32,777 nt of DNA from a virus (lineage: Duplodnaviria; Heunggongvirae; Uroviricota; Caudoviricetes). Numbering within the stretch: the stretch's first letter is position 1; each line of letters begins with the position of its first letter. The stretch lies in the IMG/VR virus record IMGVR_UViG_3300022562_000870, positions 68,184 to 100,960 of that record; one strand, given 5' to 3'. This document shows, in pieces, positions 1 through 32,777 of the stretch. The position numbers were made by a program, and so were the translations under genes. The notes below the pieces were generated by a model. It made no database searches, was not told the DNA's origin, and saw only the letters and a list, made by a program, of their open reading frames with translations.

Positions 1-330
1 TTAAATCGCACGGGTGGTGTAACTATAGGAAACTGGCAGGAATATAACACAGAAATATTTGGAAGTACAAAATTTGATAAAGAACATTTTCGTGAAGCAT
101 TTCTCAATCATCGCGAAAAAGTTATGGAATACTTCAAAGACCGTGAGGATTTTCTTGTTTTAGCTATGCCTTACAGTAAACATACATGGGAAGAACTTTG
201 TCGTTTTATGGGTCTAAACTATCCTAAAAGATATAATCCTAAAGCGTTTCCGCACAAATGTGGGAGTTTTTCAGAATCCAATCCATGGTGTCCGTATGAA
301 GACAGAAAGCGCGATCCAAGTTGGTATTAA
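1..330 (+). CDS. Sulfotransferase-family (Sulfotransfer_4-like) protein, C-terminal part, 5'-truncated by window
   Basis: Frame 1 is open from base 1 (LNRTGGVTIG...EHFREAFLNHREKVMEYF) into the 124..330 ORF. 'F.NH.E.V..YF...FLVL.....TWEELCRFMGL..P...FPH' resembles the Sulfotransfer_4 C-terminus; family recalled from memory. Confidence 0.55.
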   Translation, partial: LNRTGGVTIGNWQEYNTEIFGSTKFDKEHFREAFLNHREKVMEYFKDREDFLVLAMPYSKHTWEELCRFMGLNYPKRYNPKAFPHKCGSFSESNPWCPYEDRKRDPSWY

Positions 331-337
331 AGATATT

Positions 338-411
338 GGGCTATTGGTGTAGTGGTAACATGGCTGGTTCCAACCCAGCAGACAGGGGTTCGATTCCTTT
401 ATGGCCTGCCA
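338..411 (+). tRNA. trnW: tRNA-Trp (CCA)
   Basis: Acceptor GGGCTAT/ATGGCCT, anticodon arm GCTGG-TTCCAAC-CCAGC, T-loop GTTCGATTC, G73, encoded CCA. Confidence 0.92.
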
Positions 412-427
412 AGTAAATAGTTTTAAT

Positions 428-503
428 GGCGGTGAATGCGAAAGGCTGAGCAGGTCGCTTCATAAGCGATTGGTTGTGGGTTCGAGTCCCACCGCCGCTA
501 CCA
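428..503 (+). tRNA. tRNA with CAU anticodon (probably elongator Met), atypical A8 and U10-A25
   Basis: Acceptor GGCGGTG/CGCCGCT, anticodon arm GTCGC-TTCATAA-GCGAT, T arm GTGGG-TTCGAGT-CCCAC, A73 CCA. Met versus Ile2 identity cannot be settled by eye. Confidence 0.85.
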
Positions 504-509
504 AATAAT

Positions 510-602
510 GCCTCTATAGTGTAATGGCAGCACCCGAAGCTTATACCTTCGTTAGCCCCAGATTAGGGCGTAGTCTAGGTTCGAATCCTAGTAGAGGCAC
601 CA
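510..602 (+). tRNA. 93-nt class-II-shaped tRNA with UAU (Ile) anticodon and long variable arm
   Basis: Acceptor GCCTCTA/TAGAGGC, D arm GTGT-AATGGCA-GCAC, anticodon arm CGAAG-CTTATAC-CTTCG (TAT at 542-544), 23-nt variable region with a GCCC/GGGC stem, T arm CTAGG-TTCGAAT-CCTAG, A73 CCA. Confidence 0.88.
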
Positions 603-618
603 ATCAAGGAGAAGTTAA

Positions 619-879
619 ATGATTGTTAACATCCTGAATAAAATTATTGCTACTGTATGGTGGTTTTATACATTACCATCGAATTATGATAAAGAACGCC
701 GAAGTTCTATTCAATATAGACGCAAAAAAATGATAGTTAAAAACATCTGGATATATTCCCTTTCCACAAAGGCTATAATTATGTGTTCTTTTCCGTGGCT
801 CCTTGCTTCAGCAGTTTGTATGGTAATATTACTAGCTACAACGTTTCTTGGGTTCATGATACTTGACGAAACCGCATAA
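619..879 (+). CDS. Hypothetical membrane protein (86 aa)
   Basis: AAGGAG Shine-Dalgarno upstream; hydrophobic C-terminal segment (WLLASAVCMVILLATTFLGFMIL). Confidence 0.6.
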   Translation: MIVNILNKIIATVWWFYTLPSNYDKERRSSIQYRRKKMIVKNIWIYSLSTKAIIMCSFPWLLASAVCMVILLATTFLGFMILDETA

Positions 880-882
880 ATA
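875..882 (+). promoter_or_regulatory. T4-late-type promoter box CATAAATA
   Basis: One mismatch to the T4 late consensus TATAAATA; 26 nt upstream of the ATG at 909; the same motif recurs before other genes in the window. Confidence 0.45.
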
Positions 883-908
883 CATGAAAACTATATGGAG
901 ATAGTATC

Positions 909-1274
909 ATGTCAATGAGCGAAAAACTAAAAGAAACACCACCATGGGTATGGAAACTCATAACGGCTGTTGGTACAATTGCTGGTCTTGCGGTATCTGC
1001 GACACAATTATCAGATTGGTATTGGAAAAAAGTAGAAGACTTAGTAAAGGGTTCTGTAACGCAATCTGCCATACAGGTAACTACCGAACTTAAAAAAACA
1101 GAAATATCATTAGGAAGATTTCTAGTCGATGATATTGAATTCCGAATTGTTGGTGTTCAGAATGAAATTGATGAATATAGACGCAGTAACAAGACGGTTC
1201 CGTTATATCTTGAACGTCGATTGGAATTGCTCCATGACCAACTTGAAGAGGCGAAGGAAAAATGGGACGAATAA
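909..1274 (+). CDS. Hypothetical protein with N-terminal membrane anchor and coiled-coil C-terminus (121 aa)
   Basis: GGAG Shine-Dalgarno; hydrophobic WVWKLITAVGTIAGLAVSA followed by a charged helical region. Confidence 0.7.
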   Translation: MSMSEKLKETPPWVWKLITAVGTIAGLAVSATQLSDWYWKKVEDLVKGSVTQSAIQVTTELKKTEISLGRFLVDDIEFRIVGVQNEIDEYRRSNKTVPLYLERRLELLHDQLEEAKEKWDE

Positions 1275-1537
1275 TATTAAGTATAATACTAGGTTTGTTT
1301 ATTAGTTCTGCTATAGCTGGTGGGATTCCAAAAGAACAACAACAGGCTGGTAAGTGGGTTTTCGATGAAGAATTTAAAACACTGGTTGAAACACAGATGA
1401 AAGAAAACCTTGATGAAGGCGAAAAAGCTAAATGTGAACGAAAGTTAGAATATTATAGTAAAAAACTTGAAAAGAAACCAGATTCAGAGTATTATCAACG
1501 CAAGCTTGAAAAATATATTAAGCGCTGCACAAAATAA
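1262..1537 (+). CDS. Hypothetical secreted protein with type I signal peptide (91 aa)
   Basis: MGRIILSIILGLFISSAIA (basic n-region, hydrophobic h-region, A-x-A site), then a Lys/Glu-rich helical body; overlaps the upstream ORF end. Confidence 0.7.
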   Translation: MGRIILSIILGLFISSAIAGGIPKEQQQAGKWVFDEEFKTLVETQMKENLDEGEKAKCERKLEYYSKKLEKKPDSEYYQRKLEKYIKRCTK

Positions 1538-1543
1538 CGCACT

Positions 1544-1617
1544 GCCCCGTCCGGTGGATTCCGGCCATGTGGCTTCTAACTACGTTGTGAAGGGTTCGAT
1601 TCCTTTACGGGGTGCCA
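1544..1617 (+). tRNA. trnR: tRNA-Arg (UCU) with atypical D arm
   Basis: Acceptor GCCCCGT/ACGGGGT, anticodon arm TGTGG-CTTCTAA-CTACG, T arm AAGGG-TTCGATT-CCTTT, G73 CCA. Position 8 is C; the D region reads CCGGTGGATTCCGGCC. Confidence 0.8.
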
Positions 1618-1683
1618 ATTTAAATATATAGACCTCTCACACCATGCTATTAGTGCAGAAATGTCAAGTCTATTTTTTAATAA

Positions 1684-2121
1684 TTAAAGTTCTTTCGTTT
1701 CTCTAAAGGACATTTTTATCCAATGTGTGCACGCTTCAGATGATGCGTAATCTAACATATATCTATGATCTAACAACTTACATGCAGAAAACATAAATCT
1801 TCCATTTACATTACCCATACCATCCAATTCTTCAACGACAAAAGAAATACTATCATAATCGTTTGATTTAGAAAGTGCACTCAATTGTTTAACGAATGTG
1901 TGGAGATGGTTATTGTTTATATTTTGTTCGACTATTATTTCTAAGGTTTGAAGATGATAATTAAAAGTGAAAGAAACTATCTGCATTATAAGAATAATTT
2001 TAACTTCATCTATGATTGGGACATTTGGTAAGATGGTAAGACGCCAGCGATTTTGTAATTTGGGTTGTAGGATTCCTGTAGCAATTTCGGGTATCTTCTG
2101 TGTATTTTCTAGTGATGCCAT
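1684..2121 (-). CDS. Tail-tube (gp19-like) family protein, 145 aa; true start MASLENT at 2121
   Basis: GAGGA Shine-Dalgarno before ATG 2121. 'GILQPKLQNRWRL' and 'ACKLLDHRYMLDYASSE..W.KMSF' resemble jumbo-myophage tail tube proteins (from memory). Late box upstream. Confidence 0.55.
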   Translation of the reverse strand: MASLENTQKIPEIATGILQPKLQNRWRLTILPNVPIIDEVKIILIMQIVSFTFNYHLQTLEIIVEQNINNNHLHTFVKQLSALSKSNDYDSISFVVEELDGMGNVNGRFMFSACKLLDHRYMLDYASSEACTHWIKMSFRETKEL

Positions 2122-2122
2122 A

Positions 2123-2151
2123 TTGATTTTTCCTCGTATATAGTATAAAAT
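2123..2151 (+). promoter_or_regulatory. Sigma70-type promoter TTGATT-N17-TAAAAT
   Basis: 17-bp spacer with one mismatch in each hexamer; upstream of ORF 2186 and tRNA-Ile2; divergent from the tube-like gene. Confidence 0.5.
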
Positions 2152-2153
2152 GT

Positions 2154-2161
2154 TATTTATA
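2154..2161 (-). promoter_or_regulatory. T4-late promoter TATAAATA
   Basis: Exact T4 late consensus on the - strand, 32 nt upstream of the tube-like gene. Confidence 0.6.
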
Positions 2162-2185
2162 GAAATTAACATTTGGGGTAAGTAT

Positions 2186-2368
2186 ATGAAATTTAAAGGG
2201 GAAGATACCGCAGGTACCATATTAGCATTAGTAGCGGCTGTTTGTTTACTTGGGATGATTGTGTGCATGATTACCATCGTTTTAGGTGAGAACGGTTTAT
2301 TAAGCTGGTATTGTCCATATACTTACTGTCCTGAACCCAATTCTGCACCATATATGGGTGCTGACTAA
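2186..2368 (+). CDS. Small single-pass membrane protein (60 aa)
   Basis: ATG at 2186 after GGGG; hydrophobic ILALVAAVCLLGMIVCMITIVL. Confidence 0.5.
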   Translation: MKFKGEDTAGTILALVAAVCLLGMIVCMITIVLGENGLLSWYCPYTYCPEPNSAPYMGAD

Positions 2369-2370
2369 TT

Positions 2371-2444
2371 GCGCCTCTAGCTCGAAGGTCGAGCGTGCGA
2401 CTCATAATCGCTTGGTGAGGGTTCGATTCCCTCGTGGCGCACCA
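2371..2444 (+). tRNA. trnI: tRNA-Ile2 (CAU, lysidine type)
   Basis: The anticodon-arm region GCGACTCATAATCGCTTGGT matches the enterobacterial tRNA-Ile2 signature; T arm GAGGG-TTCGATT-CCCTC; A73 CCA. Confidence 0.85.
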
Positions 2445-2474
2445 ATTTAACCTATTGATTTTTTCGTTTTTCAT

Positions 2475-2503
2475 TTGACAATAAATAGCCCGTTGTGTAT
2501 AAT
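2475..2503 (+). promoter_or_regulatory. Perfect sigma70 promoter TTGACA-N17-TATAAT
   Basis: Exact hexamers and 17-bp spacer, 32 nt upstream of the vWA gene. Confidence 0.85.
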
Positions 2504-2535
2504 ACAGCAACAATAATAATTGGAGAATTATAATA

Positions 2536-3300
2536 ATGTCTGATGATAATGAAAAGGTTCTTAGTGACCTAATAAAAGATAAAATGGAAGCTGCGGGAAT
2601 TAAACCAACAACTTCTGGAAGGGATGAAATAGTTTGTATCGTTGATCGCTCTGGTTCTATGGGTAGTATGCAAGTCGAAGCACAAGGTGGAATCAACGCA
2701 TTCATCGAAGAACAACGCAAGGTTGGTGAAGCAAACCTAACAATCGTTGAATTTGATAATTTCATTAATGTTGTTTGTGATAAAGTTGATATCAATGAAT
2801 CGGTTGAATATAAACTTGAACCGCGTGGAATGACAGCATTGTTGGATGCCATCGGTACTGTAGTTGGTGATAAAGAAAAATATTCATCAAAAACTGGAAA
2901 AACCATCGTTGTTGTAATGACAGACGGTGCTGAAAATGCTTCTAAGGAATGGAGTAAAGATAAGATTAGCACACTTATCAACGAACGCAAAGAAGATGGT
3001 TGGGAATTTTTATTTCTTGCGGCAGGACAAGACGCTATTTCAGTCGGTCAAGCTTATGGTTTTGACAAAGATTCAACTGTAACGTTTGCTAATAATTCCA
3101 TGGGTGCCATGCACGCTACAAATGTCGCATCTGCGTATACGAGCAACTTGCGTACATCAAATAAAAGTTTTGCACAATCGATGAAGAATGCATATGTTAG
3201 CGCAAATGCGGATTACTTATCAGAAGAAGGTGCAATTGATGTAAATAGTAACCTGAATGTTGGTGGTTTAGCACCAGATATCAATTCAGAAAAGAAATAA
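2536..3300 (+). CDS. von Willebrand factor A (vWA) domain protein
   Basis: MIDAS motif IVDRSGSM, 'GMTALLDAIG' and 'VVVMTDGAEN'; GGAG Shine-Dalgarno. Confidence 0.9.
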   Translation: MSDDNEKVLSDLIKDKMEAAGIKPTTSGRDEIVCIVDRSGSMGSMQVEAQGGINAFIEEQRKVGEANLTIVEFDNFINVVCDKVDINESVEYKLEPRGMTALLDAIGTVVGDKEKYSSKTGKTIVVVMTDGAENASKEWSKDKISTLINERKEDGWEFLFLAAGQDAISVGQAYGFDKDSTVTFANNSMGAMHATNVASAYTSNLRTSNKSFAQSMKNAYVSANADYLSEEGAIDVNSNLNVGGLAPDINSEKK

Positions 3301-3309
3301 ATGGATTAA

Positions 3310-3385
3310 CGCGGGATATATCAGGGGCAGATTACTAGGCTCATAACCTATGTGGACGGTGGTTCGAATCCATCTCCCGCAACCA
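3310..3385 (+). tRNA. Initiator-like tRNA-fMet (CAU), divergent anticodon stem
   Basis: C1xA72 mismatch, CGCGGGA/TCCCGCA acceptor, A11-U24, anticodon arm CTAGG-CTCATAA-CCTAT, T-loop GTTCGAATC, ACCA end. Confidence 0.85.
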
Positions 3386-3405
3386 TTTTTAAAAACCGTT
3401 TCAAT

Positions 3406-3481
3406 AGCGGGGTGGAGAAGTTGGAATCTCGTTAGCCTCATAAGCTAAAGATCGCCGGTTCGAATCCGGCCCCCGCAACCA
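3406..3481 (+). tRNA. Second initiator-like tRNA-fMet (CAU)
   Basis: A1xA72 mismatch, AGCGGGG/CCCCGCA acceptor, A11-U24, anticodon arm TTAGC-CTCATAA-GCTAA, T arm GCCGG-TTCGAAT-CCGGC, ACCA end. Confidence 0.88.
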
Positions 3482-3502
3482 ATTATAAAAAAGAATAATA
3501 AT

Positions 3503-4423
3503 ATGTTATCAGAATTCATAAGAGAACTTACCGAACAAGATAAGAAAAGTCTTTCACAAAAAGCCCTAAAAGTCTGCGAAGAAGCTGGTGAATTAGCTAA
3601 AGTGGTTTTACCATTTGACAACGCTGATGGTACGCTACATCGCTTTGTAGACAAATATAAAATCCTCGAAGAAGTGGCAGATGTGTATCTAACTGCAATA
3701 TCTATTGCATACGAGCTAGGTTTCACCGAAGACGAAATTGAAGATATGATTAGTACAAAGGCTAAAAAATGGGCAGATCTCCAGCGGCGTGAAGCCAAAC
3801 TTAAAGAAAAAATTCCTTTTGAAATCCATGTAACTGTTAAAGCAGCAGACATGGATATGTTTAAAACTGTCTGTAAAAACCTTAATGTAAAACCGATCAT
3901 TCTTGATTTACAAACCAAAAATAAAACAACGATAAAAGATGTCATGACATCTTCTGTTCATATAGGCACAAATCGCAGTGCTTACGAAGAAATGGCGCGA
4001 ATATCACATGGTTTAACTATGGAAGGATATGATGTTGTACGGGAAAAAATAGAAACAGTGCCTTGGCATCCTGCTGCACCCAGCGCATTGAATGATGCTA
4101 TAGAAATGCCACGCGGCTGTTATTTTGAAACACACATCGGTGTTAATATTCCCAATGAAGATCGCAAAGAAGACTTGGAAGTTATTACAGATATATTAGA
4201 TGCACACATGTCACGCAATGCGTTTAAAGTACACGATGATGGATCTTGGATGCAAATGGTAACAATGCGCACATATGAAGGAACACATGAAGATTTTGAA
4301 CTCCGGGCGAATCTTCTATATAACCTTATTAAAGCGGAAGGATTTGATGTTGAAAAACGCATCACAGAATTTTCTATATATGATACAAAAGTCAGCCACG
4401 ATGCTGAATGGTTGAAAAAATGA
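3503..4423 (+). CDS. MazG-like NTP pyrophosphohydrolase fused to an uncharacterised C-terminal domain (306 aa)
   Basis: 'KVCEEAGELAKVV' and 'ILEEVADVYL' are the two acidic metal-binding helices of MazG/all-alpha NTP-PPases; ~200 further residues are unassigned. Confidence 0.75.
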   Translation: MLSEFIRELTEQDKKSLSQKALKVCEEAGELAKVVLPFDNADGTLHRFVDKYKILEEVADVYLTAISIAYELGFTEDEIEDMISTKAKKWADLQRREAKLKEKIPFEIHVTVKAADMDMFKTVCKNLNVKPIILDLQTKNKTTIKDVMTSSVHIGTNRSAYEEMARISHGLTMEGYDVVREKIETVPWHPAAPSALNDAIEMPRGCYFETHIGVNIPNEDRKEDLEVITDILDAHMSRNAFKVHDDGSWMQMVTMRTYEGTHEDFELRANLLYNLIKAEGFDVEKRITEFSIYDTKVSHDAEWLKK

Positions 4424-4641
4424 CAAGAGATCAAAAAGATTTAGTTCCAAGTTATGCAGATAATTGTCATAACAAAACATTAATTAGATTTTATAATAAT
4501 AAACAAGAATTGGTGCGATTAAATAAATGGCGCAAGGAACACTGGACACAAGAACAATTAAATGAAGTTGTTCTTACAGCTCTAATGATGCGTCTAGGTA
4601 TATTCAATCCAACACTCGAATGGTATTATAATGATGACTAG
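4420..4641 (+). CDS. Hypothetical protein (73 aa)
   Basis: ATGA overlap with the MazG stop (translational coupling); the last codons overlap the RNase P P1 5' strand. Confidence 0.6.
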   Translation: MTRDQKDLVPSYADNCHNKTLIRFYNNKQELVRLNKWRKEHWTQEQLNEVVLTALMMRLGIFNPTLEWYYNDD

Positions 4642-4862
4642 GCAGCCGCACTACGGTGAGGAAGCTCAGGACACACCCGACACCTGTAGGAGAAATGCTG
4701 GTATAGTCTGACTAGCGTCGGCTATACAAAGCGCGTTATACTACTGATACGAAAGGGGTGTGCAACACAAACAGTCCAAGATAAGTGTCATTCTATGAGG
4801 ACGGGTTGTGGCCAATAGACGAATGGTTGCCCTCGACAGAATCCTGGCTATCGGTTATTATT
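4630..4862 (+). ncRNA. rnpB: Compact bacterial-type RNase P RNA (catalytic domain intact, reduced specificity domain)
   Basis: P1 AATGATGACT(4630-39)/GGTTATTATT(4853-62). P2 GGCAGCC/GGTTGCC. P3 CAC-TACG-GTG. CR-I GAGGAAGCTCAGGA pairs with CR-V ACAGAATCCTGGCT to give P4 (AGC-bulged T-CAGGA/TCCTG-GCT). P5(/7) CACACCC/GGGTGTG followed by CAA. P15 CACA/TGTG with GGGT in L15. P16 GTCC/GGAC. CR-IV TAGACGAAT. Confidence 0.9.
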
Positions 4863-4880
4863 AATATAAGGATAAAAGAT

Positions 4881-5576
4881 ATGTTTGATATAAAAGTACA
4901 AGAAATTTTCCCGGGTTTAATACATCTGCATTTTAAAAATCAATATGAAGTTACGTCTACTATGATGCGTGCGCAAGAATTCTATGAATCACCACATGAA
5001 AATATTAGGGGTAAATTTTTCGAACTTGACAAGTATATGGATACTTATGCGCAAACTCATGGAAATTTTACATATACTTCCGATTGGTCTGGTTTTAATA
5101 TCCCAGGTAATGTTGTGAATGCTTTCTTTGATACTTTTGATAATGCATTACTTGAAAAAGAAGTTTATCTTAAAGGTCACATAGATGTAGCAAAAGAAGA
5201 TTTTGGTATAACGGGTGACAATTTTTACCTTATCGCATCATTTGATGATGAATCTGATCGTGACATTTTATCACACGAAATCGCACACGGTTTCTATTAT
5301 CTTAATGTAGACTATCGGGCGGCAATGGATGGTATCATAGGTTCTATCGATGATAATACATATGCACGATTAGCGAAGGTATTATTAGATAAAGGATATA
5401 TGGATGGTGTTATCGATGATGAAATGCAAGCGTACTTTTCTACATCACATATGATACAATTAACGTATGATTTTGATACTGATGATTTACCTTGGGAACA
5501 TGTTCTTAAGTGTAAAAAAGTTTTTGAAGAATACCACGAAAAGATCCACGAACACTTACACGATCACCAATCGTAA
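4881..5576 (+). CDS. Hypothetical HExxH (zincin-like) protein, 231 aa; true start MFDIKV at 4881
   Basis: AAGGA Shine-Dalgarno before ATG 4881; the track's 4785 start lies inside the RNase P RNA. Motif 'LSHEIAHGFYY' with a downstream 'DEMQAY' Glu as possible third ligand. Confidence 0.7.
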   Translation: MFDIKVQEIFPGLIHLHFKNQYEVTSTMMRAQEFYESPHENIRGKFFELDKYMDTYAQTHGNFTYTSDWSGFNIPGNVVNAFFDTFDNALLEKEVYLKGHIDVAKEDFGITGDNFYLIASFDDESDRDILSHEIAHGFYYLNVDYRAAMDGIIGSIDDNTYARLAKVLLDKGYMDGVIDDEMQAYFSTSHMIQLTYDFDTDDLPWEHVLKCKKVFEEYHEKIHEHLHDHQS

Positions 5577-5998
5577 AAAGGTGCTACTATTTCATCAGCC
5601 CATTCTCTGGCTGAACGACCATCATCTGTAACTCTTATATCGTAGTGTTCTGGTGGTACAAATAACTTATTTGTATCATCGAACCTACCGGCGCATATTC
5701 TATCAACCCATATAACCATGGCACTTTCATAGTCAAACGCTGCACGCGTTTCCGGTGTTGGGCAAACAAAATCAACGATACAGAGGTGACCACTTTCAAC
5801 TACCTTATTTGATAGCCATTTCATAGTTTCTGCTTGTTTTATTCTGTCTTCTAGAGAAAATGTTAAATGTCTGTTTATTGTATTACGAATCTCGTCCGCA
5901 TTCCAACAGACGACACCGCCAAGTGCTTTACTTATTTCATTTGCAAGGGTTGTTTTGCCTGCACCAGGCAATCCCATTATAAGAATCTTTCTTTTCAT
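5564..5998 (-). CDS. Adenylylsulfate (APS) kinase-like P-loop protein
   Basis: Walker A GLPGAGKTT, 'NADEIRNT.....FSLEDR' and 'IVDFVCP' match the CysC-like pattern; shorter than cellular CysC. Confidence 0.7.
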   Translation of the reverse strand: MKRKILIMGLPGAGKTTLANEISKALGGVVCWNADEIRNTINRHLTFSLEDRIKQAETMKWLSNKVVESGHLCIVDFVCPTPETRAAFDYESAMVIWVDRICAGRFDDTNKLFVPPEHYDIRVTDDGRSAREWADEIVAPFYDW

Positions 5999-6015
5999 AA
6001 AACTATATATTATTT

Positions 6016-6363
6016 TTATTTTGGGGTTTTACCCATAAGTCTTGCATTAAGTTTCTGCAAGATTCTACTAATAGATTTTCTTTTTGCTATTTTAGATTTC
6101 CGCTTGATAGTACCTTTCTTCTTACGCATAATAGCTCTTCCACGGCGGACTTTCTTAGGGTCTTTACGTATTGCACAATCGCCAGGTTTAGATACTAAAC
6201 GATTTTTCTTAGGACCAGACAAACAACGATATTTTTTTGTTAATGTACCACCTTTTCGCTTCCATTGTCTTACTGCTGCTTCTGAAAGAACTTCATCGTT
6301 TTCATCAACGTAAACTTCTTCAAATTCACACACGGTATCATATAAGATTTCGTCTACTATCAC
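6016..6363 (-). CDS. Hypothetical protein, acidic N-terminus and very basic C-terminus (possible head-core/DNA-condensing protein)
   Basis: GTGA overlap with the upstream gene; EEVYVDENDEVLSE followed by a Lys/Arg-rich tail. Function is inference. Confidence 0.7.
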   Translation of the reverse strand: MIVDEILYDTVCEFEEVYVDENDEVLSEAAVRQWKRKGGTLTKKYRCLSGPKKNRLVSKPGDCAIRKDPKKVRRGRAIMRKKKGTIKRKSKIAKRKSISRILQKLNARLMGKTPK

Positions 6364-6668
6364 TGCATAGCTCCCGTGGCAGTTGGTACGACGCCTGCTT
6401 GTTTAGCAGCCATTTTTTCTTTTTGTGCTACTTGTTGTTTAGAACGGAGTAGTTCCTGTTCTTTTTTTGCTAATTTTAGTTTATCAGCTTCAAGTGGATC
6501 GTTAGACTGCGTAATCTCTTTTTGTTGTTGAGCAGATTTGGCCATCTGTTGTTTATTATATCTATCTTGACCCATTTTTGCGGCTTGTTTAACATCCTGC
6601 ATAGCTTGTGCTGGATCATCACTTACCATCAATTCCATTAAATATTCTCTAAAAGTTAAATGACTCAT
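6360..6668 (-). CDS. Hypothetical Gln/Lys-rich helical protein (102 aa)
   Basis: Co-oriented and tightly packed in the operon under the late box at 7845. Confidence 0.7.
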   Translation of the reverse strand: MSHLTFREYLMELMVSDDPAQAMQDVKQAAKMGQDRYNKQQMAKSAQQQKEITQSNDPLEADKLKLAKKEQELLRSKQQVAQKEKMAAKQAGVVPTATGAMQ

Positions 6669-6673
6669 ATTAA

Positions 6674-7813
6674 TTACCCGTTGTGACTTAAATTGCGCAT
6701 TATTAAATAAGACAATTCTTTAATTGTTATTTCATTGTCATCTTCTGGACTGTCACCATCTTTATCAAGTTCTTCATGGCGTTTTTGGTATGGATCATCA
6801 TATGTGTAATGATGATCTTCTTTACTTTCCATGGATAGTTTTACTTCAGCATCTTGCGCCTTTTGATGTTGGAATCTGGCAAGCTTTGCTAATTGTTGTG
6901 CTTCTTTTTCCTGTTCCTTAGCTTCCTTTTCAGAAGTTTCCATATCAAGGATTTGTTCTTCTTTACGAATTTTTGAAGCGGCTGCTTGTGCGGCGAATTC
7001 TGCTTCTTTAGCTCTTGCTTCTGCGGCTCGTGCATCTGCTTCTGCTTTTTTAGCTTCTGCATCTGCCTTCATCATATCAATAACGGAATCCAATGCAGAT
7101 TTAGCCGATGCTTCATCGCCCATTCCCATATCTTCTTCGCCCGGTATAGATTCGCCGTCGAGGTTTTCCATATCACCACCTTCGGCACTTTGACCTTCTG
7201 GTGGAAGTTCGCCTGCTGCGCCTTGGGCTGGTGTAGCTTCTGTACCTGCAACTTCTTGTTCTTCTTCTTCATCACCTTCAATAGCTGGCCATTCAACATC
7301 CACAATTTCAAATTCATCTTTTAATTTAAAAAGTACTTCCGCAATTTCCAATGCAGAATTATCATCGTCATCGTCTTCATCTTCGCTAGCTAACATTGCT
7401 GCTAACTTCTTTTCAAAATCGTCGGCTTGATCAGAACGAACGTAAACCTTAACCATGTTACCATCTTCATCTTCCATGCCAAATGGAATGGTATCTTCAT
7501 TTTGTTCTTCTTTTTTAGAAGCCGCTTCAATACGTGAAATAACATCGGAAGCATCGAAATCAGAACCACCCAAGTCAACACCAAGCGATTCAGATAGAAG
7601 TGATTGAATAAATGACAGTTTTTTGGATTCTGATATGCCCAATCTGCGAATCATTTTACGTCGTTTTTTACCTTCTTTTTTCATATCAACTACACCGCCG
7701 CCAAAAAGAGAACCACCACCGCCGCCAGAAGTATATGGATTTGCTGCAATATTTGCTGCACCAGTGCTGCCTGCTGCGGCCATTTCTTGTACAAGATCAT
7801 TCAGTAAAGACAT
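6674..7813 (-). CDS. Highly acidic coiled-coil protein, probable prohead core/scaffold (379 aa)
   Basis: Poly-Gly and poly-Asp tracts and a long Ala/Glu/Lys coiled coil; (L/I)xE sites of the kind cut by T4 gp21 protease; exact TATAAATA upstream. Function is inference. Confidence 0.6.
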   Translation of the reverse strand: MSLLNDLVQEMAAAGSTGAANIAANPYTSGGGGGSLFGGGVVDMKKEGKKRRKMIRRLGISESKKLSFIQSLLSESLGVDLGGSDFDASDVISRIEAASKKEEQNEDTIPFGMEDEDGNMVKVYVRSDQADDFEKKLAAMLASEDEDDDDDNSALEIAEVLFKLKDEFEIVDVEWPAIEGDEEEEQEVAGTEATPAQGAAGELPPEGQSAEGGDMENLDGESIPGEEDMGMGDEASAKSALDSVIDMMKADAEAKKAEADARAAEARAKEAEFAAQAAASKIRKEEQILDMETSEKEAKEQEKEAQQLAKLARFQHQKAQDAEVKLSMESKEDHHYTYDDPYQKRHEELDKDGDSPEDDNEITIKELSYLIMRNLSHNG

Positions 7814-7844
7814 AAGATTTTTCCTAAATTAAGATATTTTCATG

Positions 7845-7852
7845 TATTTATA
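7845..7852 (-). promoter_or_regulatory. T4-late promoter TATAAATA
   Basis: Exact consensus, 31 nt upstream of ATG 7813. Confidence 0.65.
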
Positions 7853-7887
7853 CGCTTTGGACAATCTGAACACGATTTGTGACCATT

Positions 7888-7913
7888 AAAAAACCCGCCA
7901 ATGGCGGGTTTTT
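7888..7913. terminator. Intrinsic terminator AAAAACCCGCC-AAT-GGCGGGTTTTT
   Basis: Perfect GC-rich inverted repeat with A/T tails on both sides, just downstream of the 7932..8231 gene. Confidence 0.85.
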
Positions 7914-7931
7914 ACCTGAAACATTGAATTA

Positions 7932-8231
7932 TTATTCAACGGAGGGCGGCATATCTTCAACCACTTCTTCAGCTGGTGCATCATTTGCTGCGGCTGCTGC
8001 TGCGGCTGCTTGCGCTTCTGCATCCAAGTCAGCACGTACACGGCCAATTATTTGGCGTGAAAGTGTTTCTTTTGCTGCTTGTAAAATGGTAAGTTCGTCA
8101 CGAACTCCTGCTTCTTTGCGGTTCCATTCATTGTAGATTTCAACTAATGATTGTACTTCATCAGAAAGTGATTCTACCGCATAAGGAACATCATCAATAT
8201 TCAATACTGTAATGTCTGATACTCTTGGCAT
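7932..8231 (-). CDS. Small coiled-coil hypothetical protein (99 aa) with poly-Ala tail
   Basis: AGGAG Shine-Dalgarno; 'LNIDDVPYAVESLSDEVQSL' followed by a heptad helix and AAAAAAAA. Confidence 0.8.
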   Translation of the reverse strand: MPRVSDITVLNIDDVPYAVESLSDEVQSLVEIYNEWNRKEAGVRDELTILQAAKETLSRQIIGRVRADLDAEAQAAAAAAAANDAPAEEVVEDMPPSVE

Positions 8232-8271
8232 TTCTATTCTCCTATAGGTTATTAATTATACATGTATCTTT

Positions 8272-8279
8272 TATTTATG
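8272..8279 (-). promoter_or_regulatory. T4-late-type box CATAAATA overlapping the helicase stop codon
   Basis: 40 nt upstream of ATG 8231. Confidence 0.4.
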
Positions 8280-9615
8280 TGGATGTAAAACTGCTGAGCA
8301 TATCAGTTAGCCTATCACCCGTTGGTGCATCCGAATCATCATCTATTAACGATTCATTGGATTCTTTTTTGTTAAAAACTAATGGTTGTGGTTTACCATC
8401 ACCATCTTCATCAACAATTCTTAAAAATCTTGGGTCCCATTTTAAATGTACTTGTGTTCCTACCCCATCACTATTTCGTGTTTTTTGGAATATAAAAACG
8501 CATTTTCCCTGTGCTTTCATTTCTGGAGTCATAATAATAGACCAGTAAACGTCTGCTTCATTAATCTTACTAATACCGCCTGCAATATGACTATGGTCAT
8601 GTTCCATGGTATTAACTGCACTTCTATTTAACTGTGATGCAGTAGCTATAAACATATTGTGATCTACACCAATATCACGAAGCTGTTCCGAGCAGCGTTT
8701 GTCTTTTTCAAATACATTATCGGCTGAAACGCGTTCATTTGGTGACATTTTATCAAGATAATCTACTATTAATAAATCTGGCATCATATCATGGAATAAG
8801 TAATATTCTTTCAAATATGCACGGATTTGATTAGCAGTTGTTCCCGATGGCATATGAACTATATCAATAATACCTTCACACTCTTTATTTCCTGCTGCAC
8901 GTACACCCGTAATGATTTCATCTATGTGGTCTTTCCAATTACGTCTACTAATACCAGTAAACATTGTATCAAACCGCTGCGCTACTACAGGTTCGGAAAG
9001 TTCTAAAGAAAGATAAAGTACATTCATACCCTGATTAACAAAATTGAATGCAAGGTTTGATAGTGTTATAGACTTACCACCGCCAGAATTTGCCGATACT
9101 AATAGTAGTTCTTTGCGCGATATACCACCAAACAATGCTTCATCGACGGCTGTCCATCCAGTCGGAAATGTTGGGTCTTCTTCCAACATCTTTTGTAATC
9201 GCTCTTCAACTGTATCAAAATAGCGCAAGCCAAGATCTTTTGTTAGTGAAACCAAGGCGGCCAGTTTCATCTGTTCCTGTGCTTCACCGTATTTTTCTTC
9301 CTTAATTAAGTTTGGTAAGGCAAGAGATAGTTTTTTCATAGCACCTTGCTTACAAAATCTTTCTATTTCAGTTGCGCAATATTTAACTTCATCTTGTTTT
9401 ATTTCATGAATTTGGAATTTTTGTCCAGATTCTGCTTCGATTTGTGCAATACTTGGTGTAGTGCTGTAATCATTATAATAACCTTTTATAAATGTTACAG
9501 CATTACGAAATTCTGGATCGAAGTAAGAAGATTCGACAATACTTTGACACAATGCAAAAGTATCTGGCGAAGAGATTAGTAACTCTATAAGAAGTTTCTG
9601 TTTTTTACTATCCAT
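8275..9615 (-). CDS. Replicative DNA helicase, T4 gp41/DnaB family
   Basis: Walker A ANSGGGKS, 'YLSLELSE', Walker B 'IVDYLD', 'TASQLNR', 'QKTRNSDG' arginine finger; no intein seen. Confidence 0.93.
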   Translation of the reverse strand: MDSKKQKLLIELLISSPDTFALCQSIVESSYFDPEFRNAVTFIKGYYNDYSTTPSIAQIEAESGQKFQIHEIKQDEVKYCATEIERFCKQGAMKKLSLALPNLIKEEKYGEAQEQMKLAALVSLTKDLGLRYFDTVEERLQKMLEEDPTFPTGWTAVDEALFGGISRKELLLVSANSGGGKSITLSNLAFNFVNQGMNVLYLSLELSEPVVAQRFDTMFTGISRRNWKDHIDEIITGVRAAGNKECEGIIDIVHMPSGTTANQIRAYLKEYYLFHDMMPDLLIVDYLDKMSPNERVSADNVFEKDKRCSEQLRDIGVDHNMFIATASQLNRSAVNTMEHDHSHIAGGISKINEADVYWSIIMTPEMKAQGKCVFIFQKTRNSDGVGTQVHLKWDPRFLRIVDEDGDGKPQPLVFNKKESNESLIDDDSDAPTGDRLTDMLSSFTST

Positions 9616-9641
9616 TATTTTTCTTTATTATAATTATATTG

Positions 9642-10664
9642 TTATACTTGTATCTGACGTATTGGTGGATACGTCATTTCTATTACATTTTCTTTAACAT
9701 AAAATTCACCCGAATCGAATACGAAAGAAAATGGATTTTTTGTTTCTGTTATATCATAAACGTCTATGTAATTTTCCGTCGCTTTATCTGATATGGTATA
9801 TGGTGCATTGGCGTATAGTATATAAACTTCATCTTGAAGAATATCCCTAAACTGTGCACCCATGGATGCATCCCGAATAGCTGTAAATCTAAACGTAGAA
9901 CCCGATCCTATCGTTTCATTATACATTTCATCTACTATACCAGAAAAACTACGAATTGTATATATTTTTCCTTTTATAACAACCTTATTGTAATCTTTCC
10001 AAGATGAACTTGAACTATCAGGCGGTACATCTGCTTTAACATCGTATGTTTTACTAACGGTTGTATTTTGTGTAGTCGTGTATGCAATATTCAGTTGAAC
10101 TAAATCAGGTGAACCTTCACCAACAGAAGAAACGCGTGTGGCAATAGCTATTTCACCGCCATTAGATATTTGTTGCAATGCTATTTCCGTTGTAGATATA
10201 GTTCGTGTAAATGGGCGCAATAAGTTTGGATCGGATTGTCTAGCTACTAATTGTGCTAAACCAGACCATGGACGATCAAATCGCAATATAATATTGTTAT
10301 CATCTACAACAACAGTATCTGTTGGAATTATTTCTTCGCGATTATCTGTATCGTCTTCTGTAGGAATATCTACAAATGCTGATATAGATGGAAATGTACC
10401 CAAATTGTGTTCAATAATCCATTCACTTCTTGCTATAGACTGTGTATGATTGTGTAAAACTTTTCGCTGTCGCCATTCATCTAAGCCGGAAACTCTATCG
10501 GGCGAAGAGGCGCGGACAAAATCTGATAATACTTTCGATTGGAACATCTTACCACGACAACCGTGTGTAATAGTACAACGTTGAACTCGTTCTAATCCTT
10601 CTACATTGCGCTGATATTCCTTTTCGCGCTTACATACGTCGCACTTATAAACTACAATTGCCAT
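9642..10664 (-). CDS. Probable virion structural protein: N-terminal Cys cluster plus HNLG-type beta domain (340 aa)
   Basis: CDVC...CTITHGC (possible Zn site); 'WIIEHNLGTFP...DDNNIILRF..PWSG.A' resembles a module common in phage tail/baseplate proteins. Confidence 0.55.
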   Translation of the reverse strand: MAIVVYKCDVCKREKEYQRNVEGLERVQRCTITHGCRGKMFQSKVLSDFVRASSPDRVSGLDEWRQRKVLHNHTQSIARSEWIIEHNLGTFPSISAFVDIPTEDDTDNREEIIPTDTVVVDDNNIILRFDRPWSGLAQLVARQSDPNLLRPFTRTISTTEIALQQISNGGEIAIATRVSSVGEGSPDLVQLNIAYTTTQNTTVSKTYDVKADVPPDSSSSSWKDYNKVVIKGKIYTIRSFSGIVDEMYNETIGSGSTFRFTAIRDASMGAQFRDILQDEVYILYANAPYTISDKATENYIDVYDITETKNPFSFVFDSGEFYVKENVIEMTYPPIRQIQV

Positions 10665-10673
10665 TTTTCATCC

Positions 10674-10979
10674 TTAAACTAATTGTATTTTAGAAAATTG
10701 AGCCAGATATGCTTTTACTAAGCCAGCTGGTGGTTCCTTCTCCAATTCACACATAATACATTTTCTATATAATTTAACATTGCCTTCTGTTTTGAATTCT
10801 GGATTTTCTGCACTTACCATAAATGGTAGCATACCCAATCCAATATGACCTTCGGGTGTCTGTTGCATCACTAACACCCTTGCTCTTTCAAGAATAATAT
10901 AATCTTCTTTTTCTTCAACAAGTGAAGCTATCACTTCTTCAGAAGATGTTGTTTTAAATGTTATAACTGTTTCTGTCAC
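10674..10979 (-). CDS. Small beta-barrel (Sm-like) hypothetical protein (101 aa)
   Basis: GTG start with AGGAG Shine-Dalgarno; 'ITFKTTSSEEVIASL.EE...IILERAR' resembles Sm-like proteins of T4-like phages (from memory). Confidence 0.55.
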   Translation of the reverse strand: MTETVITFKTTSSEEVIASLVEEKEDYIILERARVLVMQQTPEGHIGLGMLPFMVSAENPEFKTEGNVKLYRKCIMCELEKEPPAGLVKAYLAQFSKIQLV

Positions 10980-11004
10980 GGTCTTCTCCTATTTATTATT
11001 ATTT

Positions 11005-11289
11005 TTATAACCTAATATAGATGGCATATAAATCTATCGGTACAAGGAATATAAACATTCCCAAAAGGGGTCTATCCCTTGATATTACAGCAAAAAATCC
11101 CCAAAGTAAGTGTGCAATCAGAAATCCAACAAAAGGCGTAGATGATGCGGCTATACCAAGGGAAATTGACATAGCAACGGCGCTAATAAGAATAAACGCG
11201 TTAGCTATCCATTTTATTGTTTCTTGGGTTTTTTTATCGTAATTGGATAAAAGCCACAGATTATACACTGAAAAGAAAAAGGGGTACAT
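11005..11289 (-). CDS. Small polytopic membrane protein (94 aa)
   Basis: Three hydrophobic segments. Confidence 0.65.
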   Translation of the reverse strand: MYPFFFSVYNLWLLSNYDKKTQETIKWIANAFILISAVAMSISLGIAASSTPFVGFLIAHLLWGFFAVISRDRPLLGMFIFLVPIDLYAIYIRL

Positions 11290-11331
11290 TTTTATGCCTT
11301 ATAATTATTATTAATTGCGTATAATACTATA

Positions 11332-11907
11332 TTATATAAGCACTGTCAATAGTTCGTTATAATTATCAATATGTGATTTGCGAACCGCATAGTAATAAGG
11401 TATACCATATATTATAATTTCAGCGCCAGATTCTATACCGGACGCCAAATCTTCAGAAACGTATGTAAACCTAAGCAAATCTGTAAAAACTGCCTTACCT
11501 GATTTTTCACCCATTTCTTCAAGAATGGATTCAAGGACTGCCTTGTATTCCTGTGTGGAATTTTCTACTTCTTTACTATAAAGGAATTTATATCCATCTA
11601 TAGGAAAAATGTAAAATGGATCGGATTTCTCCATTATTGTTTGTTCATAAGTGGTTAGACCATTCGCAAATATAGATCGTTCGCGCAAGTCTTCCAATTC
11701 ATGCGTAAATGCCCCATTGAACATATTAGAAAAGGCATTTGTCTGTTTTCTTTTACGGACTTTTACCTTCTGAAAATCGCTGTAATTTTCCGGTAAATAT
11801 TTAACCATAGGCAAACCACCAGATTCATCCAGAAACTGAGTGCATTGTGCCCGTATCAATTCTAAAGTACCGGGTTCGTATCTAAAAATTAAGTCTTTTA
11901 CACGCAT
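11332..11907 (-). CDS. Hypothetical protein (191 aa), start MRVKDL at 11907
   Basis: The alternative ATG at 11943 lies in a terminator loop. 'RSIFANG...FYIFPIDGYKFLYS' pattern recurs in jumbo-phage proteins (from memory). Confidence 0.7.
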   Translation of the reverse strand: MRVKDLIFRYEPGTLELIRAQCTQFLDESGGLPMVKYLPENYSDFQKVKVRKRKQTNAFSNMFNGAFTHELEDLRERSIFANGLTTYEQTIMEKSDPFYIFPIDGYKFLYSKEVENSTQEYKAVLESILEEMGEKSGKAVFTDLLRFTYVSEDLASGIESGAEIIIYGIPYYYAVRKSHIDNYNELLTVLI

Positions 11908-11914
11908 GGTGTAG

Positions 11915-11922
11915 TATTTATG
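11915..11922 (-). promoter_or_regulatory. T4-late-type box CATAAATA
   Basis: Directly after a terminator and only 7 nt before ATG 11907. Confidence 0.5.
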
Positions 11923-11930
11923 CGTGTAAT

Positions 11931-11960
11931 AAAGCGGGGCCATCTGAAAAACCCCGCTTT
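11931..11960 (-). terminator. Intrinsic terminator AAAGCGGGG...CCCCGCTTT
   Basis: 9-bp inverted repeat downstream of the 11973..12242 gene. Confidence 0.7.
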
Positions 11961-11972
11961 AGTGGTGGTTTA

Positions 11973-12242
11973 TCAACCAGCCTCGGCATCTAACTGCGCG
12001 ATTAATTCATTCGCAAGTTGGATGCTTTTCGTAGCAATGTACCGCGGACCGCGTTGAATATCATCTATCAGATATGAAAAATCAACCTGATAGAAATACA
12101 GTGAAGTACATTCCCATTCATCGTCTTTATTGACGAAACAATAGGCACGTGAACCGACACTGTTTGCGGCTTTCGCGGCTGCCTTGGAAAACGCACGAGA
12201 CAAGTATTTGACAACTTCGTCAATATTAATCTCTTTTTCCAT
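11973..12242 (-). CDS. Hypothetical early protein (89 aa), start MEKEIN at 12242
   Basis: GAGG Shine-Dalgarno before ATG 12242; own sigma70 promoter and terminator. Confidence 0.7.
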   Translation of the reverse strand: MEKEINIDEVVKYLSRAFSKAAAKAANSVGSRAYCFVNKDDEWECTSLYFYQVDFSYLIDDIQRGPRYIATKSIQLANELIAQLDAEAG

Positions 12243-12315
12243 GGGAGTCCCTCGAAAAAGTGAATGACACATATTAGGAAATCCTAATACACCTATGTGA
12301 TATACACACTAGGAT

Positions 12316-12344
12316 AATATATAACATTTTCCATCATTTGTCAA
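12316..12344 (-). promoter_or_regulatory. Sigma70 promoter TTGACA-N17-TATATT
   Basis: Exact -35, 17-bp spacer, one mismatch in -10. Confidence 0.7.
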
Positions 12345-12388
12345 CTTTCAATGGGTTAAAAGAGCTAAAAAATAGCTGACTGAAAGTC

Positions 12389-12417
12389 TTGACTGTATTA
12401 ATTATTTTTGTTATTAT
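12389..12417 (+). promoter_or_regulatory. Sigma70 promoter TTGACT-N17-TATTAT (dCMP deaminase-nrdAB operon)
   Basis: 17-bp spacer with one mismatch in each hexamer; divergent from the 12316..12344 promoter. Confidence 0.65.
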
Positions 12418-12460
12418 CACAAAAAACAATAACGAATTATAAATATTTTTACTCTTCACT

Positions 12461-12877
12461 ATGAAACAAAGACACGCAATCGCACACATGCAGGCAGCTT
12501 ACGTGTATGCCAACTTATCTTATTGCAATCGCAGGAAGGTTGGTTGTGTTATAGTTAAAAATGATAGCATTATCGCTATCGGCTACAACGGAACTGACCC
12601 GGGCGAAGAAAATATTTGTGAAGATGAGAACGGTGTTACTAAATCAAATGTAAGACATGCAGAAGACAATGCAATCAGAAAATTAACAAAAAGTCCAAAC
12701 GATGGGAATAACAGTGTTATGTTCGTAACTACTGCACCTTGTCGGTTTTGTGCTTCGCGGATTGTCGATGCTGGTATTAAAACAGTCTACTATGATGATG
12801 TCTACCATAACGAAGAAGGCATTGAATATTTAACTAAGCATGGTATAGAAGTCTTAAAACTAACCATGCCGGAATAA
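12461..12877 (+). CDS. dCMP deaminase (cytidine deaminase family)
   Basis: 'SYCNRRKVGCVIV', 'IGYNG', 'HAEDNAI', 'TTAPCRFC' Zn motifs. Confidence 0.92.
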   Translation: MKQRHAIAHMQAAYVYANLSYCNRRKVGCVIVKNDSIIAIGYNGTDPGEENICEDENGVTKSNVRHAEDNAIRKLTKSPNDGNNSVMFVTTAPCRFCASRIVDAGIKTVYYDDVYHNEEGIEYLTKHGIEVLKLTMPE

Positions 12878-12901
12878 AAAGTATAATAACAAGGAATAAT
12901 A

Positions 12902-15244
12902 ATGTCAGAAATGCTTGTCACTAAACGCAGTGGCGAAACAGAGTCTCTTGATTTCGAAAAAATCCACGTTGTTCTTTTTTGGGCGACAGAAGGTATAGCG
13001 AACGTTTCAGTTTCAGAAATCGAAATCAAAACAAAAATGCAGCTGTATAATAAAATACCAACATCCGAAATACATGAAACTGTTATCAAATCTGCTGCGA
13101 ATTTAATATCAGAGGAAAATCCAAATTACCAATATGTCGCTGCGCGTTTAGTTATTTTTACTTTACGCAAGCAGGTCTATAAACAATTTGAACCGCCAAA
13201 ACTTTTAGATCATGTTAAAACTTGCATCACACGTGGTGTATACGATAAAGAGCTTTTAAGTCTTTATGATGAAGAAGAATGGGAAAAGCTTGATAAGATT
13301 GTCAAACATGAAAGAGACATGCTGCTCACTTACGCTGCTGTTGAACAGTTCCGTGGTAAATATCTTGTACAAAATCGCACCACGGGTGAATATTTTGAAA
13401 CGCCACAGATGGCATATATTTTAATTTCGGCTGTTCTGTTTAGTAAGTACCCCAAAGAAATACGTTTACAATATGTTAAAAATTACTACGATGCTATTTC
13501 AAAAGGGCCTAAATCAACCATCACACTACCAACACCAATTCTTGCTGGTATACGCACACCCACAAGACAATTCAGTTCCTGTGTGTTGATTGAATCTGGC
13601 GATAGTTTAAATTCCATCAATGAAACTGCAAGTAGTATCGTTGACTATGCATCACTGCGTGCTGGAATTGGTATTAGTGCTGGTAGGTTGCGTGCAAAGG
13701 GAGCGGCAGTTCGTAATGGAGAAGCTTATCATACGGGTGACATCCCCTTTTACAAGTATTTTCATGCAGCGCTGAAATGTTGTTCACAAGGTGGTATACG
13801 TGGTGCATCAGCAACATTATATTACCCTATATGGCATTTAGAAGCCGAGGATCTTATCGTACTTAAAAATAATAAAGGTACAGATGAAACCAGAATTCGT
13901 CATCTTGATTATGGTGTTCAAATTAATGGGTACTTATATGGACGATTGTTAAAAAATGAAAAGATAACTCTTTTTTGTCCACACGAAGTACCAGATTTAT
14001 ATGAAGCATTTTTTGAGAATCAAGAAAAATTTGCAGAATTATATGAAAAATATGAGCGTGCATATTCTATAAGGAAGAAAACAATTCCAGCATTAGAACA
14101 TTTTAATAATATGTTAATGGAACGAAATAATACAGGAAGGATTTATATTCAAAATGTTGACCATTCAAATACACATAGTTCATTTAATGAAGACACTAGT
14201 CCTATTCATATGTCTAATCTCTGTGTAGAGATTACATTACCCACAGCAGAATTAACGCGGCCAAGTAGGATACCATTTGAAAAAGAAAAACATATAGAAG
14301 AATTTAAAGATGTTACACCAGAAGAATTTAGAAAGAAATATGGTGAAATAGCACTTTGTACATTATCTTCTATAAACATGGGTGCCATGAGTAATGAAGA
14401 AGAAATTCAAAAAACCTGTGATCTTGTTATTCGCGCACTAGATGAACTCCTAGATTATCAAGACTACCCAATGCTTGCAGCTGGTATTCCAGCATTAAAA
14501 CGCAGATCATTGGGAGTTGGAGTTAGTAACGTGGCTTACTTCATTGCAAAACATGGTCGTAAATATTCAGATGGTTCCGCCAACGATCTAATTAATGAAC
14601 AAGCAGAAGCTATATCTTATTACTTAATTAAAGCTTCCATGGAACTTGCCAAAGAAAAAGGTAAATGTGATTGGTTTGATGAAACGAAATATTCAAAGGG
14701 GATTTTTCCAATCGATACTTATAAATCTGCCGTAGATGATATTTTATCAGAACCTAATTACATGAATTGGGAATCTTTGAAGCATGATGTTATTAAGTAC
14801 GGTATGCGAAATTCTACAGTTATGGCACTTATGCCTGTAGAATCAAGCTCACAGGTAATTAATGCTACTAATGGTATTGAACCGCCTAGAAGTTCAGTAA
14901 CGGTAAAAACTTCCAAAGATGGTACCCTTAAACAAGTAGTACCTGAAATTCATAGATTAAAAAATAAGTATGAATATCTTTGGGATATGCCACATACTCG
15001 TGGATATTTAGAAATAGCAGCTATTTTTCAAAAATGGACAGACCAATCCATTTCAACCAATACTTCATATAATCCTGGCAACTATCCTGACAAAAAAGTA
15101 CCGATGTCTGAACTTATCAGAGATGTGGTATATGCATATAAGTTAGGACTTAAAACGCTATATTATCAAAATACTTTGGATGGTAGTGGTGATGTCTTTG
15201 AAGAAAAAGACGCAGAAGAAGATTGTGAAAGTTGTAAATTATAA
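12902..15244 (+). CDS. nrdA: Class Ia ribonucleotide reductase alpha subunit with ATP cone
   Basis: N-terminal VTKRSG ATP cone, 'QFSSCVL', 'SQGGIRG', 'SNLCVEI' (catalytic Cys/Glu), 'TLYYQNT', C-terminal CESC; uninterrupted. Confidence 0.97.
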   Translation: MSEMLVTKRSGETESLDFEKIHVVLFWATEGIANVSVSEIEIKTKMQLYNKIPTSEIHETVIKSAANLISEENPNYQYVAARLVIFTLRKQVYKQFEPPKLLDHVKTCITRGVYDKELLSLYDEEEWEKLDKIVKHERDMLLTYAAVEQFRGKYLVQNRTTGEYFETPQMAYILISAVLFSKYPKEIRLQYVKNYYDAISKGPKSTITLPTPILAGIRTPTRQFSSCVLIESGDSLNSINETASSIVDYASLRAGIGISAGRLRAKGAAVRNGEAYHTGDIPFYKYFHAALKCCSQGGIRGASATLYYPIWHLEAEDLIVLKNNKGTDETRIRHLDYGVQINGYLYGRLLKNEKITLFCPHEVPDLYEAFFENQEKFAELYEKYERAYSIRKKTIPALEHFNNMLMERNNTGRIYIQNVDHSNTHSSFNEDTSPIHMSNLCVEITLPTAELTRPSRIPFEKEKHIEEFKDVTPEEFRKKYGEIALCTLSSINMGAMSNEEEIQKTCDLVIRALDELLDYQDYPMLAAGIPALKRRSLGVGVSNVAYFIAKHGRKYSDGSANDLINEQAEAISYYLIKASMELAKEKGKCDWFDETKYSKGIFPIDTYKSAVDDILSEPNYMNWESLKHDVIKYGMRNSTVMALMPVESSSQVINATNGIEPPRSSVTVKTSKDGTLKQVVPEIHRLKNKYEYLWDMPHTRGYLEIAAIFQKWTDQSISTNTSYNPGNYPDKKVPMSELIRDVVYAYKLGLKTLYYQNTLDGSGDVFEEKDAEEDCESCKL

Positions 15245-15253
15245 GGAAAGAAA

Positions 15254-16375
15254 ATGGGAAAAATTTTTAATACAGATGCATCCAATCATCTTACTGCAAG
15301 AATGTTTCTAGATCCAAATGGTGGTCCAGAAATAGCAAGATATGAACAAGTAAAATATGATAGATTTGAAAAATTTACTGAAAACCAACTTTCATTTTTT
15401 TGGCGTCCCGAAGAAATAGATTTATCTACAGATAAAAATGATTTTCGTGATCTCCCACCAGAGCAACAACATATTTTTACAAGTAATCTATTTAGACAAA
15501 CACTTTTAGATTCTGTACAAGGGCGTGGGCCTAACTTAACACTACTTCCTATTTGTTCATTACCAGAACTTGAAGTATGGTTAGAAACGTGGGGTGCTAA
15601 TGAAACCATCCACAGCCGTTCTTATACACACATTATAAGAAATATCTATCCAAATCCATCGGAAAAGTTTAACGAAATTACTAAAATAAAAGAAATTTTA
15701 GATTGTGCGAAAGATATATCTAAATACTATGACGATTTGTATAAATGGAATATTATTCGTGATGCTAAAAAACTTGGTATTAAGGTACCAGATATTAGAT
15801 ATAACGAATATGAACACAAAAAAGCGTTATGGCTATGTCTTAATAGTATAAACACTTTAGAAGGATTACGTTTTTATGTTTCGTTTGCATGTAGTTGGAA
15901 CTTTGCAGAACAAAAGCTTATGGAAGGAAACGCCAAAATTATTCGGCTTATTTGCAGGGACGAAAATTTACATTTAGGTTCAACACAATACATGCTCCGA
16001 ACATTACCTAAAGATGATCCAGATTATCTAAAAATAAAAGAAGAAACAAAGGAAGAAGTTACAAAAATGTTTTTAGATGTAATAAAACAAGAAAAAAATT
16101 GGGCAGCATACTTATTTCAACATGGTTCTATGATTGGATTAAGTGAAGAAATACTCGGTCAATATGTTGATTTCATTGGAAGTAGACGAATGAAAACCAT
16201 AGGACTAGAGGTTCCCTTTGAATACCCAACATCAGATCCCTTACCATGGACTAAACAATGGATAAGCGGCTCACAAGTTCAAGTAGCTCCACAAGAAGCT
16301 GAAATATCATCTTACTTAGTATCAGACGTTAAGCAAGATGTAGACACTAATTTATTAAACGATTTATCATTATAA
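15254..16375 (+). CDS. nrdB: Class Ia ribonucleotide reductase beta subunit
   Basis: 'FFWRPEE', 'LLDSVQ', 'ETIHSRSY' (radical Tyr), 'LEGLRFYVSF', 'RDENLH', 'APQEAEISSY'. Confidence 0.97.
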   Translation: MGKIFNTDASNHLTARMFLDPNGGPEIARYEQVKYDRFEKFTENQLSFFWRPEEIDLSTDKNDFRDLPPEQQHIFTSNLFRQTLLDSVQGRGPNLTLLPICSLPELEVWLETWGANETIHSRSYTHIIRNIYPNPSEKFNEITKIKEILDCAKDISKYYDDLYKWNIIRDAKKLGIKVPDIRYNEYEHKKALWLCLNSINTLEGLRFYVSFACSWNFAEQKLMEGNAKIIRLICRDENLHLGSTQYMLRTLPKDDPDYLKIKEETKEEVTKMFLDVIKQEKNWAAYLFQHGSMIGLSEEILGQYVDFIGSRRMKTIGLEVPFEYPTSDPLPWTKQWISGSQVQVAPQEAEISSYLVSDVKQDVDTNLLNDLSL

Positions 16376-16389
16376 GAGGATTTAAACCA

Positions 16390-16641
16390 ATGGAAATTTC
16401 TATTTTTGGAACAATGGCGTGCTCAAAATGCAAAGATGTATTAAACTTTCTAAAAGAAAAAAATGTAGCATATGATTACAAAGTTATCGGTCAAGACGTA
16501 GACCACGAATATGTTAACAACGTAGTTGGAAGGATGGTGAGAGCAGTTCCTGTTATAATGGTAGACGGTGAAGAAGTCTCTTTCACTACTTTAAAGGAAA
16601 ATCTTAATTCAGTAAACATGTTAAACTTGTTGGAATTGTAA
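16390..16641 (+). CDS. Glutaredoxin/NrdC-like redoxin
   Basis: CSKC motif near the N-terminus and 'VPVIMVDGE'; directly after nrdB. Confidence 0.85.
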   Translation: MEISIFGTMACSKCKDVLNFLKEKNVAYDYKVIGQDVDHEYVNNVVGRMVRAVPVIMVDGEEVSFTTLKENLNSVNMLNLLEL

Positions 16642-16664
16642 AAAGGGGCATTAGCCCCTTTTTT
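16641..16664. terminator. Bidirectional terminator AAAAGGGGC-ATTA-GCCCCTTTT
   Basis: Perfect inverted repeat between convergent genes. Confidence 0.88.
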
Positions 16665-17232
16665 ATTTCATGTGTTTTGTAATAATTTCTTTAGCTTTTG
16701 CGACAAGTTCAGTATCAGGTAACCAAGAATTCATACCTATCATATGTTCTATTTCTTCGCGTGTTATAGAAGTATCATCCAATTGTGGTCTGCCCATTTC
16801 ATGATACGCTGTACTTACGACAAACCCCGCTTTCTTTTTAATATACTGTGGTGAACGATTCCCGGGGTTCTTAGCAGCTATGCTATTATCTGGTAATATT
16901 TCAATGCCTGCTTCTTCGGCGGCTTGCCTTGTTGCAAAACCACCTTTAATACGTACGATGTCGCCAAACTTACCACCTTCCAGTGTTCTATGTGCGTGCA
17001 AATTTGTAATATTTTTTTGCCATCTTGGTAGTTTATGATTAGATACAAGGGTTAAATCTGCTGCTGTAAGATTTGTATGAAGTTCAACGTATGCGAATAT
17101 ATCATCCCAATATGCTATGCCTTCTTCGTTAACAAATTGTGCAACTATTGGTGCAAAATAACTTTCGGGATGGTAATCACCCTTTCCTATATTTTCATCG
17201 TTTTCTTTTTCTAATATTTCAATGACTTTCAT
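16663..17232 (-). CDS. Hypothetical protein (189 aa)
   Basis: AAGGA Shine-Dalgarno and exact late box upstream; the central 'PRWQKNITNL' region may be winged-helix-like (weak). Confidence 0.7.
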   Translation of the reverse strand: MKVIEILEKENDENIGKGDYHPESYFAPIVAQFVNEEGIAYWDDIFAYVELHTNLTAADLTLVSNHKLPRWQKNITNLHAHRTLEGGKFGDIVRIKGGFATRQAAEEAGIEILPDNSIAAKNPGNRSPQYIKKKAGFVVSTAYHEMGRPQLDDTSITREEIEHMIGMNSWLPDTELVAKAKEIITKHMK

Positions 17233-17249
17233 AATGGATTCCTTTCCAT

Positions 17250-17257
17250 TATTTATA
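17250..17257 (-). promoter_or_regulatory. T4-late promoter TATAAATA
   Basis: Exact consensus 17 nt upstream of ATG 17232. Confidence 0.55.
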
Positions 17258-17258
17258 A

Positions 17259-17630
17259 TTATTCAAGTACTGATGGCACCGTATTAATAATATGTGGTAC
17301 GGACATTGTATAACGTAATGAATTACTTAATAATTCATTGGAGTCTTTGGGGGAATATTTTTCTGGTTCTAATGACCAAGTAATATGGAACGCTTTCCCA
17401 TCGGGTCTTTCACGCGAGCCATTTACAGAAACAACCAATGCTTCCAGACCATCACCAGAATCTATTCTACCAAGAACTTTGACTTCTTCGGCGGCGGTTG
17501 GTGGTACAGTATCGCGTGGTACGCCGAATTCAATAGTCACGTGATGACCGACAAATTTAGAATATCTTGGTGGAAATTTAGCTTCGAGATAAGTGCGTGT
17601 TTCATCTGTAAGAACGTAAGCGGTGTACAT
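17259..17630 (-). CDS. 2H phosphoesterase family protein (123 aa)
   Basis: Two HxT motifs, 'HHVTIEF' and 'FHITWS', spaced as in 2H enzymes. Confidence 0.75.
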   Translation of the reverse strand: MYTAYVLTDETRTYLEAKFPPRYSKFVGHHVTIEFGVPRDTVPPTAAEEVKVLGRIDSGDGLEALVVSVNGSRERPDGKAFHITWSLEPEKYSPKDSNELLSNSLRYTMSVPHIINTVPSVLE

Positions 17631-17788
17631 TATTTTTGATTCCGTTGGTTAAGGATTAATAAAATTATTGATGAAAGGAACGGTGTAATAACCATGCTGG
17701 CTAACATCCACCCAAAAAAAGTCCTGCCAAGTGTATGTGCATAATAGCCTACTGCGGCACAGACAAGAATAAAAAATAACATTCCCAT
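17630..17788 (-). CDS. Small membrane protein (52 aa), not in ORF track
   Basis: Hand translation: MGMLFFILVCAAVGYYAHTLGRTFFGWMLASMVITPFLSSIILLILNQRNQK; TAATG overlap with the next gene; starts 2 nt after the upstream stop. Confidence 0.75.
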   Translation of the reverse strand: MGMLFFILVCAAVGYYAHTLGRTFFGWMLASMVITPFLSSIILLILNQRNQK

Positions 17789-17789
17789 A

Positions 17790-18320
17790 TTAAAGACCTA
17801 ATTTTTTAAGTTTTTTAATCGTGTTATCTGCGCTGGTATGTAAAATACCAATGCCACCTGCTGCTATCCATGGTTTAATCGCCTTTTCTTTATCATCGAT
17901 TAAGATATGATTATCAGCCGCAAACTGTGATTTTTCTACAGCTGCTCTAACACAATTAATTTCAACATTTCCTAAGTGTTTAGGAACCCAAACATTTTTC
18001 TGTTTACAGGCGTCATATTTTGAATCGCCCGTTGCTGTAAGGATTTCCGTGTTTGAATACCTAATTATATACTTCCATAATACCATAGCGTCTGGCATTA
18101 AGTCAAGTTCTTGCCAAAGCCTACCGCCAGATTTAGTATAATCATCCACAGCTTTCCACATTTTTTTCCTATATTGTGGGTCTGCTTCGTATTTTTCTTC
18201 ATCGTGTTCAAGCTTAAGGATATCCTTCACACCCTTGGCGAAGTCGGCTAAAACACCATCTAAATCACAATAAATCTTATATTCTGGACGTATATTTTTC
18301 ACATCTTCCAATAATACCAT
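17790..18320 (-). CDS. HAD-superfamily 5'(3')-deoxyribonucleotidase-like phosphatase
   Basis: 'YCDLDGVLADF' (motif I), 'ILTA' (II), 'K' (III), 'LIDD' (IV). Confidence 0.85.
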   Translation of the reverse strand: MVLLEDVKNIRPEYKIYCDLDGVLADFAKGVKDILKLEHDEEKYEADPQYRKKMWKAVDDYTKSGGRLWQELDLMPDAMVLWKYIIRYSNTEILTATGDSKYDACKQKNVWVPKHLGNVEINCVRAAVEKSQFAADNHILIDDKEKAIKPWIAAGGIGILHTSADNTIKKLKKLGL

Positions 18321-18565
18321 TAATCATCCCCATATCGATGATTATGAAAATGTTCTTCATATTCCATATCATCCTGTTCAATATTAAATTCGGCCCATTC
18401 GCCAACACTTTCAAATGTTTTATTATACGTTTGGTCAAAAACTTTGCCATTTGGGAGAAGTTCTATACCATATACTGATAAAACTTCATCTGGTGATAAC
18501 CTATTAACTTCATTAATGGTAAATGCTACTTCTTGTGCAACCGCACTGTGGTTGTGTTTACTCAT
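18320..18565 (-). CDS. Hypothetical acidic protein (81 aa)
   Basis: AGGA Shine-Dalgarno; TAATG coupling to the HAD gene. Confidence 0.7.
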   Translation of the reverse strand: MSKHNHSAVAQEVAFTINEVNRLSPDEVLSVYGIELLPNGKVFDQTYNKTFESVGEWAEFNIEQDDMEYEEHFHNHRYGDD

Positions 18566-18593
18566 CTTTCCTTTCTCTATAGTTTAATAAAAA

Positions 18594-18601
18594 TATTTAT
18601 A
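18594..18601 (-). promoter_or_regulatory. T4-late promoter TATAAATA
   Basis: Exact consensus right after the phosphoesterase stop, 28 nt before ATG 18565. Confidence 0.55.
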
Positions 18602-19339
18602 TTAAATTTTTGATGATATTATTCGCATACGTGCCTGTGCAGCTATTTCATCTAATAGTTTAGGTTTATAATCCTGTATTTCACAATTTACATTTATATG
18701 TAAAGGATTACCCGTATATGGACATGGAAATATGTGAAGATGCCCGTGAATGTTAATCCAAGGCCATGGTATATTATACATAGGATAATGGGTAAACACT
18801 AAACAAACATCAGGGTAATCTATAGTATAAATTAAATGTGTTTCATCAAAATTTAAATTCCGTAATTTTTTACCATTAAAATCATGATTGCCAACTATCA
18901 AAATCTTATATCCATGACACTGGTCTAATAATTCGTTAATAGCAGTATTGCCTTGAAAACCAACATCGCCAACCCAAAGACAAATGTCATTTTTATCAAC
19001 ATATTCATTATAGTTTGCAATCATAAATTCATGCATTTCTTCCAATGACATGAATGGTCGCTGGCTAAAACTTATAATATTTTTATGAAAAAAATGCTGA
19101 TCACTCCAAACCCATATTTTCCTATCTTTATCGGCCGGTGTCACTAATAATGGTTCATCAATATTTTCATTTAAACGCACGATACAATCAAGTTTAGCCC
19201 ATTTGCCTGGGTGGGCGACACGCGGACGTTCATTGTTACCATATCTCACGATTTCACTAAGATGTTCAATATAAAGGTTACGTAAGAATTTTAATTCAGC
19301 TATCTTGTTCTTCTTGGCTTGTTGTTCTATTTCGTTCAT
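18602..19339 (-). CDS. Calcineurin-like metallophosphoesterase
   Basis: 'SDQHFFH', 'VGDVG', 'VGNHD', 'FTHYP', 'IHGHLH'. Confidence 0.92.
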   Translation of the reverse strand: MNEIEQQAKKNKIAELKFLRNLYIEHLSEIVRYGNNERPRVAHPGKWAKLDCIVRLNENIDEPLLVTPADKDRKIWVWSDQHFFHKNIISFSQRPFMSLEEMHEFMIANYNEYVDKNDICLWVGDVGFQGNTAINELLDQCHGYKILIVGNHDFNGKKLRNLNFDETHLIYTIDYPDVCLVFTHYPMYNIPWPWINIHGHLHIFPCPYTGNPLHINVNCEIQDYKPKLLDEIAAQARMRIISSKI

Positions 19340-19718
19340 CTGCTATTCTTCTAGCTAAATTTATTAAAACTAAAAGTTCCTCATATTCTTTGGGTCGATT
19401 TTCTTTTGTCATAGTGGCAACGCCACGCAAATAATTTGCGACGTGACTAGCCTCTAGACCTGTTCCCGTTAAAAGTAATTTCCAAGTATTATCAAGATAT
19501 TCTTTAAATGCTGGTAATATATGTTTACAATCATCGGGGCCTTCGATTTTATATGTTGGGGCATTGGGGTTTATTTTTTCAATGGCGCGTGTAGTTTTAC
19601 GAATGCGTGGGTTTTTCGTAGAATTTACTTTCTTCTTCGTAGGTTTCTTTTTTGAAAAAAGCGGAGAGCTTTCATCAAAAACTAAAAGGTCTTGATCTGT
19701 ATTTTTACTTTCCGGCAT
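19296..19718 (-). CDS. Hypothetical protein with basic N-terminus (140 aa)
   Basis: Co-oriented and overlapping both neighbours; Lys-rich N-terminus. Confidence 0.65.
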   Translation of the reverse strand: MPESKNTDQDLLVFDESSPLFSKKKPTKKKVNSTKNPRIRKTTRAIEKINPNAPTYKIEGPDDCKHILPAFKEYLDNTWKLLLTGTGLEASHVANYLRGVATMTKENRPKEYEELLVLINLARRIADERNRTTSQEEQDS

Positions 19719-20793
19719 TCCAAACTAAATCCTGAACATCCATTAACAATGCTGCTGCAAATTTTAAATCTGGTTTTTTTGGAAGTTTTGTTTTTTTATA
19801 CCATACAACACGAACTTCCTCATCCATCTTTGTAGCATAATCAACAATTTCATCATATGTCCATGCGCCGCCACGAATTTGAAGTAACTCAAGGGCATCC
19901 GGGCGCTTGACAACAATTTCTTCATCGCGAAGTGCTTCCACACCCATGCGCAATAATCTTACAAGATGCATAGCATGTTTTGTATCATAACCAAATTGTT
20001 CTTCAAGTTCGCTACGTACTTCATTTCGATTATTTTTCCATTCCCAATATCTTTCATGTTTTTCTTTAAATTCACGATAAATGTCTTTATTGAATTTAAT
20101 AACCATAACTGGGAGTGTGTCTTCAAATTCAGAGCGATCACCTTCATATGTGGTGTTCAATTTTCCAAATGTGTCAAATAGTTCTCTACCCTTTTCAGGA
20201 TATACACCATAGATGTTACCACCAAACGGCACCAAACGATGGTCTTCATTCCATTCATCAATATTCAATTTTAACATTTTTTCTTTGCCAAAGTATTGCA
20301 CCAAAGATACGTAATCCTTGGGCTTGGGTGCTTCTTTTGGTTGCGGGTTATTGATCCACTTATTATGACCTTTAATACGATGTAACTGTGACAACGCATA
20401 GCCAGAAGTAGTAAAGGCAATCTTAGAAGAAAGTAATTTATGTCGATGTTCGCGAAGCAAATCATATGCAGGCGTTCTGAATGTAATATCAGTATCATTA
20501 ACCCAAAGAGTTTCGATAATATTTGGGTTACAATCCAAACACAGTTTCATGAAATGTGCGAGTTCATACAGTTTAGTATCTTCTTCCGCAATGTCATCAC
20601 ATTCACGCACAGTAAAAAATGGTGTACGAACGTTTACAGGATCACCGCAGAAGATACCACGAAAATCTACATCTGAAGATGGTAAATTTGTTCCATACGA
20701 AATCGATCCTGCATAGTGTTTAACCAGCATGTTATCTTTCATAAGACTTTGGGCGTCTTTTGGTCGCAGTGTTTTAATTTGGTGCGTAAACAT
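19705..20793 (-). CDS. DNA-polymerase-beta-superfamily nucleotidyltransferase (RlaP/NrdC.11-like)
   Basis: 'AGSISYGTNLPSSDVDFRGIF' (GS...DxD), 'CNPNIIETLW', 'GYDTKHAMHLVRLL'. Confidence 0.88.
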   Translation of the reverse strand: MFTHQIKTLRPKDAQSLMKDNMLVKHYAGSISYGTNLPSSDVDFRGIFCGDPVNVRTPFFTVRECDDIAEEDTKLYELAHFMKLCLDCNPNIIETLWVNDTDITFRTPAYDLLREHRHKLLSSKIAFTTSGYALSQLHRIKGHNKWINNPQPKEAPKPKDYVSLVQYFGKEKMLKLNIDEWNEDHRLVPFGGNIYGVYPEKGRELFDTFGKLNTTYEGDRSEFEDTLPVMVIKFNKDIYREFKEKHERYWEWKNNRNEVRSELEEQFGYDTKHAMHLVRLLRMGVEALRDEEIVVKRPDALELLQIRGGAWTYDEIVDYATKMDEEVRVVWYKKTKLPKKPDLKFAAALLMDVQDLVWNAGK

Positions 20794-20810
20794 TTGTTTT
20801 GCCTATAAAA

Positions 20811-20844
20811 ATAGCCATATGCGTATTATACCGCATATGGCTAT
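20811..20844 (-). terminator. 13-bp perfect hairpin (ATAGCCATATGCG/CGCATATGGCTAT), probable terminator for the gp32-uvsX operon
   Basis: Perfect inverted repeat followed by a short T run on the - strand, 25 nt downstream of the uvsX stop. Confidence 0.65.
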
Positions 20845-20853
20845 ATATGTCAA
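20825..20853 (-). promoter_or_regulatory. Perfect sigma70 promoter TTGACA-N17-TATAAT
   Basis: Exact hexamers and 17-bp spacer; drives the nucleotidyltransferase operon. Confidence 0.85.
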
Positions 20854-20868
20854 CAATTTATATAAACA

Positions 20869-21963
20869 TTAATCTTCGCTTTCACCAAGACCTTTTTCTT
20901 CGCGTTTAGCTTTACGTGATTTTCCTTCACTAGTATCAACATCGGAATCTTTGACACCAGCATCTAAAAATTCATCACATTTGGCTTCACAAAGTTCTAA
21001 AATTTTGGCTTTATTTTCATCCCATCCATCCTTCATCATCCAACCTTTTTCTTGACCTGGAAGTGAATAGTATGCACCTTTTTGTGTTATAATTCCTAAA
21101 TTTTTGGCAACATCTAATAGACCATTATATGGGTCCATTCCTGTTTCATATGGAACTTCAATAGTCACTGTTTGAAATGGTTGCGTGAATCTTGTTTTAT
21201 AACCTTCAACTTTCATGCGCATACCGAGAATATTTTTTGAATCGTTTTTATCTTTTAGTTTTAATTTACTTAATAAAGCTATATGTGATAAAGAAAACTT
21301 TTCAGCGTCATTTACAATATACAATCCTTCACCATTTAACAGATCTTGGTTTTTATAAACCCCATCTGTTACAACAATAGAAATGTTTAAATGTTTAATT
21401 GCTTGAACAAATTCGCGCAGCATTGCTTTGGTTTGTTTTGAACGTTGTCCTTGATCGCCTTTTGAAACACCTTTCGCGTAGTTTTCTTCCTCTGTTTCTG
21501 TCATTAACATACCAAGACTATCAATAACAATAAGTATTTTCGGTGCATCTTCTGCACGTCCATATTGTTTTTTATAATCTGTAGTAAACTTGCTAACTAC
21601 TCTTTTACATTGTGGAATGGTGTCAATATCAATATAGATATAATTTTCTGAATCTGGATCTACACCGATACTTCTAACGAAATCGTCATCTAATGCATGT
21701 TCAGAATCCAATACTACGACAATCGCACCTTCTTGTTGTGCTTCTCTCATAATATTACATGATATAAAAGACTTGCCTGTTTGTGAACCACCTACGATTC
21801 CTAAAATTCTACCTTGTGGAATTCCACGAAGGTAACTTCCACCAAGAATTTTATTCATCACATAGTTGCCTGTTGAAAACCAGTAACGTGGAGGCTCGGA
21901 AGCCCCCACATCAAATCCGGCTTTCTCAAGGTCTTTGGTAATACCTTTAAGAAAATCAGCCAT
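20869..21963 (-). CDS. uvsX: UvsX/RecA recombinase
   Basis: 'GIPQGRILGIVGGSQTGKS' Walker A, 'VVLDSEHAL', 'VIDSLG' Walker B, 'KTRF..PF'. Confidence 0.93.
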   Translation of the reverse strand: MADFLKGITKDLEKAGFDVGASEPPRYWFSTGNYVMNKILGGSYLRGIPQGRILGIVGGSQTGKSFISCNIMREAQQEGAIVVVLDSEHALDDDFVRSIGVDPDSENYIYIDIDTIPQCKRVVSKFTTDYKKQYGRAEDAPKILIVIDSLGMLMTETEEENYAKGVSKGDQGQRSKQTKAMLREFVQAIKHLNISIVVTDGVYKNQDLLNGEGLYIVNDAEKFSLSHIALLSKLKLKDKNDSKNILGMRMKVEGYKTRFTQPFQTVTIEVPYETGMDPYNGLLDVAKNLGIITQKGAYYSLPGQEKGWMMKDGWDENKAKILELCEAKCDEFLDAGVKDSDVDTSEGKSRKAKREEKGLGESED

Positions 21964-21974
21964 GGTTCACCGCC

Positions 21975-22868
21975 TTATTCAGCAGATGCTTTTTTGCGAT
22001 TACGGATGATATCAAGAATATCATCAGACTTTTCTTCAAATTCTGATGCTTCAACAGTTGTATTTGTTGCCACTGTATCGACTTCATCATCCATTACCAC
22101 TGTATTGCTTGCTGCTGATGCTGGTGCACCGCCGCCTGCTCCGCTATCACCATCTTCATATGCAGCGCCTGTTAATGCAGCTTCTAACATTAATTCTACT
22201 TTTTCCAATCCTGGATTTGCAGGCAATAATGAAGAAAGTATTACCATTTCATCTTCCACTAAAGCGATTTCATCTTCAGTTAAATCAGAAGAACGGCGTG
22301 CAAATTTAGAACCAACGTCATACTTAGGACGACCACCAACTTCGGTCTTCTTAATAACAAAGTCTGTGCCATTTTTAAACAAATATGGGATCTCATCAAG
22401 ATCACCGCTTTCAAACGCTTCTTTGATTACACTGTAAAGTTGGAAACCAAAGTTAAGAAAACGCACTTTACCTTCACTGTTTTCACCAGTTTCTTGATCG
22501 GGTGCAAGTGGATCTTCTACAATAAGTGCTTGAAGAATGTGTTGCTTTTTGCGCCAGTATTTTTTACCATTGGGACTTTCTTTACCTTCATCTTTGTAGT
22601 AAGCTGAAGAAACCTTACAAATTGGGCATTCTTCGTCGTACATTTTTAAGCAAGGTACTGAACGGGTTTCACCATTGATTTCCAACGTGTGCATCAATTT
22701 TTCAACCATAAAACCGAGTGGATTATTTCCATCTTTATCTGGTAAAAAACGTACAACGGCCTGTTCACCGGCTTTCATATCCCAAAAGCGGTAATAGTTA
22801 CTTGGGCGGGATTCTTGGGTGTCTTGTTTTTTGAATGCAGCGCGTAGCTGTTCCATTGAAAGTGTCAT
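21975..22868 (-). CDS. gp32-type single-stranded DNA-binding protein
   Basis: 'VVRFLP', His...'VPC......ECPIC' Zn site, 'G.DFVIKK..VGG..KYD..SKF', acidic C-terminal region; AAGGAG Shine-Dalgarno; adjacent to uvsX. Confidence 0.9.
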   Translation of the reverse strand: MTLSMEQLRAAFKKQDTQESRPSNYYRFWDMKAGEQAVVRFLPDKDGNNPLGFMVEKLMHTLEINGETRSVPCLKMYDEECPICKVSSAYYKDEGKESPNGKKYWRKKQHILQALIVEDPLAPDQETGENSEGKVRFLNFGFQLYSVIKEAFESGDLDEIPYLFKNGTDFVIKKTEVGGRPKYDVGSKFARRSSDLTEDEIALVEDEMVILSSLLPANPGLEKVELMLEAALTGAAYEDGDSGAGGGAPASAASNTVVMDDEVDTVATNTTVEASEFEEKSDDILDIIRNRKKASAE

Positions 22869-22922
22869 TTCACATCTCCTTCTTTTCTAATTATTGTTGT
22901 GTTTTCACTTCTTATTTTACTA

Positions 22923-22952
22923 ATGGGTTATTTTTCCATTGCCCATCAATGG
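22923..22952 (-). promoter_or_regulatory. H-type RNA pseudoknot in the SSB mRNA leader
   Basis: - strand reads CCATTG-ATGGG-CAATGG-AAAAATAA-CCCAT: S1 CCAUUG/CAAUGG, S2 AUGGG/CCCAU; followed by an A-rich unstructured leader to the start codon. Confidence 0.65.
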
Positions 22953-22956
22953 GGGG

Positions 22957-22985
22957 ACTATACTATAAAAAATAGTAATTGTCAA
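22957..22985 (-). promoter_or_regulatory. Sigma70 promoter TTGACA-N17-TATAGT (ssb-uvsX operon)
   Basis: Exact -35, 17-bp spacer, one mismatch in -10, C6 discriminator. Confidence 0.75.
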
Positions 22986-22988
22986 TAC

Positions 22989-22996
22989 TATTTATG
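22989..22996 (-). promoter_or_regulatory. T4-late-type box CATAAATA just upstream of the ssb sigma70 promoter
   Basis: Overlaps the LamG gene stop codon (GCA TAA ATA), 3 nt before the -35. Confidence 0.45.
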
Positions 22997-25900
22997 CGCC
23001 AGCATTGTAATTTGCCAAAATTTGAGCCGAGGATAATTGATATTTGTAAATGGTTAAAGAATCTATTAAGAAATCTCCCGTAGTAGAGGCACCTAAGTTA
23101 GGCGTATATGCCAAGGTACAAACTCTGCTTACACCTGAAGTTAATGCTGTAGTAGCGGTTCCTGTAGCGGTTTGCATTGCATCTTCAACACCATTTATGA
23201 ATATTTTAACGCTTTGCGATCCCAACCATTGGGCTACAACATGATATCTGGTTAGAGTGCTAAAATTTTGAATGGTTTCTTTACTATAGCGACCAGCATT
23301 ATCACCCCATGCTAAACCGCTACCATATCCAACTTGTAATTTACTCGTTCCTGTGCCATTTATCCAGAATCCACTATGTTCGGCTCCAACCGATAAACCA
23401 AGATCAACATGGGTTGTAAAAATACGACATGCAAAAGCGTATGGTATAAACCAAAATTCTACTGTTAATGGCCAAGTTAACGCTCCCAAATATCCCAAAT
23501 TAGCGTAATCGCCAGCGTTTCCATTAAAGTGGATAGCTCCATTTCGTCTAAATCTATTGTTTACTTGTCCAACAACACCGTCGATATTTACAGCTTCAAC
23601 AATGGTTCCATTAGAAACATTACCAATGTCTTCTACCAAAGTTTCGTTGTTAGTAACAATACCATCGTGATTCATTGACCAATGTGCGAATGGATTTAAA
23701 GATTTGACTTGTTCATAATATGGTTCATAATTTCCATTTCTCAACCATAGACTTCGAGCGACTTCTGCACGGCAAGGTGAATCGGATTGATAGATTGCTG
23801 CATAACCGAATTTTGCATCCAAATGATATCCGTTAGGTTCGGATATATTTGATGTATTGGTGCCCATGCCCGTATCAGCTGCATGGGCGGGGCTTAAATT
23901 AATGCTAGGTGTGCCAGCCGTAGAGATTGATGTTGATAATTCTACACCATTTAGATAAATGAAAACTGTGTTTATATCTTGAACAATTGCCACCGCATGG
24001 TAAATTCTACCAACGGTCAATGGTTCTGTAGTAATCCAACTCTTTCTATCTGTCATACCACCACCAGAACCAGCACCGACACGAAGGATAAGGTGTCCAT
24101 CGGCAGCGGCAGATAATAAACTAACGCCAGCATAATCTGTTCCATTATCGTGAGTGCACAATAAACCACCACCAAATGATGCGTCAATACTATCTAATTT
24201 AAACAATACTTCTAATATTAAACAATTATTTCCTGTTAATGCATTATATGTTAATGCAGATGCTGAAATTTCTGGACCAGTACCTACGGCAAAATCTGTA
24301 TTACCTGAATACTGTCCTGCTTCTTCGGGAACTAAACTTTCATTTCCTGGAGTTGCACCATTAAGATATGATAAATTATTACCATTACCCGAACTATCAA
24401 TTGCTGTTGTACCGCTTGTTTCATTCAATTTCCAAATTGCCAACGGTGTTATATTTGGCATATTTTGTTGTGTAGCAAAAAACCCATTATATGTAATAGT
24501 TCTTGAACCTTCAATATAATGGTTAAAAATATCTTGTTCAGTTAATACCGTGTTATAGATTGCAACATCTTGAACCTTACTATTATAATAAGTAGGACCA
24601 CCATAATTCCATTTAGAAATATTCCATCCACCTGTTGCGCCTCTAAGAGTAGAATTAACACCTGATGTTAGTTCGGCGATTTGTGTACCATTTAAGAATA
24701 GTTTCATTCCTACACCTTGTTCAAAAGTTCCAACAATATGCATAGGTTCGCCGATTGTAAATAAAGTAAGATCTGTTATACTACAATTATGAGCGATCAG
24801 ACCACCACTAGTTGTAACAACTTGGAAAGCAATGTAACCGACATCGGGAGCCGCTATCATATAAATATCCCAATCATCTGAACCACCACCGTCACGACGG
24901 ATAAACAACCTATCCGTTGCTGTAGCAGCTTGTGGAACATACCACGCTTCAAGAGTAACATCATCAGCAGTTCCTACAATTGCATTTGGACAATTTGCAT
25001 ATTGTGATGATGCGGCTGTAGTTTGAAATGAACGGCCTGGATGAATACCGCCATGTAATGCGGTATTTCCTAGTGTTGGTGTATTATATAAATCAAAATC
25101 ATTCCCTGTACCAGAATAGTCATACAAAACAGTGCCTGTTGTTTCAATACAGCGAATGAAAGCTAAAGGACTATTTTTTATAATTTCCGTTTCATAACTT
25201 TCTGGCGACTTATTACCACGCAATCCTTCAATATAATGTTTTTGCAATCTTTTTAGTGGTACTTCATAATTATAAAGCGCGATTTCACCCATTACACCAC
25301 CAAAAGAATTATCTAAAGCGTACCAATTAGCTAAAAATAATCTATCGGCTGTTGAACCTGTATATGTTTCCGATGATGTGTCTTCTTTAATAATAACACC
25401 ATTCAAAATAAATCGTCTTGTCGCATTTACTTCTTGATAAACAAGATGAAAAATTTCTCCAGGAAGAAGACTACCAGCCAATGTGGTGTCGAACGTACTG
25501 CCAGCTGGAAGATCTTTATCAAATCTGAATTCTAAGTTTGCTGTATTTCTCGTATTAAGTAAAATATTATTATTATTGACAGTGCCCAAACTTTGGTTTA
25601 CCATATAACCACCATCTGAACCAATATGATATGTCATTGCCCACAATTCTATAGTGTAAACATCTATATCGCCTCCACCGAGTGGGGCTGAATTGACAAA
25701 AATATAGTTACCACCATTAAAATATCCATTGATATCTGTACTTTTACTTAATAGGTCACCGACTAGTGATTTTTGACTTGGAATAAGATTACCAAAAGCT
25801 TCACCATCATAATTTCCTATCGTATCAAATATAGCTATGCCTTCACTATAATGGTCTAATATTTCTGTGGCTGTTAATTCCGATTCATAAACGGCTACGT

Positions 25901-28900
25901 GATCGATCCTTCCGTTTGCATAATACTCTGTTCCTGCTGTAGCCGAAGTATCACGCGATCCAATAGTTATTACACCTGATGTAGTTGACAATGATAATGA
26001 TGTTCCAGCATCATTAGTTGTTGAATAAGCAATACCATTTACATATACTGTACATGTTGTATTATTTGGAAATACAGCCACAACATGATATTTTTTTCCT
26101 GTTGTTATAATACTAGGATCTGTTATATAACCCCTGTAATTAGTTGAACCTAAACCAGTTCCATCACCGTATAATGCTCTTATGGCACCGTTATTGTTTA
26201 TCGATAGTGTAAATCCTTTATATGTTGTATCGAGAACTTCATGGGTAACGACGACAGGAAATGTGGTGTTTGTAAATGAATCTATATGAACCCACCCTTC
26301 TAAAGTGACAGGAAAGGTCATCGTGCCAATGTATGGACCAACAACTTTCGCACCATTGCCCTGAGAAGCGCTATTAAATTGTATAGAATTTTTCCCATCA
26401 ATAACTAAAGGTACTGCGGATAGAGCATATGAACCAGTACCAGAAGTAGAAATAGTTCCATTGTAACTATTACCTGAACTATCTACAATAGTTGTTCCCG
26501 ATGAGTCTTGCATTTTGTAATAAACTGTCGGTGTTTTTGATAAAACTTTTGAAGCATAGTCTTTTTGTTCATTCAATCTCCAATAAGCTATTGGACTATC
26601 ACCGACAACTTCCGCTTGATATGATGATAATGATACATCACCCAAAATACCTAATTGATAATGTTCATCTATATCTGCTTCTGTTAATATAGTATTATAA
26701 ATTGCAACTTCGTCATAATATCCAACACCGGTGAACGTACCCCACCATCCAACTTTAACAGTACCAAGACCCGTGGCCATACTTAAACCTGTTCCAGTTA
26801 CATCTAATAAAGGAATTTTAGCACCATTTATATAAAATGATACGGTATTAAAATCTTCTAAAACGATAACAATATGATATAATTTGCCAACTTCTGGATA
26901 AAATTTATATGCTGCATTAGGTTTATAAAATCTTACATCAGAAGAAAGCTGGCCGCTACCATCACCGATGGCTAAATTTAAGTTATTAGAAGTAGTACTA
27001 TAAGATAATGCGGCACCTGCATAATTTGAACTATCTGCATGTGTTGCTAATAAACCAATTTGTGAATTAGATAAATCCGTTGGTTCCCACCACAATTCTA
27101 ATGTAATAGGAAATGATATTGAACCCAAACTTGGACCGTTGATAACTGCATCATCTGTTGTTGCGGTACTATCAAATAATAAACTGTTTACTTCACCTGC
27201 TAATAATGATGTTTGATTTGCACTCCGACGACCATACATGGAACCGTCATTGTTGTTTCCAGATGAATCTATAATTGTTCCACCATCGTCATTCATTCTC
27301 CAATAACCCAATGGTGATTTTCCTAAAATTAAAGCTTCATATCCGCCAGCATTATCACCAGCATTATAATTTGCAAGAATACTTGCACCCGATAATGCAG
27401 AATTATAAATGGCGACTTCATCAAGAGTTCCTGAAAGATTAGCACCGAGTTGTAAATAACCAATGGATGTATTTAACGTAGATCCAGTTCCAAAATATGT
27501 TATAGCCTGCGAAACTCCATTTAAATAAATGGCAACTGTTGTAGAGTTTGTAAATACTGCTGCAACATGATATTTTGTTGCGGCGGATATAACATTTGAT
27601 GTTGTATATGCGCCATATCTATTAGAAGCCGCAAATCCAACACCATCACCATAGATAGCGATAAGTTTTCCGACCGAATCTACATAAAAATTGAATCCAC
27701 CAAAAGCAGTGGAAATCTGGTGGGTATTTAAAATTTCTTGGTTTATACCAATAGCATCGAGTTTAAACCAACCTTCAATCGTTACAGGAAAATTTAAACC
27801 ACTAAAAACGTTTGTATTACCTGGAGATACTAATGGAAATCCATAGCCCGTAAGACCCAATCCAGTATTTGATGTATCAGTATTAAGTAAACTTGCCTTT
27901 TTAAATGATATTGTACTATAATCATCCGATACTAAATTATATCCATTTCCTGAACTATCGACAAATAATGGTTCACTTATGTTATCCATCTTATAATAAA
28001 CAAGCGGTGAGTGTTTTATAACAGCGGCTGTATAGGCCGAATCTGGATCTTTACCCAAATTCCAATGCTGTGTGATTTGGCCAGTTGTTAATGTTGAATT
28101 GTAAATAGCAAAATCATCAATAGTTCCAGAATAATTATCATTTGCACCGTCTGAACCTAAACGACCAATATATGATATTTTTTCATCTATACTTGTCGTA
28201 TCTATTGTGAATGCTGTTGCCAAACTTGATGCAAGAACTCCATCAATATATAATTCTAATTTATTAGATGCATTAGGATCATATATTGCAACAATGTAAT
28301 GTTTTTCTTTTGATATAGTTGCGGTAACTTGTCTCCATGTTGTCGTATCTGAATCCCGTACACCAAAGTAAAGCGTATCATCAATAATATGCAGAGAAAC
28401 GTTATCGTTTGATCCCGAACCCCAACGGGTAAATATAGGTCGTGTTGCTCCAGTATTTGTATGATCGGGCAATACCCAGCATTCTATTGAAAATACATCT
28501 GTATAATTAAAATATCTACCAAGATTTAAATATTTTTTTGTTCCATCAAAATCAATAGAAAACTCTAAAGGATCGGAAGTTATTAAACCTGTTGCACCGC
28601 CCGGGACTTTAAATTTATTACCATCATAATTATTTAAAACATCTTCAATATCACCGCTAATACCCAGTCTATAATGTTCATAAACTTGTGATGCGCTTAA
28701 GGCGACATTATAAATTGCAGCTTCCTGCATATCCCCACCGCTGCCTCTAGAACCACCAACTGCACCGCTTGTGTTTGCATTTGCAACAGTATAATTTCCT
28801 GAAGAAGTATCAACAGGCCCTTGTGTACCATCAATAAGATCTATTGTTTGTTCAATACCATTTATATAAATTCTAACATCTGTTTGTGAATGAAATACGG

Positions 28901-29507
28901 CCACAATATGATATGTTACTCCAGCTTGAAATGCAAAGGAAGACAAATGAAATCTTCGACTAGTACCCGTGCCGAAACCAGAGCCGCCAAGACCATAAAT
29001 TGCCCACAATTCATCACCACTGGCGATTTTTATTAAATAAAATCCTTTATAGGCGATGTTCTGATCGCTGTGTGTTCCTATCAAATTTGTACCAGTACCC
29101 ATCTGATCCCAATTTTGCCAACATTCTAGCGTTACTGGAAAATCGAGAGTTCCCAAACTTGTACCAAGAACTTTATCTGCATCTGCTTCACCCATATTAA
29201 TACAACTATCACCGTTTGTATTTTTTACTATGGGATCTTGATTAAGTGTATATCCACCTTGGTATGTTCCATTGTTGGCATTACCTGATAAATCTGTAGC
29301 AGTTGTTCCTGTTTTTTCATTTAGTGGTAGATAAACCAACGGACCATCAGCAAGAACCTGTGTTCTATATTTGTTATAATTTTCAAATTTATAATATAAT
29401 TTTGGGTTCGCGGACAACACTGCTGCATCATATGTACCTACAGCAGAATTTTGGATTTCATTTCCCAACTCGTATCTTTCTCTTATATCATTCTTTGTAA
29501 TTGTCAT
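22992..29507 (-). CDS. Giant LamG/concanavalin-A-like repeat protein (2171 aa, ~9 domains, two nested), probable virion fibre/adhesin
   Basis: Repeated 'Y...V....P..YY(K/R)(L/M).E..GT...DSSGN..NG', 'T(L/I)E.W', 'HIV..', 'G.IDEVAIY...L....I..HY' units typical of Laminin_G_3. Confidence 0.88.
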   Translation of the reverse strand: MTITKNDIRERYELGNEIQNSAVGTYDAAVLSANPKLYYKFENYNKYRTQVLADGPLVYLPLNEKTGTTATDLSGNANNGTYQGGYTLNQDPIVKNTNGDSCINMGEADADKVLGTSLGTLDFPVTLECWQNWDQMGTGTNLIGTHSDQNIAYKGFYLIKIASGDELWAIYGLGGSGFGTGTSRRFHLSSFAFQAGVTYHIVAVFHSQTDVRIYINGIEQTIDLIDGTQGPVDTSSGNYTVANANTSGAVGGSRGSGGDMQEAAIYNVALSASQVYEHYRLGISGDIEDVLNNYDGNKFKVPGGATGLITSDPLEFSIDFDGTKKYLNLGRYFNYTDVFSIECWVLPDHTNTGATRPIFTRWGSGSNDNVSLHIIDDTLYFGVRDSDTTTWRQVTATISKEKHYIVAIYDPNASNKLELYIDGVLASSLATAFTIDTTSIDEKISYIGRLGSDGANDNYSGTIDDFAIYNSTLTTGQITQHWNLGKDPDSAYTAAVIKHSPLVYYKMDNISEPLFVDSSGNGYNLVSDDYSTISFKKASLLNTDTSNTGLGLTGYGFPLVSPGNTNVFSGLNFPVTIEGWFKLDAIGINQEILNTHQISTAFGGFNFYVDSVGKLIAIYGDGVGFAASNRYGAYTTSNVISAATKYHVAAVFTNSTTVAIYLNGVSQAITYFGTGSTLNTSIGYLQLGANLSGTLDEVAIYNSALSGASILANYNAGDNAGGYEALILGKSPLGYWRMNDDGGTIIDSSGNNNDGSMYGRRSANQTSLLAGEVNSLLFDSTATTDDAVINGPSLGSISFPITLELWWEPTDLSNSQIGLLATHADSSNYAGAALSYSTTSNNLNLAIGDGSGQLSSDVRFYKPNAAYKFYPEVGKLYHIVIVLEDFNTVSFYINGAKIPLLDVTGTGLSMATGLGTVKVGWWGTFTGVGYYDEVAIYNTILTEADIDEHYQLGILGDVSLSSYQAEVVGDSPIAYWRLNEQKDYASKVLSKTPTVYYKMQDSSGTTIVDSSGNSYNGTISTSGTGSYALSAVPLVIDGKNSIQFNSASQGNGAKVVGPYIGTMTFPVTLEGWVHIDSFTNTTFPVVVTHEVLDTTYKGFTLSINNNGAIRALYGDGTGLGSTNYRGYITDPSIITTGKKYHVVAVFPNNTTCTVYVNGIAYSTTNDAGTSLSLSTTSGVITIGSRDTSATAGTEYYANGRIDHVAVYESELTATEILDHYSEGIAIFDTIGNYDGEAFGNLIPSQKSLVGDLLSKSTDINGYFNGGNYIFVNSAPLGGGDIDVYTIELWAMTYHIGSDGGYMVNQSLGTVNNNNILLNTRNTANLEFRFDKDLPAGSTFDTTLAGSLLPGEIFHLVYQEVNATRRFILNGVIIKEDTSSETYTGSTADRLFLANWYALDNSFGGVMGEIALYNYEVPLKRLQKHYIEGLRGNKSPESYETEIIKNSPLAFIRCIETTGTVLYDYSGTGNDFDLYNTPTLGNTALHGGIHPGRSFQTTAASSQYANCPNAIVGTADDVTLEAWYVPQAATATDRLFIRRDGGGSDDWDIYMIAAPDVGYIAFQVVTTSGGLIAHNCSITDLTLFTIGEPMHIVGTFEQGVGMKLFLNGTQIAELTSGVNSTLRGATGGWNISKWNYGGPTYYNSKVQDVAIYNTVLTEQDIFNHYIEGSRTITYNGFFATQQNMPNITPLAIWKLNETSGTTAIDSSGNGNNLSYLNGATPGNESLVPEEAGQYSGNTDFAVGTGPEISASALTYNALTGNNCLILEVLFKLDSIDASFGGGLLCTHDNGTDYAGVSLLSAAADGHLILRVGAGSGGGMTDRKSWITTEPLTVGRIYHAVAIVQDINTVFIYLNGVELSTSISTAGTPSINLSPAHAADTGMGTNTSNISEPNGYHLDAKFGYAAIYQSDSPCRAEVARSLWLRNGNYEPYYEQVKSLNPFAHWSMNHDGIVTNNETLVEDIGNVSNGTIVEAVNIDGVVGQVNNRFRRNGAIHFNGNAGDYANLGYLGALTWPLTVEFWFIPYAFACRIFTTHVDLGLSVGAEHSGFWINGTGTSKLQVGYGSGLAWGDNAGRYSKETIQNFSTLTRYHVVAQWLGSQSVKIFINGVEDAMQTATGTATTALTSGVSRVCTLAYTPNLGASTTGDFLIDSLTIYKYQLSSAQILANYNAGA

Positions 29508-29510
29508 ATC

Positions 29511-32500
29511 TTAACCTATATAAACTGCTACTTCATCAACTTTACCTTTTAATGGTGTAGTTTCAGTGCCTACATTTGCTATAAGAGTTGTATTTGGTAC
29601 TACTGTTGTATCTTTTGTAAAGGAATCCCACGAATCTAAAACACCGTTAATCCAAATTTCTCTTCTTGTACTAGAATATATATGTTTTAATACTATATGA
29701 TATGGTGTACCAAGTATTAAATTAGTATTAGAATCTATAAATTGAAGGGAAACCCCATCGTAAACATCAAATCTAATTTTGCCAAGTTCGGCAGGAACTC
29801 CAGTATTTGCAAGAATTCCTAAATACAATGAACCCAAAACCGCAAAATCTTCTTCTCTGTAAATAACGTTGACACCAGAACCCATATAAAAACTGTCTAA
29901 TTGTATCCATGCCTCAATCGTAAAATCGCCATTATATGTACCACCTAATGCCGTATATATAATAGGTTTATTGACTTTAACATAACCGTTCGTTCCTACT
30001 GAATTAAATAGTGCAGCACCGTCTGTATTGCCTACAACTATATCGGTTTGATTTAATATATAATCGCCATTATATGTACCATGATAACCATTACCAGAAC
30101 TATCGTAGGCAATAGTTCCACTATCTTCACCCAATCTATAATAAGCTTTTGGAAGGTCTGGTGTTACATTCGCTTTATATACATCTGCAACACTTACGGT
30201 AATTGTATTAGAATCTATTGCCGTACTCAAAAGCGTATCTGTACTCTTTGCTTCTGTAGTTATCGTTCCAGCAGGCAACTGGTTTCGACTTGTCCATCTA
30301 TCTCTAGCACCTAATAGATAATTAATTTCAATCTGTTCTTTTGTTAAAGCAGATTCATAAACTGCTGCATGTCCATAATAACCTTTACCAAAATAAATAT
30401 TACCGGATTCCTGTTTTCCTACAGTCATTGTACCACTTGATGTATTAACAGTTGTGGCTGTTCCTACAGCAGCGGAGATTAATCTTTCTATACCATTAAT
30501 AAATATTCTTGTCGTGTTAGCATCTACAAATACGACAACAAAATGATAAACTCTTCCTATTTCAGCAACAAGTGTCGTACGCCATAGTTTTGTATCTGTG
30601 CTTAATATTCCAGTACCATCACCCCAATATCCACAAAAAGTATTATCACCCCAATTATAATAGGCATTAAATCCTGAAATAAAATTCTCAACAAAATGAG
30701 TTCCTATAAATGTTGTTAATTGTGGAGAACGTGCTGTTGGTTGCCACCACGTTTCTAAAGTTATAGGGAATGTCATAGATCCTAAGTATGGTCCTACCAC
30801 ACTTGCATCGGAATCGAATGCTGGTGAATTTAGTAAAATGTTTTTATTATTAGTAACATTTTTAACGATACCATCTTCATTTAATGTATATGTTCCTGAA
30901 ATAGTTGCATTATAAGAATTTCCAGAACTATCAGCAATAGATGTACCAGAAGTTTCATCTAACTTATAATAAACTTTAGGAGTTAAAGAAAGCACATTAG
31001 TTTCATAATCTTCAGCTAAATCATAATCCATCATACCGCGATAAAAGTTTTCAAGAACCTGCTCTTGTGTCAGTGCAGCTTCATAAATTGCAGCATGTCC
31101 ATAATAACCCTTACCATACCATGTATTACCAGAAGAGCCACTTGAATCAAAAATACCAACTCCCATATTACCACCATCAAGATGCGCTGTTGTTAACGAT
31201 CCAATAACAGTATCTGCAACTAAATGTTGACCATTAACATATAGAGTAACGGTATCTAAACTTTCAACAACTGCAACAAAATGATAAAATTTTCCAACTT
31301 CATACGGTGCTTTAGATATAGATGTTGCACCATGTATCTTATAGTTTGTTGAATTAATAACACCTAAGTTCCCACCGATCAGAAGAGCGATGTTTCCTGT
31401 ATAGTAAGCATATAATGATATACCATTATAATCGTTCTCAATAAAATGAGTAGACATTATTGGTAATGTAGTAATAGGTGTGCCGGATAAATCGTTAGGT
31501 GACCACCAACATTCTAAAGTTAACGGAAATGTTCTTGGACCCAACGCAGGTCCTTGAATAAGAGCAACAGAGCCAGTCGCTGGAGAATTTAATAATATTG
31601 AACCGCCATCACCGTTTTGAACAATTTTAGGTTGATTTAAAGTATAGGTTCCGCTTATCGTGCCATTGCCACCATTTCCTGAATAATCAATAATAGTAGT
31701 TCCAGAAGTTTCATCTAATTTATAATAAACTAATGGATTTAGTTTATCTAATAAACTAACATCATATTTTCGATAAACGGTATTTAAGAGATTCGAAGTA
31801 TCATATAAAAATTCAACTTTATCCATCGTTCCTGCTAAAGGGGAAGTTGTTGCTTTAAAATTGATTATGTCTGCACTATCTGCAACGAAGCCAGATGGTG
31901 GGGTTTCTAATGTTATAGAAGCCGAAAGTGTAATATTATTAGCTGAAGATGTCGCCGGATTATCATTCTGATCAATAGCTTTCGCTGTTATTGCATAAGA
32001 ACCTATACTAAGTGAATTATTGAGAAGTTCCCATCGCGACTTTACACCCAATAAGTAATTTGTCGTAATTTGTTCTTCTGTTAGTTCTGATTCATATATA
32101 GCTGCACCATCAATATATCCATTTTGAAACTGATCAATAATATCCGATTGATTATATAAGGCAGCAACATAGAAATTTGATGCGCTGTTCCAATGAACCG
32201 CTGTTGTAACACCACTTGCAACTAGAACGTTATTTACATATAATTTTACATTATTAGATCCATCATGTTTTGCGACTAAATGGTGAGATTGTCCTGCTGT
32301 AATAATACTCGCGGCAGATACGATATATGTTAAAATCTCTCCTGCTGCATACCACCATAGTCTAATAGACCCATCGGTTATTGACATTATTCCAAATGTA
32401 TGTACATTTCCTGCCGTATTATCTTTAATCTGAATTACTGATCTATTTGCTGCAAGATCAACAGGATTAAACCACGCTTCTAATGTCCAAGCTGAAGAAG

Positions 32501-32777
32501 AATTAAATGTTCCAACAGTTGCAACACCGTATTCAGAATTCGCCGTTGTAAACAATACGGATTTATCACTTGTATTTTTAATAAGACCTATTTGGTTTAA
32601 TGTTGGAGTATTTACGAATGAACCATTTAATGCATTACCTGAACTATCCACCATAGTCGTACCACTTACTTCATCAAGCTTATAAAATGCTTTAGGTGTA
32701 AGGGTAAGAATATTAGTATCATAATCTTCATTAATATTATAATTCATTCTACCACGGTAATAATTTTCGAGAATATC
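29511..32777 (-). CDS. Second LamG-repeat protein with split bacterial Ig-like domains; 5'-truncated by window
   Basis: Frame is open to the window edge (DILENYYRGR precedes the track's Met and matches the internal 'VLENFYRGMMDY'); four LamG domains plus Ig half-domains in the window. Confidence 0.88.
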   Translation of the reverse strand, partial: DILENYYRGRMNYNINEDYDTNILTLTPKAFYKLDEVSGTTMVDSSGNALNGSFVNTPTLNQIGLIKNTSDKSVLFTTANSEYGVATVGTFNSSSAWTLEAWFNPVDLAANRSVIQIKDNTAGNVHTFGIMSITDGSIRLWWYAAGEILTYIVSAASIITAGQSHHLVAKHDGSNNVKLYVNNVLVASGVTTAVHWNSASNFYVAALYNQSDIIDQFQNGYIDGAAIYESELTEEQITTNYLLGVKSRWELLNNSLSIGSYAITAKAIDQNDNPATSSANNITLSASITLETPPSGFVADSADIINFKATTSPLAGTMDKVEFLYDTSNLLNTVYRKYDVSLLDKLNPLVYYKLDETSGTTIIDYSGNGGNGTISGTYTLNQPKIVQNGDGGSILLNSPATGSVALIQGPALGPRTFPLTLECWWSPNDLSGTPITTLPIMSTHFIENDYNGISLYAYYTGNIALLIGGNLGVINSTNYKIHGATSISKAPYEVGKFYHFVAVVESLDTVTLYVNGQHLVADTVIGSLTTAHLDGGNMGVGIFDSSGSSGNTWYGKGYYGHAAIYEAALTQEQVLENFYRGMMDYDLAEDYETNVLSLTPKVYYKLDETSGTSIADSSGNSYNATISGTYTLNEDGIVKNVTNNKNILLNSPAFDSDASVVGPYLGSMTFPITLETWWQPTARSPQLTTFIGTHFVENFISGFNAYYNWGDNTFCGYWGDGTGILSTDTKLWRTTLVAEIGRVYHFVVVFVDANTTRIFINGIERLISAAVGTATTVNTSSGTMTVGKQESGNIYFGKGYYGHAAVYESALTKEQIEINYLLGARDRWTSRNQLPAGTITTEAKSTDTLLSTAIDSNTITVSVADVYKANVTPDLPKAYYRLGEDSGTIAYDSSGNGYHGTYNGDYILNQTDIVVGNTDGAALFNSVGTNGYVKVNKPIIYTALGGTYNGDFTIEAWIQLDSFYMGSGVNVIYREEDFAVLGSLYLGILANTGVPAELGKIRFDVYDGVSLQFIDSNTNLILGTPYHIVLKHIYSSTRREIWINGVLDSWDSFTKDTTVVPNTTLIANVGTETTPLKGKVDEVAVYIG

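Follow-up and report, generated by a model that had tools for sequence, protein, structure and literature searches.

AUA is the hardest sense codon for bacteria, which normally rely on TilS to remake a CAU anticodon for reading it; a plain UAU anticodon is poorly charged by IleRS and may misread AUG, which is the reason for the TilS route. In the lysidine-dependent tRNA-Ile2(CAU), such as E. coli ileX, AUA is read as isoleucine by a tRNA whose anticodon needs modification by TilS and which has no extra arm. The tRNA described here would perform the same job, but differs in both respects, having a UAU anticodon and a fifth arm. It is encoded in the window, i.e. the whole stretch of DNA that was analysed, which makes up the final 32.8 kb of a viral contig of 100,960 bp with an estimated completeness of about 30%. 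It resembles the tRNA-Ile2 of M. mobile (Taniguchi et al. 2013, PMC3575796) in its UAU anticodon, in A37 and in the reading of AUA as isoleucine with no lysidine. However, the M. mobile tRNA has the ordinary four arms and is accompanied by an adapted IleRS (Arg865) and an adapted ribosome (PMC3575796), whereas the tRNA in the window has a fifth arm that displays GAU. E. coli IleRS charges UAU tRNA-Ile poorly, while the relative preference of the M. mobile enzyme for UAU is approximately 100-fold greater (PMC3575796). M. mobile is still the sole citation for a bacterial UAU in IleRS papers from 2024 and 2026, and neither the GAU loop nor the 7/5 form found in phages was seen to be mentioned in the literature surveyed, these papers included.

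The combination of a long extra arm with a UAU anticodon is also reported for the allo-tRNA(UAU) genes of Acidobacteria (Mukai et al. 2017, PMC5389517). Those authors mention 'five-stem-junction structures' for an abundant and atypical group of allo-tRNA(UAU) and propose a non-translational role for most allo-tRNA(UAU); a GAU loop is not noted in the accessible text (PMC5389517). By their criteria, an allo-tRNA has an acceptor/T branch of 8/4 or 9/3, a D-stem that is long and capped by a tetraloop, an anticodon stem of 6 bp, and G or U at position 73. In the tRNA of the window the branch is 7/5, the D-stem has 4 bp and a loop of 7 nt, the anticodon stem is 5 bp and the discriminator is A73; the acidobacterial copies fetched for this analysis carry the same C-CAGAUUA-G arm and A73. 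Beyond these atypical allo-tRNA(UAU) of Mukai et al. 2017 (PMC5389517), no published description of such a tRNA was found. A V-arm and a UAU anticodon likewise occur together in the nematode nev-tRNA-Ile(UAU) (Hamashima et al., PMC3333845, PMC4300185), but the nev-tRNAs are eukaryotic class II tRNAs that are charged by LeuRS in vitro, whereas neither the body nor the arm of the tRNA in the window is of class II, and AUA is isoleucine in this phage. With the bacterial Leu, Ser and Tyr tRNAs it shares a base-paired arm between the anticodon and T arms, and with those for Leu and Tyr also A73.

Positions 510-602 of the window encode a real and conserved five-arm tRNA, a variant of tRNA-Ile(UAU) (Table 1). 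ARAGORN calls a tRNA-Ile(tat) of 93 nt, positions 510-599 score 57.4 bits with Rfam RF00005 (gathering threshold 29; E 4.6e-10), and the five-helix cloverleaf is returned by RNAfold alone at -28.9 kcal/mol, a stability equalled by 5 of 200 shuffles. The preliminary description of this DNA, made from its letters, had reported a full cloverleaf with a UAU anticodon, A73 and a 23-nt variable region containing a GCCC/GGGC stem, all of which is upheld by ARAGORN, Rfam and the MFE fold; the G1-C72, C2-G71 and C3-G70 pairs that it placed in the acceptor stem can be read directly from the sequence, as can the length of the variable region (552-574). Its account of the V-arm was correct, although the display of GAU, and the conservation of this display together with UAU, had escaped it. 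The anticodon loop is canonical (U33, UAU and A37), the discriminator is A73, and 14 phage tRNA-Ile(UAU) genes of the ordinary class I kind, 73-77 nt long, have an identical anticodon arm. The minor E. coli Ile determinants C4-G69, U12-A23 and C29-G41 are absent from the tRNA's own body.

Table 1. Positions of the tRNA features in the window
Feature	Position	Strand	Details
Whole tRNA(UAU) gene	510..602	+	Encoded CCA at 600-602, discriminator A73 at 599; ARAGORN, Rfam, MFE fold
Acceptor stem, 5' strand	510..516	+	Pairs with 592-598, 7 bp; G1-C72, C2-G71, C3-G70
D-arm	519..533	+	4-bp stem, 7-nt loop AAUGGCA; class I type
Anticodon arm	535..551	+	5-bp stem, loop CUUAUAC; U33 at 541, UAU at 542-544, A37 at 545
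Extra arm	552..569	+	5' linker UUA at 552-554; stem GCCC/GGGC at 555-558/566-569
Extra-arm loop	559..565	+	7 nt, CAGAUUA; GAU at 561-563
Extra-arm '29-41' pair	C556-G568	+	Third pair from the loop; numbered in the style of an anticodon arm
3' linker GUAGU	570..574	+	5 nt, behaves as canonical variable loop; U574 is position 48
Levitt pair	A15 (524) with U48 (574)	+	
T-arm	575..591	+	Stem CUAGG/CCUAG, loop UUCGAAU; Rfam, MFE fold
Trp(CCA) tRNA	338..411	+	Upstream in the same array; ARAGORN
CAU tRNA	428..503	+	Upstream in the same array; ARAGORN
Second CAU tRNA	2371..2444	+	1.8 kb downstream; likeness to E. coli ileX

The gene is the last in a tight array of Trp, CAU and UAU tRNAs, which are separated by spacers of 16 nt and 6 nt, and an ORF behind an AAGGAG site begins 17 nt downstream of it. 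A scan for promoters and terminators around the array returned none above shuffled expectation, and none between its tRNAs. Relatives reached through a neighbouring gene are up to 561 kb in size, hence the contig derives from a jumbo phage. Its tRNA content is 36 by ARAGORN and 40 by Rfam; it carries further irregular tRNAs, and the extra arms of the others that possess one are short, unrelated hairpins. At 19 related jumbo-phage loci, identified via a MazG-like gene, no tRNA array is found at this position. These close relatives thus yielded no orthologue.

Two patterns were used to delimit the family. The first was independent of the anticodon, combining the V-loop motif with the T-loop, and matched at least 120 viral contigs. 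Among the motif-bearing tRNAs that ARAGORN called from these matches, 105 of 108 have a UAU anticodon, and the other three carry the motif elsewhere by chance; no long tRNAs are found among the Ile(GAU) (0 of 41) and CAU (0 of 102) tRNAs of the same loci. The second pattern left the arm unconstrained (a UAU loop, 27-40 nt, a T-loop and ACCA) and yielded 89 unique viral members, of which 84 have GAU in the extra loop and 74 have a 3' linker of 5 nt; these, like the family counts as a whole, are raw numbers of members uncorrected for shared ancestry. A 7-nt loop centred on GAU is present in 102 of 104 members once those from bacteria are included, and the exact form C-CAGAUKA-G in 50 of 91 unique tRNAs matching this pattern. 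The extra loop of the family can be written N-A-G-A-U-N-N, on a covarying stem, and occurs, in the anticodon-independent search, almost only with UAU anticodons.

When 96 distinct members are aligned, 97.9% of cells in the extra helix are paired; three of the four pairs show changes in both partners, and the C-G pair closing the loop is invariant. These compensatory changes among 96 distinct homologues place the helix far beyond chance, and RNAalifold recovers it independently. All seven acceptor pairs also covary in this alignment, and A73 is found in 169 of 183 members. The same extra arm rides on several different tRNA bodies. The reciprocal design, a GAU anticodon with a UAU-containing extra loop, was found on a single contig only.

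Judged from sequence, the family, defined here by a GAU-displaying arm together with a UAU anticodon, is widespread in phages and bacteria. Cultured carriers include the Synechococcus phages SynMITS9220M01 and S-SRM01, the Sinorhizobium phage Phosso, the Lactobacillus phages LpeD, Lpa804 and 3-521 and the Levilactobacillus phage ENFP1, the hosts of which span the Firmicutes, Cyanobacteria and Alphaproteobacteria; in these records the gene is either unannotated or labelled tRNA-Ile. At least 120 bacterial genome contigs carry the arm, mostly from Acidobacteriota but also from Rhodobacterales. Allo-tRNA-like bodies are frequent among the acidobacterial copies, as are arrays with 11-38 tRNAs per 8 kb. 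None of the ORFs flanking the gene in the window recurs in 259 loci, and no protein family is found near more than 13% of the 213 distinct loci, such that no travelling partner protein is apparent; the partner of the extra arm is probably a universal host factor. The arm is not generally required by phage tRNA-Ile(UAU), as ordinary forms without it are common: in a search of phages with the anticodon arm, 14 of 16 matches were arm-less class I tRNA-Ile(UAU). A BLAST search for hosts of these ordinary class I phage tRNAs returned only Lak phages and one mislabelled match.

The core of the tRNA is canonical, and the additional hairpin lies between the anticodon stem and an otherwise normal variable loop of 5 nt. 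A Levitt-compatible combination of R15 and Y48 is present in 118 of 127 cases (93%; A-U in 101 and G-C in 17), compared with 17% for a control using neighbouring positions. Because the Levitt pair involves the last nucleotide of the 3' linker, this linker functions as an ordinary variable loop within a canonical core.

The architecture was compared with that of class II tRNAs using the Leu, Ser and Tyr tRNAs from the same fetched loci and 183 unique long tRNA(UAU). The tRNA in the window shares with class II a variable region of at least 10 nt containing a helix (23 nt, with a 4-bp stem). It does not have the class II D-arm, which has a 9-11-nt loop and, for Leu, a 3-bp stem (4 bp and 7 nt in the window), or the class II V-arm, which has a 3-5-nt loop and 0-3 unpaired nucleotides before the T-stem (a 7-nt loop and a 5-nt linker in the window). 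The same is seen across the 183 long tRNA(UAU): the D-stem is 4 bp in 127 and 3 bp in 56, the D-loop 6-8 nt in 174, the extra-arm loop 7 nt in 152 and the 3' linker 5-6 nt in 166. By contrast, all 122 Leu tRNAs have a 3-bp D-stem and 121 of them a 10-11-nt D-loop; Ser and Tyr tRNAs have D-stems of 3 or 4 bp, the D-loops of all three groups are mostly 9-11 nt, their V-arm loops mostly 3-4 nt and their 3' linkers 1-3 nt. The class I D-arm is common to the ordinary Ile(GAU) and short Ile(UAU) tRNAs of these loci.

To assess isotype affinity, tRNA bodies stripped of the extra arm and with a masked anticodon were submitted to a nearest-neighbour classifier, which assigned 218 of 250 controls correctly (87%). 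The family bodies (n = 210) are spread in the same manner as the background, with 26 assigned to Leu (12%, against 11%), 8 to Tyr (3.8%, against 2.5%) and 14 to Ser. By this classifier, neither the tRNA in the window nor the family body has an affinity for any isotype, Ile(GAU) included; hence the body argues neither for nor against Ile identity. A chimaera derived from a Leu or Tyr tRNA, as proposed in the preliminary description, is not supported, on the grounds of the D-arm, the geometry of the extra arm, the similarity of the body and the composition of the AUA columns considered below.

The sequence displayed by the extra arm was examined by numbering the hairpin as if it were an anticodon arm, in a motif-unbiased set, with G-A-U as the anchor for positions 34-36. 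Position '32' is C or U; A is found at '33' in 99 of 102 members where real anticodon loops have U; position '37', an A in real loops, is U in 82 and otherwise variable; and '38' is A in 82 and G in 17. U33 and A37, both nearly always kept in real anticodon loops, are therefore lacking from the extra arm. The '29-41' pair is C-G in 98 of 102 members, whereas the pairs on either side vary freely. A C29-G41 pair is found in 68% of the real Ile(GAU) stems of these loci; the figure is 24% for CAU tRNAs, 9% for all other tRNAs and 28% for the UAU arms of the molecules that bear the extra arm. With the exception of position 37, the extra arm thus keeps what IleRS reportedly reads, namely G34, A35, U36 and C29-G41. 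A cross-loop pair between A2 and U6, which would leave GAU as a triloop, was also considered and rejected: position 6 may be U, G, C or A while A2 is fixed, and so the two do not covary.

AUA accounts for 692 of 1853 Ile codons (37%; 26.4 per 1000) and is distributed over 111 ORFs. Its meaning was studied in NrdA and NrdB, the large and small subunits of RNR and the most conserved enzymes in the window, which were aligned with 73 and 64 cellular homologues, respectively, at about 56-63% identity. The 26 positions encoded by AUA fall in columns with a mean composition of I 0.52, V 0.20 and L 0.13, close to that of the 59 AUU and AUC positions (I 0.55, V 0.15, L 0.15), whereas the 107 positions with Leu codons give L 0.65 and I 0.09; the columns of Ser and Tyr codons are just as distinct from those of AUA. 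Isoleucine is the majority residue in 14 of 26 AUA columns, against 34 of 59 for AUU and AUC (Fisher p = 0.81) and 8 of 107 for Leu codons (Fisher p = 4e-7). These alignments show that AUA is isoleucine in this phage, which concerns the meaning of the codon rather than which tRNA reads it. The suggestion that a non-Ile residue might be inserted at AUA is accordingly not supported, as the columns match Ile and not Leu, Ser or Tyr, although mischarging or the misreading of AUG may still occur at a low level.

The tRNA in the window is probably a functional AUA reader of Ile identity. The original proposal of a TilS-independent AUA decoder fits the canonical anticodon loop, the location in a tRNA array, the 37% share of AUA among Ile codons and the alignment of AUA with isoleucine. 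We infer the expression of the gene, the charging of its product by IleRS and the role of the arm. In the mechanism proposed here, bacterial IleRS, being poor on UAU anticodons, would receive the missing GAU-type signal in cis from the extra arm; the UAU arm would decode while the extra arm signals identity, and isoleucylation would proceed without TilS and without an adapted IleRS. The hosts of phages with five-arm tRNAs have, as far as is known, tilS-type systems.

In E. coli the anticodon, C29-G41 and A73 are Ile identity elements; among the determinants for bacterial IleRS, t6A37 is a strong one, and A73 and C2-G71 are reported antideterminants for SerRS (PMC9976931). The anticodon stem-loop is clamped by IleRS, and in yeast the activity of a UAU transcript lacking modifications is 40-fold lower (PMC11685878). 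As charging of UAU by IleRS is weak, the extra arm could compensate for this in cis; the lack of a travelling partner protein, the spread of carrier hosts over several phyla and, weakly, the lack of an IleRS or TilS in the contig are in favour of this. The absence of A37 from the arm counts against it as an IleRS determinant, given the strength of t6A37 in this regard. Furthermore, IleRS is a class I synthetase, which normally approaches the tRNA with the variable region facing away; therefore the arm would reach the anticodon-binding domains only through alternative docking or stacking. Other points against the mechanism are the frequency of four-arm phage tRNA-Ile(UAU), the minor E. coli Ile determinants missing from the body of the tRNA in the window, the inactivity of six allo-tRNA(UAU) in E. 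coli, albeit as CUA variants assayed for Ser, and the probable tRNA-Ile2 at 2371-2444. The mechanism as a whole, with the arm as an IleRS determinant supplying a GAU-type signal that UAU lacks, is consequently put forward tentatively, with doubt slightly outweighing confidence. That the fifth arm is a non-decoding copy of the Ile(GAU) anticodon arm, read by the host IleRS instead of, or besides, the true anticodon, is possible, though held with clear reserve.

If the mechanism holds, amino-acid identity and codon reading would be assigned to different arms of a single tRNA, and nature would have found a means of uncoupling identity from the anticodon. A conserved five-arm tRNA with a UAU anticodon and a GAU arm, present in bacterial tRNA arrays as well as in phages of several phyla, would represent a third solution to the AUA problem, and would enable phages and mobile tRNA arrays to read AUA in hosts of several phyla without TilS or an adapted IleRS. 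It would also account for the most abundant, and so far puzzling, group of allo-tRNA. Should the arm be an identity element, tRNA identity would be movable off the anticodon in nature, which would be useful in genetic-code engineering, for instance for orthogonal tRNAs that are independent of the anticodon. With regard to annotation, five-arm genes are at present either missed or called plain tRNA-Ile in cultured phage genomes.

A possible but doubtful alternative is that the molecule is an AUA-reading tRNA-Ile whose arm has a purpose unrelated to IleRS. The arm might be grasped by an enzyme that modifies U34, preventing AUG from being misread; it might contribute to folding or to decoding fidelity; or it might shield the tRNA from a host nuclease or toxin that targets tRNAs, or act as a decoy for one. 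A UAU tRNA does have a problem of fidelity besides that of charging, and a partner that recognises sequence, though not which one, is suggested by the fixed loop and its A at '33'. The genes for allo-tRNA(UAU) are often near toxin-antitoxin genes, according to Mukai et al. (PMC5389517), and the arm, as a mimic, is without the A37 or t6A37 that bacterial IleRS values. Against these roles, the conserved G-A-U and C29-G41 are tied to IleRS recognition and to real Ile(GAU) stems, and no dedicated partner gene travels with the tRNA among the 213 distinct loci. Recognition of G-A-U with C29-G41 is not known to us for any nuclease or U34-modifying enzyme, which also counts against a role of this kind. 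As the hairpins of the other extra-arm tRNAs on the contig are unrelated, general protection would leave the tie between UAU and GAU unexplained.

It is improbable that the RNA has no use in translation and, as a tRNA-like molecule, serves instead in regulation, in connection with toxin-antitoxin systems or as part of a mobile element. Mukai et al. obtained no suppression in E. coli with six allo-tRNA(UAU) variants, found two to be toxic, and reported pseudogenes and toxin-antitoxin neighbours for allo-tRNA(UAU) (PMC5389517). The position of the acidobacterial same-arm copies in large arrays of irregular tRNAs, and the presence of other irregular tRNAs on the contig of the window, would be in keeping with such a role. 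Yet the assay in that paper tested allo-tRNA(UAU) as CUA variants for the insertion of Ser (PMC5389517); with the UAU anticodon replaced and Ser assayed, it is silent on the acceptance of Ile. Moreover, all features needed for translation are under selection across about 100-200 distinct members, comprising the covarying 7/5 branch, U33, UAU, A37, the T-loop, A73, the encoded CCA and the Levitt pair, and the gene sits in arrays of ordinary tRNAs in AUA-heavy phages.

Charging by LeuRS, TyrRS or SerRS through the long arm, such that AUA (or AUG) is partly non-Ile, is very unlikely: it is suggested by A73 with a long extra arm, by the leucylation in vitro of nematode V-arm tRNA-Ile(UAU) and by A15-U48, which we take to be among the tertiary elements of E. 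coli tRNA-Leu, but with 692 AUA codons in 111 ORFs miscoding would be proteome-wide, the AUA columns match Ile rather than Leu, Ser or Tyr (p = 4e-7 for the comparison with Leu codons), the D-arm and arm geometry are unlike those of Leu, Ser and Tyr tRNAs and the body has no affinity for them, A35 is incompatible with anticodon recognition by TyrRS, and A73 and C2-G71 are the SerRS antideterminants noted above.

Neither an IleRS-type enzyme nor TilS was found in the 101-kb contig, which at about 30% of the genome makes this a weak indication, and a BLAST search of the UAU tRNA against plasmids gave no match. BLAST of the second CAU tRNA against E. coli also gave no match, and its likeness to ileX emerged from direct alignment. 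In this alignment, the tRNA at 2371-2444 and the annotated E. coli ileX share the D-stem and an uninterrupted 19-nt block comprising most of the anticodon arm and the start of the variable loop; the phage tRNA also has C4-G69 and C5-G68. It is probably a lysidine-type tRNA-Ile2, going by these shared elements, and would constitute a second reader of AUA, dependent on the host TilS. Hence the UAU tRNA is not the sole possible AUA reader encoded in the window.

The extra hairpin whose loop displays GAU (the GAU arm), found on the five-arm tRNA-Ile(UAU) of the phage, is not tied to a single tRNA body. The same arm is carried by very different tRNA bodies, such as those at the comparison loci L061:4203-4294 and L052:4469-4560 and the acidobacterial loci L358 and L368. 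In one sub-family, a UGGU tetraloop closes a 4-bp D-stem and the anticodon stem is 6-bp-like, while the acidobacterial copies have long D-stems resembling those of allo-tRNA. The G1-U72 pair is present in 64 of the 96 aligned family members. An inverse of this arrangement was identified in one further viral contig (L482), where a tRNA displays a GAU anticodon in a canonical loop (CUGAUAA) and has an additional 5-bp hairpin with UAU included in its loop (AUAUAA); the pattern scan detected this reverse design on no contig other than L482.

The window also encodes CAU tRNAs. One of them, at 2371-2444, shares an uninterrupted block of 19 nt with E. coli ileX, which covers most of the anticodon arm and extends into the first part of the variable loop. 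This tRNA also matches ileX in its D-stem and in the pairs C4-G69 and C5-G68, and it is probably a lysidine-type tRNA-Ile2, in which case the phage would have two different AUA readers. Two other CAU tRNAs, which adjoin each other, resemble bacterial initiator tRNA in having a mismatched 1-72 pair (C-A and A-A, respectively), but in neither does the anticodon stem contain the three G-C pairs seen in initiators.

Features of the phage contig (G000:C1, whole-contig numbering; or window) and of the comparison locus L482
Feature	Location	Strand	Size	Remark
tRNA	L482:1306-1395		90 nt	reverse design; IMGVR_UViG_3300003406_000002
CAU tRNA	window 2371-2444			candidate tRNA-Ile2
CAU tRNA	window 3310-3385			adjoins next
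CAU tRNA	window 3406-3481
ORF	window 19705-20793	-	362 aa
CUA tRNA	G000:C1:48294-48367			amber suppressor type
Pro(UGG)	within G000:C1:47869-50730		89 nt	extra arm
Gln(UUG)	within G000:C1:47869-50730		86 nt	extra arm; G73
Glu(UUC)	within G000:C1:47869-50730		84 nt	extra arm
Thr(GGU)	within G000:C1:47869-50730		81 nt	extra arm

With regard to codon usage, the 362-aa ORF, which has a weak Pfam match to the RlaP family of RNA-repair nucleotidyltransferases, contains no AUA codons, against approximately 9-10 expected at the contig average; the adjoining gp32-like ORF has one. Despite the amber-type tRNA of the contig, TAG still terminates 14 of the 111 long ORFs analysed (TAA 75, TGA 22), so nothing in this set suggests that the amber codon is recoded. 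No Rfam matches were found in window positions 4500-5000, whether at E <=0.01 or at the gathering score.

Extra arms are also observed on further 'class I' isotypes of the phage, approximately 18-20 kb before the window; these hairpins are short and bear no relation to the GAU arm. In the tRNA arrays of other phages (viral loci L032, L037, L039 and L049), the long tRNAs include tRNA-His(GUG), at 88-90 nt, and tRNA-Cys(GCA), at 92 nt; these may correspond to the 8/4 tRNA-His of Mukai et al. (PMC5389517).

Follow-up and report, generated by a model that had tools for sequence, protein, structure and literature searches.

A miniaturised RNA homologous to bacterial class A RNase P RNA, downstream of the tRNA genes of a phage

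RNase P matures the 5' ends of tRNAs, and its RNA is regarded as a universal cellular housekeeping ribozyme. The specificity domain (S-domain) of this RNA reads the T-loop/D-loop elbow of the tRNA, helix P3 is part of the usual protein-contact neighbourhood, and bacterial RNase P RNA without its protein is active only at unphysiological salt. Among the closest described systems, the catalytic domain (C-domain) of the E. coli RNA by itself cleaves substrates, with or without the C5 protein, and it requires a P6-like pairing but can do without P18 once the S-domain has been removed (Mao et al. 2018, PMC5839562). A natural and diminutive form, the type T RNase P RNA of the Thermoproteaceae (RF02357), was missed by the existing models and needed a covariance model of its own (Chan, Brown & Lowe 2012, PMC3579882). 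In phages, HDV-like theta ribozymes lie in tRNA gene regions and have been proposed to take over a step in the processing of tRNA ends (Kienbeck et al. 2024, PMC10879173). Full-text literature searches turned up no paper that describes an RNase P RNA encoded by a phage.

The DNA analysed here (hereafter the window) is a stretch of 32,777 nucleotides from a Caudoviricetes record, IMG/VR IMGVR_UViG_3300022562_000870, positions 68,184 to 100,960. A preliminary description had placed a minimised RNase P ribozyme of about 233 nt at positions 4630-4862 of the window; the element is indeed there, and its ends, taken from P1 to P1, are now set at 4629-4863 on the plus strand, which gives 235 nt. By sequence comparison and covariation, homology of 4629-4863 to bacterial class A RNase P RNA, whose reference forms are E. 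coli M1 RNA (rnpB) and the Rfam family RF00010, is established. A search of the 101-kb record with a covariance model described below (R1) revealed a single copy.

The window RNA shares with class A RNAs the helices P1-P6 and P15-P17 and the bulged U of P4, and also CR-I, CR-IV (AGAYGAAUG), CR-V, the J5/15 CAA, and the L15 GGU for pairing with the 3'-CCA of the substrate; as judged from these elements, its catalytic domain is complete (P1-P6, P15-P17, CR-I, CR-IV and CR-V). P1 (4629-4639 with 4853-4863), supported by the sequence and the minimum free energy fold, consists of 11 bp, three of them G-U, rather than of the 10 bp first given. P2 pairs GGCAGCC (4641-4647) with GGUUGCC (4825-4831), and P3 is reduced to a 3-bp hairpin (CAC-UACG-GUG, 4649-4658). 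CR-I, formed by J3-4 and the 5' strand of P4, occupies 4658-4673 (GAGGAAGC-U-CAGGAC), and within it 4663-4665 and 4667-4671 pair with 4842-4849 to give the P4 pseudoknot, from which U4666 bulges. P5 (4672-4678 with 4756-4762) is followed on its 5' side by a second pseudoknot, P6, recognised by covariation, in which GACAC (4679-4683) in J5/7 pairs with GUGUC (4785-4789) in L17. On the 3' side of P5 stands the J5/15 CAA (4763-4765), which we take to be the counterpart of the E. coli A248 region. P15 (CAC/GUG, 4766-4768 with 4808-4810) and P16 (4774-4777 with 4799-4802) enclose an internal loop AAACA/GGGUU, whose L15 strand GGGUU (4803-4807) carries the GGU at 4804-4806, and P17 pairs 4779-4781 with 4792-4794. 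CR-IV (4816-4825, UAGACGAAUG), which is J15/2 here and J18/2 in full-size RNAs, and CR-V (ACAGAA, 4836-4841), continuous with the 3' strand of P4 (4836-4849, UCCUGGCU), stand on either side of the 3' strand of P2 and complete the core.

Encoded by a virus and not by a cell, the window RNA also differs from class A RNAs in structure. It has 235 nt versus about 380 nt in E. coli-type copies such as the reference copy L016, and the spacing from CR-I to CR-IV is 158 nt versus 268 nt in L016. In addition to the 3-bp P3, P18 is missing, as had been noted before, and P15 is joined to CR-IV by only 5 nt (GCCAA, 4811-4815). Likewise, the specificity domain P7-P14 with CR-II and CR-III is not kept, except for a stub of 72 nt (4684-4755) that replaces P8-P14 and CR-II/CR-III and that, in a topological comparison, sits where fuller phage RNase P RNAs have their S-domain. 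The stub is closed by a P7-like helix (4686-4689 with 4741-4744) and contains a conserved GGAGA, a long lineage-specific hairpin, CGUUAUA and a small tetraloop hairpin. The preliminary description had already listed P2, the cUACGg mini-P3, P4 with its bulged U, P5, the CAA after it, P15 with its GGU, P16, CR-IV and CR-V, each of which was located in the sequence at the place given, but its inventory lacked P6, P17 and the stub with its P7-like helix. The single-sequence fold had a z of -1.89 on the plus strand and -1.56 on the minus strand, values that are uninformative because folding ignores the pseudoknots.

The Rfam covariance-model check proposed in the preliminary description came out blank on the window itself. 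In gathering mode the window returned six tRNAs and no RNase P family, permissive Rfam scans (E up to 10) of 4500-5000 and 4610-4885 likewise detected none, and RF00010 had no match across the whole record; the type T model RF02357 had no match in permissive scans of the window or its relatives either. RF00010 nevertheless aligned L011, a relative 87% identical to the window RNA, from end to end with 45.9 bits (E 2e-13), with CR-IV and CR-V at their model positions, the CAA placed as GCAA and P18 as a deletion. Four further relatives (L040, L082, L072 and L066) were also aligned, over model positions 1-367, and the scores of the relatives (38-48 bits, E 1e-9 to 2e-13) were all below the curated gathering cut-off of the family, which is 100 bits. 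Because L011 reaches 45.9 bits, the blank obtained with RF00010 on the window was not taken as evidence against the assignment. It does count against reading the window RNA as an active ribozyme, however, that its sequence is unreported by the Rfam RNase P models and that its relatives fall far below the cut-off. One relative, L089, gave a weak match to RF00373 (35 bits).

A CR-IV/CR-V pattern served to collect the family, which is defined here by model R1 and comprises 43 or more distinct sequences in viral and metagenome contigs, nearly all of them within tRNA arrays. Model R1 was built from 24 of these mini RNAs, including that of the window, without P1 and with P4 and P6 outside the model; it describes P2, P3, P5, the P7-like helix and P15-P17, with a short stub and no P18. 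R1 matched the window at 4640-4849 with 169 bits over model positions 1-178, a score that is partly by construction because the window RNA is one of the 24 seeds, and it matched 19 non-seed sequences at 57-147 bits. The invariance of CR-IV in the family is also partly by construction because CR-IV belonged to the search pattern, but CR-I with its bulged U, UGCAAC (4761-4766) and the L15 GGU, none of which was used in the pattern, were invariant in the 24 sequences. Apparent double copies in L007, L048 and L056 turned out to be a single gene interrupted by about 430 nt, and an ORF inside the RNA gene of L020 had no Pfam match.

The fold is supported by compensatory changes throughout the family. 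A structure-blind alignment of 24 relatives (MAFFT), when analysed by RNAalifold, recovered P1, P3, P4, P5, P7, P15, P16 and P17, and 29 of the 45 pairs had double changes. Over the 43 distinct sequences, 94.6% of the cells were paired versus 68.7% in shuffled and 34-39% in slid controls, and double changes affected 26 of 32 pairs; none of 500 shuffles equalled any of these measures. In P1, RNAalifold gave nine pairs, eight of them with double changes, and 80% of the cells were paired versus 30-47% when slid. P2 was paired in 95% of the cells (96.4% on the 43-sequence set), and its double changes affected 6/7 pairs. P3 alternates between CAC/GUG and CUC/GAG and is longer in some relatives. P4 was paired in 343 of 344 cells, with double changes in 4/8 pairs, and P6 in 80% of the cells, with double changes in all five pairs (GGAAC/GUUCC, AGAAC/GUUCU, GAAAC/GUUUC and GAAGC/GCUUC) and a count equalled in 0 of 1000 shuffles; slid partners of P2 and P6 were paired in 28-52% of the cells. 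Since neither P4 nor P6 is in model R1, both are independent tests of the fold. P5 was supported by RNAalifold and by the covariation counts, the P7-like helix was paired in 98% of the cells (double changes in 3/4 pairs), P15 and P16 were paired in 100% and 94%, both with double changes, and P17 also covaries. The long hairpin of the stub varies among relatives. The preliminary description had tied rejection of its reading to the joint lack of a model match and of covariation in P2 and P4; the covariation in both helices is strong, and the reading was therefore retained in spite of the blank Rfam scans.

A pairwise comparison led to the same picture. The window RNA and L011 differ at 30 positions, 18 of which lie in helices, and none of the substitutions breaks a pair; all 11 substitutions in P1 preserve pairing, and in P5 an A-U to G-C double change keeps the pair. 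Taken together, these substitution patterns demonstrate purifying selection on the predicted fold. They bear directly on the suggestion that the locus is functionless, either as a captured host rnpB in decay or as a piece of cellular DNA wrongly joined to a viral contig during assembly. Such an origin would fit the silence of Rfam on the window RNA and its lack in related cultured phages, but it is hard to reconcile with at least 43 diverged copies that preserve the fold by compensatory changes, or with the intact pairing at all 18 helix substitutions relative to L011. Moreover, a search of 185,579 cellular species genomes with the CR-IV/CR-V pattern gave six MAG contigs, two of which R1 confirmed as members of the family, the phage genes that flank the RNA are syntenic with those of L011, and a Gp23 capsid domain is encoded in the record. 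This explanation is therefore disfavoured, and we regard it as extremely improbable.

Some large viral contigs carry fuller phage RNase P RNAs (L009, L017, L022 and L023; 270-325 nt), for which no publication was found. Like the mini family, they are located in phage tRNA arrays, have no RnpA in their records and match R1, and both groups have in common the unusual P4 variants UCGGGA/UCCCG; in contrast, they retain P18 and the greater part of the S-domain, and their scores clear the Rfam gathering threshold. R1, although built from mini RNAs only, aligned from end to end with phage RNase P RNAs certified by Rfam (L017 with 52 bits, E 4e-14; L021 with 42; L022 with 32) and matched E. coli-type rnpB locally. 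Within the deposited phage collection, the sole blastn match of L095 and L017 was the rnpB of a Salmonella chromosome.

As to the reduced forms known from elsewhere, type T RNA resembles the window RNA in an analogous reduction of size and in being missed by the standard models (PMC3579882), but its backbone and protein set are archaeal, and it is an essential RNA of cells. The two RNAs were reduced independently, and the reduced state does not reflect shared ancestry. With the engineered C-domain ribozyme of E. coli (Eco CP RPR) the phage RNA shares the retention of P6 and the loss of P18, but that RNA is a laboratory construct of reduced efficiency (PMC5839562), whereas the phage RNA, whose activity is predicted, is natural and retains a conserved stub closed by a P7-like helix. 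Theta ribozymes are likewise phage catalytic-RNA folds among tRNA genes, the catalysis of the window RNA being predicted; they act in cis on 3' trailers, with single turnover and an unrelated fold (PMC10879173), whereas RNase P removes 5' leaders in trans.

The element lies on viral DNA, downstream of 36 same-strand tRNA genes with encoded CCA (35 of the 36 by ARAGORN). In agreement with the earlier view that the contig is viral rather than cellular, the record contains a T4-type Gp23 capsid domain, whose domain model matched none of 14 cellular controls, phage-type SSB, UvsX and MazG genes, and replication genes of the jumbo-phage kind, and it is syntenic with jumbo phage XacN1; a terminase (PF03237) was not found in this record fragment, which is 30% complete. 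The sequencing runs that contain the DNA of this giant phage are marine-sediment metagenomes, and no RNA run is listed among them. Seven tRNA genes, the last of the 36-tRNA region, lie upstream in the window (338-3481, plus strand; ARAGORN, with the encoded CCA read from the sequence), as described before. In the family, 46 of 47 loci have same-strand tRNAs at a median gap of 17 nt, and most members stand between tRNAs with no adjoining protein gene. In contrast, the window copy is 1,158 nt from the nearest tRNA, which is on the same strand, and is flanked by protein genes; this distance of 1.16 kb, unlike that of most relatives, also counts against its being an active ribozyme. A promoter and terminator scan at the locus gave no signal above the shuffled expectation, and the missing promoter signal likewise counts against activity.

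The gene upstream of the RNA encodes a conserved small protein (4408-4641, plus strand), and its last 13 nt overlap the 5' strand of P1; a homologue 58% identical abuts the RNA in L011, and another is present in L040. Downstream lies the gene for a 231-aa HExxH protein (4881-5576, plus strand) with no Pfam or PHROG match, a homologue of which (62% identical) is found immediately downstream of the RNA in L011. The true start of this gene is the ATG at 4881; as the preliminary description had warned, the ORF called from a GTG at 4785 (4785-5576) enters the RNA gene. Both proteins were considered as a dedicated partner of the RNA and rejected, since their tblastn matches were confined to L011, L040 and L060, within the sub-clade of the window.

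RnpA (PF00825) was absent from the record and from 10 further viral records in which a phage RNase P RNA is present, and two of these 11 records are at least 90% complete. The RNA might be an active RNase P that has no need of host RnpA, acting by itself or together with a phage protein that is unrecognised, and that makes 5' maturation of the phage tRNAs independent of the host. The lack of RnpA genes and the reduction of P3 to 3 bp agree with this, but protein-free bacterial RNase P RNA needs unphysiological salt, and the RnpA-binding CR-IV, CR-V and P15 are the best-kept parts of the RNA. Similarly, the conserved small protein and the HExxH protein that flank the RNA in the sub-clade of the window could be called upon, but they are not family-wide and most family members adjoin no protein gene. 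Although C-domains are active in vitro without protein (PMC5839562), we consider this explanation unlikely.

The same retention of an RnpA-binding core, together with the loss of the S-domain that serves efficient turnover and with the lack of RnpA in the phage records, could also be expected of a decoy or competitor that occupies host RnpA or the 3' ends of pre-tRNAs but does not catalyse productively, and that thereby diverts host tRNA maturation to the advantage of the phage. A decoy, however, would need neither the bulged U, the J5/15 CAA and the L15 GGU nor P6 and P16/P17, which are invariant or covary. Moreover, the 36 tRNAs of the phage themselves require RNase P, so that sequestering RnpA would harm the phage, and the tight embedding of the family in tRNA arrays better suits an enzyme made together with its substrates. 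We therefore judge a decoy function to be very unlikely.

We consider it probable that the window RNA is a miniaturised class A RNase P RNA that is active on phage pre-tRNAs with RnpA borrowed from the host; the use of host RnpA is assumed because none of the 11 viral records has an RnpA gene. The RNA would be transcribed during infection, bind the host RnpA protein and remove the 5' leaders of phage pre-tRNAs. Recognition would rely mainly on the acceptor stem and on pairing of the 3'-RCCA with the L15 GGU, and the tRNA elbow would be read little or not at all. That such a molecule could work is supported by the activity of the E. coli C-domain, since the phage RNA likewise keeps P6 and drops P18, but the low efficiency of C-domain-only constructs, much below that of full enzymes, counts against it (PMC5839562). 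The earlier idea of a phage-borne tRNA-maturation ribozyme thus holds as regards a selected homologue on viral DNA near tRNAs, whereas the whole set of 36 tRNAs in the record, and not only the seven in the window, would probably serve as its substrates. Catalysis and the protein partner are inferred. The phage would probably gain additional, or host-independent, capacity to process the 5' ends of a tRNA set that is heavily transcribed and in part irregular.

The last point can be carried further, and the RNA could be a specialised RNase P for irregular phage tRNAs or tRNA-like elements, such as those with long extra arms or abnormal anticodon halves, that the host enzyme handles poorly, the loss of elbow reading then being an adaptation. 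The reduction of the S-domain to a stub with retention of the acceptor-end and CCA-binding elements is compatible with such a role, as is the long-arm tRNA-Ile(UAU) detected by ARAGORN in the window. Most tRNAs of the record are canonical by ARAGORN, however, and the fuller phage RNase P RNAs, which have an S-domain, also occupy phage tRNA arrays, so that we hold this specialisation to be quite unlikely. More broadly, we propose tentatively, and with more doubt than confidence, that the family may represent an elbow-independent, C-domain-only phage RNase P of some 200-odd nt, produced along with the tRNAs of the phage, that would free their 5' maturation from the host RNA subunit and possibly also from host RnpA, and that would serve a wider and irregular range of tRNAs.

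None of the eight related cultured giant phages that were searched has the RNA, which is thus dispensable for this kind of phage, and this too counts against reading it as an active ribozyme: neither R1 nor RF00010 matched XacN1, CM1, Xoo-sp13, RsoM2USA, Escherichia A4, Atu_ph07, Phosso or Vibrio 2.275.O. The window region had no blastn match among deposited phage genomes, and the mini RNase P RNA family is apparently unpublished. Since the Rfam thresholds miss these genes, phage annotation runs false ORFs through them, as it did here.

Large phages bring translation-related functions of their own, among them tRNAs, synthetase-like proteins, tmRNA and RNA repair, and a virus-borne RNase P would add tRNA 5' maturation to these. 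If the elbow-independent reading is true, the RNA would rank as the smallest bacterial-type RNase P in nature and would open a new class of takeover functions in phages. The family repeats in nature the deletions made in the laboratory, with P6 and the CCA-binding loop kept and P18 and nearly the whole S-domain lost, and it thereby maps, by natural example, the minimal core of bacterial RNase P and offers dozens of sequences for structural and kinetic work, as well as compact candidate ribozymes for guide-sequence applications.

The 235-nt stretch at 4629-4863 (+) can be drawn, from its sequence, as the catalytic domain of a bacterial class A RNase P RNA. All elements lie on the plus strand: P1 (4629-4639 with 4853-4863; 11 bp, three of them G-U), P2 (GGCAGCC, 4641-4647, with GGUUGCC, 4825-4831), a reduced P3 (CAC-UACG-GUG), P4 (4663-4671 with 4842-4849, U4666 bulged), P5 (4672-4678 with 4756-4762, then CAA), P15 (CAC/GUG) enclosing the internal loop AAACA/GGGUU, P16 (GUCC/GGAC), CR-IV (UAGACGAAUG) and CR-V (ACAGAA). 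Every catalytic-domain landmark listed in the preliminary description was thus located in the window, and to that inventory we add P17 (AGA/UCU), the P6 pseudoknot, formed by GACAC (4679-4683) with GUGUC (4785-4789) in the L17 loop, and a stub of 72 nt that separates the P6 and P5 strands at the place of P7-P14 and contains, besides a conserved GGAGA, a P7-like helix and two hairpins, one variable and the other small and closed by a tetraloop. P18 is absent, because only five bases link P15 to CR-IV.

The Rfam covariance models, proposed earlier as a check of the RNase P assignment, did not recognise the window's own sequence: no RNase P family was reported for the window at the gathering threshold, none appeared at E up to 10 in three different cuts of its DNA, and the RNase P search of the whole 101-kb record gave no match. 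Alone, this blank would speak against an RNase P identity, but it is offset by L011, the contig carrying the closest relative (87% identical over the RNA), which the class A model RF00010 aligns across model positions 1-367 (45.9 bits, E 2e-13), with P1, P2, P3, CR-I, P5, GCAA, the L15 loop, CR-IV and CR-V at their assigned places and P18 as a deletion. The silence of RF00010 on the window, despite its score on so close a relative, may reflect a search heuristic. Other family members score 38-48 bits, far below the curated RF00010 cut-off of 100 bits, and annotation pipelines therefore miss mini RNase P genes. In the opposite direction, R1, a covariance model built solely from mini RNAs, gives end-to-end matches on phage RNase P RNAs certified by Rfam (L017, 52 bits, E 4e-14; L021, 42 bits; L022, 32 bits) and local ones on rnpB copies of the E. 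coli type (E about 5e-5). Homology is thus traced in both directions, by the matches of R1 on certified RNAs and of RF00010 on the relatives.

When 24 members were aligned by MAFFT without structural information, RNAalifold predicted P1, P3, P4, P5, the P7-like helix, P15, P16 and P17, with compensatory double changes in 29 of 45 pairs. Our own counts on this alignment gave P2 as 95% paired (six of seven pairs double-changed) and P6 as 80% paired (five of five), and partners slid by 1-3 columns paired in 28-52%. R1, which comprises 178 positions from P2 to P4 without the P4 and P6 pairings, was used to realign 43 sequences; 94.6% of cells then pair, versus 68.7% after shuffling and 34-39% after sliding, double changes occur in 26 of 32 pairs, and none of 500 shuffles reached any of the measures. 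The model helix GAG/CUC inside CR-I never varies and is only RNAalifold's stand-in for the pseudoknotted P4. For the two helices outside the model, 343 of 344 P4 cells and 71% of P6 cells were paired on the same alignment, and 0 of 1000 shuffles came up to these counts. The covariation that the preliminary description had looked for in P2 and P4 is borne out: both helices show double changes, in four of eight pairs for P4. The window's RNA differs from that of L011 at 30 positions; standard pairing is preserved at each of the 18 that fall in helices, and the remainder are confined to the variable hairpin and a GAAA to UUCG loop swap. The invariance of CR-IV and CR-V is partly by construction, since they served as the search pattern; no such selection applies to CR-I with its bulged U, to UGCAAC or to the L15 GGU, which are invariant too. 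Taken together, these comparisons make homology to RNase P RNA, and selection on it, almost certain. A rival reading, of the mini RNA as a dead relic, is very unlikely in view of these compensatory changes.

Relatives were collected with a CR-IV/CR-V text pattern, which matched viral contigs at 30 places and metagenome contigs at 64. Several of the viral matches are Rfam-certified class A RNase P RNAs within tRNA arrays of contigs of up to 360 kb, and these certified RNAs fall in size from 325 to 207 nt; the window belongs to a further-reduced group, with 35 and then 43 distinct full-length members after deduplication. Some genes are interrupted. In the 360-kb viral contig L020, the Rfam RNase P match (11470-12119, -) covers 650 nt because the S-domain region of the gene harbours a 130-aa ORF (11626-12018); this ORF has no Pfam match, and by eye its CxxC...HH...CxxCH...H motifs resemble an HNH homing endonuclease. 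Interrupted family members are present in L007 (22-238 and 665-865, -), likewise in L048 and L056, and also in L025 and L024. Their 5' half contains P1-P5 and GCAA and their 3' half the P15 3' strand, CR-IV and CR-V, with about 430 nt or ORF-like sequence in between; an intron, insertion of a mobile gene or a split RNA might account for the interruption. L042 (1040-1402) and L081 (675-1037) match R1 end to end over 363 nt and therefore carry large insertions. Other large structured RNAs, namely GOLLD RNA (191 bits) and standard and permuted tmRNAs, occur in the same phage tRNA regions as mini RNase P (L002, 1003-1462; L027, 1020-1390; L028, 6267-6656).

The window makes up the final third of a 100,960-bp IMG/VR record (CheckV completeness 30%), and the earlier premise that the contig is viral rather than cellular held. 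The record carries a T4-type major capsid domain, for which the same search matched none of 14 cellular controls, and the window encodes a ribonucleotide reductase, a UvsX-like recombinase, a phage-type SSB, a MazG-like pyrophosphatase and a DnaB-like helicase, the recombinase-SSB pair being syntenic with jumbo phage XacN1. The best protein matches are to giant phages of 310-490 kb, and the sequencing data containing the window DNA are marine-sediment metagenomes. Upstream, the RNA is flanked by a conserved small protein gene (4408-4641) and downstream by an HExxH protein gene (4881-5576, +; true start ATG 4881), whose 231-aa product bears a HEIAHG motif and has no match in Pfam or PHROG. In L011 a homologue of the latter (62% identity) immediately follows the RNA, and in L060 one lies 2.8 kb downstream of it; both flanking proteins are common only to the window's nearest relatives.

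The record contains 36 tRNA genes, all on the plus strand, and 35 of them encode CCA, which fits an enzyme retaining the L15 GGU. Of the seven tRNAs in the window (338-3481, +), four carry the anticodon CAU, and the long variable arm of the tRNA-Ile(UAU) at 510-602 includes a stem of its own. Same-strand tRNAs are found at 46 of 47 family loci with a median gap of 17 nt, so that transcription together with tRNAs, followed by release through their processing, emerges as the family rule; the window copy, the sole one in the record, lies on the same strand 1,158 nt after the last tRNA, at the detached end of this range. A further RNA-end function in the same phage is a 362-aa nucleotidyltransferase (19705-20793, -; phrog_388) matching Pfam RlaP, the RNA-repair-pathway DNA polymerase beta family.

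In bacterial RNase P, P4, CR-I, CR-IV and CR-V form the active site and J5/15 and L15 hold the acceptor end, the S-domain reads the tRNA elbow, and P18-P8 ties the two domains together. The phage RNA keeps the active-site and acceptor-end parts and has lost the elbow-reading S-domain and the P18-P8 tie. The E. coli C-domain is active with and without protein, requires a P6-like pairing and can dispense with P18 after S-domain removal (PMC5839562). On the favoured reading, the mini RNA would probably be a catalytically active subunit that borrows the host RnpA and recognises pre-tRNAs via the acceptor stem and CCA. RnpA was found neither in the record nor in 10 further viral records that carry such RNAs, of which two are at least 90% complete, and a less likely rival reading is that the RNA acts independently of protein or with an unrecognised phage protein. 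Two other readings, also less likely, concern the partner and the substrate: the RNA might be a decoy for RnpA, or an enzyme specialised for irregular phage tRNAs.

Full-text searches brought up no report of RNase P RNA carried by a phage or other virus; the RNA was present in none of eight related cultured giant phages, and the sole blastn match in deposited phage genomes was a bacterial rnpB. Among natural RNAs, the nearest parallel to this shrinkage is the archaeal type T RNA, for which a dedicated model was also required (PMC3579882); the nearest counterparts in phages are the theta ribozymes located next to phage tRNAs (PMC10879173). Among 185,579 cellular species genomes the CR-IV/CR-V pattern matched six times, with two true family members, both on MAG contigs, one of them of the same length as a metagenome contig already in the set. 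In this collection, strong mini RNase P matches (160 and 130 bits), with tRNA arrays, are carried by L101 (Flavobacteriales MAG) and L097 (Planctomycetia MAG), probably phage contigs that ended up in MAG bins; their MAG assignments are possible hints to the hosts. The window's RNA adds one more member to an RNA family new to the literature.
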